Notes under the pieces: generated by a model
What the model saw: the letters and a program-made list of their open reading frames with translations, nothing else
What the model was told of the DNA's origin: nothing
The model's database searches: none
Program-made: the position numbers and the translations under genes
Part shown: positions 1-64,000 of the stretch, one piece after another
Layout of the letters: each line of letters begins with the position of its first letter
How positions within the stretch are numbered: position 1 is the stretch's first letter
Origin: Candidatus Bathyarchaeota archaeon
GTDB taxonomy: Archaea; Thermoproteota; Bathyarchaeia; Bathyarchaeales; Bathycorpusculaceae
Assembly: GCA_963772455.1 (NCBI GenBank)
Contig: CAVYXJ010000021.1
Location: forward strand, 1-64,000
DNA length: 64,000 nucleotides
Direction of reading: 5' to 3'

Positions 1-249
1 GGAATCATCACATGGGATGAACTAATAAAAGTCAAACCAGAAGAACGCAGCACACTTAAAGTTGAGCAAATGCCTCTTAAGAATATCTCAGTTTATGAAG
101 ACGAATCAATTCTTGAAGCAAACAAAATCATAACTCGAGAAAGAATCGATCTGGTCCCCGTGGTCGACAGACAAAATCCATTGAAGGTAGTTGGTGTTTT
201 AACAAGTGAAGCTATCTCGAGCGCCTATGAAAAATCTAAAAACAAATAA
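1..249 (+). CDS. C-terminal fragment of a CBS-domain protein (5' truncated by window; possibly a CLC channel tail)
   Basis: Frame 1 reads GIITWDELIK...VYEDESILEANKIITRERIDLVPVVDRQNPLKVVGVLTSEAI...NK*, a typical CBS pattern. Confidence 0.75.
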   Translation, partial: GIITWDELIKVKPEERSTLKVEQMPLKNISVYEDESILEANKIITRERIDLVPVVDRQNPLKVVGVLTSEAISSAYEKSKNK

Positions 250-537
250 ACCTTTAGAGCTCGAACATGAGACATCATAATCCAACAAACTCAAGAAAAG
301 CTTCATCTTCAATTGAAAAAGAAGAATGAAATTCAGTCCTCTAAAAAAGTATCCTAATGGACTGCATTAAACAATAACTTGTTTTTTGTTGAATGAAAAT
401 ATAATACAGATTGATAAGTCACATGTTTTAAATTCAATTATAGAACTTTACTTTACTTTATGGAAGACAACCAATCAAGCCTCAAGATCTCGCTCTAAGA
501 CACAAGAAACCTCAACAAACAACAAGGAAAAATATCT

Positions 538-2304
538 ATGAATATCTTTGTTTTGCTTTCGCTATTCGCAAGCATCAGTTGCCTCTCTTTAGGCATCTTG
601 GTTTACTCAATTAACAGAAAAACAACCCTTAACAAAATCTTCTTTCTAACAAGCATTGCAACATTCGTCTATTCTTTCACCACATTTATGATGTGGACAT
701 CAAACAATTTTGAAAATGCTTTACTATGGCATAAGATGGGAACCATATGGCCATTCTTCGTAGCTCTTGTATTAAATTTCGCATTGGTTTTTACCGAAAG
801 TAAATGGCTAAAAAACAAGTTCAACTATCTAATTCTGTATATTCCCGCGGTAGCACTTTGGCTTATTGACTTACTATCAAACTTCATAAATGGACCACCA
901 ATAATCGAAAGTTGGGGTTACAATGACGTTGCTTCAGGAACATGGATTTACATTTCATCCACCATTTGGACGGCACTCTTACCGATTTTAGCTTTCGTTT
1001 TATGCTTCAGATTCTACCGCAAAGCCAAAGACTCAACACAAAGACAACGAAGAAAGTTTGTGACAATAGGCTTCGCCATTCCTATAGCTGCCTTCATATT
1101 CACCAACATGATTTTACGATCACTTAACGCGGATATTCCAAATTTAGGAATAGTCGCCACGCTTCTTTTTCAGTATTTTTGTTGCATTTGCAATTGTTAA
1201 ATATCGATTTGTTTACTTTTGACGCTGCACTAGCGGCAGACAACATTCTTTCCACAATGCCTGACTCACTAATTCTTGCAGATATGAAAGCAAAAATACT
1301 CAAAGTAAATGAACGTTTAGTCAATTTCGTTGGATACTCTGAAAAAGAATTGATCGGCGAATCAATCACCAAATTATGCGCAGAAAAACAAGAAAACATT
1401 TTTGAAAAAACCTCTAAATGAATTAACCGAAAAAAACATAATCAGAAACCATGAACTAATTTTCCAAACGAAATCAAAAGAAACACGAAACGTTCTCTTT
1501 TCAGGATCAGTTGTTAAAAGCAAAATGGGACGAGCGATAGGCATTGCATGCATTATTCACGATATTACCGAGCATAAAAATATGGAGGGAAGACTTGTTA
1601 AAGCAGAAAGGCTTGCTTCAATCGGTGAATTGGCAGGACAAATTGGCCATGACCTTCGCAACCCATTATCAGGCATCAAAAACAGCGTTTACCTCCTCAA
1701 GAAAAGCAGCAATCGACTCTCTGAACTGCAGAGGAATAACATTTTGGATACAATGAGTATTGCAGTTGAAGATTCAGACAGAATCGTCACAAGTCTCGTA
1801 GAGTATTCAAGCGAACTTATCTTAGAGCCTGAGCAATGCAATCTTAATTCGCTTACAATGAACTCCTTGTCCAAAATTCAAGTTCCAGATCACATAAATA
1901 TTGTAAACCAAACTTCGGAAGTCCCAAAATTCTTCTTAGATGCGCAAAAAATAGAAAAAGTATTCATTAACATAATAAAGAATGCGATAGATGCTATGCC
2001 TCAGAAAGGCATCTTACAAATTATTAGTCAAATAAAGGGCTCTAATGTAGAAATCGCCTTTGCTGATTCTGGAATAGGCATACCAGAAAATATCCTACCT
2101 AAACTTTTCTCGCCTCTTGTAACTACTAAAGCCAAAGGAATGGGCATGAACCTGGCAATCTGCAAACGAATCGTAGAAGCTCATAACGGCAAAATTACCG
2201 CAGAAAGCGAAGTTGGAAAAGGCACAAAATTCACCATCACACTACCAATTAAAACTTCAAAAACTGAGTTCCCACAATTCAAAATGTTTACCAATAAAAC
2301 CTGA
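538..2304 (+). CDS. Membrane sensor histidine kinase (7TM N-terminus + PAS + HisKA + HATPase), split by about 3 single-base insertions
   Basis: ORFs 538-1200 (hydrophobic), 1179-1421 (PAS-like DSLILAD..KILKVN) and 1402-2304 (H-box GHDLRNPL, N-box NAIDAM, DSGIGI, GMGMNL, GKGT) join after frameshifts near 1170, 1205 and 1410. Confidence 0.85.
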
Positions 2305-2462
2305 TTTAAATTCTTAGCCCAACCTAACAAAAACATTATTTAGAAAGCAGCCTCAAAAAGCAATTTAATTATCGAACCCTCAAAGTTGCTTTGACAATAA
2401 TGATTTAAACAACTTCGTTCTTGTAATGAAGTAGGCTTTGATTTTAAAGCAGGAAATATTTT

Positions 2463-3905
2463 GTGAAAGAAACTCTAACAACCAACCAAGGTGCCGCTGT
2501 TTCCGACGACCAAAACTCATTAACCGTCAGCAACAACGGACCCGTGATTTTTCAAGATGTACATTTAATTGAAAAGTTAGCGCATTTCAACCGTGAACGA
2601 ATACCCGAACGCATAGTTCACGCTAAAGGTGCAGGTGCAGGAGGATATTTCGAATTAACCAAAGATGTATCAAAATACACCAAAGCCAAATTCCTATCTG
2701 AAGTTGGAAAACGCACCGAAGTTTTCGTTAGGTTCTCAACAGTAGGCGGAGAAAAAGGATCCGCAGATGCAGAACGTGACCCAAGAGGATTCGCCATAAA
2801 ATTCTACACAGAAGACGGCAACTATGATCTTGTTGGAAACAACACCCCCGTATTCTTCATTCGCGACCCCCTCAAGTTTCCAGATTTCATCCACACCCAA
2901 AAACGCAATCCAGCAACAAACCTAAAAGACGCCAACATGTTCTGGGACTTCTTATCTTTAACTCCAGAATCTCTTCATCAAGTAACAATTCTGTTCTCAG
3001 ACAGAGGAACCCCAAAATCTTATCGCTACATGAACGGTTATGGAAGCCACACTTACAAATGGTATAATCAAGATGGAGAAATCTTCTGGGTAAAATACCA
3101 CTTCAAAACAGACCAAGGCCCAAAGAACTTAACCAGACAAGAAGCTGAACAAACCAAGGGATCCGACCCCGACCATGCAACACGCGACTTGCACAACGCC
3201 ATCAAAAACGGTGAATTCCCATCTTGGACACTGCAAATGCAAATCATGCCAGCTAAAGAAGCCCAAAACTACAGGTTTGACATATTTGACGTTACCAAAG
3301 TTTGGCCACATCAAGATTACCCGCCAATGGATATTGGAAAAATGGTGCTAAATCGCAATCCATCAAACTATTTTGCAGAAGTTGAACAAGCAGCTTTTTC
3401 ACCGGGAAACTTTGTGCCAGGAATCGGAGCATCACCCGATAAAATGCTTCAAGGACGCCTATTTGCTTACCATGATGCACATAGATACCGCTTAGGCGCC
3501 AACTACCTGTTGTTGCCTGTTAACCAGCCAAAAGGAGTCAAAGCTAAAAACTATCAACGCGACGGATTCATGCGTTTTGATGGAAATCAAGGCGACGCAG
3601 TAAACTATTACCCCAACAGTTTTGGCGGACCAGAACCCGACATAACAGCCTCGGAACCAACCTTTGAAGTTTCAGGCATTGTTGCACGCCAACCATACAC
3701 GCATCCCAACAGCGACTTTGTGCAACCAGGAGACCTATACCGCAAAGTAATGACTGACTTAGACCGCGAACACCTCATTGGAAACATAGTGACTCACTTA
3801 GGCAACGCTAGCAAAGAAATCCAGCTTCGACAAGCAAAAATCTTTTTCAAAGCCGATCCAGAATACGGACAAAAAATAGCAGAAGGCTTAGGAATAACAC
3901 TTTAA
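2463..3905 (+). CDS. katA: Monofunctional heme catalase (small-subunit type)
   Basis: [15 protein letters not shown] active-site motif, [23 protein letters not shown] heme-ligand motif. Confidence 0.97.
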
Positions 3906-4113
3906 AAATACTGTGGATTTTCTTTTCAGCCAAATATCTTTTCCTTTTTTTGATTTTGCCTTTATCTAATGCTTCTTAATTCATTAGAAACCCTAATTCA
4001 GCTTCTAAAAACGCGAACCCTTAAAAGTATACAAGTCCATACACATTGTGTCCCAAGTTTGCATTCACTTGTCCAAGATATTTTGGTAAACGTGACCGGC
4101 TAAATTTGGACAG

Positions 4114-4377
4114 GTGAAAGGAAAAATGAAGATGTTTGAGGCTATGGTGTTTAAAAGGGAAATTGGTTCAAGCTGCAGTTTTGATGTAAAGATGCTTGAT
4201 AACGGAAAAGACGGAATTATTTTAACTTTTGAGCAAAGTGAAGTCAACAGCAACGATTTAGTTTACATTAAAGATTTTGTAACTCAACATAACCTAAGTT
4301 TACTTCTTGACAGTGAAAGCTATTTCATCTCAACAAATGCGCTAAAACCATCCAGTTTATGTGTCTGGGAAAACTAA
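4114..4377 (+). CDS. Hypothetical protein (true start may be a downstream ATG)
   Basis: 87-aa ORF with plausible composition; no recognised motif. Confidence 0.5.
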   Translation: MKGKMKMFEAMVFKREIGSSCSFDVKMLDNGKDGIILTFEQSEVNSNDLVYIKDFVTQHNLSLLLDSESYFISTNALKPSSLCVWEN

Positions 4378-4406
4378 TCATTCAAAAAAATCAACGAATG
4401 AAGAGA

Positions 4407-4773
4407 TTATTTTTTAGCTGACTCTTCCTTAACTCTATACCTAACCATTTCCTTAATCAAATCAAGCGGCATTGGCTCACTTAACTGGAAATTGAACAGT
4501 GCCCTTACTAACTTTATATCGAATTAATTTGTCCTTGAATGCCACAATAGCAGATACCCTGGGATAAAACCCAATGTGGTTCTTGTAAGCAGCATACCAC
4601 ACCAAGATACCCTTTAGTTTGAACGCAGGCATTTGGTAACTAATTATCTCTTCAGCTTCAGGCACAACCTCTCGAATAGCCCTTCTAACTTCTCCTAAAA
4701 TACACCGAACATTCTCAGGAAAAGAAGCAAAATAATCATCCACAGAATTAAAACCTCGCTTTGATGACGCCAT
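4407..4773 (-). CDS. DUF1801/YdhG-like protein; one frameshift near 4483
   Basis: VDDYFASFP..PEAEEIISYQMPAF..HIGFYP..KGTVQFP; the shifted frame continues LSEPMPLDLIKEMVRYRVKEESAKK* to 4407. Confidence 0.85.
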
Positions 4774-5174
4774 AAATAATCCCTAACACAGTAAGTAATC
4801 GCAATATTTCAATTTCACTAAATTCTAAATAATAAATAAAAAAAATTAGCACTCAACACAATTTGAATTTTGCACAGTTACCACTTAGATTTTCAGCAAT
4901 TCGAATAGTCTACGAAAAAAACCCTTAAAGAAAAACAAAAACGCTCAAAACACCCTTGCACCAAAAAAAAGCACCAACACTAATGCATTACTTTCGAAAA
5001 CTCACAGAAAAAAACCCGAGATTCTAAAGACCAATATAACTCTTCTTCCCCAATCAGGCTGCTTTTTTATCCGCTAAATTTCCTTAAACAACGAAGTACA
5101 AAAAAATCGTTAAAAAATCCTATATCCAAAGCACACCCTAACAAGTAAAATGGGGAAAAACAAGTTCCCCTTAC

Positions 5175-5289
5175 AAGGAAACGTTTGGATGGATCAACAT
5201 TGGCAGGACACGGAGGCTTCTTAGCCCAAAAGAAAAAGACTCCTTGCGTGCCTAACCCAAAAAGAGCTTTGAACCTCCAAACATTCCTT
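5175..5289 (-). ncRNA. Candidate long imperfect hairpin RNA in intergenic region
   Basis: Nested complementary blocks AAGGAA/TTCCTT, GTTTGGA/TCCAAAC, TTGG/CCAA, CACG/CGTG, GGAG/CTCC in AT-rich surroundings. Confidence 0.4.
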
Positions 5290-5393
5290 ATCCTATTTTT
5301 TATTGTGGCTCTCTTGGCGAAAAAAATGACATACCGCTTGGGCAGTGATTAGAACCTACTTAGTCCACATCATGTCAATTCAAAAAATTAAAA

Positions 5394-5410
5394 ACTAAAA
5401 AAAGGGAAAG
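5394..5410 (-). terminator. Oligo-T terminator after propeller gene 1
   Basis: CTTTCCCTTTTTTTAGT on minus strand; a near-identical tract follows propeller genes 2, 4 and 5. Confidence 0.6.
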
Positions 5411-5431
5411 GGATTTTGTTTTATGGGTTTT

Positions 5432-7975
5432 TTATGCTTTCTTTCTTAACAGTAATAATGCAACTATGGCGATTGCGATGATTATTGCAATGGTTGATGC
5501 TGCAAAGTACATTTCTGTTGGTGGCAGAGTTATTTGTTCCAATGGTGCGGGTGTTGCTTTTGCTGGTTCTGCAACGAAAGCTGCTTCAGCGTGTGATGGA
5601 TAGTACGATTTAGAGCCTGTGAAGCTTGCGTAGACGTTGTATTTTCCTTCAATGTCTGGAGTCCAGTTAAAACTATAGAAGCCATCTGAACTTGTTGTTG
5701 TGGTTCCGATTTCTCTATAATTGCCATTGGCGTCAACTACGCTTATGGTTACGGGCACTCCGGTTGTGCTGGCTGGTCGTGGGAATTGTTGGTAGACATA
5801 TTTCATCCATTCACCCATGCTTTCGTCTGAGACTGCTGGGACACCGTTGGGGAATCTTGTTGTTCTTGCATATTCCTGTGTACCTGCTGCTATGTCAGTG
5901 ACTGTTCCACTGAGTACAACTTGAGAGCCTGCTGGTACGCTTATGCTTGGAGCTGTCAGTGTGGTTTCGCTTGGACCTTTACCTAAAGCGTAGATTCGGT
6001 TGTCGTATGTGTTGAAGGATAGTATCGTGCTGTCTGCAATCATTGGGTCTCCTCCCCAAACTGTGAATCGAAGTAGACCATCGACTCTGAAAATGACTTC
6101 ACCGGTTGTGGCGTTAAGGCAGACGAATGGTGCACCTCGCGGTAAGGGGCTGTTGCCTGAGTGTTCTGTGTGCCATAGGTATACTTTTCCATCAGAAATG
6201 AAACCAAATTCTATTGGCCATTTATCTCCGCCCCACATGAGTTCAGTGTATGGCTGTGTGTTGTTATAGGTCCACATTGTATCTCCTGTTTTGACATCGA
6301 TTGCTTGTAGTTGACCAGCGACTGTTCCTAAGTAGAGTATGCCATTTGCCATCATACCGTTTTCGCCTGAAGGTCCACCCATGAACCAGTCCATGTATCC
6401 TCGCGAATCAGTTGGTCCCCAGAGAAATTCACCTGTACGCATGTTGAAACCGAAGAATCCAGCTATTTCTTTTGCACGGATTGTTAACACATTGTCGTCG
6501 GGGTTTCTTGCTGTAAAGGACAAAGTTAATCCGCCGGTTGGTGGTTGCCAGGATTTATTGTATAGTACTGCTCCTCTTTGTTCTGGTTTGAGGCTTATTG
6601 CCCACATGTTAACTGCTTGGTCTGTTATCTTTCCCGTTGCGTTGATGTATCCGCCTGTGATGATGTCTTGAGGGAAGTATGCGTTGGGGGTTCCAGGTAG
6701 ACCTTTTTGTGAGAGGGTTACGTTCCAGTCATATCCCATAGAGGCGTTGAATACTATTCCTTGTGGTCTCCAGCGTTCTGAGTAGTAGTCGGCGACTGCT
6801 TGGTCTGCGGGTCTTGACATGTAGTAGTCGTGGTATGTCTTCCATGATACGGTTGTTGTGTTCCACTGAGCGACCCAGCCATTAGTTGGATCAACAAGAT
6901 ACTTTAGAATTTCACCGTTTGGACCATACACGTTACCGCTTACCGTAACGTTACCACTGCTTGCCGGTACGTTGTTTATGCTGTATTCATAGCGTCCAGT
7001 AAGTGGATCATAAGCATTCCATCTTGCTCCAACTGTCGTCCAAATGTATGCAAAGCCACCATACATGTTCATTGTTTGCCAATACATAGTTTGACCAAAT
7101 GAGACTCTTTCGTTTGCACCAAGAACTTTCTCCCAGATTATTTTGCCAGTTTTCAGATCCATTGCGACTACGGTCTGCTCAATTGTGGAGCTGTTGAAAT
7201 CAACCATTGCGTTTTGTGCAATCTGTCGGTTAAAGTAGAGTACTCCGTTGATGATTACTTGTCCCACAAATTTGCCTTCATATGCATCCCCCATTTCATA
7301 GCCGTTCGCGCCTAAGTCTCCCCCTACTACGCCACCTTCAGCGAGAGGTTGAACCCAAAGTACGTGTGGTGATTCGGGTGCGTCATTGTAAGGTGCATAT
7401 CGATTGTTGGGTGTTGTCAACCAGTTTCCGCTAATTGCGCCCCATTCTCTAAATTGTGAGTTTACAGGTCGTGTCCAGTATTCAGTTGGAAGTGGTGTGT
7501 CTGGATAGAAAGTTCGCGGTTCCTCGGTTACTACTAGGGCTAGTTTTTCGCTTTGACCTGCCAGCATTGTAGTATTTGCTGGGATGCCTGCTGCAGCATA
7601 CTTGCACTTTTGTTGTGGGAAGTTTGTTTGCAAGTAATAAGTACCAGCTACTGTTGGTGTGAATGTTGTTCCTGTTCCACCCGTTGTATCAGTAGTGAAG
7701 GTCCCAAGTGTCTGAGTCGTGCCATCGGGCTTTGTGACTGTCACTGTTATGCCTTCCCATCCAACTTGCGGCCATGCTGTCTGAGCTGAAATACCCACGT
7801 GAAGTAATGTTTCTTGCCCAACGCCTATCGGGTTAGGCATAGCTCCAATGAAGGGGTAGCTTTTCATCGTAATTTCTGCGCCTTTTGCGGTTTGAAATGC
7901 AAATAGAGGTACGGCACTAGCTATCAATAGCAATACCGTTAATGTAGCCATTATTTTCTTTCTTTCCATTTTCAT
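5432..7975 (-). CDS. Secreted, C-terminally anchored PQQ-like beta-propeller protein (paralog 1)
   Basis: Signal peptide, Ig-like N-domain, PLPTEYWTRP, repeated A.D..TG...W propeller motifs, Ig-like C-domain, TM + RKKA tail. Confidence 0.9.
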   Translation of the reverse strand: MKMERKKIMATLTVLLLIASAVPLFAFQTAKGAEITMKSYPFIGAMPNPIGVGQETLLHVGISAQTAWPQVGWEGITVTVTKPDGTTQTLGTFTTDTTGGTGTTFTPTVAGTYYLQTNFPQQKCKYAAAGIPANTTMLAGQSEKLALVVTEEPRTFYPDTPLPTEYWTRPVNSQFREWGAISGNWLTTPNNRYAPYNDAPESPHVLWVQPLAEGGVVGGDLGANGYEMGDAYEGKFVGQVIINGVLYFNRQIAQNAMVDFNSSTIEQTVVAMDLKTGKIIWEKVLGANERVSFGQTMYWQTMNMYGGFAYIWTTVGARWNAYDPLTGRYEYSINNVPASSGNVTVSGNVYGPNGEILKYLVDPTNGWVAQWNTTTVSWKTYHDYYMSRPADQAVADYYSERWRPQGIVFNASMGYDWNVTLSQKGLPGTPNAYFPQDIITGGYINATGKITDQAVNMWAISLKPEQRGAVLYNKSWQPPTGGLTLSFTARNPDDNVLTIRAKEIAGFFGFNMRTGEFLWGPTDSRGYMDWFMGGPSGENGMMANGILYLGTVAGQLQAIDVKTGDTMWTYNNTQPYTELMWGGDKWPIEFGFISDGKVYLWHTEHSGNSPLPRGAPFVCLNATTGEVIFRVDGLLRFTVWGGDPMIADSTILSFNTYDNRIYALGKGPSETTLTAPSISVPAGSQVVLSGTVTDIAAGTQEYARTTRFPNGVPAVSDESMGEWMKYVYQQFPRPASTTGVPVTISVVDANGNYREIGTTTTSSDGFYSFNWTPDIEGKYNVYASFTGSKSYYPSHAEAAFVAEPAKATPAPLEQITLPPTEMYFAASTIAIIIAIAIVALLLLRKKA

Positions 7976-8125
7976 TTTTCTTCCTTAATATTTTACGAAA
8001 TTAACGGAAAGATAATTTCGCTGGAACTCTATTCAACTATTTTTGTATTTAAAACTAATTGGAAAAAGGGAAATTACGACAAAAAATGTTCAATAAAGGT
8101 CCATTTCCCAAATAATTGGCTAAAG

Positions 8126-8226
8126 AAGGATTCACTAAGCTCTGGACCATTAGGAGAAAAAAGAAAAATCACACTACCTATTGGCTACTGTAATAAATTT
8201 TAAACAGACCCTACTCGGCCGTCCTT
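8126..8226 (-). ncRNA. Conserved structured element downstream of propeller gene 2 (copy B)
   Basis: Aligns with 45810-45914 (GAGTAGG.TCTG, ACAGTAGCCA, CCTAATG.TCCAGAGC); pairing largely retained. Confidence 0.55.
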
Positions 8227-8288
8227 CTACATTCAATTTTTTAAAGACTAAAAAAGGGGAAAAGAGAATTTTTTTTCTCTTAGTTTTT

Positions 8289-10976
8289 TTATGGTCGTTT
8301 TCTGAGCATCAACAGAATCATAATTGCACCAACGATAAAGATTGAAGCAATTATGCCTGCTACAGCAGGAACAAAGTATGCGTCAGTCATAGATTGCACT
8401 GGAGTTGCAGTTGGTTCATGTGTAGGTTCAGCATTAAGGACGTTCATTGAGGTTTCAGCATATGATGGCCAGTATGCTTTGTTACCGGCAAAGTTTGCGA
8501 TTACAGTGTATTTGCCAGATATTTCAGGTGTCCAAACGAAACTATATGTTCCGCTTGTGTCAGAGGTTGCTTTGCCAATTTCGTAGCTGTTGTTGTTTGA
8601 GTCGATAACCATTAAGGATACTTCGACTCCGGCTGCCGATGGTCTTGGGAATTGCATGTAGACATATTTCATCCATTCACTTTGACTGTCGTCACTAACT
8701 GCCGCAACACCACTTGGGAAGCGGAGTTTAATGGCGTCATCTTGGGTTCCTGGTGAAATGTCAGTTACAGTTCCTTTGATGGTTACAGGTGTTCCAAATG
8801 ATGCGCTGATGTCTGGTGCACTAACTGTGGTAGATGTTGGTCCTCTGCCTATGGTGACTATTCTATTGTCATATGAACTCAAGCCTGCAATTATGCTGTC
8901 TCCGATGACTGGTTGTCCTCCCCAGCGTGTGCCCATTCGTAAACCGTCGATTCTCCACATTTCCTCTCCAGTAGTTGCGTTAATGCATGCTGCGGGTGCG
9001 CCTCTTGCAATTGGTGTGTTAGCTGAGTGTTCTTGTGTGAATATGTAGATTTTTCCGTCAACGATAAAGTCAATTGGTGTTGGCCACTCTGAGCTGAAGA
9101 GTTGTTCAGTATAGGTGTCTGAGAAATTATAGCTCCATAGGTGTGCTCCAGTTTTGGCGTTGAATGCGTTGATTACGCCGCCCATGCCTGCTGTGTAGAG
9201 ATTACCGTATTTGATGACTGCTGCGCCCCACGGATTCATGTAGAGGTCAGTGAAAACGTTTAGCCATGGGTCTGCGGGAGTTGTTGGGCCCCAGATTTGT
9301 TCGCCAGTTGAAATCTTAAAGCCATAATGTACTCTAAGTTCTTTTACGCTTACAACGAAAACGTCGTCTGCTGCACTGAAAGGTTCTGATCCTGGAATGT
9401 CTACATGTACATCTGCAACTGGAAGAGTCCATGTTCTGTTCCAAAGTAGTCTTCCTTCCTGTCCTGGTTTAATGCTGACTGCCCAGAAGACTGGTGTTGG
9501 TTGTGCTGCGCCGCCTGCCCAGTTTGTGTTGCTTCCAATTATTACATCGTTGCCTACAACGGTTTGTATGTTGCTTGTAAGTGCTCCTGTTCCCACGGTA
9601 TCAACTGGTAACCCAAGAGGTATCGAAACGTTCCAGTCATAGCCTTTTGCTGCATCAAAGATGTTGCCGTATGGTCTCCAGCGTCCTGCATAATATTCGG
9701 CTAAGCTTTTATCATCCACTAATCCGCCGCCTGGTTGTCCTGCAACGCCTGGACGAGATGCATAGAAGTCACGGTATGTCTTGTAGACAACACTTGTGGA
9801 GTTCCACATTGTCATCCAACCGGCTTTGTTTTGCATGGTGTAGATTAGAATTTCGCCGTTAGGTCCAATAGTTCGATAGCCAGATGGCATGCCTTGGATA
9901 ACGTAGTCAAGACGTCCTGTGAATGGGTCATAAGCTTTCCAGTCAGTTCTCAGAACAGTTTGTGTTGCTTGGTTGTAGACAGTGACTGTTGTCCAAAGTT
10001 CTGCAAATGCACCGTACATGTTCATGGTCTTCCAATAGAATATGTTAGCAAAACCTAGTCGTTCGTTGTTGCCTAATGGTTGTTTCCAGAGTTCTTTGCC
10101 TGTGTGTAGATCTACTGCAACGACTTTGTTTTGAGCTTCAAGGCCAGTGTAGTTCCATGTTGTTCCTGGGTACATCATTGCGGTTTGAACGGGTTGCTCA
10201 TTGTAGTAGAGTATACCGTTAAGTACCAGAGCTCCACTGAATTTGCCTTCGTATGCATCGCCGTGTTCATAGCTGATTTGATCCATGTTTATGGCGTTAA
10301 TATCTACTCCGCCAACAAGGCCTCCCTCAGCTAGTTGCTTAGCCCAAAGTAAGTGTGCTGTTTCGGGTGCGTCATTATTGTCTGGTGGAAGTCTGTTTTC
10401 ATATCCAAGAACACCCAGCCAGTTACCAGCAATAGATTGCCATTCTCTAAATTGTGCATTTATCGGTCTTGACCAGTATTCTGTTGGGAGTGGGACACCT
10501 GGATAGTAAGCTCTAGGCTCTTGAGTTACGACGAGTGCATATGGTTCGCTTTTGCTGGCTTTCATTGTTGTGTTAGCAAGTGTTCCTGCGGCTGTGTATT
10601 GGATTTTTTGCTCTGGGAAGTTAGCTGTGAGGTAGTATATGCCTTCTTGGTCTGGTACAAAGTTTATTCCTGTCATTCCTGTCGTGTCTGTTGTAACTGG
10701 TCCAAGAGTTACATTTTGACCGTCTGGTTTGGTAACTGTAACAGTCATTCCATACCAGCCTGGCTGTGGCCAGGAGGTTGCGTGGGTAAGGCCGACAGTA
10801 ACTAGTGTTTGTTGTCCTACACCAACGGGGTTAGGTAATGCTCCAACTAATGGAAAAGTATTCTTAGAGACTCCTGCCTGCGCTTCAGCTGATGGTAGAT
10901 TAAGTATAGGTATAGTCATGCTTAAAGAAAGAATTCCAACGAATATAACAGCTAATATTTTTTTGTTTAATTGCAT
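8289..10976 (-). CDS. Secreted, C-terminally anchored PQQ-like beta-propeller protein (paralog 2)
   Basis: Same architecture as paralog 1; shares GDAYEGKF, W.TMNMYG, EHS.N.P..RGAP, WGG.P. Confidence 0.9.
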   Translation of the reverse strand: MQLNKKILAVIFVGILSLSMTIPILNLPSAEAQAGVSKNTFPLVGALPNPVGVGQQTLVTVGLTHATSWPQPGWYGMTVTVTKPDGQNVTLGPVTTDTTGMTGINFVPDQEGIYYLTANFPEQKIQYTAAGTLANTTMKASKSEPYALVVTQEPRAYYPGVPLPTEYWSRPINAQFREWQSIAGNWLGVLGYENRLPPDNNDAPETAHLLWAKQLAEGGLVGGVDINAINMDQISYEHGDAYEGKFSGALVLNGILYYNEQPVQTAMMYPGTTWNYTGLEAQNKVVAVDLHTGKELWKQPLGNNERLGFANIFYWKTMNMYGAFAELWTTVTVYNQATQTVLRTDWKAYDPFTGRLDYVIQGMPSGYRTIGPNGEILIYTMQNKAGWMTMWNSTSVVYKTYRDFYASRPGVAGQPGGGLVDDKSLAEYYAGRWRPYGNIFDAAKGYDWNVSIPLGLPVDTVGTGALTSNIQTVVGNDVIIGSNTNWAGGAAQPTPVFWAVSIKPGQEGRLLWNRTWTLPVADVHVDIPGSEPFSAADDVFVVSVKELRVHYGFKISTGEQIWGPTTPADPWLNVFTDLYMNPWGAAVIKYGNLYTAGMGGVINAFNAKTGAHLWSYNFSDTYTEQLFSSEWPTPIDFIVDGKIYIFTQEHSANTPIARGAPAACINATTGEEMWRIDGLRMGTRWGGQPVIGDSIIAGLSSYDNRIVTIGRGPTSTTVSAPDISASFGTPVTIKGTVTDISPGTQDDAIKLRFPSGVAAVSDDSQSEWMKYVYMQFPRPSAAGVEVSLMVIDSNNNSYEIGKATSDTSGTYSFVWTPEISGKYTVIANFAGNKAYWPSYAETSMNVLNAEPTHEPTATPVQSMTDAYFVPAVAGIIASIFIVGAIMILLMLRKRP

Positions 10977-11054
10977 TTTTTCCTTTCCTCATTTAATTTT
11001 ATGGAAGCGCTTAAGCTTCCGACGTGACTAGTCTCGAGTTTATTCATTAAGTAG

Positions 11055-11078
11055 TGTCAAAAATAAAAAAATATGACA
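11055..11078. promoter_or_regulatory. Inverted repeat TGTCA-N14-TGACA; candidate TrmB-family operator
   Basis: Lies in the 133-bp divergent gap between propeller 2 and the TrmB gene. Confidence 0.45.
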
Positions 11079-11109
11079 AGTATTAAATCTAAAAGATAAC
11101 TTAATTATA

Positions 11110-11910
11110 ATGGGGCAGGATTTGAGCTTAGAAGAGTACCATTTGGAAACTTTAATCCAATTAGGATTAACACCAAATCAAAGTAGACTTTATTTAAGTT
11201 TACTATGCTTAGGTAAAGCTATTGGAAAGACTCTTTCCAGAGAAACCAATTTTGCTAGACAAGAAGTATATCGAATACTAGAGGAACTGCACGACCGCGG
11301 GCTAGTTGAAAAAATTTTAGCAAGACCAACAGAATACAGGGCAGTGAAAATTCAAGAAGCCATCTCCACACTAGTTTTAGAGAAAACAAAAGAACTTGAA
11401 CGAACCAAGGAACGGATTCAAAGTCTAATAGATGAATATTCACCGACAGCTGGCACATTAACACAAAACGAATACAAGTTTTTGTTGATTCCTCCTAAAA
11501 CATTGGTTCACGAGACAAGGGAAAAAATGCTTGAAAAAGCCAAAACAAACGTGCAGTTAATCACAACAAAAAAAAGATTTCTTCAGGGCGTTTCTCATTT
11601 CTTTGAAGCATACCAAAGTTTGTTGAAGAGAAATGTAGAAACTCAAATAATTGTCAACACCGCTGGAGAAACAAATAATCTCCAAAGTAGCAAACTCCAA
11701 CTTCTCAAAAAGTACCCAAATTTTTCGCTAAGGACAATAACCCAATCTAAAGCAAACATCTTAATTTTAGACAAAAGTGAAGCAATAATTACTTTACACC
11801 CAAAATTAGATTTGGGAGCATCACCTGTTTTATGGACAAACCACCCTGAATTCCTAATGATTTTTCAAGATTATTTTCAGGATCTTTGGAAAAAAACACC
11901 AAAGAGATAG
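11110..11910 (+). CDS. TrmB-family transcriptional regulator
   Basis: LGLT.NQSRLYLSLL..G....LS...ARQEVYRILEELHDRGLVE..RP..Y HTH, followed by a PLD-like effector domain (ILDKSEAII). Confidence 0.9.
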   Translation: MGQDLSLEEYHLETLIQLGLTPNQSRLYLSLLCLGKAIGKTLSRETNFARQEVYRILEELHDRGLVEKILARPTEYRAVKIQEAISTLVLEKTKELERTKERIQSLIDEYSPTAGTLTQNEYKFLLIPPKTLVHETREKMLEKAKTNVQLITTKKRFLQGVSHFFEAYQSLLKRNVETQIIVNTAGETNNLQSSKLQLLKKYPNFSLRTITQSKANILILDKSEAIITLHPKLDLGASPVLWTNHPEFLMIFQDYFQDLWKKTPKR

Positions 11911-12084
11911 AACTTTTAAATGAAATAAGCTTGCTGAAGTTCTGGGACAGTTTTAAAGAGAGAAATTATTCAAATTCGCAATATTCTATACATTAATATT
12001 AACTTAAATCCAAAAAACTTTTTGCTGGATTAATTTAAACAAAAAAAGAAAAAAGGAAAGATTGTTTTTGGTTTGGTTTGGTGC

Positions 12085-14862
12085 TTATTTCTTTCTAAGC
12101 ATCATGAGCACTAGTAAGACTAGTACTATGATGATTAAAACGAATATGCCTGCGATTGCTGGTACGAAGTACATGTCTGCTGCAGATTGAGGTGGTGTTT
12201 CTGTTGGTGCTGCTGTTGGATGTGCTGGATCAACTGCAAAGGCTGTCTCAGAATATGATGGCCAGTAGCCGTTTGAGCCATGGAAAGTTGCGATGACTGT
12301 GTATTTGCCTGCGATGTCTGGTGTCCATTGATAGCTGTACATTCCGCTTGCATCAGTTGTTGCACTGCCAATGTTGCGGTAGTTGCCATTTGCATCAACA
12401 ACATCTAAGGTTACTTCAACACCTTTGAAGTTGGTTGGTAATGGTTTTTGTTGGTATACGTAAGCCATCCACTCTGTCATTGCTGAGTCAGCTGCGACTG
12501 GTAAGCCGTTGGGGAATCTTGCTGCTTGTTCTTTTTGATTTGAGCCTGATGAAATGTCTGCTACTGTGCCGGTAATGACTATTGATCCTCCTTGTTGGAA
12601 GCCTGTTGCTGCTGCGCTAACTTTTGTAACTGTTGGGCCTCTGCCGACTGTGTAGATTGAGTTGTCGTAGCTGTTGAACCATGTTGCGTAGCCGTCTGCA
12701 ACTGCGAAGCTTTGGGTTGTGAATTCAGTTACGTATGAGGAAAGGGTCCAGATTTCTGCACCGGTGGTTGCATTGATTGCTCGTGTCACTGCTCCTTTGA
12801 AGATTGGCATTTCAACTGTGTGTTCAGATGTTACTACATAAACAACGTCGTTGCCAATAGCGTTCACGAAGGTTGGGAAATTGCCTGGTACTTGGAAGCC
12901 ACTGTTAGTGCTGTTGCCTACGCCGCCGTTGCCGTATGTCCAAAGTCTGTTACCGGTTGCTGTATCATAGCAATAGACTATGCCTGCATAAGCGCTGCTG
13001 TAGAGTTTGCCGTATGCGAATGTGTTTGCTAAGCTGCCTGAAGCTTGGCTGCCGTAGTAATCAAAGTCTGCTTGTGGTTCTGTTGTCCACAGTTTTGCTC
13101 CGTGTGTCCATGCTGTAACCGACAAATCTTTGGGTTTCTCTAAGATCTTCAACGAAGACTCTGTTAACTGGATCAATGCCTGCAATTAGAACTGTTATGT
13201 TGTTTGCTGGTGGATCATAGTTTTTCGTCCAAAGGACTTGACCATTGTGATTCTGGTTTTAAGCTGATTGCGGTATATGTGTATGGAACGAAGCTTAGTT
13301 GACCCATGAAGGTTGCACCTTGTGATGGAAGTGTCCCATTTTCGACAATCATTATGTCATCGTTGATAACGCCGACGATTACTGGTGTTTGTGTGCTTGG
13401 GACTGTATTACGCCATGCATTTGGAACGCTGAAGTCAAATTTGTTCTGTGGGTTGGTTGGATCATTGACGCTTCCGTTAACGATGTATGTGTTTGTGTAG
13501 AAGGCTGTGCTTGAAGGTGATGGTGGAACGGTCATAAGTGCCGCAGAGTTTATGGTTGCTGACGCGTTGATAATTGATGGTGAAAGTAAACTGCCGCCTG
13601 TGAATGGGTTGGTTCCGAAGTTCCAGAGTTTAGTTGAGTTCCATCTTGCTAAAACCCAGTTTGCTGGTTGTCCTGCAGCAGCTGTGTTCTGGAAAACGTA
13701 TCTGAGTTGCTCACCGCTTGGACCAAGGACTGTTGCCCAACCTGTTGCTGTTGGAACACCGGTGACGTTGAAGAGAGCGTTGCCTGTTTCTGCGTCAAAT
13801 AATCTGCCGAAGTTGGCTGTGGATAAGATAGCTGGGAAGACACCGTGTTGGTTAGGGTCTTCATGGTCCCAAATTAGGGCAAATGACATTTGTGGTAAGT
13901 CAGATCTTGACCAGATTAGTTCACCTGTGCGTAAGTCAACGCATTTTAGTGGTCCAGCATTTGATCCTGTGAATGAGATTGGTTCGTTATAGTATATTTT
14001 GCCGTTAATCACTATTGGGTTTTGGTATCTTTGGTTGTATGCAGATCCTTCAAAGTATGCGTTTCCCTGTATGTCAAAGTTGTTGCCTCCAACGATGCCG
14101 CCTGTTTGCATCATTTTTGTCCACATAACGTGGCTAGTGAGTGGTCCGACTGCGTCTCCCGGATAGAACATTGCACCGTTACCGCCAGCGTTAAAGGATG
14201 CTGTGAAGCCTCCGTAACCTGGTTGACCAGTACCTAACCAGTTAGAGGATATTGTCCACCAACCTGGGTTTTCACCGTAGATTGGTCGTGTCCAATATTC
14301 TTCTGGTAGTGGGTAGCTATCTGGGTAGGTGAGGATTGGATCTTCTTGTACGGTCAGGGTTGTGGTTGCCATGCTGGGCAGGTATGTGTCGTTAATCATG
14401 GTTGTGACTGGGCTATGTGGGAAAGCGTTGATTGCTTGTCCTGGGAAATTAAAGGTTAAGGTGTAAGTTCCTACAATGGTTGGTGTGAATGAGTAGGCTT
14501 GTGAAGAGGTTGTGTCTTGGATAGTTTCGAATGTTTGTGTTGTGTTTACACCATTGGGATCTGTGATAGTTAGTTTGTAGTTGTGGAATCTGTAGTTGTT
14601 GTTTACTGCTGCATAATTGATTGTTCCTGTTGGTTCACCGGCAGGGTAGTAGCCGAAAACTCTGTTGAGCCACATGTAAATGAGTGTTGATTGACCTAGA
14701 CCAATAGGGTTGGGCAAGGCAGTGATGTAAGCGTTTGTTGTTAACTCCTGTGCCGGTAGTATGTGCACTTGCTTTTGGCATGAATGATGTTGATGTTGCG
14801 ATTGAGACTGCTAAAAGTACAGCAATCATAATAGCTAAAGTTTTATTTTTCGAAAATTGCAT
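12085..14862 (-). CDS. PQQ-like beta-propeller protein (paralog 3), split by about 3 insertions
   Basis: Signal-peptide ORF 14635-14862, body 13215-14768 and C-terminus 12085-13185 join after frameshifts near 14760, 13245 and 13100. Confidence 0.88.
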
Positions 14863-15111
14863 TTCTTTTATTCTCCTTATTTTTATAACTCATACACAAA
14901 TGATAGGAGTATATTTAAGAATTACTGAAAAATCCTCAGTCAAATCACACAAAAACTCTTTTTTTCACCATTAAAAGCAACAAAATGAACCCAAAAGAGG
15001 CCTTACTTGGCTTTCAATTTTCCAGAAAACACTTTTTCTGCGATTGTCAATGAATAAGAGGTTTGCTAAAACTGACAACTCTCAGAAAAAAAGCTACTTC
15101 TTCTATACTAT

Positions 15112-15627
15112 CTATGGAATTTCAATTACCGCTTGGTCTAAAACAGAAGTACCAATTCTTAATGTTACATTAAGAGCATATCCACGTATCTTATAGGAAT
15201 CATCCATGTTATCTAGAGCAGCAACATGCAATACTTTTGCTTCCCCTGGCTGTAAAGGACTTAAGAACCATGGTTGCCCCATCTCAACGTATCCTTGGTC
15301 AGAGGGAGAAGTATTATTAAAGAATCTAATTGTTTTAGTCATATTGTAAGGGCTTTCACTGACAAAAGTCAAAGTCAAGTTATCTACTCTTTGTGTTTCA
15401 TTGTTTGTAATTTCAATAATAAAACCAGCATGCCAACTTAGGCCTTCTGCAGGAAAGAAATTAGTAAAGTGAAAATTAGTAATATGGACGTTAGTAATAG
15501 GTTTCATTGTAGGTGTAGGAGTCTGGATATTACTTGTTTGAGGATTGTTAATGAGTGATGATAAGATTAAAACAAAGATTAAGACAACTGCAATTGAAAT
15601 AAATACGGATAGTCTAATCTTATTCAT
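15112..15627 (-). CDS. Hypothetical N-terminally anchored exported protein (Ig-like)
   Basis: N-terminal TM, Thr/Pro linker, beta-rich domain with L.PGE motif. Confidence 0.7.
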   Translation of the reverse strand: MNKIRLSVFISIAVVLIFVLILSSLINNPQTSNIQTPTPTMKPITNVHITNFHFTNFFPAEGLSWHAGFIIEITNNETQRVDNLTLTFVSESPYNMTKTIRFFNNTSPSDQGYVEMGQPWFLSPLQPGEAKVLHVAALDNMDDSYKIRGYALNVTLRIGTSVLDQAVIEIP

Positions 15628-15697
15628 AATCTCAGCTTACCACTAAAGAATATGAGCCTTTTTGTCCACATTCCTATACTAAACCCTGATTTCCTTG

Positions 15698-16942
15698 TCA
15701 AACTTCCTTCACTAAGTTGTGTTTATGTTTTTCATAGTAGACTAACAAACTAGCAGCCACAATCACAACTACAATAACTATGGCAGCAACAGATTCAACT
15801 GGAAAAAAATCCATGTCATGGTTATTGGGGTTATTTGTTGTTGTTGGAATCACTGCTGGGTTTTCAGGAACACCAGGAGCATTGGAGTTAGGAGTAACAA
15901 GGAATGGCATATACTTCACTTCACCTAAAATAGAATCGTTCTTTCTGTCAAAAATTGACTGATTTATCAATTGCAGATCGGTTGTTCCCCACCAATTATT
16001 TCGTGCATCTAAATCCCTCAGATGCATATGTTCAATGTTGTATTGACTGTTATTTTGCAGATTATTCCCTGTAACTTGGAAAGGAAGATTAGAGGGGCCA
16101 CATTGAATACCAACTGAATTCTGAGCAATAGTGTTATTTCTGATATCAGCCATGCCCCAGAAATGTATTCCAACATTATTATTGAAAATTAAATTTCTTA
16201 TGATGCGCATATCATCAGCCTTTGCTCCTAGATCTGCTCTTATTCCAACTGAGCAATTACTAATTTGATTGTCTTCAATTGAGAACGAACTTATGCGTAG
16301 AAAACCATTTATTCCAATTGAATTATTTCCAAATATTTTATTTCCAACAATGTCTGCATGAATTCCCTGCACATAAATTGCGGAAAAACCGCTTTTTGAA
16401 GCTATTTCATTTTTTGTTATCGTTACAGGTCCACCTTTTGCATCAGCATGAACCCCGTCGGAAATCTTGTTATTAGAAATTATCGGTGAGCCACCCTTGA
16501 CAACTATTCGTGCATCGATAGAGTTATTCGCAATTAAGGGTGAACCAGAACTAATCGTAAATCCATCTATATCATTTAAGACAGCGTTTTCAATAATTGA
16601 ATCAAACCCATTTTGTTCACTTGAAAGGTAAATTGAGCCAGTGTTAAAGAAAATTTTTTCGTTGTCGCTTCCCTGAGCAACCAAGGATCCATTTACCAGA
16701 AGTGAATTCCCATTCAAATTAACAACAACACCAGGCTCTATAGTTAATTTTACACTTGTTTCAACTAGAGTTTGCTCAATCAAATTATATGGACTATTAG
16801 TCTTAGACCATATGGTATCAGACGATATTGTGCTTTCAACATTCGTTGAAGCTTTAGCTAAGCTGAATTCATAATTGACAAAAAATAAACTACCAACTAA
16901 AACAATGAGTGCTATGATTGCTGGCAATATTGTTTGCTTCAA
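15698..16942 (-). CDS. Secreted right-handed parallel beta-helix (pectin lyase-like/NosD-type) surface protein
   Basis: Signal peptide, W....SPY, repeated I.NN.I..N..GI units, ARNNWWG, C-terminal TM + basic tail. Confidence 0.85.
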   Translation of the reverse strand: MKQTILPAIIALIVLVGSLFFVNYEFSLAKASTNVESTISSDTIWSKTNSPYNLIEQTLVETSVKLTIEPGVVVNLNGNSLLVNGSLVAQGSDNEKIFFNTGSIYLSSEQNGFDSIIENAVLNDIDGFTISSGSPLIANNSIDARIVVKGGSPIISNNKISDGVHADAKGGPVTITKNEIASKSGFSAIYVQGIHADIVGNKIFGNNSIGINGFLRISSFSIEDNQISNCSVGIRADLGAKADDMRIIRNLIFNNNVGIHFWGMADIRNNTIAQNSVGIQCGPSNLPFQVTGNNLQNNSQYNIEHMHLRDLDARNNWWGTTDLQLINQSIFDRKNDSILGEVKYMPFLVTPNSNAPGVPENPAVIPTTTNNPNNHDMDFFPVESVAAIVIVVVIVAASLLVYYEKHKHNLVKEV

Positions 16943-17021
16943 TTTTATTTCATTAAGCTTTTGTTTGTGTAAGAAATAAAAGGGTATTCGTCAAGTTTTC
17001 TTTACTAATTCCAGAAAGGGC

Positions 17022-17043
17022 TTAGTCAAACTTTGTTGACTAA
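17022..17043. promoter_or_regulatory. Perfect inverted repeat TTAGTCAA-N6-TTGACTAA
   Basis: About 80 bp upstream of the beta-helix gene start. Confidence 0.45.
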
Positions 17044-17361
17044 TTTTATGGTGTCAAATTTTTCCTGAATAAATTGCTCTTCTATCAATTGTTTTTTTAG
17101 TCCTTGAGATTGGTATAATTATTAGTTAAAGTTTAAAAAATATTTTTTTTTCGTTTCTCGTACTTTTTTGGGTAGAAGAATTCGCTTAATCAAATAACGA
17201 AGAAACTTTAGAGTGGGGGAAAATAATATATTTGTTAGAAGAAGAAGAGAAAAAAATTTGCATTCTTCTACTCTACTAAAAATTTAATGCCTCTCTTGCT
17301 GCTGGGAATATTGAGGTTTTATAAAGTTAGCATTTGTCATAGTCGGTTAAATTTTTTTTTA

Positions 17362-17958
17362 TCATTTCCTCTTTTTCATTAGTACTGCAATAGAGAGTAT
17401 TGATAGGAATATAGGTAGAATTGGCAGCCAAAATAACTCGGGTATTGTGGGGGATGGATTGGTTGTAGGTAGGGGTGATGCAGTTGGAGTTGTTGTGGCT
17501 GAAGGTGTTGGAGTATTTGGTGGAGAGATAGTGAATTCAGCTTGCCAAGTGCCTGCCAGATATAACATTGAATAGTTAGTATAATAGTGACTGCCAAAAT
17601 TCACAAATACATACCATTTGCCACTGTAAGTAGGTACATCAAAGGTTATTGTTGCCTTGCCATTTGTGTCCGTTGAAATATTAGTGTATACCCAAGGACC
17701 ATTTGGACTTGATGCTCCAACGCCATTTGGAGACTTTAAATACACAATTAATTGAGTGTAGCCTTCGCCAGTTGGTGTAGCAGGGGACATCTGGATTGTT
17801 GCCGTTACTGGTTGTCCTTCAACAATATTATCTACAGATATGGTACAATATGTGGCAACTCGCTCACCTTGCGCTTTAGCAGGTTCAACCATTATCAAAG
17901 TTAGGATTATTAACATTACAACTAAGAGAAATGTGAGATATTTACCCATTCTATCCAT
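17362..17958 (-). CDS. Secreted Ig-like protein with PEF-CTERM-like sorting tail
   Basis: Signal peptide, P/T/S linker, IPEL + hydrophobic helix + KKRK. Confidence 0.75.
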   Translation of the reverse strand: MDRMGKYLTFLLVVMLIILTLIMVEPAKAQGERVATYCTISVDNIVEGQPVTATIQMSPATPTGEGYTQLIVYLKSPNGVGASSPNGPWVYTNISTDTNGKATITFDVPTYSGKWYVFVNFGSHYYTNYSMLYLAGTWQAEFTISPPNTPTPSATTTPTASPLPTTNPSPTIPELFWLPILPIFLSILSIAVLMKKRK

Positions 17959-18065
17959 ATTGGATTAATCAATCTGTTATGTTATAACATTTTACTTGTG
18001 AGAAGCTTACGCCATCTTTATAATTGCAAAAAAAGAAAGAAGGATTGGCAGATTTGCTTAATCTT

Positions 18066-18425
18066 CTAAATCCAGGGAGCTAATAAGCCAATTCCGATAA
18101 TGGCCAATATAATAGCAAGTAGTATTATCACAACTGCGAATATCACTACAGCAACGACAGCGATTATGAATGCTTTTATCCATCCGCAATCAAAGAAATG
18201 TTTAATCAGTGCCAGCCAAACTATTAATAATATTATAAATGCAATTAAGCTGCCGATAAATGCGCCAACAATTGTGTTTATGACTATTCCAAGAAAGGCT
18301 ATCCAAAGTGCATCAGTGAATTTTGCTTTATCTTTTCCCGCAATAAGTCTTCCAGAAATCCAAAGTGCTGGAGAAAGCAGTATTGTTCCTATGGCGATCT
18401 GGATTAATGTCCCAATTATGTCCAT
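18066..18425 (-). CDS. Small 4-TM membrane protein
   Basis: Hydrophobic 119-aa ORF with GGAGG ribosome-binding site; IKHFFDCGW.KA motif. Confidence 0.75.
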   Translation of the reverse strand: MDIIGTLIQIAIGTILLSPALWISGRLIAGKDKAKFTDALWIAFLGIVINTIVGAFIGSLIAFIILLIVWLALIKHFFDCGWIKAFIIAVVAVVIFAVVIILLAIILAIIGIGLLAPWI

Positions 18426-18688
18426 AATTCAACCTCCACATAAATTTGATTTAGCGCTGCTTTATAAACTTAGATATAACTGCAGATTTTAAGGGTACAA
18501 TTATTCTAACAAAATTAAATTCATGTTTTAAAAATTAGAGAGTTATTATTTATGAAGATGCATGAGGGTATAATCATTAACCATGAAAACCAGGAATTAT
18601 TGTTAATACTTCAACGGTGAATTCAACAGTTTTATAGGAAGAGACTTCAATTATACCTAAAATTAACTAAGTAATTGAAGTGAAATAA

Positions 18689-19222
18689 TTGATTATCCGA
18701 GAAACAACCCTCGCGGACCTTCAAGACATTATCTATGTTGAACAAGAAGCCTTCCGCCGAGACTCTGAACCTCAGTTAACCAAAGAAATGCTATCTGACC
18801 AGTCCGCACAACCAATCGTGTCGCTACTAGCATATATCGAAAATCAGCCAGTGGGACATATCCTCTTTACACATGGATACTTGATCAACAACCCAAAAGT
18901 TGAAGTTTCGTTTCTGGCGCCTCTGGCTGTAGTACCCAAATTTCAAAGACAAGGAATTGGGGGTAAACTAATCAAAAAAGGACTAGAAATTCTATCAAAA
19001 TCAGGAATAGACTTGGTATTCGTTGTTGGGCATCCGCATTATTATCCACGACACGGTTTTATGCCAGCATTAAGATTCGGTTTTGAACCAACCTATCCAA
19101 TTCCACAAGAAGTTGCTAACGCATGGATGGTGCAAGCTCTTCGCCCAAGCATAATTGGCTCGGTATTTGGCAAAGTGATTTGTTGTGACACGTTGAATAA
19201 ACCTGATGTCTGGAGAGAATAG
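18689..19222 (+). CDS. GNAT family N-acetyltransferase (YhbS-like)
   Basis: VGHILF, LAPLAVVPKFQRQGIGGKLI acetyl-CoA motif, VGHPHYYPRHGF. Confidence 0.93.
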   Translation: MIIRETTLADLQDIIYVEQEAFRRDSEPQLTKEMLSDQSAQPIVSLLAYIENQPVGHILFTHGYLINNPKVEVSFLAPLAVVPKFQRQGIGGKLIKKGLEILSKSGIDLVFVVGHPHYYPRHGFMPALRFGFEPTYPIPQEVANAWMVQALRPSIIGSVFGKVICCDTLNKPDVWRE

Positions 19223-19318
19223 AGCAAAAGAACTCCAATTAATTTCAAATTGTAATATCTAAATGTAATCACAAAGTTTCTTATTTATAGAATTACCCAG
19301 TTAGCACTTAGTGATTTT

Positions 19319-19504
19319 ATGCCTGAACCAAGTTTTGAATGGTATTGTGATAAATCTAAAAAATTTAGATTTAGACTAAAAGCCCCCAATGGAGAAATAA
19401 TTGCTGTTAGCGAAGCCTACAATTCCAAAGAAGCAGCTGTAAATGGAATTGAATCAATCAAGAAGAACGCACCAATAGCAAAAATAGTTGAAACCAAAGA
19501 ATAA
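19319..19504 (+). CDS. DUF1508/YegP family protein
   Basis: FRFRLKAPNGEIIAVSEAY.SK..A.NGIESIKKNA. Confidence 0.9.
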   Translation: MPEPSFEWYCDKSKKFRFRLKAPNGEIIAVSEAYNSKEAAVNGIESIKKNAPIAKIVETKE

Positions 19505-19558
19505 AAGAACAAAAAAACTTCCTTTTTTCTTTTAGGAAATAGTATGTGGATTAAAAAA

Positions 19559-19942
19559 TCATACGATAAGTTTCATTTTTGCTGATGGATGTGGAGCTAC
19601 TTGCATTTGGACATTATTGTAGGCTACCATATTCTTGCAGATTAGGTTAAGTGAATTTTCGGTAAAGCTTAGTACATCTTTTCCTTCATTGGTTAGGTTG
19701 TATACTTTTCTTGGCCTTTCTGAATCCATGTTCCATACGCTTTTTACGTAGCCTTTTTTCTCTAAAAGTCCCAATAGGGGGTAGACTGTACTTGGTCCAA
19801 AGTATACTCCAAATCCTTTGCGGATTTTAGTTATGAGCTGGTATCCGTGCATTGATTCTTGTTCTAGATATTGGAGAATAATCATATCTAAGAGGCCTTT
19901 GGTTAGTTTTGTTTGGGCTTCTTTTTGGTTGTTAGTGTTCAT
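19559..19942 (-). CDS. PadR-family transcriptional regulator
   Basis: KGLLDMIIL..L....MHGYQL, PSTVYPLL..LEKKGYV.S.W, RPRKVY.LT.EG; ATG at 19942 preceded by AGGAG. Confidence 0.93.
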   Translation of the reverse strand: MNTNNQKEAQTKLTKGLLDMIILQYLEQESMHGYQLITKIRKGFGVYFGPSTVYPLLGLLEKKGYVKSVWNMDSERPRKVYNLTNEGKDVLSFTENSLNLICKNMVAYNNVQMQVAPHPSAKMKLIV

Positions 19943-19981
19943 TTTTGTTTTTGCTCCTGTTGTTGTGTTGTTCAAATATGC

Positions 19982-20004
19982 AATGTGTCGTTTTAAGACA
20001 CATT
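19982..20004. promoter_or_regulatory. Perfect palindrome AATGTGTC-N7-GACACATT; probable PadR autoregulatory operator
   Basis: Sits between a TATA-like TTTAAG (minus strand, ~20035-20040) and the PadR start. Confidence 0.6.
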
Positions 20005-20219
20005 TCTTATGTCTTCATAGTGTCTAAAGTGCCACTTAAACCCTCGCACATAACCAAAGCATACAAAAAAACCCCATACAACATAACTGTCCAACACAAG
20101 AACATATCAATACATAAAATATATCATAAAAATCAATATTTCAACTACTCCCATCACCCAAAAGGAACTGTACAACAGATAAACAAAAAATGAGCTTATG
20201 AAAGAAAATGAAAAAACAA

Positions 20220-21141
20220 CTATGGACTAGAAGCGATATTAGTAAAAATTATGGAAGAATCCTTGGGATTGTTCTGGTAATCAAAAAGTCCAAAATTGTT
20301 TTCTTTTTCTTCGCTTGCATTTGTTTCATCTTTAAGTTCATACCAAAAAACAGGATAATTCAAACTAGCTAACATCTGGAAATTAGCAGAAAGATAAGAT
20401 GATTGATCTTGATTTGAATAATTAGGGCTAGGTGCAGATGGCCGCCCAATTTCAGTTATCCATACACCTTTTCCCATGATCTCGTTAGTTTTTCTTATAA
20501 TTTCATTGTTTATGGTTATATCATCGTATAAGTGAGCGCCTTGGAAGTCAAAGAATCTTTGAGGCGAAGTGGCATTGAAATCGGTTAGCCATTTTGTCCA
20601 GTTGATAACTTTCGGGTCGAGACTCGGAGATAGACCCGCCGCAACTACAGATGCATTAGAAACAGCCTTTATGGTTTGATAGGCAGGATTTCAACATATT
20701 AGTGTAATTTTGTGAAGAACCGTTCATGTATCCAAACTGGAATTGACCTGCGTTAGGTTCATTCCAGATTTCCCAAGCATCAACCTTCTTCGCAGCATCT
20801 GTAGCCATAATACTTTGAACAACTTCAGTCCATTGAGGAAGAGTGAAGTTCAAGTTAGGTGGAACAGTGTTATTCATAGTGTTATGGTCAAGTATTGCTA
20901 GGATTTTTATCCCATTTGCCTTCATAACGTTTACAAAGTTGTCCATTTGATTGGGGATCCAGTCGATTCTAACCCATTTAGAATTCAACTGATTTAGTTG
21001 GGTTGCTGTGAAATTATCAAATTGATAAAGATGAAGACAAACACCATACTCAGTTACTCCAGATGATGGTGAGGGCTGAGTTAACAAATATGCAACACCG
21101 GCACTTGAAGCCAAAATGAAAAGCAAGATTACTCCAATCAA
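20220..21141 (-). CDS. Membrane-anchored clan GH-A glycoside hydrolase (GH5/GH39-like); one frameshift near 20688
   Basis: WVRIDW, WEIWNEPN acid/base, VWITEIG nucleophile, FWY..D, NFGL; the intervening frame AYQTIKAVSNASVVAAGL..GAHLY links the two ORFs. Confidence 0.85.
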
Positions 21142-21269
21142 TTGTTTTCTTATACTCTCTCAACCAGTAAGAGATGATTATAAAACGAAGAAGAAAATAA
21201 GTTTTAACTATTTTTTAGACTCTAAATATTCACTTTAGCTCAATAATATTAGTGAAAATAAAAGTATCT

Positions 21270-21347
21270 TGGTGGGGCCGCCCGGATTTGAACCGGGGTC
21301 TATAGCGCCCGAGGCTACAAGCCTGGACCAAACTAGCCGACGGCCCC
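21270..21347 (-). tRNA. tRNA-Pro(CGG) with encoded CCA
   Basis: GGGGCCG...GTAGC-CT-CGG-GC-GCTAT...CCGGTTCAAATCCGG-GCGGCCCC-A-CCA cloverleaf. Confidence 0.95.
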
Positions 21348-21589
21348 TTCACATTTCCTTTGTAGCCGGTTTTGGTGGGTTCTTAAGTTAATGTCGACTT
21401 GGCTTTAAACTTTAGCGGTTAGCCCATGCAGTAGAATGGGTTACAAAGCGACAAACGATATGCTTTTGGAAAACTATTTTGTTGCTTTAAATAAAGAAAG
21501 ATTTCATCTGTTAGAGGTCAATGTTATTTTGACTTTAAACAAGGATGCTATAAATTAGCAGGAGCAATGGTTTGGCTCTGAAGCTGTTT

Positions 21590-22144
21590 TTAGAGTTTCT
21601 TGACGATAACCCGTCCATGAAATAACCGTGCAGCTACACACAACACCACTGCTGCGATTGCAAGCCAAAAAGGCAAAAGAAAACTTGCTAAAACCGACGC
21701 GCTAATACCAGCGCCCATCGTTAAACTTGTCGGTAAACTAAAGTTGGCTGTCCCTAATATGGGAATATTTAATCCGAATACTCCGGCAAGTGTTACCACT
21801 GCAATTAATCCAAAGAAGAAAAACAGTAAAACATACAGGGGTTTTTTGTACGAAAAACCAAGCAAGTGTTTAGAATAAGGTTTTGTTGGAATCAGCGAAT
21901 AGAGAAGCATTATTGATCCGCTGGCAACAAGCGTTAATATGGAAATAAGGTTTAAGGCAAAAATTAGCGGCATAGTAAACTGGGTTCCAAAAACCCCAAA
22001 GTTAGTATTGACTGGAGAAGCATTCACAACAATTAGGTCTTCACCGATTTTTAGTTGCCACCATGGCATAAAGAATGAAATGGCAACCACCATCAATGTG
22101 GTGACTCCAGCTGCAATCCCAAACCAGTTAATAACGCGGCTCAT
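21590..22144 (-). CDS. Hypothetical 4-TM membrane protein
   Basis: Hydrophobic ORF with PWW motif; start at MSRVINW directly follows the upstream gene. Confidence 0.75.
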   Translation of the reverse strand: MSRVINWFGIAAGVTTLMVVAISFFMPWWQLKIGEDLIVVNASPVNTNFGVFGTQFTMPLIFALNLISILTLVASGSIMLLYSLIPTKPYSKHLLGFSYKKPLYVLLFFFFGLIAVVTLAGVFGLNIPILGTANFSLPTSLTMGAGISASVLASFLLPFWLAIAAVVLCVAARLFHGRVIVKKL

Positions 22145-22148
22145 TAAT

Positions 22149-22697
22149 TCACCTTGGCAACTGAATTGAACCAGCATCAAAACTATCTAAATGAAAACTG
22201 ACCCCTGCAACCACTGCATCTATGTTTTCGAAGACAATGTTGACTTTGCCGTTATCTTGATATTGAGTTTGAATTTGCTTGATTAATTCTGGGCTAAGGT
22301 TCCCAATTACGTCTACAATGCCGTTTTCGCCTGGAGCAATACTAATGGGTTTAGCAAGTTCAACGTTACCCAATTCAATGTTTTGGTCTTTAGATTTAAT
22401 ATCGGCTTTGAATTGGTCAACTGAAATTTCATTATTAAGTGGATTAGTAAAACTCAACGAAACATTAAGCGCCCCTGTATCAGGATCATATTGAGGTTCG
22501 CCCGCAATAGCTGGAGCCACAAAATCGGAAACTGTCACGTTACCAATTTGACCGTTTTCCAAATTAGATACTTCTGGCGGAAATACTAAACCAGACAAAT
22601 TATCCCTATAAAGAAGCGCCACACCAGCAAGAGGACCAACAACAATCACTATTGAAAGTATGGTTAACACAATTTTTATTTTTTCCATACCAACCAT
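22149..22697 (-). CDS. Hypothetical N-anchored protein with LEA-2-like beta-sandwich
   Basis: N-terminal TM, F.NPL...ISV, I.PGE motifs. Confidence 0.7.
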   Translation of the reverse strand: MVGMEKIKIVLTILSIVIVVGPLAGVALLYRDNLSGLVFPPEVSNLENGQIGNVTVSDFVAPAIAGEPQYDPDTGALNVSLSFTNPLNNEISVDQFKADIKSKDQNIELGNVELAKPISIAPGENGIVDVIGNLSPELIKQIQTQYQDNGKVNIVFENIDAVVAGVSFHLDSFDAGSIQLPR

Positions 22698-22742
22698 GCT
22701 ATATATGGTTTAATTACCATTTAATCTTTGCTAAAAACACCT

Positions 22743-23462
22743 TCAACTTTCTTTGCATTCCTTGTAAGGAGTACTTATAACATCCTTGACTCGGTTAGTT
22801 ATTACTGGACCTAACCCATGGACAGCTTTCTCCCAATCATCCACATTGATAAGTGCGTTTAATGGAGTTTGGTATGAATCTAAAATTGCAGTTGCTTTTT
22901 CTCGCCCAATACTTGGCAAACTGGCGATAAAGTACACTTGAGAATCTGAAAGGGTATCGCATTTTTTAAAAGCATGTACAACGGCACTTCTTTTCTCAAT
23001 AATTTGCTCTTGTCTAGCAGCGGTGTAGAGAAAATCAATAGTTTCTTTATATGAAGAGGTGCTGACTATGGCTATGCCGTTTTTGGCAAGATTAAACATG
23101 GCACCCCAAACCGAAGCGGGTGAAATGTTACTGTACTTATAGATAATAGGCATGTAGCCTTCGAGAACTATGAGTGATTTTGGATAAACTTCTTTTAACC
23201 TGAAGAGTTGCTCAAAAAGAAAGCGTCTTGTTAGAGTATATACGAAGTCGTTGACAGTTTTTCGTTCAACTGCACATTGGTCAGAAAGTATATAGTCTCC
23301 TTTCTCAAGCATCTCTGTTTTTACTTTGACACCTTTCTCAACTAAACCTTTAACAATTTTTTGTGCACTACTTGCTTCGCGACTATCCACAATTATGGTG
23401 GGTTCTTCACCAGGTTTCTTTTTCTCATTAATGAAGGGAACCAACGATTCAGTACCAGACAT
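22743..23462 (-). CDS. Short XPF/ERCC4 structure-specific nuclease
   Basis: IIVDSRE, GDY, VERKT..DF, C-terminal HhH motifs (LPSIGREKA, GLGP). Confidence 0.92.
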   Translation of the reverse strand: MSGTESLVPFINEKKKPGEEPTIIVDSREASSAQKIVKGLVEKGVKVKTEMLEKGDYILSDQCAVERKTVNDFVYTLTRRFLFEQLFRLKEVYPKSLIVLEGYMPIIYKYSNISPASVWGAMFNLAKNGIAIVSTSSYKETIDFLYTAARQEQIIEKRSAVVHAFKKCDTLSDSQVYFIASLPSIGREKATAILDSYQTPLNALINVDDWEKAVHGLGPVITNRVKDVISTPYKECKES

Positions 23463-23607
23463 ACAGTCAACTCTGCATACGTAACCAGAACTTGATATTT
23501 ATTTTACTTCCGCTATCAGAGCGAAGAACTAAAAAATTTTAAAATAAAAAGCCAAAATTACTTATAGAAAAACTGTTAAGAAAAAGAATTTTCTTCTGCA
23601 AAAATAG

Positions 23608-23757
23608 TTACTCGTATCTTGTTAGAAACATGGGTTCTTTTGCTTCTTTGCGCCTAACTTCATGGGGCACATCTTTCAGACACACCTGTGCTAACCTTGC
23701 TTGACCCTTACCTTGATTTCTTTTGGGGTACACACGGTCTCCATTTATGCCATCCAC
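23608..23757 (-). CDS. Possible 49-aa small protein
   Basis: GTG start ~6 nt after GGTGA; MDGINGDRVYPKRNQGKGQARLAQVCLKDVPHEVRRKEAKEPMFLTRYE*. Confidence 0.3.
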   Translation of the reverse strand: MDGINGDRVYPKRNQGKGQARLAQVCLKDVPHEVRRKEAKEPMFLTRYE

Positions 23758-23963
23758 ACAATTTCACCTTATGGTAATTTACTCTCAATTATAACATATA
23801 TGATGTTGTGATTGCCACAGCACAACAACAATTTAACAAAATATTTGCGAAATTTCAATAAAGAAAAGTAATTAAAATAAATTCAAGTCATTTTATACTG
23901 GAGCTTTGAAAAATTCTTTTAAAATATTTTGGTTTTAAAAATAAACAAAAGAAATTAAGGGGT

Positions 23964-25268
23964 TTATGGTCCCTTTTTGGTTATTTCTTTAATTGCGCCT
24001 GCTGCGACGGTGGTGCCCATGTCTCTGATTGCGAATCTTCCCAACTCTGGGAAGTCAATGAAGGCTTCGACTGCGATTGGGTGTAGTGGTTCCATTCGTA
24101 CCCATGCTGCGTCTCCTGTTTTGAGGTAGCTTGGGTGCTCTTCTGATACTTGTCCTGTGCGTGGGTCGATTTTCTTTATGAGTTCTGTGAATTTGACTGC
24201 GATTTGTCCTGTGTGGTAGTGGAGTACTGGTGTGTATCCTGCTGCGATTGCTGTTGGGTGGTAGATAACGATGATTTGTCCGATGAATTCTTTGGCTACG
24301 GTTGGTGGGTTGTCAGCAGGACCTGCAACGTCTCCGCGGTGTACGTCAGTTTTTGAGATACCTCTAACGTTCATTCCGATGTTATCGCCTGGTTCAGCCA
24401 TTGGGATTTGTGTGTGGTGCATTTCGATTGATTTAATTTCAGCAGTCTTATTTGATGGCATGAAGATTAGGGTTTGACCTGGTTTGAGTATGCCTGTTTC
24501 GACTCTGCCAACTGGAACTGTACCGATACCTGTGATGCTGTAAACATCTTGAATAGGAATACGTAGTGGCTTGTTTGTTGGTTTTGCTGGAATCTCAAGG
24601 AGATCGAATGCTTCCATTAAAGTTGGACCAGTATACCAGGGCATCTTGTCGCTTTTCTTGATTAAGTTGTCGCCTGTCCATCCAGAAACTGGGACAAAGT
24701 TAACTTTGTCAATCTTGTAGCCGACCATTTTGATCATTCTTGTGATTTCGTTCTTCATTTCATCGTATCTTTCTTTGCTCCAGTTAACGGAGGCATCGTC
24801 CATCTTGTTGATGGCAACGATAAGTTGGCGTATACCTAAAGTGTATGCTAAGAATGCGTGTTCACGAGTTTGACCGCCTGCTCCAATTCCTGCTTCGAAC
24901 TCGCCTTTTTTAGCTGAGCTGAAAAGAACTGCTGCATCGGCTTGGCTTGCTCCAGTGATCATGTTTTTGATGAAGTCTCTGTGACCTGGTGCGTCAATAA
25001 CGGTCATGTTGTATTTCTTGGTTGGGAATTGCAGGAATCGAAGGTCAATTGTGACACCTCGTTCTCTTTCTTCCTTCAAGTTGTCTAAAACCCAAGCGAA
25101 GTGGAATGTCGCTTTGCCCATTGCTTCGGCTTCTGCTTTGTAAGCATCAATTGTTCGTTGGTCGATAACACCAGCAAGGTACAATAAGTGACCTGTGGTT
25201 GTTGATTTTCCATTGTCAACGTGACCCATGATGATGATGTTTAAGTGTGGTTTATCGCTTTTGCTCAT
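23964..25268 (-). CDS. tuf: Translation elongation factor EF-1alpha
   Basis: KPHLN, GHVDNGKST, ERERGVTID, DAPGHRDF, NKMD, LGRFAIRDMG. Confidence 0.99.
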   Translation of the reverse strand: MSKSDKPHLNIIIMGHVDNGKSTTTGHLLYLAGVIDQRTIDAYKAEAEAMGKATFHFAWVLDNLKEERERGVTIDLRFLQFPTKKYNMTVIDAPGHRDFIKNMITGASQADAAVLFSSAKKGEFEAGIGAGGQTREHAFLAYTLGIRQLIVAINKMDDASVNWSKERYDEMKNEITRMIKMVGYKIDKVNFVPVSGWTGDNLIKKSDKMPWYTGPTLMEAFDLLEIPAKPTNKPLRIPIQDVYSITGIGTVPVGRVETGILKPGQTLIFMPSNKTAEIKSIEMHHTQIPMAEPGDNIGMNVRGISKTDVHRGDVAGPADNPPTVAKEFIGQIIVIYHPTAIAAGYTPVLHYHTGQIAVKFTELIKKIDPRTGQVSEEHPSYLKTGDAAWVRMEPLHPIAVEAFIDFPELGRFAIRDMGTTVAAGAIKEITKKGP

Positions 25269-25471
25269 TTTCATTCCTTCTATTAATCTTACCTAATTTT
25301 GTGAATTTGTTAACACATCAGTCCTCCGATTATTTTAAGTTTATGATGTTCCTCCCACTTGCAGTATGACATAAAAACCCAGAAATATCAGAAAAAATTA
25401 AACACAAATGATCAAGACATAAATTTTTGCGCACAAAATAACTTATAACCAATAACAGTTTATGAACACTC

Positions 25472-26131
25472 ATGAGTTTCAACACCCCTGTGATTGAAGG
25501 AATATCGGTAGTAACAACAACTTGGAATGAAGTGGCAAACATTGAGGAATTAATTCGCAGAGTCCGATTAACACTTCAAGATATTCCACACGAAATTATA
25601 GTTGTTGACGACAGTTCTTCTGATGGAACTCTCAAAGTTGCTGAACGTTTTGCTGATGTTGCAGTTGGAAAAATTCGAGAGGGACAAACCAAAGGTTTAC
25701 TTTACGGCGCTAAACTTGCCAAATTTCCAGTGATTGTAACTATAGATTCTGATTTAGAAAACAGTCCTGAACTAATACCCAAACTTGTAGAAAAAATTTC
25801 CGAATTTGATTTGGTGGTTGCATCTCGAACTGTTGTTCCCAGATTTTCTGAGAGGTGGGCTGCTAAAACGTTGGGTAAGATCTGCGGTGTTTCGGATTTC
25901 TATTCGAATTTTAGAATTTACAAAAAACAAAGCCTCGCAAAAGGTTTAGTTGGCGGAGAAACTTTTGGTGGAGAATTATTGGTTGTAGCCAAGAAGGAGG
26001 GGTTTAGGATTGGCGAAATAACCTATGAGGCTCCTCCAAGACGCAGCAAACCCCGAATTGGCGGTTCAATTAGAGCCAACTTGAGGATAATGCTGGCTTC
26101 GTTGAAGTGCTTTTTTATTTATCTGTTTTAA
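25472..26131 (+). CDS. GT2 glycosyltransferase (DPM1-like)
   Basis: WNE..NI, EIIVVDDSSSDGT, IDSD, VVASR. Confidence 0.9.
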   Translation: MSFNTPVIEGISVVTTTWNEVANIEELIRRVRLTLQDIPHEIIVVDDSSSDGTLKVAERFADVAVGKIREGQTKGLLYGAKLAKFPVIVTIDSDLENSPELIPKLVEKISEFDLVVASRTVVPRFSERWAAKTLGKICGVSDFYSNFRIYKKQSLAKGLVGGETFGGELLVVAKKEGFRIGEITYEAPPRRSKPRIGGSIRANLRIMLASLKCFFIYLF

Positions 26132-26208
26132 TTATTTCTAAAATTATTCAAGAAAAAATTATAGCATCAAAGAATTTAATAAAATAGGCAAAATTCTATG
26201 ATTAAAAA

Positions 26209-26595
26209 CTACTTTCGCTCGATAAGCTCAATGAGGGTTCCATCTGGGTCTTCTACAAAAGCAATCGTTGTTTTTTCGTTAAACTTGAATGGCTCATCTG
26301 TGATAACTATGTTTTCTTTGCGCATGGCTTCAAGAGTCATGTTTATATCAGTAACTTCAAAGCCCAAATGATCAAACAAACGTTCTTCATAGTCGGGTTG
26401 AGCGAACTTGTTTTGATTACGGAAAAAAGTTAATTCTAATTTGCATCCTTTTGCCTCTTCGTCCTGTAGAAACGCGATTTCAGCATTGGTTTGCTTTATT
26501 TCTTTGCGACTTAGAAGTTTTAATCCGAAGAACTTGGAATAAAAATCAATAGATTTCTCCATATTGCTTGTGCGAATACTAGTGTGAACAAACAT
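26209..26595 (-). CDS. VOC family / glyoxalase I-like protein
   Basis: HTSIR..NMEKSIDFY, LELT, DHLGF.V, FVEDPDG..IELIE. Confidence 0.92.
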   Translation of the reverse strand: MFVHTSIRTSNMEKSIDFYSKFFGLKLLSRKEIKQTNAEIAFLQDEEAKGCKLELTFFRNQNKFAQPDYEERLFDHLGFEVTDINMTLEAMRKENIVITDEPFKFNEKTTIAFVEDPDGTLIELIERK

Positions 26596-26639
26596 TTTTT
26601 TTCACCGGTCATTAATTAGATTTTTTCAGAGCCTTTAAG

Positions 26640-27071
26640 CTATGGGTTTTTTGCATGCTGGTCCAAGGTTTTATTGACAAGCTCATCAGCTCTTTCAATT
26701 TGCGGGTTACTTCTTGGAACGTTAACAAAACTAATTTTTTTGAAGCAAACCTTCAATTGCTGCACTTTACGCCAAAGCAGCCATAACTCGTTATTCTTTA
26801 CGGCGTATTGACCATTAAGTTGTTTTGCTACAAGTTCACTATCTAAATGACAAATAACCTCAGGCATTTTTTGGTCTGAAGCAAACTTAAGTGCCATCAA
26901 CAAAGCTTTGTATTCCGCTTGGTTATTAGTGTGAACTCCAATGAAGAGTGAATCAGCTTTTACTGTTTCACCTTTGTCATTTAAGGCAATGAAAGCTATT
27001 GCTGCTGGTCCTGGGTTACCTCTCGCTCCACCATCAGAATAAATCATCAATCGCTGAATCATAGTTTTCAC
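26640..27071 (-). CDS. rnhA: Ribonuclease HI
   Basis: YSDGGARGNPGPA, TNNQAEY, DSELV, VPR..N...ADEL. Confidence 0.92.
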   Translation of the reverse strand: MKTMIQRLMIYSDGGARGNPGPAAIAFIALNDKGETVKADSLFIGVHTNNQAEYKALLMALKFASDQKMPEVICHLDSELVAKQLNGQYAVKNNELWLLWRKVQQLKVCFKKISFVNVPRSNPQIERADELVNKTLDQHAKNP

Positions 27072-27140
27072 GTATCAGTTTAGCTTTAATTGATTATCCA
27101 AACCGTCAATATAGTTAAATAAAAAAAGCTGTTTGCAGCT

Positions 27141-28421
27141 TTATTTTTTTATAAGCGCCATTAATTGTGGCATAAGTTCACATCCACGCTCTATTATGCC
27201 AAGGCTGCCTTTTGCACATTCTTTTTCGCAGAATTTGATCGCTTTGCCGTTGCCGACAATTTTGTCGCCAGAAATTAGAATTGGAACAGGCGTGTCACTG
27301 TGTACTTTTAGGGCGCAAGGCGTGGCGTGGTCAGTTGTTATGCAGATCAGGTTGTCTTCAAGAGAAATCTGTTTTAGGAGTGGACCAAAGAAGTATTTGT
27401 CGATGGCTGAGATAATTTGAGTTTTTAATGTGCAGTTGCCATCGTGTCCAGGTTCGTCGGGTCCTTTTAAATGAATATAGAAGCAGTCATGTTTTGGCAA
27501 AGCTTCAAGAAGCGCTTTAACTCTTACTTCACAGTCTTTCTGAAGGTTACCTGACGGTGGTGGAAGCAATGATGATTCCATACCAGCCAATTGTGCAATA
27601 CCACGTTCTGCATGCATATCCGCCAAACAAGCGAAATTTACGTGATAACGCTCATTAATGTTGAAGAATTTCGGAAGCAAATGCCCTGCATCTCTGGTTA
27701 GAACAACGTTTGCTTTCAGTTTGCCTTCTGCAGCACGCTTGACGTTTATAGGGTGATTTTCCCAGAGATTGTGCGATTTTTCGATGAATTCATTTACAAG
27801 TGTAGCGGAAACTTTGGCTGCTTCCGTTTTGTCAGTGGGTTCGCAGGTTTGCAGAATCATTTCAACTTCAGCTTTAGCTACACCAAGTCCATTAACGATT
27901 GTGTATGCTGGGTCGCTGTTAGTTATGTTACTTGAAAATGGCTTTGCTTTGCTTTTTATCAGGAGTACTGCTCTGTGCCCTAAAGTGTTACGAAACTCAA
28001 AGGTTGCAGGGTAAGATTCGAGCTTAACTTCTTTGTTAACTGCTTTGCTAAGTTCAGTAGCTTCCTTAGTGCTTAAGGTACGTCCCACTCGGCGATCAAG
28101 AATATTTTTTCCTTGCCCTAAAGTAGCAAAGTTGCATCGCAGAGCTAAATCCCCATCCTTCATATTCAAGCCAATGCCAGCTGCTTCAATAACACCTCTG
28201 CCCGTGCTGTACTTGAAAGGATCATAACCTAAAAGCGAAATAACAGCAACATCACTCTCTGGAGCTACTCCCTTCTGAACTGTGTACATTAAACCTGTCT
28301 TCCCCGTTTTCGAAAGAGAATCCATATTGGGGGTTTCGGCCTCTTCGAGAGGAGTCTTGTTGCCTAAAGATTTTATTGGTAAATCGCCCATACCGTCGAT
28401 AGCAACATAGATTAGTTTCAA
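27141..28421 (-). CDS. apgM: 2,3-bisphosphoglycerate-independent phosphoglycerate mutase, archaeal type
   Basis: DGMGD, TPLE.A.TPNMD, PESD, GRG.IEA.G, KGPDEPGHDG, TDHATP, HS..PVP. Confidence 0.93.
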   Translation of the reverse strand: MKLIYVAIDGMGDLPIKSLGNKTPLEEAETPNMDSLSKTGKTGLMYTVQKGVAPESDVAVISLLGYDPFKYSTGRGVIEAAGIGLNMKDGDLALRCNFATLGQGKNILDRRVGRTLSTKEATELSKAVNKEVKLESYPATFEFRNTLGHRAVLLIKSKAKPFSSNITNSDPAYTIVNGLGVAKAEVEMILQTCEPTDKTEAAKVSATLVNEFIEKSHNLWENHPINVKRAAEGKLKANVVLTRDAGHLLPKFFNINERYHVNFACLADMHAERGIAQLAGMESSLLPPPSGNLQKDCEVRVKALLEALPKHDCFYIHLKGPDEPGHDGNCTLKTQIISAIDKYFFGPLLKQISLEDNLICITTDHATPCALKVHSDTPVPILISGDKIVGNGKAIKFCEKECAKGSLGIIERGCELMPQLMALIKK

Positions 28422-28483
28422 ATAATTTGCCTCGTAAAGGTTAAGCTAACTTGTTTAGTTTATTATTTTATGTCTTAAAATAC

Positions 28484-29443
28484 CTATCTTTTGATGGAAA
28501 GAACTTTTCTGATTTCGTCCTGGGTTTCTTGGGGACTTGCCGTTGTATTCACGAGATAGACGTCTGTTTGCTCGAAGAGTCTTTGGAAGAATTTTGATCT
28601 TAATTCGATTTTTCTATTATCCTTCACTAGTTGATGTGGGTTACAAAAGTTGTGCGCCAACAAATATTCAACTGCATCATCCGTTTCTAATTTAGTGACA
28701 ATATTTTTGTCTGAGGGGTCGCGTTTTAACATGATTATTTTGTGGATTGTAGCCATTGGAATCACCCCGCCGTTGCCCACTATCCAACGCACATTCACTA
28801 TTGCCCTGCCCCTTTGATCAAACAAGGCTTTATCAACTAAACGCTCGTACTCATTCCATATCTTGCCAATGTCTGCTTGGATGTAAGTGTTTTTTTCAGA
28901 ACCAAACGCTAAAGGTTCACGGCTACTAAGTCGAACAAAATACCAGTCATCGCTAATTAACCGTGCAGTTGGATTACGAAGCAACCCCCACGAATGAGTT
29001 GTTTTGCCGGTTCCGGATGGAGCAATAATTGAAACTCCTAATCGATCAACTTCAATCATTGCACCGTGAACTGAGTAAATCCTATGCTCATCTTCCAGAA
29101 TATCGCCTGCAACTGCAAGGGCAATGCTCTTTACCCAACCGTAATAATCGACATTAATCAAGAAAGCAGTCTTAGTGTATGGATCATATTTGATGCTGAA
29201 AGGTTGACCCGGCTTTGATAAAACAATAACTCGTCCATGTGAACGATTGTTTTCGTTTGCAGAAAAAAAGTTGTCTTCCCACTTATTTTTTGTAGTTTCA
29301 GAATCAGTCAAGATCTTCATGCAGCAACCATAAATTTCTGCTTTACTTGTGTAAAGTAGTTGAGATTCGTAGGTTTCAAAGAGTTTGTCTTTTTCTTCAG
29401 GAGTAATTAGTTCAACTGCATAACTCATTGATAAGTTCACCAA
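28484..29443 (-). CDS. HPr kinase/PEP carboxykinase-like P-loop protein
   Basis: VHGA, APSGTGKTT Walker A, LISDDW. Confidence 0.75.
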   Translation of the reverse strand: MVNLSMSYAVELITPEEKDKLFETYESQLLYTSKAEIYGCCMKILTDSETTKNKWEDNFFSANENNRSHGRVIVLSKPGQPFSIKYDPYTKTAFLINVDYYGWVKSIALAVAGDILEDEHRIYSVHGAMIEVDRLGVSIIAPSGTGKTTHSWGLLRNPTARLISDDWYFVRLSSREPLAFGSEKNTYIQADIGKIWNEYERLVDKALFDQRGRAIVNVRWIVGNGGVIPMATIHKIIMLKRDPSDKNIVTKLETDDAVEYLLAHNFCNPHQLVKDNRKIELRSKFFQRLFEQTDVYLVNTTASPQETQDEIRKVLSIKR

Positions 29444-29511
29444 AAAAATTTCTTATGCAGGTTAGTCTCAGACAAACCGATAAGGATTTCGCGAAGTTAC
29501 TAGCTGTTTTG

Positions 29512-30339
29512 TTAATTTTTTGTTTGTGCTACTGCATTTTGAAGCGTTCTTTTTCGTTTGTAAGTTAATGCTAATGCAGAGACTATTATCAATAAAACAA
29601 TCGCCCCAGCACTGTAAATCAATGTGCCATAATTTATGTCGACGTTGTTTGATATTTGCGGTTTAGATATGGGTTGATTCGAAATAGTAACGTTTGTTGG
29701 AGATGATACTTGACCACTTGAGTTGTCCTTTGGTGTAGACGTTGGCTGAGGAGATATTACCTTAGGGGTTGAACTGGGTTGGGCAGATGCCAAATCATTG
29801 ATTTTGCCAATACCGACACTTACACCAAGAGGGTAATCAGCTCCCGAGCTACTCATGGTCATCGTTGTAATCAGGGAAATCCAAGCGGCGCCGTTGTATC
29901 CTGCTAGAATTAAGCGAAGACCCTCAGGTAGAGGTCGACCATTTTGCTGGTAGGCTATTATGGTTTGCGGATGCATTGCCAATTCGATGGGTATGGATAC
30001 TTTGTAGCCGTCTGAAGCGATGAATTGAATTGAAGAAACTTCGGGGGTTGCTTGTACTTTGAAGAGCAGATCGCTTAGAAGTATTCCGGTCCAATTACCG
30101 GAGGTTGATAGGCTGCCATCGCAGTAAAGTTCAGCATAGACTGTTGTTGTGGGTATTGCTTGAAGATCTTCTTGTGAGAGGTTTATACTAGTACCAGTGA
30201 GGTTGATGATTTCTAAGTTGGAGATGGATTCTGCCATTGCTGAATTTGTTATCGCCGCCAATAATAGTCCTAATATTATTGCTATAGCGCATGTTGTGCT
30301 GCGTTTTATTTTCACTTGTATTTTGTCTCCTTTCCCCAT
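29512..30339 (-). CDS. Exported molybdopterin-binding oxidoreductase-like protein with C-terminal anchor
   Basis: Signal peptide, LYC, WTGILLSDLL, ASDGY, IIAYQQNG.PL, LRLI..G; S/T/P linker; TM + KRKR. Confidence 0.75.
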   Translation of the reverse strand: MGKGDKIQVKIKRSTTCAIAIILGLLLAAITNSAMAESISNLEIINLTGTSINLSQEDLQAIPTTTVYAELYCDGSLSTSGNWTGILLSDLLFKVQATPEVSSIQFIASDGYKVSIPIELAMHPQTIIAYQQNGRPLPEGLRLILAGYNGAAWISLITTMTMSSSGADYPLGVSVGIGKINDLASAQPSSTPKVISPQPTSTPKDNSSGQVSSPTNVTISNQPISKPQISNNVDINYGTLIYSAGAIVLLIIVSALALTYKRKRTLQNAVAQTKN

Positions 30340-30568
30340 TCCTTATGACATGCGTCATACTTTTAAACTCTTCCAAACAACATCAAAAAATTCAACGTTT
30401 TGCATACAAGAAGAAAACTCAAACCTAGCAAACAAAATAGAACCTAAGAAAATCAAATTCACCAAATTACCTTCAAAAAATGGGGTAAAGCCCAAGGCAA
30501 ACACTCAAAATGAAAAGACCACCTTAACCATAAAAGTTAAAGTTAAAAAAAATAAAGCCACATTTCAA

Positions 30569-30835
30569 CTATTTGTTTGCATCAAGCTTACCAAACCAAC
30601 GCAGACGCCAATTCAAAATTTCCATCATTTGACGCTCCAATTCCTCATACCTCATCTCATATTCTTCAGCTTGCCATTTGTGGGGTAGTTCATATTCAAA
30701 TTCAAGTGATGGAAAATCGTTATTTGCTTCGTGCAAAATGTCTCGAATATAATCAGGCGGAACAATTTTGTTGGGTAAATAGGGATCGACAATTGTTTCC
30801 TCTAATTTTCCTTTGGTCATTCTTGTTTTCTCCAA
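30569..30835 (-). CDS. Hypothetical protein
   Basis: 88-aa ORF with protein-like charged composition. Confidence 0.55.
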   Translation of the reverse strand: MEKTRMTKGKLEETIVDPYLPNKIVPPDYIRDILHEANNDFPSLEFEYELPHKWQAEEYEMRYEELERQMMEILNWRLRWFGKLDANK

Positions 30836-31225
30836 TCTAATTCTTTATCGCTATTTAATATTAATCGGCAATTATAACCAAGTAAGGGGTAATTACAGAG
30901 ATTATTAAACGCAAGTTGTTGCAGTCAAACAGTCACAAAGCTTGAGAATATTTCAAAAGCTAATTATTATAAGACCTCAAGAACGAATTTGGGATATCAA
31001 GGTCTTCCAAAATTAGATCCAAGCTTGCCATGTTTCACAAGTGGTTCAAGCTACTTAGCGGTTATTTGATTCAAAAAAATCAAGCTTTTTGATTAAAAAT
31101 TTTTATTTTGACTCAAAAATGAATCTTAAAATACATAAATAACATGTGATTGTGCTAAGCCTATCACAATTTCTTATATTAATTGAAGACCATATAGATA
31201 GCGTCTAAAAAAGAGATAGTCTAAA

Positions 31226-31498
31226 ATGGCACGAAACCAAAAAATTAACTTCGCTTCGAACCAAGACATTAAAAGCAAATCCACCAAACATCAAAAAGGA
31301 ATGCCCACAATCAGATGCGTGTGTGGCTTAAGAATTTTGATTATCCCTGATTTGCAAGCCATGAACCGCGCAATAAAAAAACATCTTGCCGAACACAAAC
31401 ATGCGGATAATGGTTTAACGTTGGACTCGTTAGAGGAGTCTTTGACTGAACAGATTCTGATAGCTGCAAGCAAAATGAGTCTGCAAAATTTAAGTTAG
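31226..31498 (+). CDS. Small CxCG...HxxxH putative Zn-binding protein
   Basis: MPTIRCVCGLRILIIPDLQAMNRAIKKHLAEH; paralog at 52019-52288. Confidence 0.7.
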   Translation: MARNQKINFASNQDIKSKSTKHQKGMPTIRCVCGLRILIIPDLQAMNRAIKKHLAEHKHADNGLTLDSLEESLTEQILIAASKMSLQNLS

Positions 31499-31831
31499 TC
31501 ATGTATAATTTGTAAAGTCTTCTATAATTAAGTCGATAGTGGAAAGAAGTCTGTCAGGTTTACCTCATCACCATAACTATTAAAAATTGATGTAATGAAA
31601 ATGAAATCAGGAATATATTGAGCAGAAAAAGAATAACTGTTTCTCTTCAGTTAACCCCCAAAAAAGAAACATCGTTATATTAACTTTATAGATGGTAACT
31701 CACGCAATTAGATTTCGAAATATTCTTTTGTTCTTTCAAAAACAGCTGTCAACTATCATGCTTTGAAATTCAGAGAATTTAAATATTAAAAATATTGTTT
31801 TCATGTGATTGAACAAAGCAATGGCGATATT

Positions 31832-32134
31832 ATGACTTTGGTTAAAGTTGCCAAAACATTTGACGTCCCTGTAGGAAAGATGAAACACGTAGAAGCTGAT
31901 GGACTAGAATTCCTTGTTGCTAATGTTGAAGGCAAGTTCTATGCTGTTGGTGATAGATGCCCTCATCTTCACGCTAAAGTATCAGAAGGCACGTTGATTA
32001 AAACAACTGTTATATGTCCAAGGCATCTTTCAAGCTTTGATGTAACAACGGGCAGAGTAATCTCTGGGACACATAGCAACTTACCAAGTTACGACATTAA
32101 AGTGGAAGGCGAAGACTTACTAATAAAAATTTGA
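31832..32134 (+). CDS. Rieske [2Fe-2S] ferredoxin
   Basis: CPH...CPRH ligand motifs, FDVTTG. Confidence 0.92.
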   Translation: MTLVKVAKTFDVPVGKMKHVEADGLEFLVANVEGKFYAVGDRCPHLHAKVSEGTLIKTTVICPRHLSSFDVTTGRVISGTHSNLPSYDIKVEGEDLLIKI

Positions 32135-32555
32135 GCAGTGCTATACCGTTAACTAAACTTTATTCTAAGAAACACCAGCCTTTCAGCATTTCACTTTTAA
32201 CTATCTCTCCATCATGGGTGACAGTCGTTTCAAACCTTAACTTTTAAAGTCAATGGAGCTATTATTCGCAGAGTTTCTAGGTTACCGAGCATTAGAAAAC
32301 ACTCTCCTCTATATACAGCTAGAAAAGAATCTCTTCAAGAATTTGCTAAACGACCGATTCATAATCAAAGTTGCACAACACAGAAGTCTGCAAACTACTT
32401 GAGGTGGGTTTTGATTACATAACTGGAGAGTACAACGATGGCGGATAAATCTTCCGAAAGCGAAAATAAGGTGTTTGTCATGACTCTATCGAAGCCAAGC
32501 ATTTGGCCGAGAAAAAAGTAAAAACGGCCGAAATCACAGAAACCAACATCAAAGC

Positions 32556-32632
32556 GGCCGGGGTGGTGTAGCTTGGTAGCATAGAGGCCTGTGGAGCCTT
32601 TCGCCCGAGTTCAAATCTCGGCCCCGGCCCCA
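32556..32632 (+). tRNA. tRNA-His(GTG) with encoded G-1 and CCA
   Basis: G-GCCGGGG...GAGGC-CT-GTG-GA-GCCTT...CCGAGTTCAAATCTCGG-CCCCGGC-C-CCA. Confidence 0.95.
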
Positions 32633-32770
32633 CCAAATTTGATCAGTATTGTTTACTTAAATTAAGTTGTCTAGAGCTTATGAAAAACTCAGGAATTTAG
32701 AAATAAAATAAATAATTTGAATTTTATTGATAGTAGTTACGAAAAAAATTGCTGCTGAGAAAACAAGAAT

Positions 32771-34234
32771 TTAGCTGTTTAGTGTTGCTATAAAACCTTT
32801 CAGCACTTCTTTTATTGATCGAAGGAGTGTATGTTCAATCTTCTTTTCTCCAAGTTTTTCTAAACGTTCCACTCTAAAGGAAATTGGTGGATGCGAATCT
32901 AAGCTTACCCATTCTTGGAGGCGGTAACTCGATGTTCGTTCGAAGAGGAGTCTGTGAAAACCGATTTTTTCCAGCGCCCTTGCCATGACTTTGGGTTGCC
33001 CCATCATTACAGCTGACGTTAGATCTGCACGGGCTTCAAAGAATTTCGCTATAAAGAAAATAAGTGTCATGACTCCGAAGAAATAAATCAAGAAAAAGAA
33101 AGGAGAGAAAATAAACGAGAACAATGGAAGCAGAATGTAGAATCTAAAGAGAAACTCTGAACTTAATAATCCAAATAAGATTAAGGGATCTCTTCCTTTG
33201 AGATGACCAAATTCGTGCCCCAAAACGCTTATGACTTCTGGTTCTTCCAATTGAACAAGCAACCCAGTAGTTATCAGAACAATCCCTCGACTTGGGCTAG
33301 GACCAGAAGCTGCAGCGTTTGGAACCATCGTGTTTGAAATCACAATTTTTGGCATCTTATACCCAAAGCGGTCAGCAACTTTCTTCACGAGTTCGAAGAC
33401 ATTGATTTTTTTAGTAGATAAAGAACCGAGTCTACAGGATACATTGTATTTAGCGAAGATTTTTTCTGATTCTTGGCAGCTAATTGTGCCTTTTTTAGAA
33501 ATTATTTCATCATAGACTTCATTTTTTAAAGTTACCAGTTGCTCTGGCGGAATTTGTTTGTAGTCGTCAATTGTGCCCAAAGCGCCAATTGGAGGCTGAT
33601 ATTCCAAGAAAGTTATGAAAGGGTTGTCTTTGGTAATTGTCCAGTCTCCTGACCTAGCAATTATTTTATTTGAGAAGAAGACGAATGTGAATTGTGAAGC
33701 TATGAGAATTATTGGGACTGTCCAGAAGTAAGCTGGAAAAAAAGTTAACACAACAAGGAATAGCCCCAATCCTAGCGCGATAAATACGAAGCTTAACAGA
33801 ACCTGGGTTTCTAAGAAAATGCGGTTGAAGCTTTTTTCGTGGAGCTTCACTTTTTCAGGCACGATTTTTTGACCTTCTCGCCAGGCAAAGTACCATGTAA
33901 TTTTGCGAGCTTTTTCCTCAAATAATTTTGTAGCAATTAAGATGTCTTGTCTTGCTTCATTGATGGTTGCATCTGAAACATCCATTTCTAATGGTGTTAT
34001 GATTGCATTTACTTTTTCTGTACCCGTTACTTCAACTTTGATAATTTGTCTTCCTTTTTGGTCGAGTACATCGTATGAAATTTTGTTGCTCTTCTGTATT
34101 GTTTCCCTTGATAGGTTGGTAAACCGCTGTTTTTGTGGAGCAAGGTATTGTGTATAGATGAAGTCAAAAAGTCTTTCAAAATAGATAGGTGGGACTTCGG
34201 TGTCTAATTCATAAGAAAAGGGAGCGGATACCAT
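32771..34234 (-). CDS. M48/HtpX-family membrane zinc metalloprotease with long N-terminal extension
   Basis: PNAAASG, ITTGLL..L...E...[17 protein letters not shown]...RV. Confidence 0.9.
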
Positions 34235-34496
34235 TGCGACTCAAAACCTGTTGTTACATATTCATTTTGTTTTTCTCAGTTATAACTTTATTGTAAATTG
34301 TCTTTTTGAGATTTAGCAAACGGGATAGCGTTTATTAATCCGCAAAACATTGATAGAAATAACCAAAGCCAAAGGGTTCAAAGAGTGAATTGTTGATTCT
34401 AAACCAGCTATCAGTTTGGTTTGGATTCGCCAAAAAAATTGTTTTGGTTTGCGATGACCTCACCAGAAATTATGAATTAAGAAGGGAAAATTAGAA

Positions 34497-34889
34497 GTGG
34501 CTGAAAACAAAAAAACAATACTTGTTGTGGATGACGATAAATCCATACTTCGAACCTTCACACGTATTCTACAAAAAAGCGGCTATGAAATCGAAACAGC
34601 TGAAACAGGTAAAGAAGCCATAGCAAAAGCTGAAAACCGCTACTACGACTTAGCACTTGTTGACATCAGGCTTCCAGATATGGATGGCACAGATTTACTT
34701 GCAAAACTCAAAAAACAATTACAAAATACTGTGAAAATCATGATTACTGGTTTTCCATCCTTAGAAACAGGTGTTAAGGCGCTTGATGAAGGCGCCGATG
34801 CTTACTTGGTTAAGCCCGTTAAACCTCAGGAACTGCTGATTCTCTTAGAAGAGAAACTTAAGAACCACCAACAATCTAATAAAAATTAA
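34497..34889 (+). CDS. Stand-alone response regulator (receiver domain only)
   Basis: ILVVDDD, DIRLPDMDG, ITG, YLVKP. Confidence 0.95.
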   Translation: MAENKKTILVVDDDKSILRTFTRILQKSGYEIETAETGKEAIAKAENRYYDLALVDIRLPDMDGTDLLAKLKKQLQNTVKIMITGFPSLETGVKALDEGADAYLVKPVKPQELLILLEEKLKNHQQSNKN

Positions 34890-34981
34890 TTACCGAGCTA
34901 ATTCTCCGTTTTATTAAGAAAATAGACCCCATTAGAAACTTGAAGATAACAGCGTGTATTTATCAGTCTTAGGCAACAACT

Positions 34982-35737
34982 TCAAATACCCATGAGCTTC
35001 AGGATTCCCGACCAAGCATTAAACCTCGAGTTTATCCCGAGCCTCTTCTCAATAAAGAAAGGTCTATCAACAACTTTAAGCATGGACAAATCATTGGGTC
35101 CGTCTCCTACCCCAAACGTATTAATTTTTCCAAACATTTGGATGTAGAGATTTTTTAGAAGGCTGACAGCTTTTCCTTTATCAGTGTTGCCAGTAAGATG
35201 CAAGTATCTGCCTCCTTCTGTGCATTTCAACCCCTCATGTTTTATGGCTTTTAAAACCTGGGATTTGTCTCCACTCAATATGCGGAAGGGTTCATCATGT
35301 TCACGTTTCTGAGATAGCAGAGCCAAATGCATAGGTAAACCAGTGTCATAAGCTAATTCTTCAAGCGTCATATCACCGAAACCCACAATCTTAGCAGCAG
35401 TCTTCTCCTTAATTTTGGCAAGTTTTTTTCTTAACATCCCGTAAGATGAGCCTAACCGAATGACATTATAATTTGAGGTTTGCGAACAACCATAGTCAAA
35501 CGGAAAATAAAGTTTGGGAATGAAAATGACAGCTCCGTTTTCTGCTATAAACGGCTCGTTAAGTCCAATGGCTTGGCGGTAGAATTCTATTTCGTCTCTG
35601 GTTTTACTGCTGCAAAAAACAATAGATCCTCCCAAAGCCGAAAGTTGATTTACTATTGGTTTTGTTTCTGAATAATCGTATTTGTCATTGAGGAATGTGC
35701 CGTCCATGTCAGCGAAAACAACGTTTTTAGTTTTCAA
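34982..35737 (-). CDS. HAD-IIB phosphatase, mannosyl/glucosyl-3-phosphoglycerate phosphatase type
   Basis: DMDGT, CSSKTR.E, FIAENG, R...EPF, GGRY, DKGKA, GDGPND. Confidence 0.9.
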   Translation of the reverse strand: MKTKNVVFADMDGTFLNDKYDYSETKPIVNQLSALGGSIVFCSSKTRDEIEFYRQAIGLNEPFIAENGAVIFIPKLYFPFDYGCSQTSNYNVIRLGSSYGMLRKKLAKIKEKTAAKIVGFGDMTLEELAYDTGLPMHLALLSQKREHDEPFRILSGDKSQVLKAIKHEGLKCTEGGRYLHLTGNTDKGKAVSLLKNLYIQMFGKINTFGVGDGPNDLSMLKVVDRPFFIEKRLGINSRFNAWSGILKLMGI

Positions 35738-36915
35738 TTGCAGCCTCCCTTAAACGTTCTCTTATGTCGGGCATGGCTGCTTTAGTTCTCAACCAATCAG
35801 GCATCTGCGCTTTTGATGGATCCTCCAGATATCTTTTTCCTGCTGAAACAATTGCTTCAGATAAGGAATCTACGCTGCATTCTTCTTGGTGGCGATCGTA
35901 GTCAAGGTTATTGCATGTTGCGTCAGCGTTATATTGTCGGATTTTATCTTGCGCCATTTTTCGAAACATTACTTGGAGGCTTTGTAGAAAAGGCACTGAC
36001 ACTTCTATGCCGTCGGTCTCAGTTAATGTGCGAAGCAAGGTCACAAGACTGTCCTCAGCAGTTTTAACCAACCCGTTTCCAACTACTTCTTTGTGTTTAT
36101 GATCATAGAATCCCAAGTCAACTTCGCAGAGACGTTCAAAGGACGCATTTCTGTAAAGCTCTGCAAGCAACCCCATTTCAAAACCCCAATCACACGGAAT
36201 CCTAAGCCTCATAGCTAAATCACTGTAAATTGCAATTTCACCTGACAAAGGATAACTAAACGACTGCAAATAACTTACAAATCTTGACTTATGTTGAAGC
36301 TTTTCTTGCAAAGCTTCCAATATAGGGTTCATAAATAATCTGGTTATTCGCCCATACATTGTTCGTTTTTCAAAGTTGATTCTAGCGTAGTAACCTTTGG
36401 AGAAGAAGAAATCAAGTTTTGGCTCAATTACCGGGTAAAGCATTTTGGTTGGCAACATACGAGTATAATTGAGTATGTCAGCATCATGAACAACGAAAGC
36501 GTGAAGCTCCAAAGAAGCAATACCCATGGCAATCCAGACATCTCTGCCCTTTCCACTTAAACATGTCACATCGAGCCCCTTGCCTTTTAAGTCTTCAAAG
36601 ACCGACATTACAACTGGTTTGTTACACCAAATAATATCGTGAGGGATTTTGAAAGCACTAAAAACCTTAACCGCTTCATCATAACCCTCCTGGCTTTTTA
36701 CAGAAAGAGCAATAAACACTTTCTTGAGGTAATCACAATGATTTAGTTCATTAACTATCCCAGCTAGTACCTTGGTTTTTTAAGTCTGATTCTATTATCG
36801 GAATAATTACTCCCGAAGGGTACTCCTGAGCTAAGATTCTGAGTCGAGCACTCATACTGTCAAAGTTCATGCTAAAATCGTGAATTTTAGCAAAACTTCT
36901 TTGATCAAAATCCAT
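35727..36915 (-). CDS. Glucosyl-3-phosphoglycerate synthase-like glycosyltransferase; one frameshift near 36778
   Basis: N-terminus MDFDQ...IHDF read manually, then GKGRDVW, HDADI, KGYYAR, YGRITRL, YPLSGE, DWGFE.G.L.E, YDHKH; overlaps the phosphatase gene. Confidence 0.85.
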
Positions 36916-37371
36916 AGCCAATAACCCTGTGGTTTCAAGGTAATTATCAAATCGAATAAAAGATTTTTTGACAACTAAAATTCACTAAAAAGCGAAGTTC
37001 GCCTCTCATCATGTAGCTTGAGAACAAGTTAACAAAAAAAGCGATTCCATTATGTTAATCCAAATTTCAATAGTTAACCTCACATTTCAAAGCTGATGCG
37101 GTGACGTTTTCTAGAAAAAATAAGCCTAGAAAAAGAAAAAGAGTCAGAAGGCAAGTTACCGTCCCAATCGGTATTGGAACTGAAGAAAAGAAAGCTCTAG
37201 ATCAAACAGGTCACGACGCAACATCCGGATGGTAAAAAACTGTTAGAATGCATTTCTTCCCTCTTTTTACATTTAACTATTTAATGAAGGCTCCAAGAAC
37301 TGTGTCTAAAAATTAATAATTCAATTTTTCATATAAGAAAAAGCAATTCTTTAATTGCATAAATTCTGTAA

Positions 37372-37647
37372 ATGACAAGAGGTAAAAACTTGGACGAAGC
37401 CATCATCGAAATCGGGCACATTAGCCATTTCTTTTCAAAAATCAACGTTGCCATAATTGAATTAACGCTACCCTTGTCAATAGGGGATCACATTCTTGTA
37501 AAAGGTCCCTTAACAGATTTTCAACAAGAAGTCAAGTCAATGCAAATTGATCGAAAAGATATGGATAGGGCTGAGGGCGGGCAAAGTGTGGGTCTAAAAC
37601 TTGCTCAGTTAGCAAGAGAAAGAGATGTTGTATACAAGAAACTTTAG
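37372..37647 (+). CDS. Small EF-Tu domain II-like beta-barrel protein
   Basis: IGHISHFFSKINVA, L.IGD.I, SMQID, A..GQSVGLK. Confidence 0.8.
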   Translation: MTRGKNLDEAIIEIGHISHFFSKINVAIIELTLPLSIGDHILVKGPLTDFQQEVKSMQIDRKDMDRAEGGQSVGLKLAQLARERDVVYKKL

Positions 37648-37705
37648 AGTTAATTTTAATTCATTTTAGTTGTTAAAGATCATCGTTGAGAACAAGCTTA
37701 TTCTT

Positions 37706-38011
37706 TTAAATTGTATACGAGTAGATTGATTTTTCTATCGATACGCAAGACCCATGCGTCTTCATAAAATCAAGAACTTCTGCATACTCGATAAGATATT
37801 GTTTGCCTTTTTCAGTAAGTTTAAGAGAGTTCTCTTCAATCAGTTCAAGCTCCGAAAGTTCTGTTACGTAATTTTTCAACCGGTCAAAAGGCACCCCCAT
37901 TCGCACTTGAACCTGCGTCAATATTATTTTTTCAGTTTTAGATTGGTCATTAAGTATCATTAAAAGATCGCCATAAATTTTCATTTTATCCCTACGGGAA
38001 ATTTTTTTCAT
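37706..38011 (-). CDS. Winged helix-turn-helix protein, translationally coupled to the 7-TM gene
   Basis: RRDKMKIYGDLL, RLKNY..EL.ELELI, LTEKGKQYL; ATGA overlap at 38008-38011; a likely late insertion (corrected end MKRMGLAYR* at 37735). Confidence 0.85.
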   Translation of the reverse strand: MKKISRRDKMKIYGDLLMILNDQSKTEKIILTQVQVRMGVPFDRLKNYVTELSELELIEENSLKLTEKGKQYLIEYAEVLDFMKTHGSCVSIEKSIYSYTI

Positions 38012-38682
38012 TTAGACGACCTTTTTTTTGATTTGTTAAAGGTTTTATATGAAACTAAAAGAAAAATAGTCAAAGCCGCCAAACGGAGAATCAAAGCTCC
38101 ATTAAACGCAAATATGCTTCCATCAATAGCCCAAATTAACAACGAATATTGACTAATTCCAAGCAAAATAAAACCGAATGGAATCCAAAGTGTCATGGGG
38201 TCTGGAATTTCTATATGGCTTCTAAGGGTATGAATTGAAATATAGATGAGACAAATTATATTAAAACTCCGAACGTACACTTGAGTAGCCTGATAACTAT
38301 CCACAGCAAATTGGGGAATAATAATTCCAGTTACAATTGCAGCTGCAAGACCAACAATTAACAAACTTAGTGTTATGTCCCATTTTGTTTGAGAATTTTC
38401 CAAACGTTTTCTTGAAAAGTAGTAAGTTACTACTAAGAAGCAATACGCAAAAGTGCGGGCAAAAAGTTGAAGGTATGCAAGCTGTCTAAAGGAAAAAATT
38501 ATATCTGAAAATGCTATAGCCCCAAGAATGTATGATACTCCAAGAAAACCAAATCCAAGAGGAAGTCCAAGATATCGCCTTTCACCGGTTAGTCTATAGG
38601 GCTTTATCATAAAACGTAAAAGAATAAAGCACAGAATTGCTGAAACTACTTCTACCAATATCCGAATAGTTGGATCATACAT
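38008..38682 (-). CDS. Uncharacterised ~7-TM membrane protein (copy 1)
   Basis: About seven hydrophobic helices; RFMIKPY, RYLGLPLGFGFLG, LLGISQYSL shared with the copy at 42274. Confidence 0.85.
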   Translation of the reverse strand: MYDPTIRILVEVVSAILCFILLRFMIKPYRLTGERRYLGLPLGFGFLGVSYILGAIAFSDIIFSFRQLAYLQLFARTFAYCFLVVTYYFSRKRLENSQTKWDITLSLLIVGLAAAIVTGIIIPQFAVDSYQATQVYVRSFNIICLIYISIHTLRSHIEIPDPMTLWIPFGFILLGISQYSLLIWAIDGSIFAFNGALILRLAALTIFLLVSYKTFNKSKKRSSK

Positions 38683-39005
38683 GCTGATATTCTATTGAGC
38701 TTCGTTTTCTATTATGTCTTTTCCAAAATTACCTTAGAATAATCCAATGTTATTTAGACAATATAACGCTGAAACAAAGCTATTGCAAGCGACTTTTATT
38801 ATAATCCTCAACTTTTAAAACACCTCCCCTTTCAGATAATTATTTTTTAATTGATTTTTTTCAAGTGTGATTGTCAGAAAAATAATTATTGAAAAATCCT
38901 GTTCTAGCGAAGTTTGACATTTACTGCTTATAACATTTACTCTCTTATGGTGAGGGTGTCTTATTATTCAATTTGTTATTATCTTTATTCATAAAATAAA
39001 AGGAA

Positions 39006-41588
39006 ATGAAAAAAATGGATTTAACTACAATGAAAACTAAGAGAAAATTATTGTCAACGATAGCGATATTTATAATGCTGACTATGTCTGTTCCATTAAC
39101 ATTTCTGGCAACAACTAGTGCACACACCCCCGCATGGAACATACCTTCTTTTGCTTATCTCGCTGCACAACCAAGTCCTGTAGGAGTTGGACAGAGCGTA
39201 CAGGTTTACATGTGGGTCGACGCACCCTTTCCATCAGCAGCTGAAGGCAATGATTATCGAAGGCACGACTACAAGCTTACGATCACAATGCCCGATGGAA
39301 GCACCGACGTAAAAACGTGGCCAATCATCTATGACACAACTGGAGTTCAATACTATGCATTTACACCAGACCAAGTAGGCACGTACACTTTACTATTTGA
39401 ATATCCTAGCCAAGTATTCACTTGGAATGCAACAGCAGTACAAGCGTGGTATGGGGATACTTTCATGGCGGACAGCGCAACAACAACTGTCACAGTCCAA
39501 CAAGAACCATTGTCTGCGCCTGTACTAAGCTATCCATTACCTACTGAATACTGGACGAGACCCATAGAAGGACAGAACACTGACTGGTACAGCGTTTCCT
39601 CGAACTGGCTCAATTCACCATTCAACTGGGTCGGAGACAGCGGTACACAGGGCGCAGTGTCATCATGCGATACCCAAGGCGGCTACGGAAGACTTCAACC
39701 AGACGGCATCGCACCAAACAGCCCACACATACTGTGGACTCGACCTATTCAGGACGGTGGAGTTGTTGGCGGCGATATCTATGAACTCTCAGGCGAAACA
39801 TACTACATGGGCGGTTCCTATAACGTTAGATTCAGAGACGCCATAGTTATGTATGGACGGCTTTACTATGAAGAAGGCTGGGGCAATTCCGGCAGTGGCG
39901 GCGACTTCATTTGTGTTGATGTACGAACTGGACAAGAGCTATGGAGACTTAATGCTACAGTCATCTCACAAATTGGAAAACCAGTTACAGGCTATGTCTA
40001 CTGTTATGACATGATGAACCAACACGGCGTTATACCTAACGGTTTGCTGTTCACACAAAACTTTGCAAGAGCAGTTGATCCTATGACAGGAAGAGTCTTA
40101 GCTCTCAACATAACTAACGTTCCCACCGGCATAGCAGCCCCTGGATTACAAGGCGAAGTCCTGAGATACGTATACACCTCTTCAAGCAAAACTTTAGGTC
40201 AATGGAACTCATCTAAAGTATTTGTAACCGAAGTCTCAGGAACCATAAATGCAAGCACAACAGCACGATATGACTGGATCAAGACATTGTCAATCGGACC
40301 AGGCACATGGACACTCAACAGACACCTCATACCCGGCAATCTACTGCTTATGACGCAAGGAAGCTTCGGTGGCCCCAGAGACCCACAACCAGGAATGAAC
40401 GTAACAGCAGTTAGCATAAAGCCAGAAACAGCAGGCCAAATCTTGTGGACCAAATATTTGCCTGTTGCGCCAGACAACGTAACCAGAAAAATCATAGGAA
40501 TCGACGAAGAAGCCGGCGTATTCATCACTCAAGATAAAGAAACCTTAACTCTCTGCGGTTTCAGCCTCACCAATGGCAATCAAGTGTGGACAGTTACACC
40601 TGACGATGCAAAATGGGACACAATGCGAAGCACCTCAATAGTCGCCTATGGCAATCTCTATGTATCAGGCTTTGACGGCATACTACACTGCTATGACATG
40701 GCAAATGGCGATCTACTTTGGACCTATGGCAACGGCGGACCAGGTAACACAACCTATTCTGGTCTTGAAACAGCTTGGGGTCATTACCCAATCTTCGTTG
40801 ACAACGTTGCTGATGGAAAACTCTACTTAGGCACAACAGAACATTCACCTGACTCACCATTCTACAAAGGCACACAGTTCCGCTGCATCAACGCTACAAC
40901 CGGTGAAGAAATCTGGACCATGATGGGCTGGGGTACAGGTATGTACGTAGGTCAAAGCGACATAATTGCTGAAGGATGCTTCATCTACCTCAACTGCTAC
41001 GACATGCAAATATATTCTGTTGGCAAGGGTCCAAGTTCAATGACAGTTGAAGCACCTAAAGCCGCAATTGAATTAGGCAAATCACTGGTTATCAGCGGCA
41101 CAGTTACTGACATCTCAGCAGGCACAAATCAAAAAGAGCAAGCTGCAAGATTTCCACAAGGAGTTCCAGCAGTTTCAGATGCAAGCCAAAGTGCATGGAT
41201 GGAATACATCTACATGCAAAAACCACGACCAACAGACACAACCGGCGTACCAGTTACATTGAGTGTTGTTGACGCTAATGGCAACTACAGAGACATCGGA
41301 ACAACCACAAGCGACGCAGACGGATTCTTTGCATTCAACTGGAAACCAGACATAGAAGGACAATACACCGTCTATGCATCATTCGGAGGTAGTGAATCTT
41401 ATTGGCCTTCACATGCAGTAACAGCATTCGCAGTTGACCCAGCCGCAGCAACCCCAACACCATCTGCAACACCTCAAAGCGACATTGCAACAAATGCAAA
41501 CCTAATGACCGCCATGGCCGCCGGAGTAATCGCAATAATTATTGCAATAGCAATAGTCGGATTGCTCATACTTCGAAAACGACCATAA
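39006..41588 (+). CDS. PQQ-like beta-propeller surface protein (paralog 4)
   Basis: Signal peptide, HTPAWNIP, PLPTEYWTRP, NQHGV, EHSP, RFPQGVPAVSD, TM + RKRP. Confidence 0.9.
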   Translation: MKKMDLTTMKTKRKLLSTIAIFIMLTMSVPLTFLATTSAHTPAWNIPSFAYLAAQPSPVGVGQSVQVYMWVDAPFPSAAEGNDYRRHDYKLTITMPDGSTDVKTWPIIYDTTGVQYYAFTPDQVGTYTLLFEYPSQVFTWNATAVQAWYGDTFMADSATTTVTVQQEPLSAPVLSYPLPTEYWTRPIEGQNTDWYSVSSNWLNSPFNWVGDSGTQGAVSSCDTQGGYGRLQPDGIAPNSPHILWTRPIQDGGVVGGDIYELSGETYYMGGSYNVRFRDAIVMYGRLYYEEGWGNSGSGGDFICVDVRTGQELWRLNATVISQIGKPVTGYVYCYDMMNQHGVIPNGLLFTQNFARAVDPMTGRVLALNITNVPTGIAAPGLQGEVLRYVYTSSSKTLGQWNSSKVFVTEVSGTINASTTARYDWIKTLSIGPGTWTLNRHLIPGNLLLMTQGSFGGPRDPQPGMNVTAVSIKPETAGQILWTKYLPVAPDNVTRKIIGIDEEAGVFITQDKETLTLCGFSLTNGNQVWTVTPDDAKWDTMRSTSIVAYGNLYVSGFDGILHCYDMANGDLLWTYGNGGPGNTTYSGLETAWGHYPIFVDNVADGKLYLGTTEHSPDSPFYKGTQFRCINATTGEEIWTMMGWGTGMYVGQSDIIAEGCFIYLNCYDMQIYSVGKGPSSMTVEAPKAAIELGKSLVISGTVTDISAGTNQKEQAARFPQGVPAVSDASQSAWMEYIYMQKPRPTDTTGVPVTLSVVDANGNYRDIGTTTSDADGFFAFNWKPDIEGQYTVYASFGGSESYWPSHAVTAFAVDPAAATPTPSATPQSDIATNANLMTAMAAGVIAIIIAIAIVGLLILRKRP

Positions 41589-41608
41589 AACGCTAAAACC
41601 AAAAATCA

Positions 41609-41627
41609 TCTTTCCCCTTTTTTAGTC
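41609..41627 (+). terminator. Oligo-T terminator after propeller gene 4
   Basis: TCTTTCCCCTTTTTTAGTC; same tract at 45767-45785 and nearly the same at 8246-8265 (minus). Confidence 0.6.
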
Positions 41628-41678
41628 CATAGAAAAATAATTGGAATAAAGAAAGAGAGGCATGGAGTTGATTAGATT

Positions 41679-41987
41679 ATGGAAAAACTCGTGATAAAGC
41701 CATCTTTAGAAAAGTCAAACAAAACAGAGGTTATAAAGGCAGTATTGCAAGAAGCAATTCCGACTCTAGAGACCCCTTGTTTAAAAAAATTTAAGCCCAG
41801 AGCAATCATTTTAAAAGCTAACGATAAAGATTTTTCTAAAATCAAAGACTTAATTAAAACGCAGTTTCCCCAAGTTGAAATAGTCTACGTTACTACCGGT
41901 CCAGTTGAGAGTTTTCTCCGAGTCACCAAATCAATACCTTTTGAAATGCAGAACTCCTGTGAACAGACAAATTACACTATTGAGTAG
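41679..41987 (+). CDS. Hypothetical protein
   Basis: 102-aa ORF with upstream GGAG. Confidence 0.6.
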   Translation: MEKLVIKPSLEKSNKTEVIKAVLQEAIPTLETPCLKKFKPRAIILKANDKDFSKIKDLIKTQFPQVEIVYVTTGPVESFLRVTKSIPFEMQNSCEQTNYTIE

Positions 41988-42234
41988 GTGAAGGTTAATT
42001 TGTAGAATTGACGGCCGCGAAGAGGCAAACAATCTAAAAAAATAATTTTTTGTCTTGAAAAAATTAAAGATTGCAGAGAAGAAATGGGTTGTGTGGGATT
42101 AGGTTATAATATCCTGACAAAGAAGTCACAAGGTGTATGCATTTGCTTTTTCTCTTAAATTTGGTATCAGCACTTAATCTAATCCTTATAGACTATCTTT
42201 TCACTCCTCGTTCATTGTAGGTAAAAAAAATTAG

Positions 42235-42277
42235 CTATAGATTTATTCTGTCTCTACGTGTGATTTCTTTTATTCAA
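42235..42277 (-). pseudogene. Decayed 5' remnant of the winged-helix gene
   Basis: IKEITRRDRINL* versus MKKISRRDKMKI of 37706-38011, in the same position directly after the 7-TM stop codon. Confidence 0.55.
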
Positions 42278-42972
42278 TCTATTTTTTGGGTTATCAGAGT
42301 ATTCTTTTTGTAAAAGGACCTATAGGCGATGATTAGAAATATAGCCAGGCCAGCCCAACGAATTACTAAGGCTCCCCACCATGCCGACATGCTATTGTCG
42401 CTTGCATAAATGATCAGCGAGTATTGACTTATCCCAAGAAGTAGGTAACCAAAGGGACTCCATAATGTATCTGAATCTGGCGTTTCTAAATGACTCCTAA
42501 ACGTGTGCGCAAAGAGATAAACAATGCAAATAAGATTGAAGACTCTGGTAATGCCGCTTATAAGTTGATAACTAGGTAATCCAACACTAGGAATACTGAT
42601 GAGAATAGCCGAAGTTGTCAAGACGATGATTAATAAAATTAGAGTATAATTCCAGAGATGTCTACTATTTTCTTTGTTTTTCCTTGAAAAATAATATGTC
42701 ATGCACAGAAAGATAAATGCGAAAGATCTTACAACGGCTTGAAGATATATTGTTCCATTGCCAAAAGCATATGGTTGGAAATATATGAAAGCTGATAAAG
42801 CGTAGGTTGCTCCAAGAAATCCAAAACCGAGAGGCAGTCCAAGGTATCTATTTTCTTTAGTAATCTGGTATGGTTTGATCATGAATCTTAGAAGAATTAG
42901 GCAAATGATAGCTGATGTAGTTTCATAGACAACTCGGAAGGTTTGATAAGCGTAGGGGTCAACGATGATAAT
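42274..42972 (-). CDS. Uncharacterised ~7-TM membrane protein (copy 2); homology extends upstream of the ATG at 42882
   Basis: Open frame IIIVDPYAYQTFRVVYETTSAIICLILLRF-MIKPY matches the N-terminus of copy 1; start codon uncertain. Confidence 0.8.
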   Translation of the reverse strand: MIIVDPYAYQTFRVVYETTSAIICLILLRFMIKPYQITKENRYLGLPLGFGFLGATYALSAFIYFQPYAFGNGTIYLQAVVRSFAFIFLCMTYYFSRKNKENSRHLWNYTLILLIIVLTTSAILISIPSVGLPSYQLISGITRVFNLICIVYLFAHTFRSHLETPDSDTLWSPFGYLLLGISQYSLIIYASDNSMSAWWGALVIRWAGLAIFLIIAYRSFYKKNTLITQKID

Positions 42973-43033
42973 TCACCATCAAGTTTTTGTGCCTTTTTTT
43001 ACACTCTGTAATATTTGTCCTTAATATTTTACG

Positions 43034-43048
43034 CTCACGATACGTGAG
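43034..43048. promoter_or_regulatory. Palindrome CTCACG-ATA-CGTGAG in divergent promoter
   Basis: Between 7-TM copy 2 and propeller 5. Confidence 0.35.
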
Positions 43049-43107
43049 TTCGTCTTATTAGTCCATTCCCAAGAGTAAGCTGTATAAAATTTAGAGGAAA
43101 AGAAAAA

Positions 43108-45745
43108 ATGAAACTTAATACAAACAAAAAAACTATGACTTTTGTAATCACTTCCATTCTACTACTAACTATCACTGCACAGATGCTACTATTACCCCCT
43201 ACTAATGCTCATACACCTAAATGGACTATCCCATCTTTTAGCTATGTAAGCGTAGCTCCATCTCCAGTCGGTGTCGGCCAGACAGTGCAAATTTACATGT
43301 GGGTCGATACACCTCTGCCTGGCGCCGTAATAACGAATGACATTAGACGACATGGCTACACATTAACAATAACCAAACCAGACGGAAACACTGTTACCCA
43401 AAACTGGGATTTAATCGATGACACAACGGGTGTTCAATTCTTCTCGTATACTCCAGATCAAATCGGAACCTACGCAATACTGTTCAACTACACTGGTCAA
43501 ACCTATACTTGGAGCGGCGACTATCAAAATGACTGCTTTCGGACCAGCAAGTGCAACAACAACCTTAACAGTGCAACAAGATCCATTACCAATACCTATT
43601 GATACCTATCCATTGCCAACAGAGTATTGGGCACGTCCAATAGAAGGACAAAATACAGTTTGGTACACTATTGCATCGAACTGGTTAAATGCCCCTTACA
43701 TTCGTACAGGTGCAACTTCCACTGGTGGCGCAGGCTGGGGTAGATACCAACCTAACGGCATTGGACCTGAAAGCTCTCACGTCATGTGGACAAAATCAAT
43801 CCAATACGGCGGAGTTGTTGGAGGCAATAACACAGCTGTCTCAGGCGAAACCTACTACATGGGTGGCTCATACCAAGTTAGATTCAGCAACGCCATCGTT
43901 ATGCAAGGAACACTATTCTATCAAGAGCCATACGGCAACTCTGGCGGCGGAGGAGATATCGTTGCAGTCGACTTAACAACTGGACAAGAACTTTGGCGCG
44001 TAAATTCAACAAGAACAGGCACATCCATAGTTCCAACACTAGGCTACCTTTATTCCTTCGAATCAGGCAACCAACACGGAGTCTTACCAAACGGTTTACT
44101 CATTGCACCAGTCACTGTAACTGGTCAAGGAACAGTTTGGCGAACATATGACCCAAGAACAGGCGTATTGACCTCAATGAACATCACAAACGTTCCATCA
44201 GGCTCAGCAGCAGGAAACCTGTCTCCATCATCAGGATCGTCAGCTTCAATCGGTGGTCCATTAGGCGAATACCTCATCTACACATTGACTAACCTTGGAA
44301 CAACAACCAACATCAAATATTACCTATCTCAGTGGAACTCTTCTAAGGTAATCGGTAACAACTTCAGTAACGGTGTGGGAACATGGTACTCAGGAAATGC
44401 AAATGCAAGTGCAACATCGGCATACGACTGGAACGTGTCAATTCCCTCGCTTAAAGGACAATGGAGCGTCTTCAGAGATGTTTTGTATAACGATAGGTTG
44501 CTGTTGCTTCAGGGCAGCTTCGGAACAGGTCCAAGAGACAATGGTGAAGGAGTTAACGTTACTGCAATCAGCCTTAACCCAGCAACAAGAGGACAGGTAC
44601 TATGGGCCAAATACTATGCACCAGCACCCAACAACGTAACTAGAGCATTAGTAGCAGTCGATGGAATAGCTGGAACATTTGTCACTGAAGACAAAGAGAC
44701 TTTAGAAATTAATGGTTATAGCTTAGCTGACGGCAACCACTTATGGACAACCGGACCAGTTGTAACTGAATGGGATACTCTAAGAAGAGATACACTAAGT
44801 GCATACGGCAGGCTATACGCTTCGGGCTATGACGGAATACTCTATTGCTATGATGACAAAACTGGCGAATTGCTATGGACATACGGTAACGGCGGAGTAG
44901 GCAACAGCACCTATGAAGGTCTCGGAACAGCATACGGTCACATGCCAATTTTCGTTGACGTAATTGCTGACGGCAAAGTATACCTTGGAACAACAGAGCA
45001 CTCACCTAACTCACCATTCTACAAGGACGTACAATATCGCTGCGTAAACGCCACAGATGGAACAGAAATCTGGACACTGACAGGTTGGGGCACAGGCATG
45101 TACGTCGGCGCTAACGACATTGTTGCAGACGGATACTTTGTCTACCTCAACTGCTATGACATGCAAATATACTCTGTTGGCAAAGGACCAAGCCAAATGA
45201 CAGTATACAGCTCCTGACGTATCAGTTGCATTAGGTTCATCAATCTCAATCAAAGGCACTATCACAGACATTTCTGCAGGTACACAACAACAACAACAAG
45301 CTGCAAGATTCCCCAATGGAGTTGCTGCAGTCTCTGACGCAAGCCAAAAACTATGGATGGAATACGTCTACATGCAAAAGCCACGACCAACCGACGCAAC
45401 AGGTGTACCAGTTACATTAAGCGTTGTCGATGCTAACGGTAACTACAGAGAAATCGGAACAACCACAAGTGACGCAGATGGATTCTTCAGTTTGAACTGG
45501 AAACCAGACATCGAAGGACAATACACAGTCTATGCATCATTCGGCAGGCTCTGCATCATACTGGCCATCACATGCAGTCACATCTTTTGCAGTTGATCCA
45601 GCAGCATCCAACAGCAGCACCAACAGCAGCACCACCACAATCAACAGCTGACATGTACTTTGTACCAGCAATCGCAGGTTTATTCGTCTTAATCATCATA
45701 GTACTAGTCTTGCTAGTGCTCATGATGCTTAGAAAACGGGCATAA
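43108..45745 (+). CDS. PQQ-like beta-propeller surface protein (paralog 5), split by about 4 insertions
   Basis: ORFs 43108-43602, 43418-45217 and 45357-45596 plus tail ..STADMYFVPAIAGLFVLIIIVLVLLVLMMLRKRA*; shifts near 43535, 45207, 45545 and 45607. Confidence 0.88.
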
Positions 45746-45809
45746 ACATACAAACAAACACAACTATCTTTCCCCTTTTTTAGTCTTTAAAAATGAATTG
45801 AGAAAAAAT

Positions 45810-45914
45810 GGGGCTGAGTAGGCTCTGATTAAAGTTTACGACAGTAGCCATAGTGTCGTTGAGCGTTTGCATTCGCTCCTTTCCCTAATGATCCAGAGCC
45901 TCAGCAAACCCTTT
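45810..45914 (+). ncRNA. Conserved multi-stem structured element downstream of propeller gene 5 (copy A)
   Basis: GCTGAG/CTCAGC, GGCTCTG/CAGAGCC and ATTA/TAAT closing two hairpins ACGACA/TGTCGT and GAGCG/CGCTC. Confidence 0.6.
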
Positions 45915-46035
45915 CAATTCAGAAAACCCTAAACTACAATCAAAAAAAGAAACAAATCTTTTATTCTTGGAATGTTTGTCCAAGAATCTATTTATTCTAA
46001 ATTTTTCCTAATATGCAGATATAACGGGAGTTTCA

Positions 46036-46370
46036 ATGGAAGACAGAGTATGTACACGTTGCCGATACCAAAGATGTAGAGGCAGGCAAAATGAAAAAGG
46101 TCACCTTAGAAGACAAAGCAAGTCCTAATTGTCAACTTTGAGGGGACATATTATGCTGTTGACAGTTATTGTACTCATTATGGCGGCGACCTTTCAGAAG
46201 GCAATTTAGAAGGCAAAATTATCACTTGTCCAGTTCATAAAGCAAGATTTGACATCACAACTGGAAAAGTAGTTTCACCCCCTACTGAAGCACTCGATCG
46301 CCCAGATATAGAAAACCTGCAAACATTCACCTTGAAAATTTTAAACCAAGAAATTCTAATTAAAAAATGA
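46036..46370 (+). CDS. Rieske [2Fe-2S] ferredoxin, missed by ORF track because of 2 insertions
   Basis: TEYVHVADTKDVEAGKMKKV.. / ..YYAVDSYCTHYGGDLSEG..ITCPVHKARFDITTG..IKK*. Confidence 0.85.
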
Positions 46371-46508
46371 ATTGTTTTCTTGATTCCTGTAAAAAGTAGA
46401 TAGGAAAAAAGATTTGGTAAAAGTCTTGTGAATAACTATTTAATTTTGAAAGAAAAGAATACGGTCGTAACAACAAATGTTTTAAGTTACAAATCATAGA
46501 AGTAATGT

Positions 46509-47414
46509 ATGAACGGCTTTTCATTGGTTTTACTTGGCGTTGTTTTATTTGTAGTTGGTTATGCTTTATGGAAAATTCAAGGAAAATTAAAAGAAGTAAC
46601 CTTAGCTGTCGATTCTGGCTTTAAAACAATTGAAGATGGAATCACCCAAAACCTACTAGGGGCAAATGGAGCGCTCACAAAAGCAACAATCGCAGTCGAC
46701 CAAAATTACGCCACCATCAACAATGGAATCAACAACAATATTTTTGGACCAACCGGGTTGTTGAGCAAGAGTCGATATATCATGAATTACGCCAATTCTA
46801 TTTGTATAAATGTAGGCAATGACATCTACGCTGGAAAACTAATACTACAAAATGACATTCGAAAAACAACAGGTGACATCGAAATTATACTTGATGACAC
46901 TGGCAAACCCTTAATTGATGTTGGAAAATGGCTATACAAAGTAGGCGATGACATCGACATCGATATTGCAGGAGCTCATCCATTTGCAGGTTTGGCAAAA
47001 CCATTCCATGACACCGGAAACACAACTAAGAACATAGGTGGTTTGTGCTTATCAGCTGAAAATAAACTCAAGTCAGCAGATTTAAAAATAATGCAAGCTG
47101 AAACCTCGCTAGAGGATATTTCATTAAAAGTTAAAGCTTTAGGACCAGAAATTATTCATGTTAGAGACTACATTGATTCTTCTTTCACTAACGGAATCAA
47201 CGCTTCGCTAAATAATCTAAAACAAGTGACAGATAACGTCAAGATTCTTTTCTCTACTTTGGAAAATGGTGCTCAAACTTCAGTTAATAATTTAAAAACT
47301 GCAAATAGCTATCTGGATTCGTTATTAAACAACATCTTTCAAAAACAATTGATAGTTGGTTTGTTTTCTGCTGGGATTATTCTTATCTTGACTGGTGTAG
47401 CAATTGGTCTTTAA
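46509..47414 (+). CDS. Hypothetical protein with N- and C-terminal TM helices and a long helical loop
   Basis: Hydrophobic ends, heptad-like Asn/Ile/Leu-rich middle. Confidence 0.75.
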   Translation: MNGFSLVLLGVVLFVVGYALWKIQGKLKEVTLAVDSGFKTIEDGITQNLLGANGALTKATIAVDQNYATINNGINNNIFGPTGLLSKSRYIMNYANSICINVGNDIYAGKLILQNDIRKTTGDIEIILDDTGKPLIDVGKWLYKVGDDIDIDIAGAHPFAGLAKPFHDTGNTTKNIGGLCLSAENKLKSADLKIMQAETSLEDISLKVKALGPEIIHVRDYIDSSFTNGINASLNNLKQVTDNVKILFSTLENGAQTSVNNLKTANSYLDSLLNNIFQKQLIVGLFSAGIILILTGVAIGL

Positions 47415-47669
47415 TATTCAAAAGTGCTGCCTAAGACCTTGGAACTTATAGACTGAAAGTGGATTCCAAAATTACTCAGGAAATTAAGTAAAAAGACAGC
47501 AGATCTAATGAAATTATTTTGAGGTTCATATTCTAAATTTTTTTCTTATATCTAAAATATTGATATCTGTGTTCCAAGGCATTAAATCCAAAATCTTTTC
47601 AATGCTCATCAGAACTTACTTTAAACACTTCTAATTAGTTTTGGACAATAAAAAAAGGGAAAAAGGGTT

Positions 47670-48242
47670 TTAGGTCATTACTGGCGGTGGTGGTGGCGGC
47701 ACTTGATATTGTGTAGAAGTTGAGTTTGTTGGAATTTGGAAGAATGCTACGAGTATAAGTATCCAAGCTATGAAGATCAAGAATAAACCAACAATGAATA
47801 TTGTCAGAATCGCGCCGATAAGCAACAGTAAACCCCCCGTCCTGAATAGCCCAACTCCTGATTTGGTTGCAAGAGAATTAAATGCTCTTCGAATATAGAT
47901 AGCTTCGAGCAAATAGAAAACAAATGCAATGCCAAGAAATAGGATAAGCCCTCCTATGAGTCCTATTATGCCTGCTGCATCGCCTACCCCCAAAGCTGTA
48001 GTAGTAAATATTCCGCCGAAAAACAACGATACAAGAGCCAATCCAGAACCGATTATGCCAATGATCCCAAAGATTACTGCATAGAGTGTGTTCTTCCATA
48101 TGCTTTCGTCATTGTACGCCTGTGACAAGTTCTTCATGCCTATGAGAACCATTATTATGCCAACGATGCTCAGAAATGGAACTGGTATTACTAAAAATAT
48201 TGAACCAATGCCAGCTAAATTTTTTCCTGATTCTAAAGTCAT
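47670..48242 (-). CDS. DUF996 family membrane protein
   Basis: K.LAGIGSI, GIIMVLIGMK.LS..Y....IW.N, LFRTGG, GAILTI..VG, AWIL...AFF; Pro-rich tail. Confidence 0.85.
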   Translation of the reverse strand: MTLESGKNLAGIGSIFLVIPVPFLSIVGIIMVLIGMKNLSQAYNDESIWKNTLYAVIFGIIGIIGSGLALVSLFFGGIFTTTALGVGDAAGIIGLIGGLILFLGIAFVFYLLEAIYIRRAFNSLATKSGVGLFRTGGLLLLIGAILTIFIVGLFLIFIAWILILVAFFQIPTNSTSTQYQVPPPPPPVMT

Positions 48243-48509
48243 TCCATAACCTCTGGGTTTTATTTTATTTTGAATTGCATAAAAGCTTTGCCACCGTGTA
48301 ACATTGATAGCAAAAGAATGAAGCAATCTAAAGAACATGTTAGAGCACAAGCAAGTCAAGTAGAAGCGAACTAATTTATGAGATCTCCCTCAGCTAAGTG
48401 AGTCACTCCGACTTACACTCTTAGCCAACGTTCTGATTTATTTTAGATAATTATAAATACGAACAAACAAGTTATTGAAAGCAAGCTTACATTCTGAGAG
48501 CACTTACGC

Positions 48510-49529
48510 ATGACCCTGTCAAAAAAACCAATATTCATGGTAATAGCAGTGTTCATATTGGTTATAGCGGTCATTTCAAGTTCAGTTATTTACCTCGACT
48601 TTCAATCACCTTTCTCCAAAAAAGCAGACTCCATAATTATTGGAAATGCCCAGTCATTTGAATGTGACACCCTTGTCTATATCGCTCAACAACAGAACTA
48701 CTTTGTACAAAATGGTCTAAACGTAACAATTATGAATTATACTTCAGGTATGGCTGCAGTCAATGATGTATTGAATGGAAAATTGGACATTGCTGCTACA
48801 GCCGAGTTTCCGTTAGTTGTTAACGCATTAAAGGGCGAAAATATTAGCGCTTTGGCAGGAATAGGCAAATTCCAGCTTCAAGACTTAATAGCCAGAAAAG
48901 ACCGAGGAATAGAAACAATCTCTGACCTAGTGGGAAAAACGATAGGTGTGCCCCTTGGAACAATTTCTCAATTCTACTTGGGCAGATTCCTTGAACTCAA
49001 CGGTTTAAGCCTTCAAGACGTTACAGTTGTTAATGTGACTCCATCCGGAGCTAAGGATGCAATTATCAACGGAACAGTTGATGCTGTCATTATTTGGCAA
49101 CCTTACGCTTATACAATAGAAGATCAGTTAGGCAGCAATGCAATAGTCTGGTCTCCACAAAGTAATCAAGCACTCTACATAGTTGAAGTCGCTAACAACA
49201 ACTGGATTAAAGAAAACCCCGCCATCGTATCTCGTTTTGTTAAATCTTTGGCTCAAGCTGAGACTTACTACTTTAACAATCCATCTGAGACTGAAGACAT
49301 GATACAACAAGGATTGAACTATACCGATGGGTACATGTCAGCAGTTTGGCCAAACCAGCAGATTTCACTTTCACTTGACCAAAGTCTAATAATATCAATG
49401 GATGATGAAGCAAGATGGATGATAAACAACAAACTTACAGATGCAACAGTCATCCCCAACTTTTTAAATAACTTCTACTTAGACGGTCTAATTGGCATTA
49501 AACCTGACTCAGTAACAATTATTTATTAA
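48510..49529 (+). CDS. SsuA/TauA/NMT1-like solute-binding protein (1)
   Basis: N-anchor, YIAQQQNYF.QNGLNV, G.LDIA, I.TISDL.GK.IGV..GT, G.VDA...WQP. Confidence 0.9.
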   Translation: MTLSKKPIFMVIAVFILVIAVISSSVIYLDFQSPFSKKADSIIIGNAQSFECDTLVYIAQQQNYFVQNGLNVTIMNYTSGMAAVNDVLNGKLDIAATAEFPLVVNALKGENISALAGIGKFQLQDLIARKDRGIETISDLVGKTIGVPLGTISQFYLGRFLELNGLSLQDVTVVNVTPSGAKDAIINGTVDAVIIWQPYAYTIEDQLGSNAIVWSPQSNQALYIVEVANNNWIKENPAIVSRFVKSLAQAETYYFNNPSETEDMIQQGLNYTDGYMSAVWPNQQISLSLDQSLIISMDDEARWMINNKLTDATVIPNFLNNFYLDGLIGIKPDSVTIIY

Positions 49530-49540
49530 AGGCGAAAAAA

Positions 49541-50557
49541 ATGGTTCTAAAAAAGAATAAAAAAGCCATTGCAGCTGCATTATTGATTATTTTTACCATT
49601 TCATCGATTTCAGTTGTTTTTCTAATTTTTAACCATCAAAATAATCAGTTAAGAGAAACCAATTCAATAACTGTGGCTATTCCGCAGCTTGAACAAAATG
49701 CATTACTGTACATTGCATCTAATCAAGGATTCTTTGAAAATAACGGCCTAAATGTAACGATAAAAAACTTTGACTCCGGAGTAACTTCACTCAATGCATT
49801 GTTAACTGGAGAAGCAGACATAGCAGAATGTGCCGAATTTCCATTCGTTAATGCCGTCTGCAAAAACAATTCGATTTCTGTAATAACTGTTAACGACAAA
49901 TTTGAGAATGATTATTTAGTTGGCTTAAAAAGTCATGGAATCGAAACCGTTTCTGACTTAAAAGGTAAAACAATAGGTGTAACTAAAGGTACCATAGCTG
50001 AATTTTATCTTGGTCGTTTTCTATATCTGAACGGTATGAGTTTGGATGACGTGAACGTCGTCAACGTTGTTCCAAAAGAATATGTTAAGGCAGTTGCTGA
50101 TGGAACAGTTGATGCTCTTGTAGCATGGCAACCGTATATTGATCAGATACAAACTGAAGTTGATGAAATTGTTACTTGGCAAGTTCAAAGTGGCCAGGAT
50201 GTATATGGAGTTCTAGTCTGCAACAACTCTTGGATAACACAACACTCAGATATAGTTGAGCATTTTCTTAAAGCCCTTAAAGAAGCAGAAGCTTACGCAT
50301 TTAACCAAATAGACAATGCAAAAGTTATTGTGGAAAACGATTTGAATTATAGCCATTCATATGTATCAAATATTTGGTCTAAGCATAATTACAAACTATC
50401 GCTTGATCAATCACTTGTCACTGCCATGAAAGATGAGGCGCAGTGGATGATTAACAATAAACTCATTAATCAGATGCTGGTTCCTAATTTTTCAGATTAC
50501 ATTTACATCGATGGACTTGAAATAGTAAAACCCGACTCAATAACCGTTATCAAGTAG
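49541..50557 (+). CDS. SsuA/TauA/NMT1-like solute-binding protein (2)
   Basis: Tandem paralog sharing AEFP, FYLGRFL, SLDQSL, DEA.WMI, KPDS. Confidence 0.9.
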   Translation: MVLKKNKKAIAAALLIIFTISSISVVFLIFNHQNNQLRETNSITVAIPQLEQNALLYIASNQGFFENNGLNVTIKNFDSGVTSLNALLTGEADIAECAEFPFVNAVCKNNSISVITVNDKFENDYLVGLKSHGIETVSDLKGKTIGVTKGTIAEFYLGRFLYLNGMSLDDVNVVNVVPKEYVKAVADGTVDALVAWQPYIDQIQTEVDEIVTWQVQSGQDVYGVLVCNNSWITQHSDIVEHFLKALKEAEAYAFNQIDNAKVIVENDLNYSHSYVSNIWSKHNYKLSLDQSLVTAMKDEAQWMINNKLINQMLVPNFSDYIYIDGLEIVKPDSITVIK

Positions 50558-50565
50558 GGAATTAA

Positions 50566-51990
50566 ATGAGAATTAGATCACAATTCACAATTACTCTGAT
50601 AATCTTTAGCTTCATAGTAATTATTATTGGGGCATCGATGGTATTTACTTCTCAACAAGTAACTAAAACTAGAATGCAGGAAAATCTTGCAACTAGAATA
50701 GTACATGCTTCTAGCGATTTGACTTACCTCTCAAATGATTATGTTTTCTATAAAGGCAGCCAGCAACTTTACCAATGGCAAGCAAGGTATGAATCTTTTT
50801 CTAATGACGTAGAGAGTCTGAGCGTTGATAAACCTGAGCAACAGGCACTTGTACAAAGTGTGGAAACAAACCAGCGTCAAATGAAGATAGTTTTTGATAG
50901 CATTGTATCCAGCGTTGGAACTTCTCAAAATCAGGATGCAAACCAAACTTTATCGAAGCTTCAAGTTTCTTGGAGCCGAATGTCAATTCAAAGCCTAATA
51001 TTGATAGATGATGCTTCAAAATTGGCAGAGTTGCTTGGTGCTCAAGTAGATCAGCTAAATATTGTAAATATAGTGCTTATTTTCTTGATGATAGGAACAT
51101 TCAGCGTATTTCTTGCAGTTATTTATTTTCAAACCTTCAGGCGCACGCTCAAATCAATAAATGAACTGCGAGCCGGAACCGATATTATTGGTTTAGGAAA
51201 TTTAGATTTTAAGCTCAAAGATAATAAAAATGATGAAATCAGTGAATTATCCCATGCTTTTAACCAGATGACTACTAACCTTAAGACTGCAAACGGTAAG
51301 TTGAAGGATTCAGAAAGATTAGCTGCGATTGGTGCCACTGCAGGAATGGTTGGACATGACATCCGCAACCCACTGCAAGCAATAACTAGCGATGTTTATT
51401 TAATGAAAACAGAATTAGCCGATCTTCCCGAAAGCGAAGAAAAGAAGAATTCAGTTGAAAGCCTTGAAGAAATTGAAAAGAACATTGATTACATCAACAA
51501 GATTGTTGCGGACTTGCAGGATTTCGCTCGGCCACTGAAACCTAACGTAGAAGAAGCTAACTTTAAAACTATATTAGATGAGTTGTTTGAAAGAAGCATA
51601 TTACCTGAGAATATTGATGTTACTGTTAAAATTCAACCCGAAACAATGAAGTTGGTTGCTGATTGCAATTATCTAACCCGTATCATGTATAATTTAGTTA
51701 CTAATGCAGTTCAAGCAATGCCAAGTGGTGGCAAACTAACTATTCAGGCATACAATGAAGCGAATTATTCCTTTATAACGGTCAATGATACGGGTGTTGG
51801 AATTCCTGACAGTGTGAAAGAAAAATTATTTACCCCAATGTTCACCACTAAATCAAAAGGGCAAGGCTTCGGATTAGCAGTAATTAAGAGAATGACTGAG
51901 GCATTAGGCGGCACAGTTTCTTTTGAAAGTAAAGAGGGGAAAGGAACAACTTTCATTGTTCGATTGCCTTCCTGCTCAAAGAGTCAATAG
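50566..51990 (+). CDS. Sensor histidine kinase (2 TM, extracellular helical domain, HAMP, HisKA, HATPase)
   Basis: GNLD..DEISELSHAFNQM HAMP, GHDIRNPL, NAVQAM, DTGVGI, GQGFGL. Confidence 0.93.
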   Translation: MRIRSQFTITLIIFSFIVIIIGASMVFTSQQVTKTRMQENLATRIVHASSDLTYLSNDYVFYKGSQQLYQWQARYESFSNDVESLSVDKPEQQALVQSVETNQRQMKIVFDSIVSSVGTSQNQDANQTLSKLQVSWSRMSIQSLILIDDASKLAELLGAQVDQLNIVNIVLIFLMIGTFSVFLAVIYFQTFRRTLKSINELRAGTDIIGLGNLDFKLKDNKNDEISELSHAFNQMTTNLKTANGKLKDSERLAAIGATAGMVGHDIRNPLQAITSDVYLMKTELADLPESEEKKNSVESLEEIEKNIDYINKIVADLQDFARPLKPNVEEANFKTILDELFERSILPENIDVTVKIQPETMKLVADCNYLTRIMYNLVTNAVQAMPSGGKLTIQAYNEANYSFITVNDTGVGIPDSVKEKLFTPMFTTKSKGQGFGLAVIKRMTEALGGTVSFESKEGKGTTFIVRLPSCSKSQ

Positions 51991-52018
51991 CAATCGGAAA
52001 AGTGGCCTAAGACATGAA

Positions 52019-52288
52019 TCAAATTTTATTTATTGCATCTATGACGACTTCTAAGACTTGGTGAGTCAGGTTTTCTTCAGTTAATATTTGTCCACCTAAC
52101 TTTTTATGTTCAATTATATGATTTTTTATAGCTTTTTTCATTGCGGATAAATCTGGAAGAACTAAAATTTTAACTCCACATGAACAACAAAAAACAGGCA
52201 TTTTTCCATGAACTTCTTCATTGCGACATTTTGAATTATTAATGCTTTCGTTTGTTGATTTCAATCGATAATAATCGCCCCATACCAT
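52019..52288 (-). CDS. Small CxCG...HxxxH putative Zn-binding protein (paralog of 31226)
   Basis: MPVFCCSCGVKILVLPDLSAMKKAIKNHIIEH..LTEENLT. Confidence 0.7.
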   Translation of the reverse strand: MVWGDYYRLKSTNESINNSKCRNEEVHGKMPVFCCSCGVKILVLPDLSAMKKAIKNHIIEHKKLGGQILTEENLTHQVLEVVIDAINKI

Positions 52289-52571
52289 CTAGATTCGTCT
52301 ATCGCAAGATAATGTTTTTTACAACGTTGACTTCGCACATTTTGTAAGCACTACTTCGCAAGGTTGCAAACCAAAGTTAACAAAATTCGTTATTTTCACT
52401 TCTTAACAAGCTTTTTGAACTAATTTGATCTATTAAGAAGCGGTTATTGGTTGTGACCGGTTTATCCCTTTCTCCTTTCCGGAAAAACTCACAAACCTTA
52501 ACCCCATCAAAGACACAAAACTCTTAGATCAGTCGTTCGCTCATGTCAGAATAAACACTCAAGCCAAAATC

Positions 52572-52841
52572 CTAAGGCTTCATTTTGATGGTTGCGTTTG
52601 AAGGCTTAACTTTAAAAAATGTTAGAATCCCAATTCCGCGTTCAGTTATTGAGTAACTTAGATTTGCACCTGTTGTTTCCTCGGATATTATTTTGTTTTT
52701 TGATAGAAAATCAATTGCGTTCTTTAAAACAACTGGGGGAAGATTTCTTAAAAAAGAATTTATTTGAATGTTCGTCTGAGGGCCATATTCTAGGAGGAAC
52801 TTGATAATGTCTATGTAGTCCGTTAGCAAGCTATTTTCCAT
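52572..52841 (-). CDS. Winged helix-turn-helix protein
   Basis: YIDIIKFL...GP, L...IDFL.KNKII, YSITERG. Confidence 0.75.
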   Translation of the reverse strand: MENSLLTDYIDIIKFLLEYGPQTNIQINSFLRNLPPVVLKNAIDFLSKNKIISEETTGANLSYSITERGIGILTFFKVKPSNATIKMKP

Positions 52842-53514
52842 ATGAATGACTCTAACACCATAAATTACTTGTTGAAAAATATATATCTTACCAAAGATTT
52901 AAAAAAAAAGTTAGACGAAAATATTTGTTATATGTGCAATTTTTATGATGACTTTTCGAGTCAATTGTAATTTTTATGTTTTTCTGAATCCTTATCTTTT
53001 TTGAACTTGACATCAATCGTATCCTTTCAACTAAAGAATTAACTAAGATCTAAGTAATAGTCTCAAAATTAGACTGTCAAGCTATAAAAAAGAAGTTAAC
53101 TTTAAATTACCAACCATCTGGGTTGATTCGTGTAAGTATTTGAGCCAAGGTGACATAATCAAAATCTGAACTATCTAACATTTCACTAAAGATATCTTCA
53201 ACCAAATTCATCCCTCATCAAACAATTCCTTTTTTGTTCGTGTATCCTCAGAAGATAATGCCTTCTCAAGACTTAAGAAGCATATTCCAAAAATCGAAAT
53301 ATATCAAAAATCCTAATTTCTTTTGCTAACGAAATTTGGCGTTCACTCTTTTTGTTTCGGATGTTGATTTACTATTTCCAATATTCGATTTTGAAGTTCA
53401 TCAACATCATTTATTCCACCAATTCTATAGAGAAGGAACGATATATTTCGAACTAAACTATTCTTGAAAGCATGAAGCTTATATTTGCAGATTACAAAAG
53501 TAATGTGATTAGAC

Positions 53515-53892
53515 ATGTGTCCCTTTCAAATAGAAAAGTGCCAAGTAGTTTGGTCAAAAGATTCTGCCTCAGAAAAAGATAGGCAATCAATAATCAAAGA
53601 ATTAAAAGAGATGTCTTTTGAAATCCAAGAAGCGATTAATTTCACTAAAGAATTGAGTGAAGTCAAAATGAATGAGGTCAAGTTTTGGCTTAGTACAGAG
53701 GGTGAAACGGGCTATACTTTAGCGATTTATTATGATGTTCATGCCAGAGCATGGGGTATGATGCTTGAGGAAAATGAAACAAAAAATATTTCCCCTAAAG
53801 TCGTGGGCGAAATTGCCTGCACAGATCCCATGACTTTAAGCTTTATTGAGCCTAAAAATATTCTTAAAACTGAAAATCTTTCCCAACTTTAG
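53515..53892 (+). CDS. Hypothetical protein
   Basis: 125-aa ORF preceded by TATA-like TTATAT. Confidence 0.65.
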   Translation: MCPFQIEKCQVVWSKDSASEKDRQSIIKELKEMSFEIQEAINFTKELSEVKMNEVKFWLSTEGETGYTLAIYYDVHARAWGMMLEENETKNISPKVVGEIACTDPMTLSFIEPKNILKTENLSQL

Positions 53893-53897
53893 ATAAA

Positions 53898-54059
53898 TTA
53901 TTTTATTGAATCTCGTTGAGAGGCTGTCTTGGAATTTTCTGGTTTTCTACAGGGACAATACATGCTATGGTTGGATTGTTTATGCTTCAATTTTCCCTCT
54001 TCCAAGAATAGCAAATGTCCACAGTTCTTGCATCTTGGTTGACTGTCAACTTTTCCCAT
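53898..54059 (-). CDS. 53-aa Cys/His-rich putative zinc-finger microprotein (not in ORF track)
   Basis: MGKVDSQPRCKNCGHLLFLEEGKLKHKQSNHSMYCPCRKPENSKTASQRDSIK*. Confidence 0.6.
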   Translation of the reverse strand: MGKVDSQPRCKNCGHLLFLEEGKLKHKQSNHSMYCPCRKPENSKTASQRDSIK

Positions 54060-54136
54060 ACAACAATTTTAGGAACCCAGTGGTCTTTATTCTTTTGTAC
54101 GAGCGCGCGTGATTGTGGCTTAATTTACATTGGTTC

Positions 54137-54367
54137 TTAGGCTTTCTTTATTTGCCCATGGCTTTTTTCCATATGTGAATCAAGGTCAGCTTTTGTGTTG
54201 AAGGATTTTCCGCAAACAGGACAAATAAAAGTCACTATCTCCTCCTTCTCGATCGGTTCATGATTAGGTAAAGGGTTTTTTACGTCGGGGGAGGGTGGGA
54301 TAAGCTCATTTGTTTCTGGAGGTATTTCCGATGGTTGTTTAACGTATGGTAAGTCTGATTCAGTCAT
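54137..54367 (-). CDS. Small C2H2 zinc-finger protein with Pro-rich N-terminus
   Basis: FICPVCGKSFNTKADLDSHMEKSH. Confidence 0.85.
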   Translation of the reverse strand: MTESDLPYVKQPSEIPPETNELIPPSPDVKNPLPNHEPIEKEEIVTFICPVCGKSFNTKADLDSHMEKSHGQIKKA

Positions 54368-54881
54368 ATTAAATCACTAAATAGTCTTAAAATATTGTTT
54401 ATGGAAATTTTATTGTAAACGCAGGAACCTTTTTTTGATTCGCCTATCTCGTTCACTTCTTTCAAGGCTCACAAATAGACTCATCACAAATGAATTTAGA
54501 TTCCATTTAACTTTTTTAAAAAAACTCATAAAAATTCTAAACCTTCTTTTAATATCTATAGGAGGTTAATTGTATATAAGAAAATGTGGTTGTTGGAATG
54601 TTGCAACAATGTTGAAGGGATTCCTAATGCCCTCTGCACTCTCAAAGGACAATGTCTTTGGAACATAGTTGTCCTTTTCTCTCTGAGTATTTTTCTAAAT
54701 TCCCGTGCTTTCTCCATCGCTGACAAATGTACTCTATTGAGAAAGTCGTGTATGGCAAAGTTTTTAATACTCCATAACATTTACACACTTAAACACATAT
54801 GCTTATAAGCACGTATGCACCTATATGTTTATATAAATAAACAATCTCAAGCGAGCAAAAATAGTAAAAAAGTGACTAAAA

Positions 54882-55025
54882 ATGGGCCGAATTAACGTTG
54901 ACATCTCAGATGAATTAGAAAAACAGCTAAGATTAAAAACTGTGGAGAAATTCGGCGGCAAAAAAGGCGACTTATCCAAAGCAGTTCAAGAAGCAGTAAG
55001 AACATGGATCAACATAAAACAGTAA
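54882..55025 (+). CDS. 47-aa ribbon-helix-helix DNA-binding protein (not in ORF track)
   Basis: MGRINVDISDELEKQLRLKTVEKFGGKKGDLSKAVQEAVRTWINIKQ*; alternating beta strand + two helices; TTTATATA upstream. Confidence 0.8.
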   Translation: MGRINVDISDELEKQLRLKTVEKFGGKKGDLSKAVQEAVRTWINIKQ

Positions 55026-55078
55026 AGTCGGCCTCCGCAAAATACTATTAACTATTTTATAAGAAGCCTATGTAAAAG

Positions 55079-55153
55079 GCGAGGGCAAGCCAGTTAGCCT
55101 GGAACATCTTCGTATGAGGGTTATGGGCAATCTAGCTGGAAAGTTCCCTTTGC
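55079..55153 (+). ncRNA. Long hairpin at the predicted 5' end of the tfb transcript
   Basis: GCGAGGG/CCCTTTGC, CCAGTTAG/CTAGCTGG, AAC..CTTC/GAGG-GTT with G-U pairs on + strand; TTTATAA at 55056-55062. Confidence 0.5.
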
Positions 55154-55256
55154 AAAATAGTTCAAAACAAAGCAACAACTCTATTGTTAGCTATCTCAGA
55201 TAGAAAATTCAAGAATGTTCTCACAAATTAAAATTAATTGAAAGGAGCCAAAAAAA

Positions 55257-56231
55257 ATGAGTACAACCCAAATGAGCATAACTAAAAAAGTCCCAATAAT
55301 TAACTCACACTTAGTTGATAAGTGCCCAGAATGTTCAAGCAATAATCTAGTTCACGACAACGACACAGGCGAAACCATCTGCGGTGACTGCGGCTTAGTT
55401 GTCTACGAACAAATGATGGATAAAGGTCCAGAGTGGCGCGCTTTTACTTCAGAAGAAAAAGCATCAAGAAGCCGCGTTGGCATGCCTCTATCATATTCGA
55501 TTCATGATAAAGGATTATCTACAGTCATAAGCCAAGTTGACAGAGATGCATTTGGAAGAAAATTGCCAATGTCCACTAAATTGCAGATGTGGCGTCTTAG
55601 GAAATGGCAAATACGCAGTCGAGTACACTCATCCGTTGATCGAAACCTAGCACAAGCAATGGCAGAACTTGAACGTTTATCCAGTATGGTTTCTATCTCA
55701 CCGTCAATAAAAGAAAAAGCTGCCGTCGCTTACAGAAAAGCACTTGAAAAAGGCTTAGTCCGGGGAAGATCAATCAACGCCATCACCGCAGCGGCACTTT
55801 ATGCTGCCTGCCGAAAAAGCGGGTCACCCAGAACCCTTAGCGAAATTGCTAAAGCAAGTCTTGTCAATAAGAAAGACGTTGCAAGGTGTTATAGGCTAAT
55901 GTTACAAGAGCTTGATTTTCACATGCCAATTTCTGATCCCCTAACATACGTTTCAAAAATTGCAGAAAAAACTGGAATCTCGGGCAAAACACAAGGCGCA
56001 GCAATAGCGATACTCAGGGAGGCTAGAGAAAAACGATTTTCAGCAGGAAAAGACCCAATGGGCTTAGCTGCAGCCGCACTATATATCGCATGCTTGCAGA
56101 ACGCCGAAAAAAACACACAAAAAGACATCTCCGAAGCAGCCGGAGTTACCGAAGTTACAGTTAGAAACAGGTACAAGACTCTAATAAAGCAGCTTCACAT
56201 AGAAACACCCGACCGAAAAACTTGTTTCTAG
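55257..56231 (+). CDS. tfb: Transcription initiation factor IIB
   Basis: CPEC..CGDCG Zn ribbon, GPEWRAF, HDKGLST, LVRGRS, two cyclin repeats, GVTEVTVRNRY. Confidence 0.98.
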   Translation: MSTTQMSITKKVPIINSHLVDKCPECSSNNLVHDNDTGETICGDCGLVVYEQMMDKGPEWRAFTSEEKASRSRVGMPLSYSIHDKGLSTVISQVDRDAFGRKLPMSTKLQMWRLRKWQIRSRVHSSVDRNLAQAMAELERLSSMVSISPSIKEKAAVAYRKALEKGLVRGRSINAITAAALYAACRKSGSPRTLSEIAKASLVNKKDVARCYRLMLQELDFHMPISDPLTYVSKIAEKTGISGKTQGAAIAILREAREKRFSAGKDPMGLAAAALYIACLQNAEKNTQKDISEAAGVTEVTVRNRYKTLIKQLHIETPDRKTCF

Positions 56232-56275
56232 TTTCTTTGCTATTTAGTATTATTAATAATGGATAATTCCTAAAC

Positions 56276-57406
56276 CTATGGAATAATTTCGCAGCCATTG
56301 TATTTCAAGTAGTCGAAGTCTTCAAGCTTGATTTGGTTATTCTTTATTAGTTTTTGAATTCTTGGAACTTCATTTTTAACCGTTTCGATAAGTTGCTCAA
56401 TTGTAAAACAGACTTTCCCATAGGCTTCATCATTCCACCTCTTAGTTATGTTGGTGTACAGGCATCTGCCGCCGCAAATTCCAAGAATGGAACATTGTGA
56501 ACATGGTTTTTCGTTTACAAACATCTGCTTTAATTTAGTTGGGTCAGCATCTTTGATATGACCTAAATAATATTCTTTCATACCCCACATTGTTGGACAA
56601 GGAATAATGTAACCATCAGTTTGAATAGCATAGTTAATCCAACCGCCTCCACAGCGCATAAGGCAATTTTTATCTTCACGCAAAAGCGATTCTGCAATGC
56701 CCAACAATGGATAAAGCTTCAAGACCACTCCTTTCTGCTGCATCTGATCTACCCAAAACCGCGCTAGTTCACGCACACCCGGAATGTAGTTTGTTTTTGT
56801 CCATTCTTCAAAATTACGTCTCTGGTAATCATTTCCCCAAAAGCCAGCGTTGAGTTGCCAATGTATCGAAGAAAAAGAAAACTCATCATTATCAAGCAAC
56901 CATCGAACTTGCTTGTAGATGTCTGTTTGCTCCATTATTGTCATCCTAGCGATTAGTTCACCAGCAAAACCATTTTTCCTAATTAATTTCAAGTTTTCAA
57001 CAACTTTACTGAAAGTGCCCTTGCCACGATAATAATCCGTTAACTCTTCTTGCCCATCAATAGAAACAAGAATCGTGTGGAAACGGTTAACGTATTTTGG
57101 CTCTAACTTATCGAGGAGTAAGCCGTTTGTTTGTATCATATAGTGTTTCGGCTCAACTTTATCCATAATTTGCCTGAGTTTATCTATCCCAAGCAATGGT
57201 TCACCGCCATAGAAGGTTAAAACGCATTCAGGATCTTTTCGGCAAAAGTCTTTGAGCAAATCCAAATCATAATTAAGTTTACGAGGTAAATCGTAGTCAA
57301 CTTCTATGTCGTCGCCGAAGTCTTCATCGAAATCGTCAAGGCTTTCTCCAAAGCAGTATTTACATTGCAGGTTACAGTCACTTGTGAGTATGACATGGAA
57401 GAACAT
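56276..57406 (-). CDS. Radical SAM/SPASM protein resembling the AF0577 (TIGR04084) family
   Basis: CNLQCKYC, FYGGEPLL, QTNG, SIDG, IHWQL, CGGG..IPCP..CSQC..ICGGRCLY. Confidence 0.85.
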   Translation of the reverse strand: MFFHVILTSDCNLQCKYCFGESLDDFDEDFGDDIEVDYDLPRKLNYDLDLLKDFCRKDPECVLTFYGGEPLLGIDKLRQIMDKVEPKHYMIQTNGLLLDKLEPKYVNRFHTILVSIDGQEELTDYYRGKGTFSKVVENLKLIRKNGFAGELIARMTIMEQTDIYKQVRWLLDNDEFSFSSIHWQLNAGFWGNDYQRRNFEEWTKTNYIPGVRELARFWVDQMQQKGVVLKLYPLLGIAESLLREDKNCLMRCGGGWINYAIQTDGYIIPCPTMWGMKEYYLGHIKDADPTKLKQMFVNEKPCSQCSILGICGGRCLYTNITKRWNDEAYGKVCFTIEQLIETVKNEVPRIQKLIKNNQIKLEDFDYLKYNGCEIIP

Positions 57407-57593
57407 GGTTTAGTAGTGGCTGAGTCCAAACTAATAGTATTTTTCCTTGACATTCTGTCTTCCCGATAATGAGACTTTTAAAAATGCAATTTGATCGTAA
57501 ATATGTCATTTAAAAAAAATATTTTATGATATATTCCTATTCTTGCAATTTTATTTATAAGAGTAATTGCGGAGTCTTTTTTAGCAAAAATGT

Positions 57594-57857
57594 TTGGATT
57601 ATTTGGTGCGCGCTTTGGCAGGTCTATCTAAGAATCAAAAGAGGATTTTAGAAATGTTAGAGATAAAGCCGGATATGACCACAAAGGAAATCGCTGAGAT
57701 GATTTTTGGAAAGATCGTTGAATATAAATCAAAAGAATATGCTTCAGTGCACCGAAGTCTAATTTCATTGGAAAAACAAGGCTCGATAACAAGAGTGCAG
57801 GTTCAGCTTCATTGGCAGAAAACAAATAAAAATGAAAATATTCAGGTAAGACATTAA
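57594..57857 (+). CDS. Winged helix-turn-helix protein
   Basis: LSKNQKRILEML...MTTKEIAE...SVHRSL.SLEKQG.I. Confidence 0.75.
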   Translation: MDYLVRALAGLSKNQKRILEMLEIKPDMTTKEIAEMIFGKIVEYKSKEYASVHRSLISLEKQGSITRVQVQLHWQKTNKNENIQVRH

Positions 57858-57927
57858 TGTCGAAAACAAGATACTTGGCTTAACAATGTTCCTTTTTTAA
57901 TAGTATTTTTCAGCCAGTTTTCTTGCT

Positions 57928-59221
57928 TCAATCTCTTCCGGAGTCTCTCGCCGCCTCAACTTCCTCTTCAACTTTGTCATCATTATTATTCGCTGGTATC
58001 TCTTTTTCCTTCTGGACTTTCTTTAGGGCTTTGTTAACGTAGTTAAAAAGTTCTCTACTCTTCATAAGTTTATCAGAAAGAGATTCAGGGGCATAAAGCA
58101 AAGGCAAGGTAGCTATGAACAGAAAGAAACTTGCTAAAGAAAAAGAAGTCTGTATTGGGATTGATTTAGCAATAGGTGTGATTGAAACTTGAATTAAACC
58201 TGAAAGTAGAAATGGCAGCCCACCCAAAAAATAATACTTTGCACGGTTGCCCACATTAGAGAGATCTCCCCAAACCACAAAAATGAAATTTACATATAGA
58301 AAACCCCAAGCTAAACCATCAAAGATTGTAAAAAGAACTATTCCAATAATCTTTACCGCGGGATCAGATAAGAAACTTAGAAATGCATATCCAACTCCCA
58401 ACAAAACAAACCCAATAATACCAGTGACTTTTCTACCTTTGAAGTCACAAAGAAATCCTGCCCCAATTGCCGAGAAACAATTTATTATGAAAGTGATCAA
58501 AACATAGTTGCTGTAAATATCTGGACCCATGTGATATTCAACTATGGGAGTTTGAATAAAATTTATCAATGTAAACATGAACCATGGCAAAAAATAAAGA
58601 ATAAAAGTTCGATCTTTTAAGATTTTAAGAAGCGGTGTATCCTTTTCTTGATTATTACTCTTGTTTTCTATTAGAAAAATTATGCCGACGAGCCCCAGAA
58701 TTCTCCATATGGAAAAGAATAGAAATTTATTTTCTATAGTCCTAGTCCATCTAAAGGAAATAAAATTACAGCAGTCATTATTTGAATAATGACAAATAAT
58801 ATAGCTCCAGTTCTACCCATTTTTTCGTTTTTTGTTTGATTTGCAAACATAGAAAGACACATTGGAATTCCTAAACCGACTGATCCTCCCAAAAATAAAG
58901 AGAGTAGACCGAGGGGAATCAACGGTGCTTGAAATCCTAAAAAGTAGAAACAGAGACTTGAGGCTGTTCCGAAGAGTATCCATAAAGAAACAAAGTCTTC
59001 TTTGTCTCATTTTCTGAGCCAGTAAAGTTGCTCCAATTAATGCTGAGAATAACATACCTGTAAAAAATGATCCTGAAACAGACAGAATTCTTTCAAGCTG
59101 TATATGTTCTTGGTCAAGGACTGAGAGACTTAAGACTGTAACCATGGTTAAAGCTGAACCATGATATGCTATTTGCAACTATGAATAGTGGCAGAATCGC
59201 TTTCAGTCTTGCTTTCAGCAT
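57928..59221 (-). CDS. MFS-like multi-TM membrane protein with several frameshifts
   Basis: Hydrophobic fragments 58813-59178, 58734-58922 and 57928-58590 (GFLCDFKGRK motif A-like); N-terminus MLKARLKAILPLFIVANSISWFS from 59221. Confidence 0.65.
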
Positions 59222-59446
59222 CTTGTTTCTGAATATACTGCATTTCACGTATATATACTAACTTTATGAATTTATAGTATAATTTTTTGATTCATAAAGG
59301 CATATTTTTTGAAGATATTGTGTATAACTGTTCTACACAAAGCTTAAATTGAGTTGTTCTACAAATATACATTTAGGTGTGGAGAATGAAGAAGGCAACG
59401 AAAAAGGAATTGAGGAAACCAGTAACATTCAATTGGTAAGTTATCC

Positions 59447-60440
59447 TCAGAGATCCTCCAACATTGAGGCGATAACAAGCTTTAGAGAGCGTCTTTCTTT
59501 TTTCGCTCTTAAGTTTATAGAGAGCTTGTATCGCTTCTTTTTCTACATTTTTTAAATAGTTCAATAGTACCGGCAGAGTTTCTGTTTCTTGAATAATTTG
59601 AAGAAGTTCACGGGAATCATTTACATCAATTTTGTCTTTGGACAATAGTCTGCGGATCTTTAGTGAATATTTCTTGTTCTGGAGAGCATAGAGCAGTTGA
59701 AGGGGCAAAGATCCGTTCTTTATCCTATCTGACAACTCATCTGGCTCAAAAAGATCAGCAAACTCGGCTCTTATAGCCAATAAAATACCTAAATTCCGCC
59801 CATAAACTCCAATAGCTTCTACTTCTTCCTCAGATCCGCCGCTATAGATTGCACCAATTTTCATTCGCCCTTCAATCTCTGCAGCTTTCTTAGTCAAAAT
59901 TTGAAGATATGTTTTCGGTTTCACATTCCACCGAACTTTTTTTAGCTGTGCCTCAGAGATATGGGCATTGACAATTTCGACTAGAAAACTATTCATTATT
60001 TTCATGATTAGTTCTTGACGATCGTTTGATAATTTTGAAATGCATTGATGAAGATAGTAGAAGCTTCTAGTCATATACTCATCCCCAACGAGTAAAGTAA
60101 CTTCTAAACCTAATTTGCCATAGGGGGTTTTAACCTTCCTTTTTGAAAGTGATCCATCAATTAAGTCGTCATGAATATCCATAGTTACATCAATAAATAA
60201 TAGCGCAACCTGTAAAGGCACAATATCTTCCAACTTGCCACCAACTGCTTCACCTGCAATTGCAAGCACTCCCGGTCTGGTTGAGTCCTTCCATCTAGAA
60301 AGGTATTGTTCGATTGTTTTATCGATGTTTCGTTTTCCGAAATTATTTTCATTAGCAAGTTGCTTAAAGACAGTCAGAGCCTTTTCGCTTTTTTGGTTGA
60401 GAAGTAATAAAGCTTTTTCAGCTTTGCTCTCTTGAGTCAT
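59447..60440 (-). CDS. Polyprenyl synthetase-family protein with degenerate second Asp-rich motif
   Basis: RPG, DIHDDLID, LLVGD, KKAA, YGRNLG; second motif reads AEFADL; a late insertion is inferred (corrected end LKLVIASMLEDL*; ORF track ends at 59373). Confidence 0.8.
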
Positions 60441-60629
60441 GCCGGTCTTATTGTTGGTAAATTGATATAATATTTTCGCACCAAGAATGGTTGGAGAAAT
60501 AAAAAATTATTTTTTTACTGAGATTTTGAATTTTTTTTACAAATCTTAGAACTATTTAATCCGCCAACTATCGGAATTATTTGTTGAATACAAAACTCTT
60601 AATAGCTAAATCTTTAATCAGAAGGTTTC

Positions 60630-63513
60630 ATGAGCCAAACCAAGCATTTCGAGCAGAAATGGCAAGCCAAATGGGAAGACACCCATGTTTTCGATGCTGA
60701 CCCTGATCCGAAAAGACATAAGGTAATGGTGACTTTTCCGTTTCCATATATGAATGGTCCATTGCATGTTGGGCACACTTTCACGGCTTCGCGTGTTGAT
60801 GCTTATGCTCGGTTTAAGCGTATGCAGGGTTTCAATGTGCTTTGGCCCTGGGCCTGGCATTGGACAGGACAGCCGTTGCTTGGTGCAAGTCAACGGGTAG
60901 CAAGAGGCGATGAAGCATACATCAAAGTCTTAAGAGAAGTCGATGGCGTACCTGAAACAGAACTCAAAAAATTCGTCGACCCCCTCTATATGGCTCAATA
61001 TTACACCAATGAAGGACGCTTAGCAGCAAAAAGTATCGGGTTTTCTGTTGATTGGCGACGCGAATTCACAACAGTAATGCCTACTTTCCAAAAATTTATT
61101 GAATGGCAATACAAGAACCTTCACGAAAAAGGTTACGTTACCCGAGGCACACATCCAGTGGTTTGGTGCCCAAAAGACAAAAGCCCAACAGGTGACCACG
61201 ACCGCCAAAACGGCGAAGGCATCACCCCAGAAGAATATACATTAATAAAATACAAACTCGAAGACGGAACGATTCTGCCTGCCGCAACTTTTCGCCCTGA
61301 AACCATCTATGGCATAACAAATATTTGGATTAACCCCAATGCAAACTATGTTGAAGCCACTGTAAATGGCGAAAACTGGATAATAAGTCAGGAAGCAGCT
61401 GAAAAACTTAAAGAACAAGAAAGAAAAATTGAGATAAAACGCATTTTCCAAGGCAAAGAACTCATTGGTAAAATCTTTGAGAATCCAGTTACCAAACTCA
61501 AGTTTCCAATTTTACCCGGATGGTTTGTTGATCCAAAAACCGCTACCGGCGTGGTTTATAGTGTTCCAGCCCATGCACCTTTCGATTGGTTGGCTCTGAG
61601 GGATTTGCAACAAAAACCAGAAGTTCTCGCTGAGTTTGGCGTAAACCCTCAAGTTGTTAAAGAAATTAAACCTGTTTCGATCATTAAAGTTGAAGGATTT
61701 GGCGATTTTCCAGCTGTTGAAATTGTAGATAAAATGGGCATAAAGGATCAGAACGATCCCAAGGGAGAGCAAGCTACCAAAGAATTGTATAAAAAAGAAT
61801 TCCATGGAGGCGTCTTAAAAGAAAGCTGTGGTCCATACGCTGGCAAAAGTGTGCGAGAAGTCAAAGATATTTTGATAAAAGACTTCAAAGAAATGGGAGT
61901 TGCTGATTCCATGTATGATTTATCTGAGCCAGTTGTATGTCGATGCATGACCCCGTGCATTGTAAAAATTCTTTCAGACCAATGGTTCCTAAACTACTCG
62001 GATGCAGAATGGAAAACCAAAGCTAAAGAAGTAATTGCTCAAATGAATGTTTATCCTGATTCAGCCAAACCTTGGTTTAACACGGTTATCGATTGGCTTC
62101 GTGAATGGGCATGCGCAAGAACCACAGGTTTTGGAACTCCACTGCCTTGGGGTAAAGGCTGGATTATCGAAACCCTAAGCGACTCAACGGTTTACATGAC
62201 CTTCTACACTATAAATAAACATATACAACAAAATGGCATCAAGGCTGAATCGTTGATCCCTGAAGTTTTTGACTACATCTTCTACGGAAAAGGAAACCTC
62301 GCAGACCTATCAAAAACCGTTGGAATCCAAACTCATTTGCTTGAGGAGATGCGATCTGAATTCCTTTATTGGTACCCCTTCGATTTACGAAATTCAGCTA
62401 AAGAATTGGTCCCAAACCATCTCTCATTCTGTATATTCCATCATGCAGCCTTATTCCCGCCTGAACACTGGCCAAAAGGAATCGGCGTTAATGGTATGCT
62501 GATGGTTGAAGGGCAAGGAATGCACAAGAGCAAAGGCAACTTCATAACTATGAAAGGCGCCGTCGAAAAATACGGTGCAGACGCAACCCGGTGTGGCTTA
62601 CTTTTGGGTGCTGAAGGTATGGATGATCCAGATTGGCGAGCTGAAAACATAAGCGATTTGAAAACAAAGTTTGAAAGCTTAATCGGGTTTGCAAGTTCAA
62701 TAATTTCATGTTCTAAAAAAGAAGAAGACACAATGTTAGAGCGTTGGCTAATGAGTAAGCTCCAAAGCCGCATAAAAGAAGTAACTGAAAGCTTAGAGGA
62801 ACTTAAAACTCGAACTGCACTGCAAGTTGCGTTGTTTGAGACGTGGAATGATTTGCGCTGGTACATTCAACGAAAAGGAAATACCGAGGCCAAAGCATTA
62901 GGTGAGGCTTTAAAGATTTGGTTAAAGATGCTTGCTCCTTTTGCACCTTTCCTATGTGAGGAACTCTGGAGCCAAACAGACGAAAAATATTTCATAAGCG
63001 TTGCAGAATGGCCAAAGTTTGACTCCACAAAAATAGATGTAGCAGCCGAAGAGCAAGAAACCCTGATTACAGACATAATGACTGACACAACAAATATTCT
63101 GAAAGCCACAAAAATAGTTCCCAAACGCATATGCTTCTACACAACAGCATCCTGGAAATGGAAAGTTTATCTAAAAATCCTTGATAAAACGATTTCTGGC
63201 GAAGCCAAAATCGGAGAGTTAATGAAGGAATTCGCCGCTGACATAGATTTAAAACTCCACATGAAAGAAATTGCAGGTCTGGTTCCTAGAATAATTAAGA
63301 CCTTAACCAAGGTCTCAGGTGAACGGAAAGCGAATATGCAACAGATCAAAGATCGTTGATGAACAAACGATTTTGACATCTGCCGTTGGCTTTTTAGGAA
63401 CACGTTTTAACGCTGAAGTTATGGTCTACAGGGAAGATGACACTGAACGTTTTGACCCCAAAAACCGTGCATCAATGGCAATGCCCTATCAACCTGCAAT
63501 CTACATCGAGTAA
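60630..63513 (+). CDS. leuS: Leucyl-tRNA synthetase, archaeal type; one frameshift near 63352
   Basis: PYMNGPLHVGH, DWRREF, ATFRPET, SVPAHAP.D, LSDSTVY, MHKSKGN; tail DPKNRASMAMPYQPAIYIE* in the next frame. Confidence 0.97.
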
Positions 63514-63551
63514 AATTAAATTTTATAAAGGGCACCAATCCAATTGATTGC

Positions 63552-64000
63552 ATGGAACATTTCGTAGCATTCATAAGAGGCATTAACGTTGGAGGACGCA
63601 TCGTTCTTAAAGAAACACTTAAAGAAGCCTTCACGTCACTGGGTTTCCAAGACGTTTCAACATTCAAGCAAAGCGGCAATGTGATTTTTAAAACTGAAAT
63701 CGTCAGCTCCAAAGAGATTGAAGATAAAATCACAAATAAGCTTTGCAAGATGTTGGGCTATGAAGTTTCTGTGTTCGTCCGCTCTTTTTCACAACTTAAA
63801 AGCATAGTCGAACAGGATGCATTCAAAGGCAATGAAAAGGAAGGCACAAGTTTTCTTGTAACTTTTTTCGCAGCCCTTCCAGCTAATTTTCCTTTGCAGT
63901 TGCCTCTGACAATTCCAAAGTCTACCGCCCAAGTAATTTCAACGAAGGGCACTGAGGTTTTCAGTGTAACACATGGTGGCGGCGAAGGTGCGTTGCCAAA
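63552..64000 (+). CDS. DUF1697 family protein (3' truncated by window)
   Basis: MEHFVAFIRGINVGG...LGFQDVSTFKQSGNVIF. Confidence 0.9.
   Translation, partial: MEHFVAFIRGINVGGRIVLKETLKEAFTSLGFQDVSTFKQSGNVIFKTEIVSSKEIEDKITNKLCKMLGYEVSVFVRSFSQLKSIVEQDAFKGNEKEGTSFLVTFFAALPANFPLQLPLTIPKSTAQVISTKGTEVFSVTHGGGEGALP

Follow-up and report, generated by a model that had tools for sequence, protein, structure and literature searches.

A structured repeat behind a surface-protein gene

The window analyzed here, a stretch of 64,000 nucleotides from a contig of Candidatus Bathyarchaeota archaeon (CAVYXJ010000021.1), carries genes of a surface-protein family whose members combine a PQQ beta-propeller and Ig-like domains with a C-terminal membrane anchor. 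The family is large and variable, with at least 15 matches in this genome, and the products of two of its genes in the window, propellers 2 and 5, are 28% identical, that is, are distant paralogues, in agreement with their earlier assignment to different subfamilies. The propeller 5 gene is broken (open reading frames 43108-43602 and 43418-45217, plus a last piece). Its stop codon is followed by a conserved pyrimidine/T-tract and then, at 45810-45914, by the element that is the subject of this analysis (Table 1). About 15 of the 27 genomic sites that resemble the T-tract adjoin family gene ends, on a reading of the list by hand, and the tract behind propeller 5 is probably a leaky first terminator; it is also able to pair with a purine tract located upstream of the element.

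The original prediction, made from the sequence alone, placed a multi-stem fold of about 100 nt at this site, and folding bears this out: RNAfold assigns -38.5 kcal/mol to 45800-45925 of the plus strand (z = -3.4), a stability that one shuffle in 200 attains. The two inner hairpins, ACGAC..GTCGT and GAGCG-TTTGCATT-CGCTC, form as described, and the element does follow the T-tract, the gap between the T-run (45776-45781) and the start of the element being 28 nt rather than the approximately 25 nt given originally. An outer stem exists as well, but the two helices proposed for it (GCTGAG/CTCAGC and GGCTCTG/CAGAGCC) share one C, and the actual register is GGG, GCTG, the 3-nt bulge AGT and AGGCTCTG, opposite CAGAGCCT, CAGC, the 3-nt bulge AAA and CCC. 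The purine tract directly upstream of the element can pair with its internal pyrimidine tract, yielding alternative folds.

The Rfam check that had been proposed for this site recovered no family: the Rfam 15 covariance models give no match at E<=10 on 45700-46050 and, on seven other element loci, a single 26-bit chance match to a plant miRNA model whose gathering score is 100. At the element site, ARAGORN predicts no tRNA. Guide RNAs of the C/D box class are recognized by the consensus RUGAUGA and CUGA, and those of the H/ACA class by an ACA box with a pocket; neither the boxes nor the corresponding layout are conserved in the alignment of 37 copies, inspected by eye, nor is there an Rfam match, and both classes were rejected, as were a K-turn and a hammerhead core, neither of which is conserved (again by eye). 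Small open reading frames start from an ATG upstream of some copies, but their frame and length vary from copy to copy, and the ATG itself lacks conservation.

Table 1. Coordinates of the element at 45810-45914, its surroundings, and related features of the window
Feature	Position	Strand	Remarks
Stop codon TAA of the surface-protein gene propeller 5	45743..45745	+	C-terminus: TM helix, then LRKRA
Pyrimidine/T-tract motif TTTCCCCTTTTTTAGT, conserved	45769..45784	+	27 genome sites at <=2 mismatches
Outer flank helix, 5' strand TGAATTGA	45794..45801	+	Pairs with 45914-45921; MFE fold of 45745-45965
Helix h, 5' strand GGG	45810..45812	+	Pairs with 45909-45911
Central 4-bp helix H, 5' strand GCTG	45813..45816	+	Pairs with 45902-45905 (CAGC)
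5' three-nt bulge AGT	45817..45819	+	Predicted cut 45818/45819, by the tRNA-Ser(GGA) intron
Predicted excised RNA, 89 nt, RtcB-circularized	45819..45907	+	Basis: BHB topology, tRNA-Ser(GGA) comparison, junction contigs
Helix h', 5' strand AGGCTCTG	45820..45827	+	Pairs with 45894-45901; 98.8% of cells paired in 37 copies
Hairpin 1	45838..45859	+	Loop AGTAGCCATAG = 45843-45853
Hairpin 2	45861..45878	+	Loop TTTGCATT (45866-45873), antisense to start region AATGCAAA
Pyrimidine tract CTTTCCCTAA, consensus TTTTCTCCTAA	45879..45888	+	Antisense to family Shine-Dalgarno region TTAGGAGAAAA
Helix h', 3' strand CAGAGCCT	45894..45901	+	
Central helix H, 3' strand CAGC	45902..45905	+	
3' three-nt bulge AAA	45906..45908	+	Predicted cut 45907/45908
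Helix h, 3' strand CCC (45909-45911), 2 unpaired bases, flank helix 3' strand TCAATTCA (45914-45921)	45909..45921	+	
Second copy, behind propeller 2	8126..8223	-	blastn E 1.5e-15; model 76.6 bits
Relic of the 5' part, behind propeller 1	5335..5368	-	
Relic, 3' arm recognizable, behind propeller 3	11926..12029	-	Model E 0.64
Relic about 500 nt behind propeller 4	42093..42186	+	Arms altered, no BHB; model E 0.33
Propeller 1 translation start region, ATG at 7975	7916..8010	-	Three-part target pattern, 20/22 letters
Propeller 5 translation start region, ATG at 43108	43073..43167	+	Several paralogues elsewhere in the genome fit its element better

The outer stem is a bulge-helix-bulge motif

In this register, the two strands of the outer stem form a canonical bulge-helix-bulge (BHB), the substrate motif of the archaeal splicing endonuclease. 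We examined its conservation in an alignment of 63 copies, 37 from the genus to which the window belongs and 26 from a second genus. Both 3-nt bulges, on opposite strands, are present throughout (37/37 and 26/26), and all four pairs of the central helix H are kept in 34/37 and 26/26 copies, with compensatory changes at two of the four in the window's own genus. The strict hBHBh' arrangement, namely, a 4-bp H, two 3-nt bulges, and h and h' helices that are each 2 bp or longer, is found in 31/37 and 21/26 copies, or 52/63 altogether. Across the BHB stems, 95.3% and 95.8% of the cells are paired in the two sets, as against 18-54% in slid controls; seven pairs per set have changed on both sides; and in a shuffle test with 10 measures, five per set, none of 500 shuffles reaches the observed value in nine, and 2 of 500 do so in the remaining one. 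Covariation reaches into the flanks, which lengthen helix h: cognate partners form duplexes of -9.17 and -14.28, as against -7.41 and -11.07 for non-cognate partners, in the sets of 37 and 26 copies, respectively, and no permutation out of 2000 did as well in either set. The arm sequences are far more conserved than EndA recognition would require.

Both the topology and the predicted cut position of this BHB are those of the 21-nt intron of tRNA-Ser(GGA) in the same genome. A bulge 3' of the central helix on both strands is obtained only on the gene-sense strand, the opposite one having the wrong topology, and so the strand of the element is set by the BHB itself; the original argument, that T-G pairs favor the gene-sense strand, points in the same direction, albeit weakly (G-U vs A-C cells, 17 vs 11 and 14 vs 7). 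The genome encodes two EndA subunits (at C11:142406 and C11:105017; PF01974, 99.6 and 76.5 bits) and one RtcB gene (PF01139, 596 bits). Excision from the BHB is, in our view, probable.

Copies in this genome and in related archaea

The element is a repeat family represented in this genome by seven full copies plus relics, a number far beyond chance. When relatives were searched with a model of the element, 423 matches were recovered in 54 of 101 related genomes, with up to 27 in a single genome and a taxonomically patchy range that spans at least five genera. Among 60 genomes of the same genus, 11 lack a match, and 9 of these 11 are assemblies of at least 110 contigs. All but one of 71 genomes of the genus contain the surface-protein family, among them 10 of the 11 without an element match; the sole complete genome that lacks the family, G053, also lacks the element, which is too little for phyletic inference.

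Within the window, the homolog reported behind propeller 2 is real and shows the first-hairpin changes ascribed to it (C-G to T-G and G-C to T-A), but it is decayed, with one of the four central-helix pairs left and hairpin 2 gone. The partial copies claimed behind propellers 1 and 3 also exist, as relics, and propeller 4 is followed by another relic (Table 1). Across the family, the context is nearly uniform: 34/37 and 22/26 of the aligned copies (56/63) lie within 130 nt of a family gene end or its T-tract. There are, in addition, stand-alone copies, preceded by a TATA box rather than by a family gene (loci L046, L053, L054, L071, and L076, and loci of genus g30), as well as tandem doublets. 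Close paralogues can differ by an indel, the element being present at C21:45769 and absent at C23:18567 and C12:181170; the indel that separates C23:18567 from C21:45769 is larger than the intron and takes the 5' flank too and, hence, does not amount to a precise intron loss. In this genome, a T4+ run begins at most 8 nt downstream of the element in three of the seven copies and 16-61 nt downstream in the other four.

The interior is antisense to translation starts of the same family

The interior of the element is the reverse complement of parts of the translation start region in the same surface-protein family, namely, the Shine-Dalgarno (SD) site, the start codon, and some early codons of the signal peptide. 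For example, the minus strand from 45872 reads MQTLNDTMATVV, to be compared with MQIKNKTMAIVI at a real gene. Complementarity to the start region and to the SD region resides in hairpin 2 and in the pyrimidine tract, respectively (Table 1), and the hairpin 1 loop is antisense to codons ~8-11 (..CT ATG GCT ACT..) of family genes. The antisense blocks lie in loops, whereas the stems vary between copies; the loop motif of hairpin 2 is present in 35/37 copies, with a mean unpaired probability of 0.80.

A three-part pattern made from the loops, searched in this genome with at most 2 mismatches, yields 13 matches, of which 3 are elements, 9 are family starts (at 8 surface-protein genes), and 1 lies elsewhere, compared with 0-5 matches for each of 20 letter-shuffles. 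Exact complementarity of at least 10 nt occurs in 26/112 pairs of an element and a family start, vs 9/1008 for internal windows and 0/112 for the wrong strand; in the genome G076, the corresponding counts are 79/121 and 5/1089, and one element matches a start region exactly over 19/19 nt. Overall, the stretches of identity between elements and start regions measure 7-22 nt. The interior tracks the start region of each genus, with duplex energies of -31.1 vs -23.0 and -23.4 vs -18.6 for own-genus vs cross-genus combinations, and the same design is apparent, by eye, in the genera g30, g33, and g34 as well. Within this genome, the preference for family starts over other genes is modest (-23.4 vs -20.5, p = 0.012), given that 43 of the 300 control starts equal or surpass the median family start; nor do family starts stand out when the interiors are compared with the genome by single-segment BLAST (1 among the best 45 of 90 matches). 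The element of the window pairs with the start of its own gene at -23.5 kcal/mol and with that of the gene at C9:194444 at -39.5 kcal/mol; its good paralogue targets fall between -31 and -39.5, and its own gene is the worst.

The original prediction offered an unannotated sRNA, a 3' regulatory or processing element, or a recombination-associated repeat. The first two are right in kind, given that the element is conserved, structured, covarying, and gene-sense, although the BHB stem and the antisense interior had been missed; the third finds no support. The prediction was to fall if the segment aligned with the remnant of an opposite-strand gene end, and, taken literally, the interior does so, mirroring the 5' end of family genes. 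However, the arms, the covariation of the flanks, the pattern of loops and stems, and the occurrence in at least five genera show that the element is a maintained antisense module, not a decaying gene fragment.

A circular junction in contigs of relatives

Three public contigs from relatives of the second genus, of RNA- or DNA-library origin (Ga0265604_100698, Ga0257136_1003727, and Ga0257144_1002231), carry exactly the predicted circular junction. They were recovered with a 19-nt junction pattern, GAGCCTCAGCAAWAGGCTC, that matched 18 metagenome contigs, 3 with the element and 15 by chance; a 25-nt junction pattern had no match in the metagenome contigs. In each of the three, the gene end is followed by the T-tract, the 5' exon, the element, the junction of CAGCAA to T (or A) AGGCTC, and the element again, with a period of 105-106 nt, and each contig ends within the second round. 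The junction of AA to T, observed in contigs L111 and L112, combined with the 5' bulge AGT, implies that both cuts fall after the second base of the bulge. In a species-genome collection, the junction pattern has 9 matches, all in bacterial records and none with the element, and the DNA of the present genome contains no spliced-exon or permuted form of the element.

None of the expression runs contains more than 9% of the sampled words. In four metatranscriptome runs, contigs of relatives (at least 85% identity) cover 44900-45766 only, with none on 45767-46400, and are thus neutral with respect to the element.

A candidate circular antisense RNA

We consider it somewhat better than an even bet, with a probability of roughly 55%, that the element gives rise to a circular antisense RNA which is excised from the BHB, derives mostly from the 3' tails of surface-protein genes, and acts on the translation starts of the family. 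The element would be transcribed on the gene-sense strand, mostly as an extension of surface-protein transcripts that read through the T-tract into the 3' tail and, in some lineages, from a promoter that drives the unit itself. The long helix of the two flanks would then present the BHB, EndA would cleave after the second base of each bulge, and RtcB would ligate the excised 89 nt into a circle exposing, in loops or single strands, three blocks that are complementary, in order, to the SD region, the AUG region, and codons ~8-12. Pairing of the circle in trans with start regions of the family would lower translation, providing feedback or cross-talk between paralogues. Action in trans, in particular, is suggested by the stand-alone copies with a TATA box together with the better fit to paralogues than to the own gene. 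Conversely, the six-T run between the stop codon and the element counts against the proposal because it may end most transcription; also unfavorable are the modest energy preference for family starts in this genome, the lack of discrimination in the BLAST comparison, the weak skew of G-U over A-C cells, the 11 same-genus genomes without a match, and the arm conservation in excess of what EndA would require. A bolder version, in which every transcribed surface gene frees a nuclease-resistant circular antisense RNA that blocks its paralogues more than itself, resulting in a mutually exclusive, one-dominant switch of surface variation, strikes us as a long shot.

The same blocks might instead operate in cis, within a 3'-UTR intron that pairs with the start of its own mRNA and silences or stabilizes it, such that EndA splicing is the switch and the circle a by-product. 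The location of 34/37 and 22/26 copies within 130 nt of a family gene end or T-tract, the presence of the target blocks in the start region of each gene itself, and the alternative folds that arise from pairing between the upstream purine tract and the internal pyrimidine tract all suit such an intron; yet, stand-alone TATA-box copies lack an upstream family gene in several species, the own gene is the worst of the good targets for the element of the window (-23.5 vs -31 to -39.5), and ribosomes would be expected to load on a start region some 2.6 kb ahead of transcription of the tail, all of which makes a cis mechanism unlikely. Still harder to credit is a plain stem-loop at the 3' end of the mRNA, serving protection or termination without any excision. 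The position behind a stop codon and a T-tract and the stable fold are as expected of such a structure, and T4+ runs do begin within 8 nt downstream in 3/7 copies (16-61 nt in the other four), but such a stem-loop has no need for the pair of 3-nt bulges, with precisely 4 bp between them, that 52/63 copies retain, and would explain neither the contigs with the circular junction nor the complementarity of the loops to family start regions.

A selfish repeat resembling BHB introns, spreading or persisting at no benefit to the host in the manner of a MITE or of the transposed tRNA introns of Thermoproteales, with the likeness to gene starts merely marking its origin, would account for the multicopy state (up to 27 matches per genome), the decayed copies and relics, the indel between close paralogues (C21:45769 vs C23:18567 and C12:181170), the tandem doublets, and the patchy taxonomic range. 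We nevertheless regard it as improbable, given that the context is nearly fixed, with 56/63 sampled copies behind one kind of gene end; that, unlike in MITE/REP repeats, there are no direct target-site duplications and the flanks are complementary and co-varying; that the indel between paralogues includes the 5' flank and, therefore, is not a precise intron-sized unit; and that the antisense blocks stay in loops while the stems vary. Furthermore, because the interior follows the SD region, start, and codons of each genus, such a repeat would require continuing selection or repeated re-copying. That the element is a feature of the DNA alone, either the 5' end of a family gene that was inverted by a rearrangement and has decayed or an inverted repeat for flipping or exchanging surface genes, might be suspected from the resemblance of the reverse-complemented interior to an SD site, ATG, and first codons of the family, and from the size and variability of that family (at least 15 matches in this genome). 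This seems most implausible: neither the arms nor the flanks stem from a gene, and both covary as RNA helices, stems replace the region of the signal-peptide n-part, the reverse frames contain stops, the stretches of identity (7-22 nt) are short for homologous recombination, and inversion joints did not turn up, albeit in RNA contigs that stop short of the element.

Relation to known systems

The BHB introns of archaeal tRNAs and the processing stems of 16S and 23S rRNA yield, according to the available portions of the sources, circular products and circular pre-rRNAs, respectively (PMC7714728, PMC12918454). The element shares with them the succession of helix, 3-nt bulge, 4-bp helix, 3-nt bulge, and helix, with matching topology and cuts, and, as in rRNA operons, its BHB is presented by a long flank helix. 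It differs in lying outside tRNA and rRNA, as a dispersed multicopy unit behind protein genes or stand-alone, and in that the excised part is the conserved, apparently functional one. BHB introns are also found in mRNAs, namely, in cbf5 of Crenarchaeota and, in the form of a 46-nt intron detected as a circle, in the 5' UTR of Haloferax HVO_1309 (PMC7714728, PMC2738675). These resemble the element as EndA substrates in mRNA, located, in the case of HVO_1309, in an untranslated region. As far as the accessible parts of those reports go, however, they are single loci whose excised piece has no known function, whereas the element comes in hundreds of copies, in 3' tails, with an antisense interior.

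A stable and useful product of intron excision is also not without precedent, a C/D box sRNA being released from the BHB intron of tRNA-Trp. The tricRNAs of animals are, likewise, circular intron RNAs, as described in the accessible part of the source (PMC4536317). The same type of product is predicted for the element, but, in contrast to these RNAs so far as the sources at hand describe them, it is hosted by mRNA tails or by units of its own rather than by a tRNA, and C/D and H/ACA boxes are absent from it by eye. With respect to action, CpxQ is a bacterial sRNA derived from a 3' UTR. In Methanosarcina, sRNA162 is, by the portion of the report available, a trans-acting antisense sRNA that masks a ribosome-binding site (PMC3510493). 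The parallels are complementarity to the SD site and start codon and an origin at mRNA 3' ends, which ties the output of the regulator to expression of its parent, and the differences are the proposed release of the element as a circle by the tRNA-splicing machinery, rather than by RNase E-type cleavage or termination, and the proposed targets, which are paralogues of the parent gene. Finally, the transposed tRNA-intron families of Thermoproteales and the MITE/REP sequences are short multicopy repeats with inverted termini. The element is similarly short and multicopy, with inverted termini and some decayed copies, and differs in its fixed context, the lack of target-site duplications, the co-varying flanks, and an interior that tracks the host family.

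In the literature searched, there is no Rfam family and no published description of the element, nor is there a description of a regulatory circular RNA made by the archaeal splicing endonuclease. To our knowledge, the substrates of this enzyme outside tRNA and rRNA amount to a handful of single loci. Here, by contrast, the BHB belongs to a whole repeat family, which would use it to free an RNA that looks tailor-made for antisense pairing with the start sites of a large family of surface proteins, in a lineage of uncultured soil and sediment archaea, and the element looks like a new kind of gene regulator. The prediction is a sharp one, with a single junction of known sequence and two cut sites. 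If it holds true, the tRNA-splicing machinery would have acquired a new job, and archaea would possess a circular-RNA regulator that offers a handle on the control of their most variable surface genes.

A bulge-helix-bulge motif bounds the repeated element

The repeated fold of ~100 nt behind the surface-protein gene propeller 5 is present as originally described: in RNAfold, the segment enclosing it reaches -38.5 kcal/mol (z = -3.4), and equally good folding occurred in 1 of 200 shuffles (Table). The reverse-strand copy and the two partial copies noted before are real, a fourth copy is a relic, and propellers 2 and 5 are indeed distant from each other (28% identity). The element-associated genes encode a signal peptide, a PQQ-type beta-propeller, Ig-like domains, and, at the C-terminus, a membrane helix that carries a basic tail. 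The outer part had been drawn as two helices; the stem stands, but its register does not, since both helices claim one C.

This outer stem is a real bulge-helix-bulge (BHB; hBHBh') motif, the substrate of the endonuclease EndA, with outer, central, and inner helices h, H, and h'. In gene-sense orientation, the 5' side consists of GGG (h), GCTG (H), AGT (a 3-nt bulge), and AGGCTCTG (h'), and the 3' side CAGAGCCT (h'), CAGC (H), AAA (bulge), and CCC (h). As an internal standard, we used the tRNA-Ser(GGA) gene of the same genome, where the 21-nt intron at 37/38 shows the element-like order on both strands and is cut after the second base of each bulge. If the element were read on its reverse strand, both bulges would be misplaced relative to H, and therefore, the BHB motif itself fixes the strand of the element; the T-G pairs on which the original prediction had relied for strand show only a mild skew (17 G-U vs 11 A-C cells, and 14 vs 7).

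Of the sampled copies, 31 of 37 from the genus of the window and 21 of 26 from a second genus carry the strict motif, and those that fail have mostly lost one pair or two in h or H. The stated structure pairs in 95.3% and 95.8% of the cells in the two sets, respectively, with slid-partner controls at 18-54%; seven pairs per set are changed on both sides (at position 12:105, for instance, most copies have A-U, two have G-C, and one has G-U). The arms are much more strongly conserved in sequence than recognition by EndA would demand. Among 10 shuffle measures, five per set, the observed value was reached in 0/500 for nine and in 2/500 for one, these controls overstating independence because the sampled copies are relatives. 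The 24-nt flanks on each side of the motif vary between copies and yet pair best with their own partner, no equally good pairing being obtained in 2000 permutations in either genus; therefore, the BHB sits in a long helix resembling a processing stem, and the transcript must span both flanks.

The genome encodes two separate EndA-family genes, which fit the two-subunit type of splicing endonuclease, along with RtcB and intron-bearing tRNAs; this set of genes identifies the organism as an archaeon. The two-subunit enzyme is reported to accept relaxed BHB motifs. Among the other tRNA introns, the 63-nt one of tRNA-Trp carries a GAUGACGA..CUGG stretch reminiscent of the C/D-box guide RNA that tRNA-Trp introns contain in other archaea, and ARAGORN predicts a tRNA-Val whose 1036-nt intron may be genuine or the product of a false call.

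Locations of the features discussed (no prefix, window positions; C-numbers, contigs, of the window's genome where no genome is given; G-numbers, genomes)
Feature	Location	Strand	Remark
Element	45810-45914	+	behind propeller 5
Segment folded	45800-45925	+	
Stop codon of upstream surface-protein gene	45743-45745		
T-run between stop codon and element	45776-45781		
Predicted RNA	45819-45907		89 nt
Element copy	8126-8223	-	
Relic copy	42093-42186		
Propeller 5 gene	43108-45745	+	ORFs 43108-43602, 43418-45217, last piece ending 45745
TTTCCCCTTTTTTAGT sites	45769-45784; 41611-41626		also on other contigs
TTTCCCCTTTTTTAGT sites	8247-8262; 5394-5409	-	
Good copies	C21:45809; C9:6201; C9:51814; C10:268603; C10:72408; C12:206139; C19:16829		
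EndA-family genes	G000:C11:142406-142648	-	frame 189 aa
	C11:105017-105271	+	frame 192 aa
tRNA-Trp	G000:C13:108169-108308		
tRNA-Val	G000:C20:74114-75244	-	
Gene 3' ends lacking the element	G000:C23:18567; G000:C12:181170	-	
Three tandem family genes (L127)	G198:C38:76700-88200		
Marginal match (L098)	G217:C523:1-1405		

Distribution and genomic context

By blastn and motif scans, the 2.45-Mb genome contains seven good copies in addition to decayed ones. A covariance model built from an alignment of eight copies gave 423 hits within the window's order, with 54 of 101 genomes positive: 49 of the 60 further genomes from the window's genus, all four of a genus from another family, and none of the remaining 36. 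In an even draw across the class, 11 of 151 genomes matched, belonging to four genera within the window's taxonomic family and to a single genus from a second one. The sole match outside these two families is marginal and comes from a 1.4-kb contig in a genome assembled into 550 contigs; because its sequence resembles the type of the second genus, this contig may be mis-binned. A search of Rfam with the element returned no family.

Among the sampled copies, 34 of 37 and 22 of 26 are no more than 130 nt away from a family gene end or its T-tract when a strict pattern is applied; five stand alone (L046, L053, L054, L071, L076), and another two form the second member of a tandem pair. Stand-alone units also occur in a further genus, g30, at one locus in each of three species (L093, L094, L095), where a conserved common upstream region carries a TTTAAAAA box ~50 nt before the BHB, so that, judged from its sequence, the unit looks like a dedicated small-RNA gene.

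Several features of the surrounding genes were observed in passing. Some 15 family genes have, 20-35 nt past the stop codon, a near-invariant motif, TTTCCCCTTTTTTAGT, whether the element is present or absent, and this motif is a candidate for a leaky terminator or a purine-tract partner; in the second genus, the T-run occupies the loop of a CTCCC/GGGAG hairpin. Two almost identical 3' ends of a propeller-5-like gene, with one-base differences inside membrane-helix codons, lack the element and its 5' flank when compared with 45769-45921 but retain the 3' flank TTCAATTC. In L127, two of three tandem family genes are full-length, both have an element behind them, and over ~110 nt around the ATG the two are nearly identical, suggesting gene conversion or constraint on the start region. 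Metatranscriptome contigs of relatives omit one base at 45205/45206, just before the end of the second ORF of propeller 5; therefore, the break there is a one-base insertion in the assembly, either a pseudogene or an assembly error.

The interior is complementary to translation starts of the family

Read as its reverse complement, the interior, TTAGGAGAAAAG..ATGCAAA..CTATGGCTACTGT, resembles a real family gene start, such as ..attggagaaaaagaaaaaATGCAAATAAAAAATAAAACTATGGCTATTGTA.. at C9:194444 (protein MQIKNKTMAIVI). Three blocks taken from the element only, sought in target order with loose spacing and at most 2 mismatches, matched 13 times in this genome: three of these matches correspond to the elements, nine fall on the starts of eight surface-protein genes, and one maps elsewhere, against 0-5 for letter-shuffled blocks (20 trials), 1 for reversed, 6 for swapped order, and 4 for reverse-complemented blocks. 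Exact complementary runs of at least 10 nt occur in 26 of 112 pairs of element and family start, compared with 9/1008 for windows inside the same genes and 0/112 on the wrong strand. The contrast in duplex energy with 300 other gene starts is modest (-23.4 vs -20.5, p = 0.012), and single BLAST segments of the interior did not single out family starts in this genome.

In G076, from the second genus, such runs appear in 79/121 pairs vs 5/1089, at -10..+10 and +28..+45 relative to the ATG. The blocks there track that genus's own sequence (SD GAAGGTGA, start ATGAAAAAA, codons GCTACTATCACTTTGGTT), one match between an element and the start of another gene is exact over 19/19, and duplexes are stronger within than across genera (-31.1 vs -23.0 and -23.4 vs -18.6). 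By eye, three further genera (g30, g33, g34) share the antisense design. The anti-start block forms the loop of hairpin 2, with its motif in 35 of 37 copies and a mean unpaired probability of 0.80, and part of the codon block lies in the loop of hairpin 1; the hairpin stems vary in sequence between copies. Pairing of the window's element is strongest with paralogues encoded at other places in the genome (-39.5 with C9:194444), and its own gene gives the weakest pairing (-23.5). In sequence, the interior is antisense to translation starts of its own gene family.

A predicted circle and its junction

Cuts after the second base of each bulge predict an 89-nt RNA, which RtcB would close by joining ...CAGCAA to TAGGCTC.... 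A 25-nt junction pattern matched no public contig; a 19-nt pattern valid for both genera matched 18 metagenome contigs, 15 of which are unrelated chance matches without the element. The remaining three (L102, L111, L112; 2955-3240 nt, about one gene plus element), metagenome records from second-genus relatives that may derive from either RNA or DNA libraries, show in order a surface-protein gene end and stop codon, a T-tract hairpin, and GGGGCTG-AGT (or AAA)-AGGCTC, continue through the interior to GAGCCT-CAGC-AA, and pass directly into T (or A)-AGGCTC and a second run of the interior, with a period of 105-106 nt, every contig stopping within the second round. In two of the three, the 5' bulge is AGT, and therefore, the junction AA|T can be produced only if both bulges are cut behind their second base. 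We read these contigs as probable assemblies running from a linear precursor into an abundant circular RNA. The alternative of a tandem duplication in DNA, with precisely these borders in three diverged lineages, is unlikely; the same pattern gave nine matches in a species-genome collection, taken to include element-bearing genomes, every one of them in a bacterial record that lacks the element, and the window genome's own DNA contains no such junction.

Discussion

Several other explanations have to be weighed against an antisense circle. A cis-acting intron switch in the 3' UTR appears improbable; the TTTAAAAA box upstream of the g30 units implies a dedicated promoter for some units, an argument in favour of trans action. 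We similarly give little weight to a selfish intron-like repeat. Both a relic or inversion site at the DNA level and a plain stabilizing stem-loop seem very improbable.

In the literature searched, the BHB substrates outside tRNA and rRNA are the cbf5 mRNA intron, the 46-nt HVO_1309 5' UTR intron, and a 16S-like precursor (PMC7714728, PMC2738675), and circular rRNAs have been described from uncultivated archaea including Bathyarchaeia in a report whose main text contains none of the words sRNA, antisense, and UTR (PMC12918454). Full-text literature other than subscription journals yielded neither a BHB-bounded repeat behind surface-protein genes nor a BHB-derived antisense circle. The BHB processing route and the antisense principle are already known; the novelty lies in combining the two, in the circular form, and in the arrangement of many copies within the tails of the target family.

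In the most likely scenario, that of an antisense circle, the element would be transcribed by read-through of the T-run, which we assume, or from the unit's own promoter; the flanks then pair, as their covariation shows, and present the BHB, to be cut by EndA and ligated by RtcB, both enzymes being present and the junction appearing in three contigs of relatives. The resulting 89-nt circle would expose anti-SD, anti-AUG, and anti-codon blocks, complementary to the family starts, and may bind the start regions of family mRNAs, lowering their translation.
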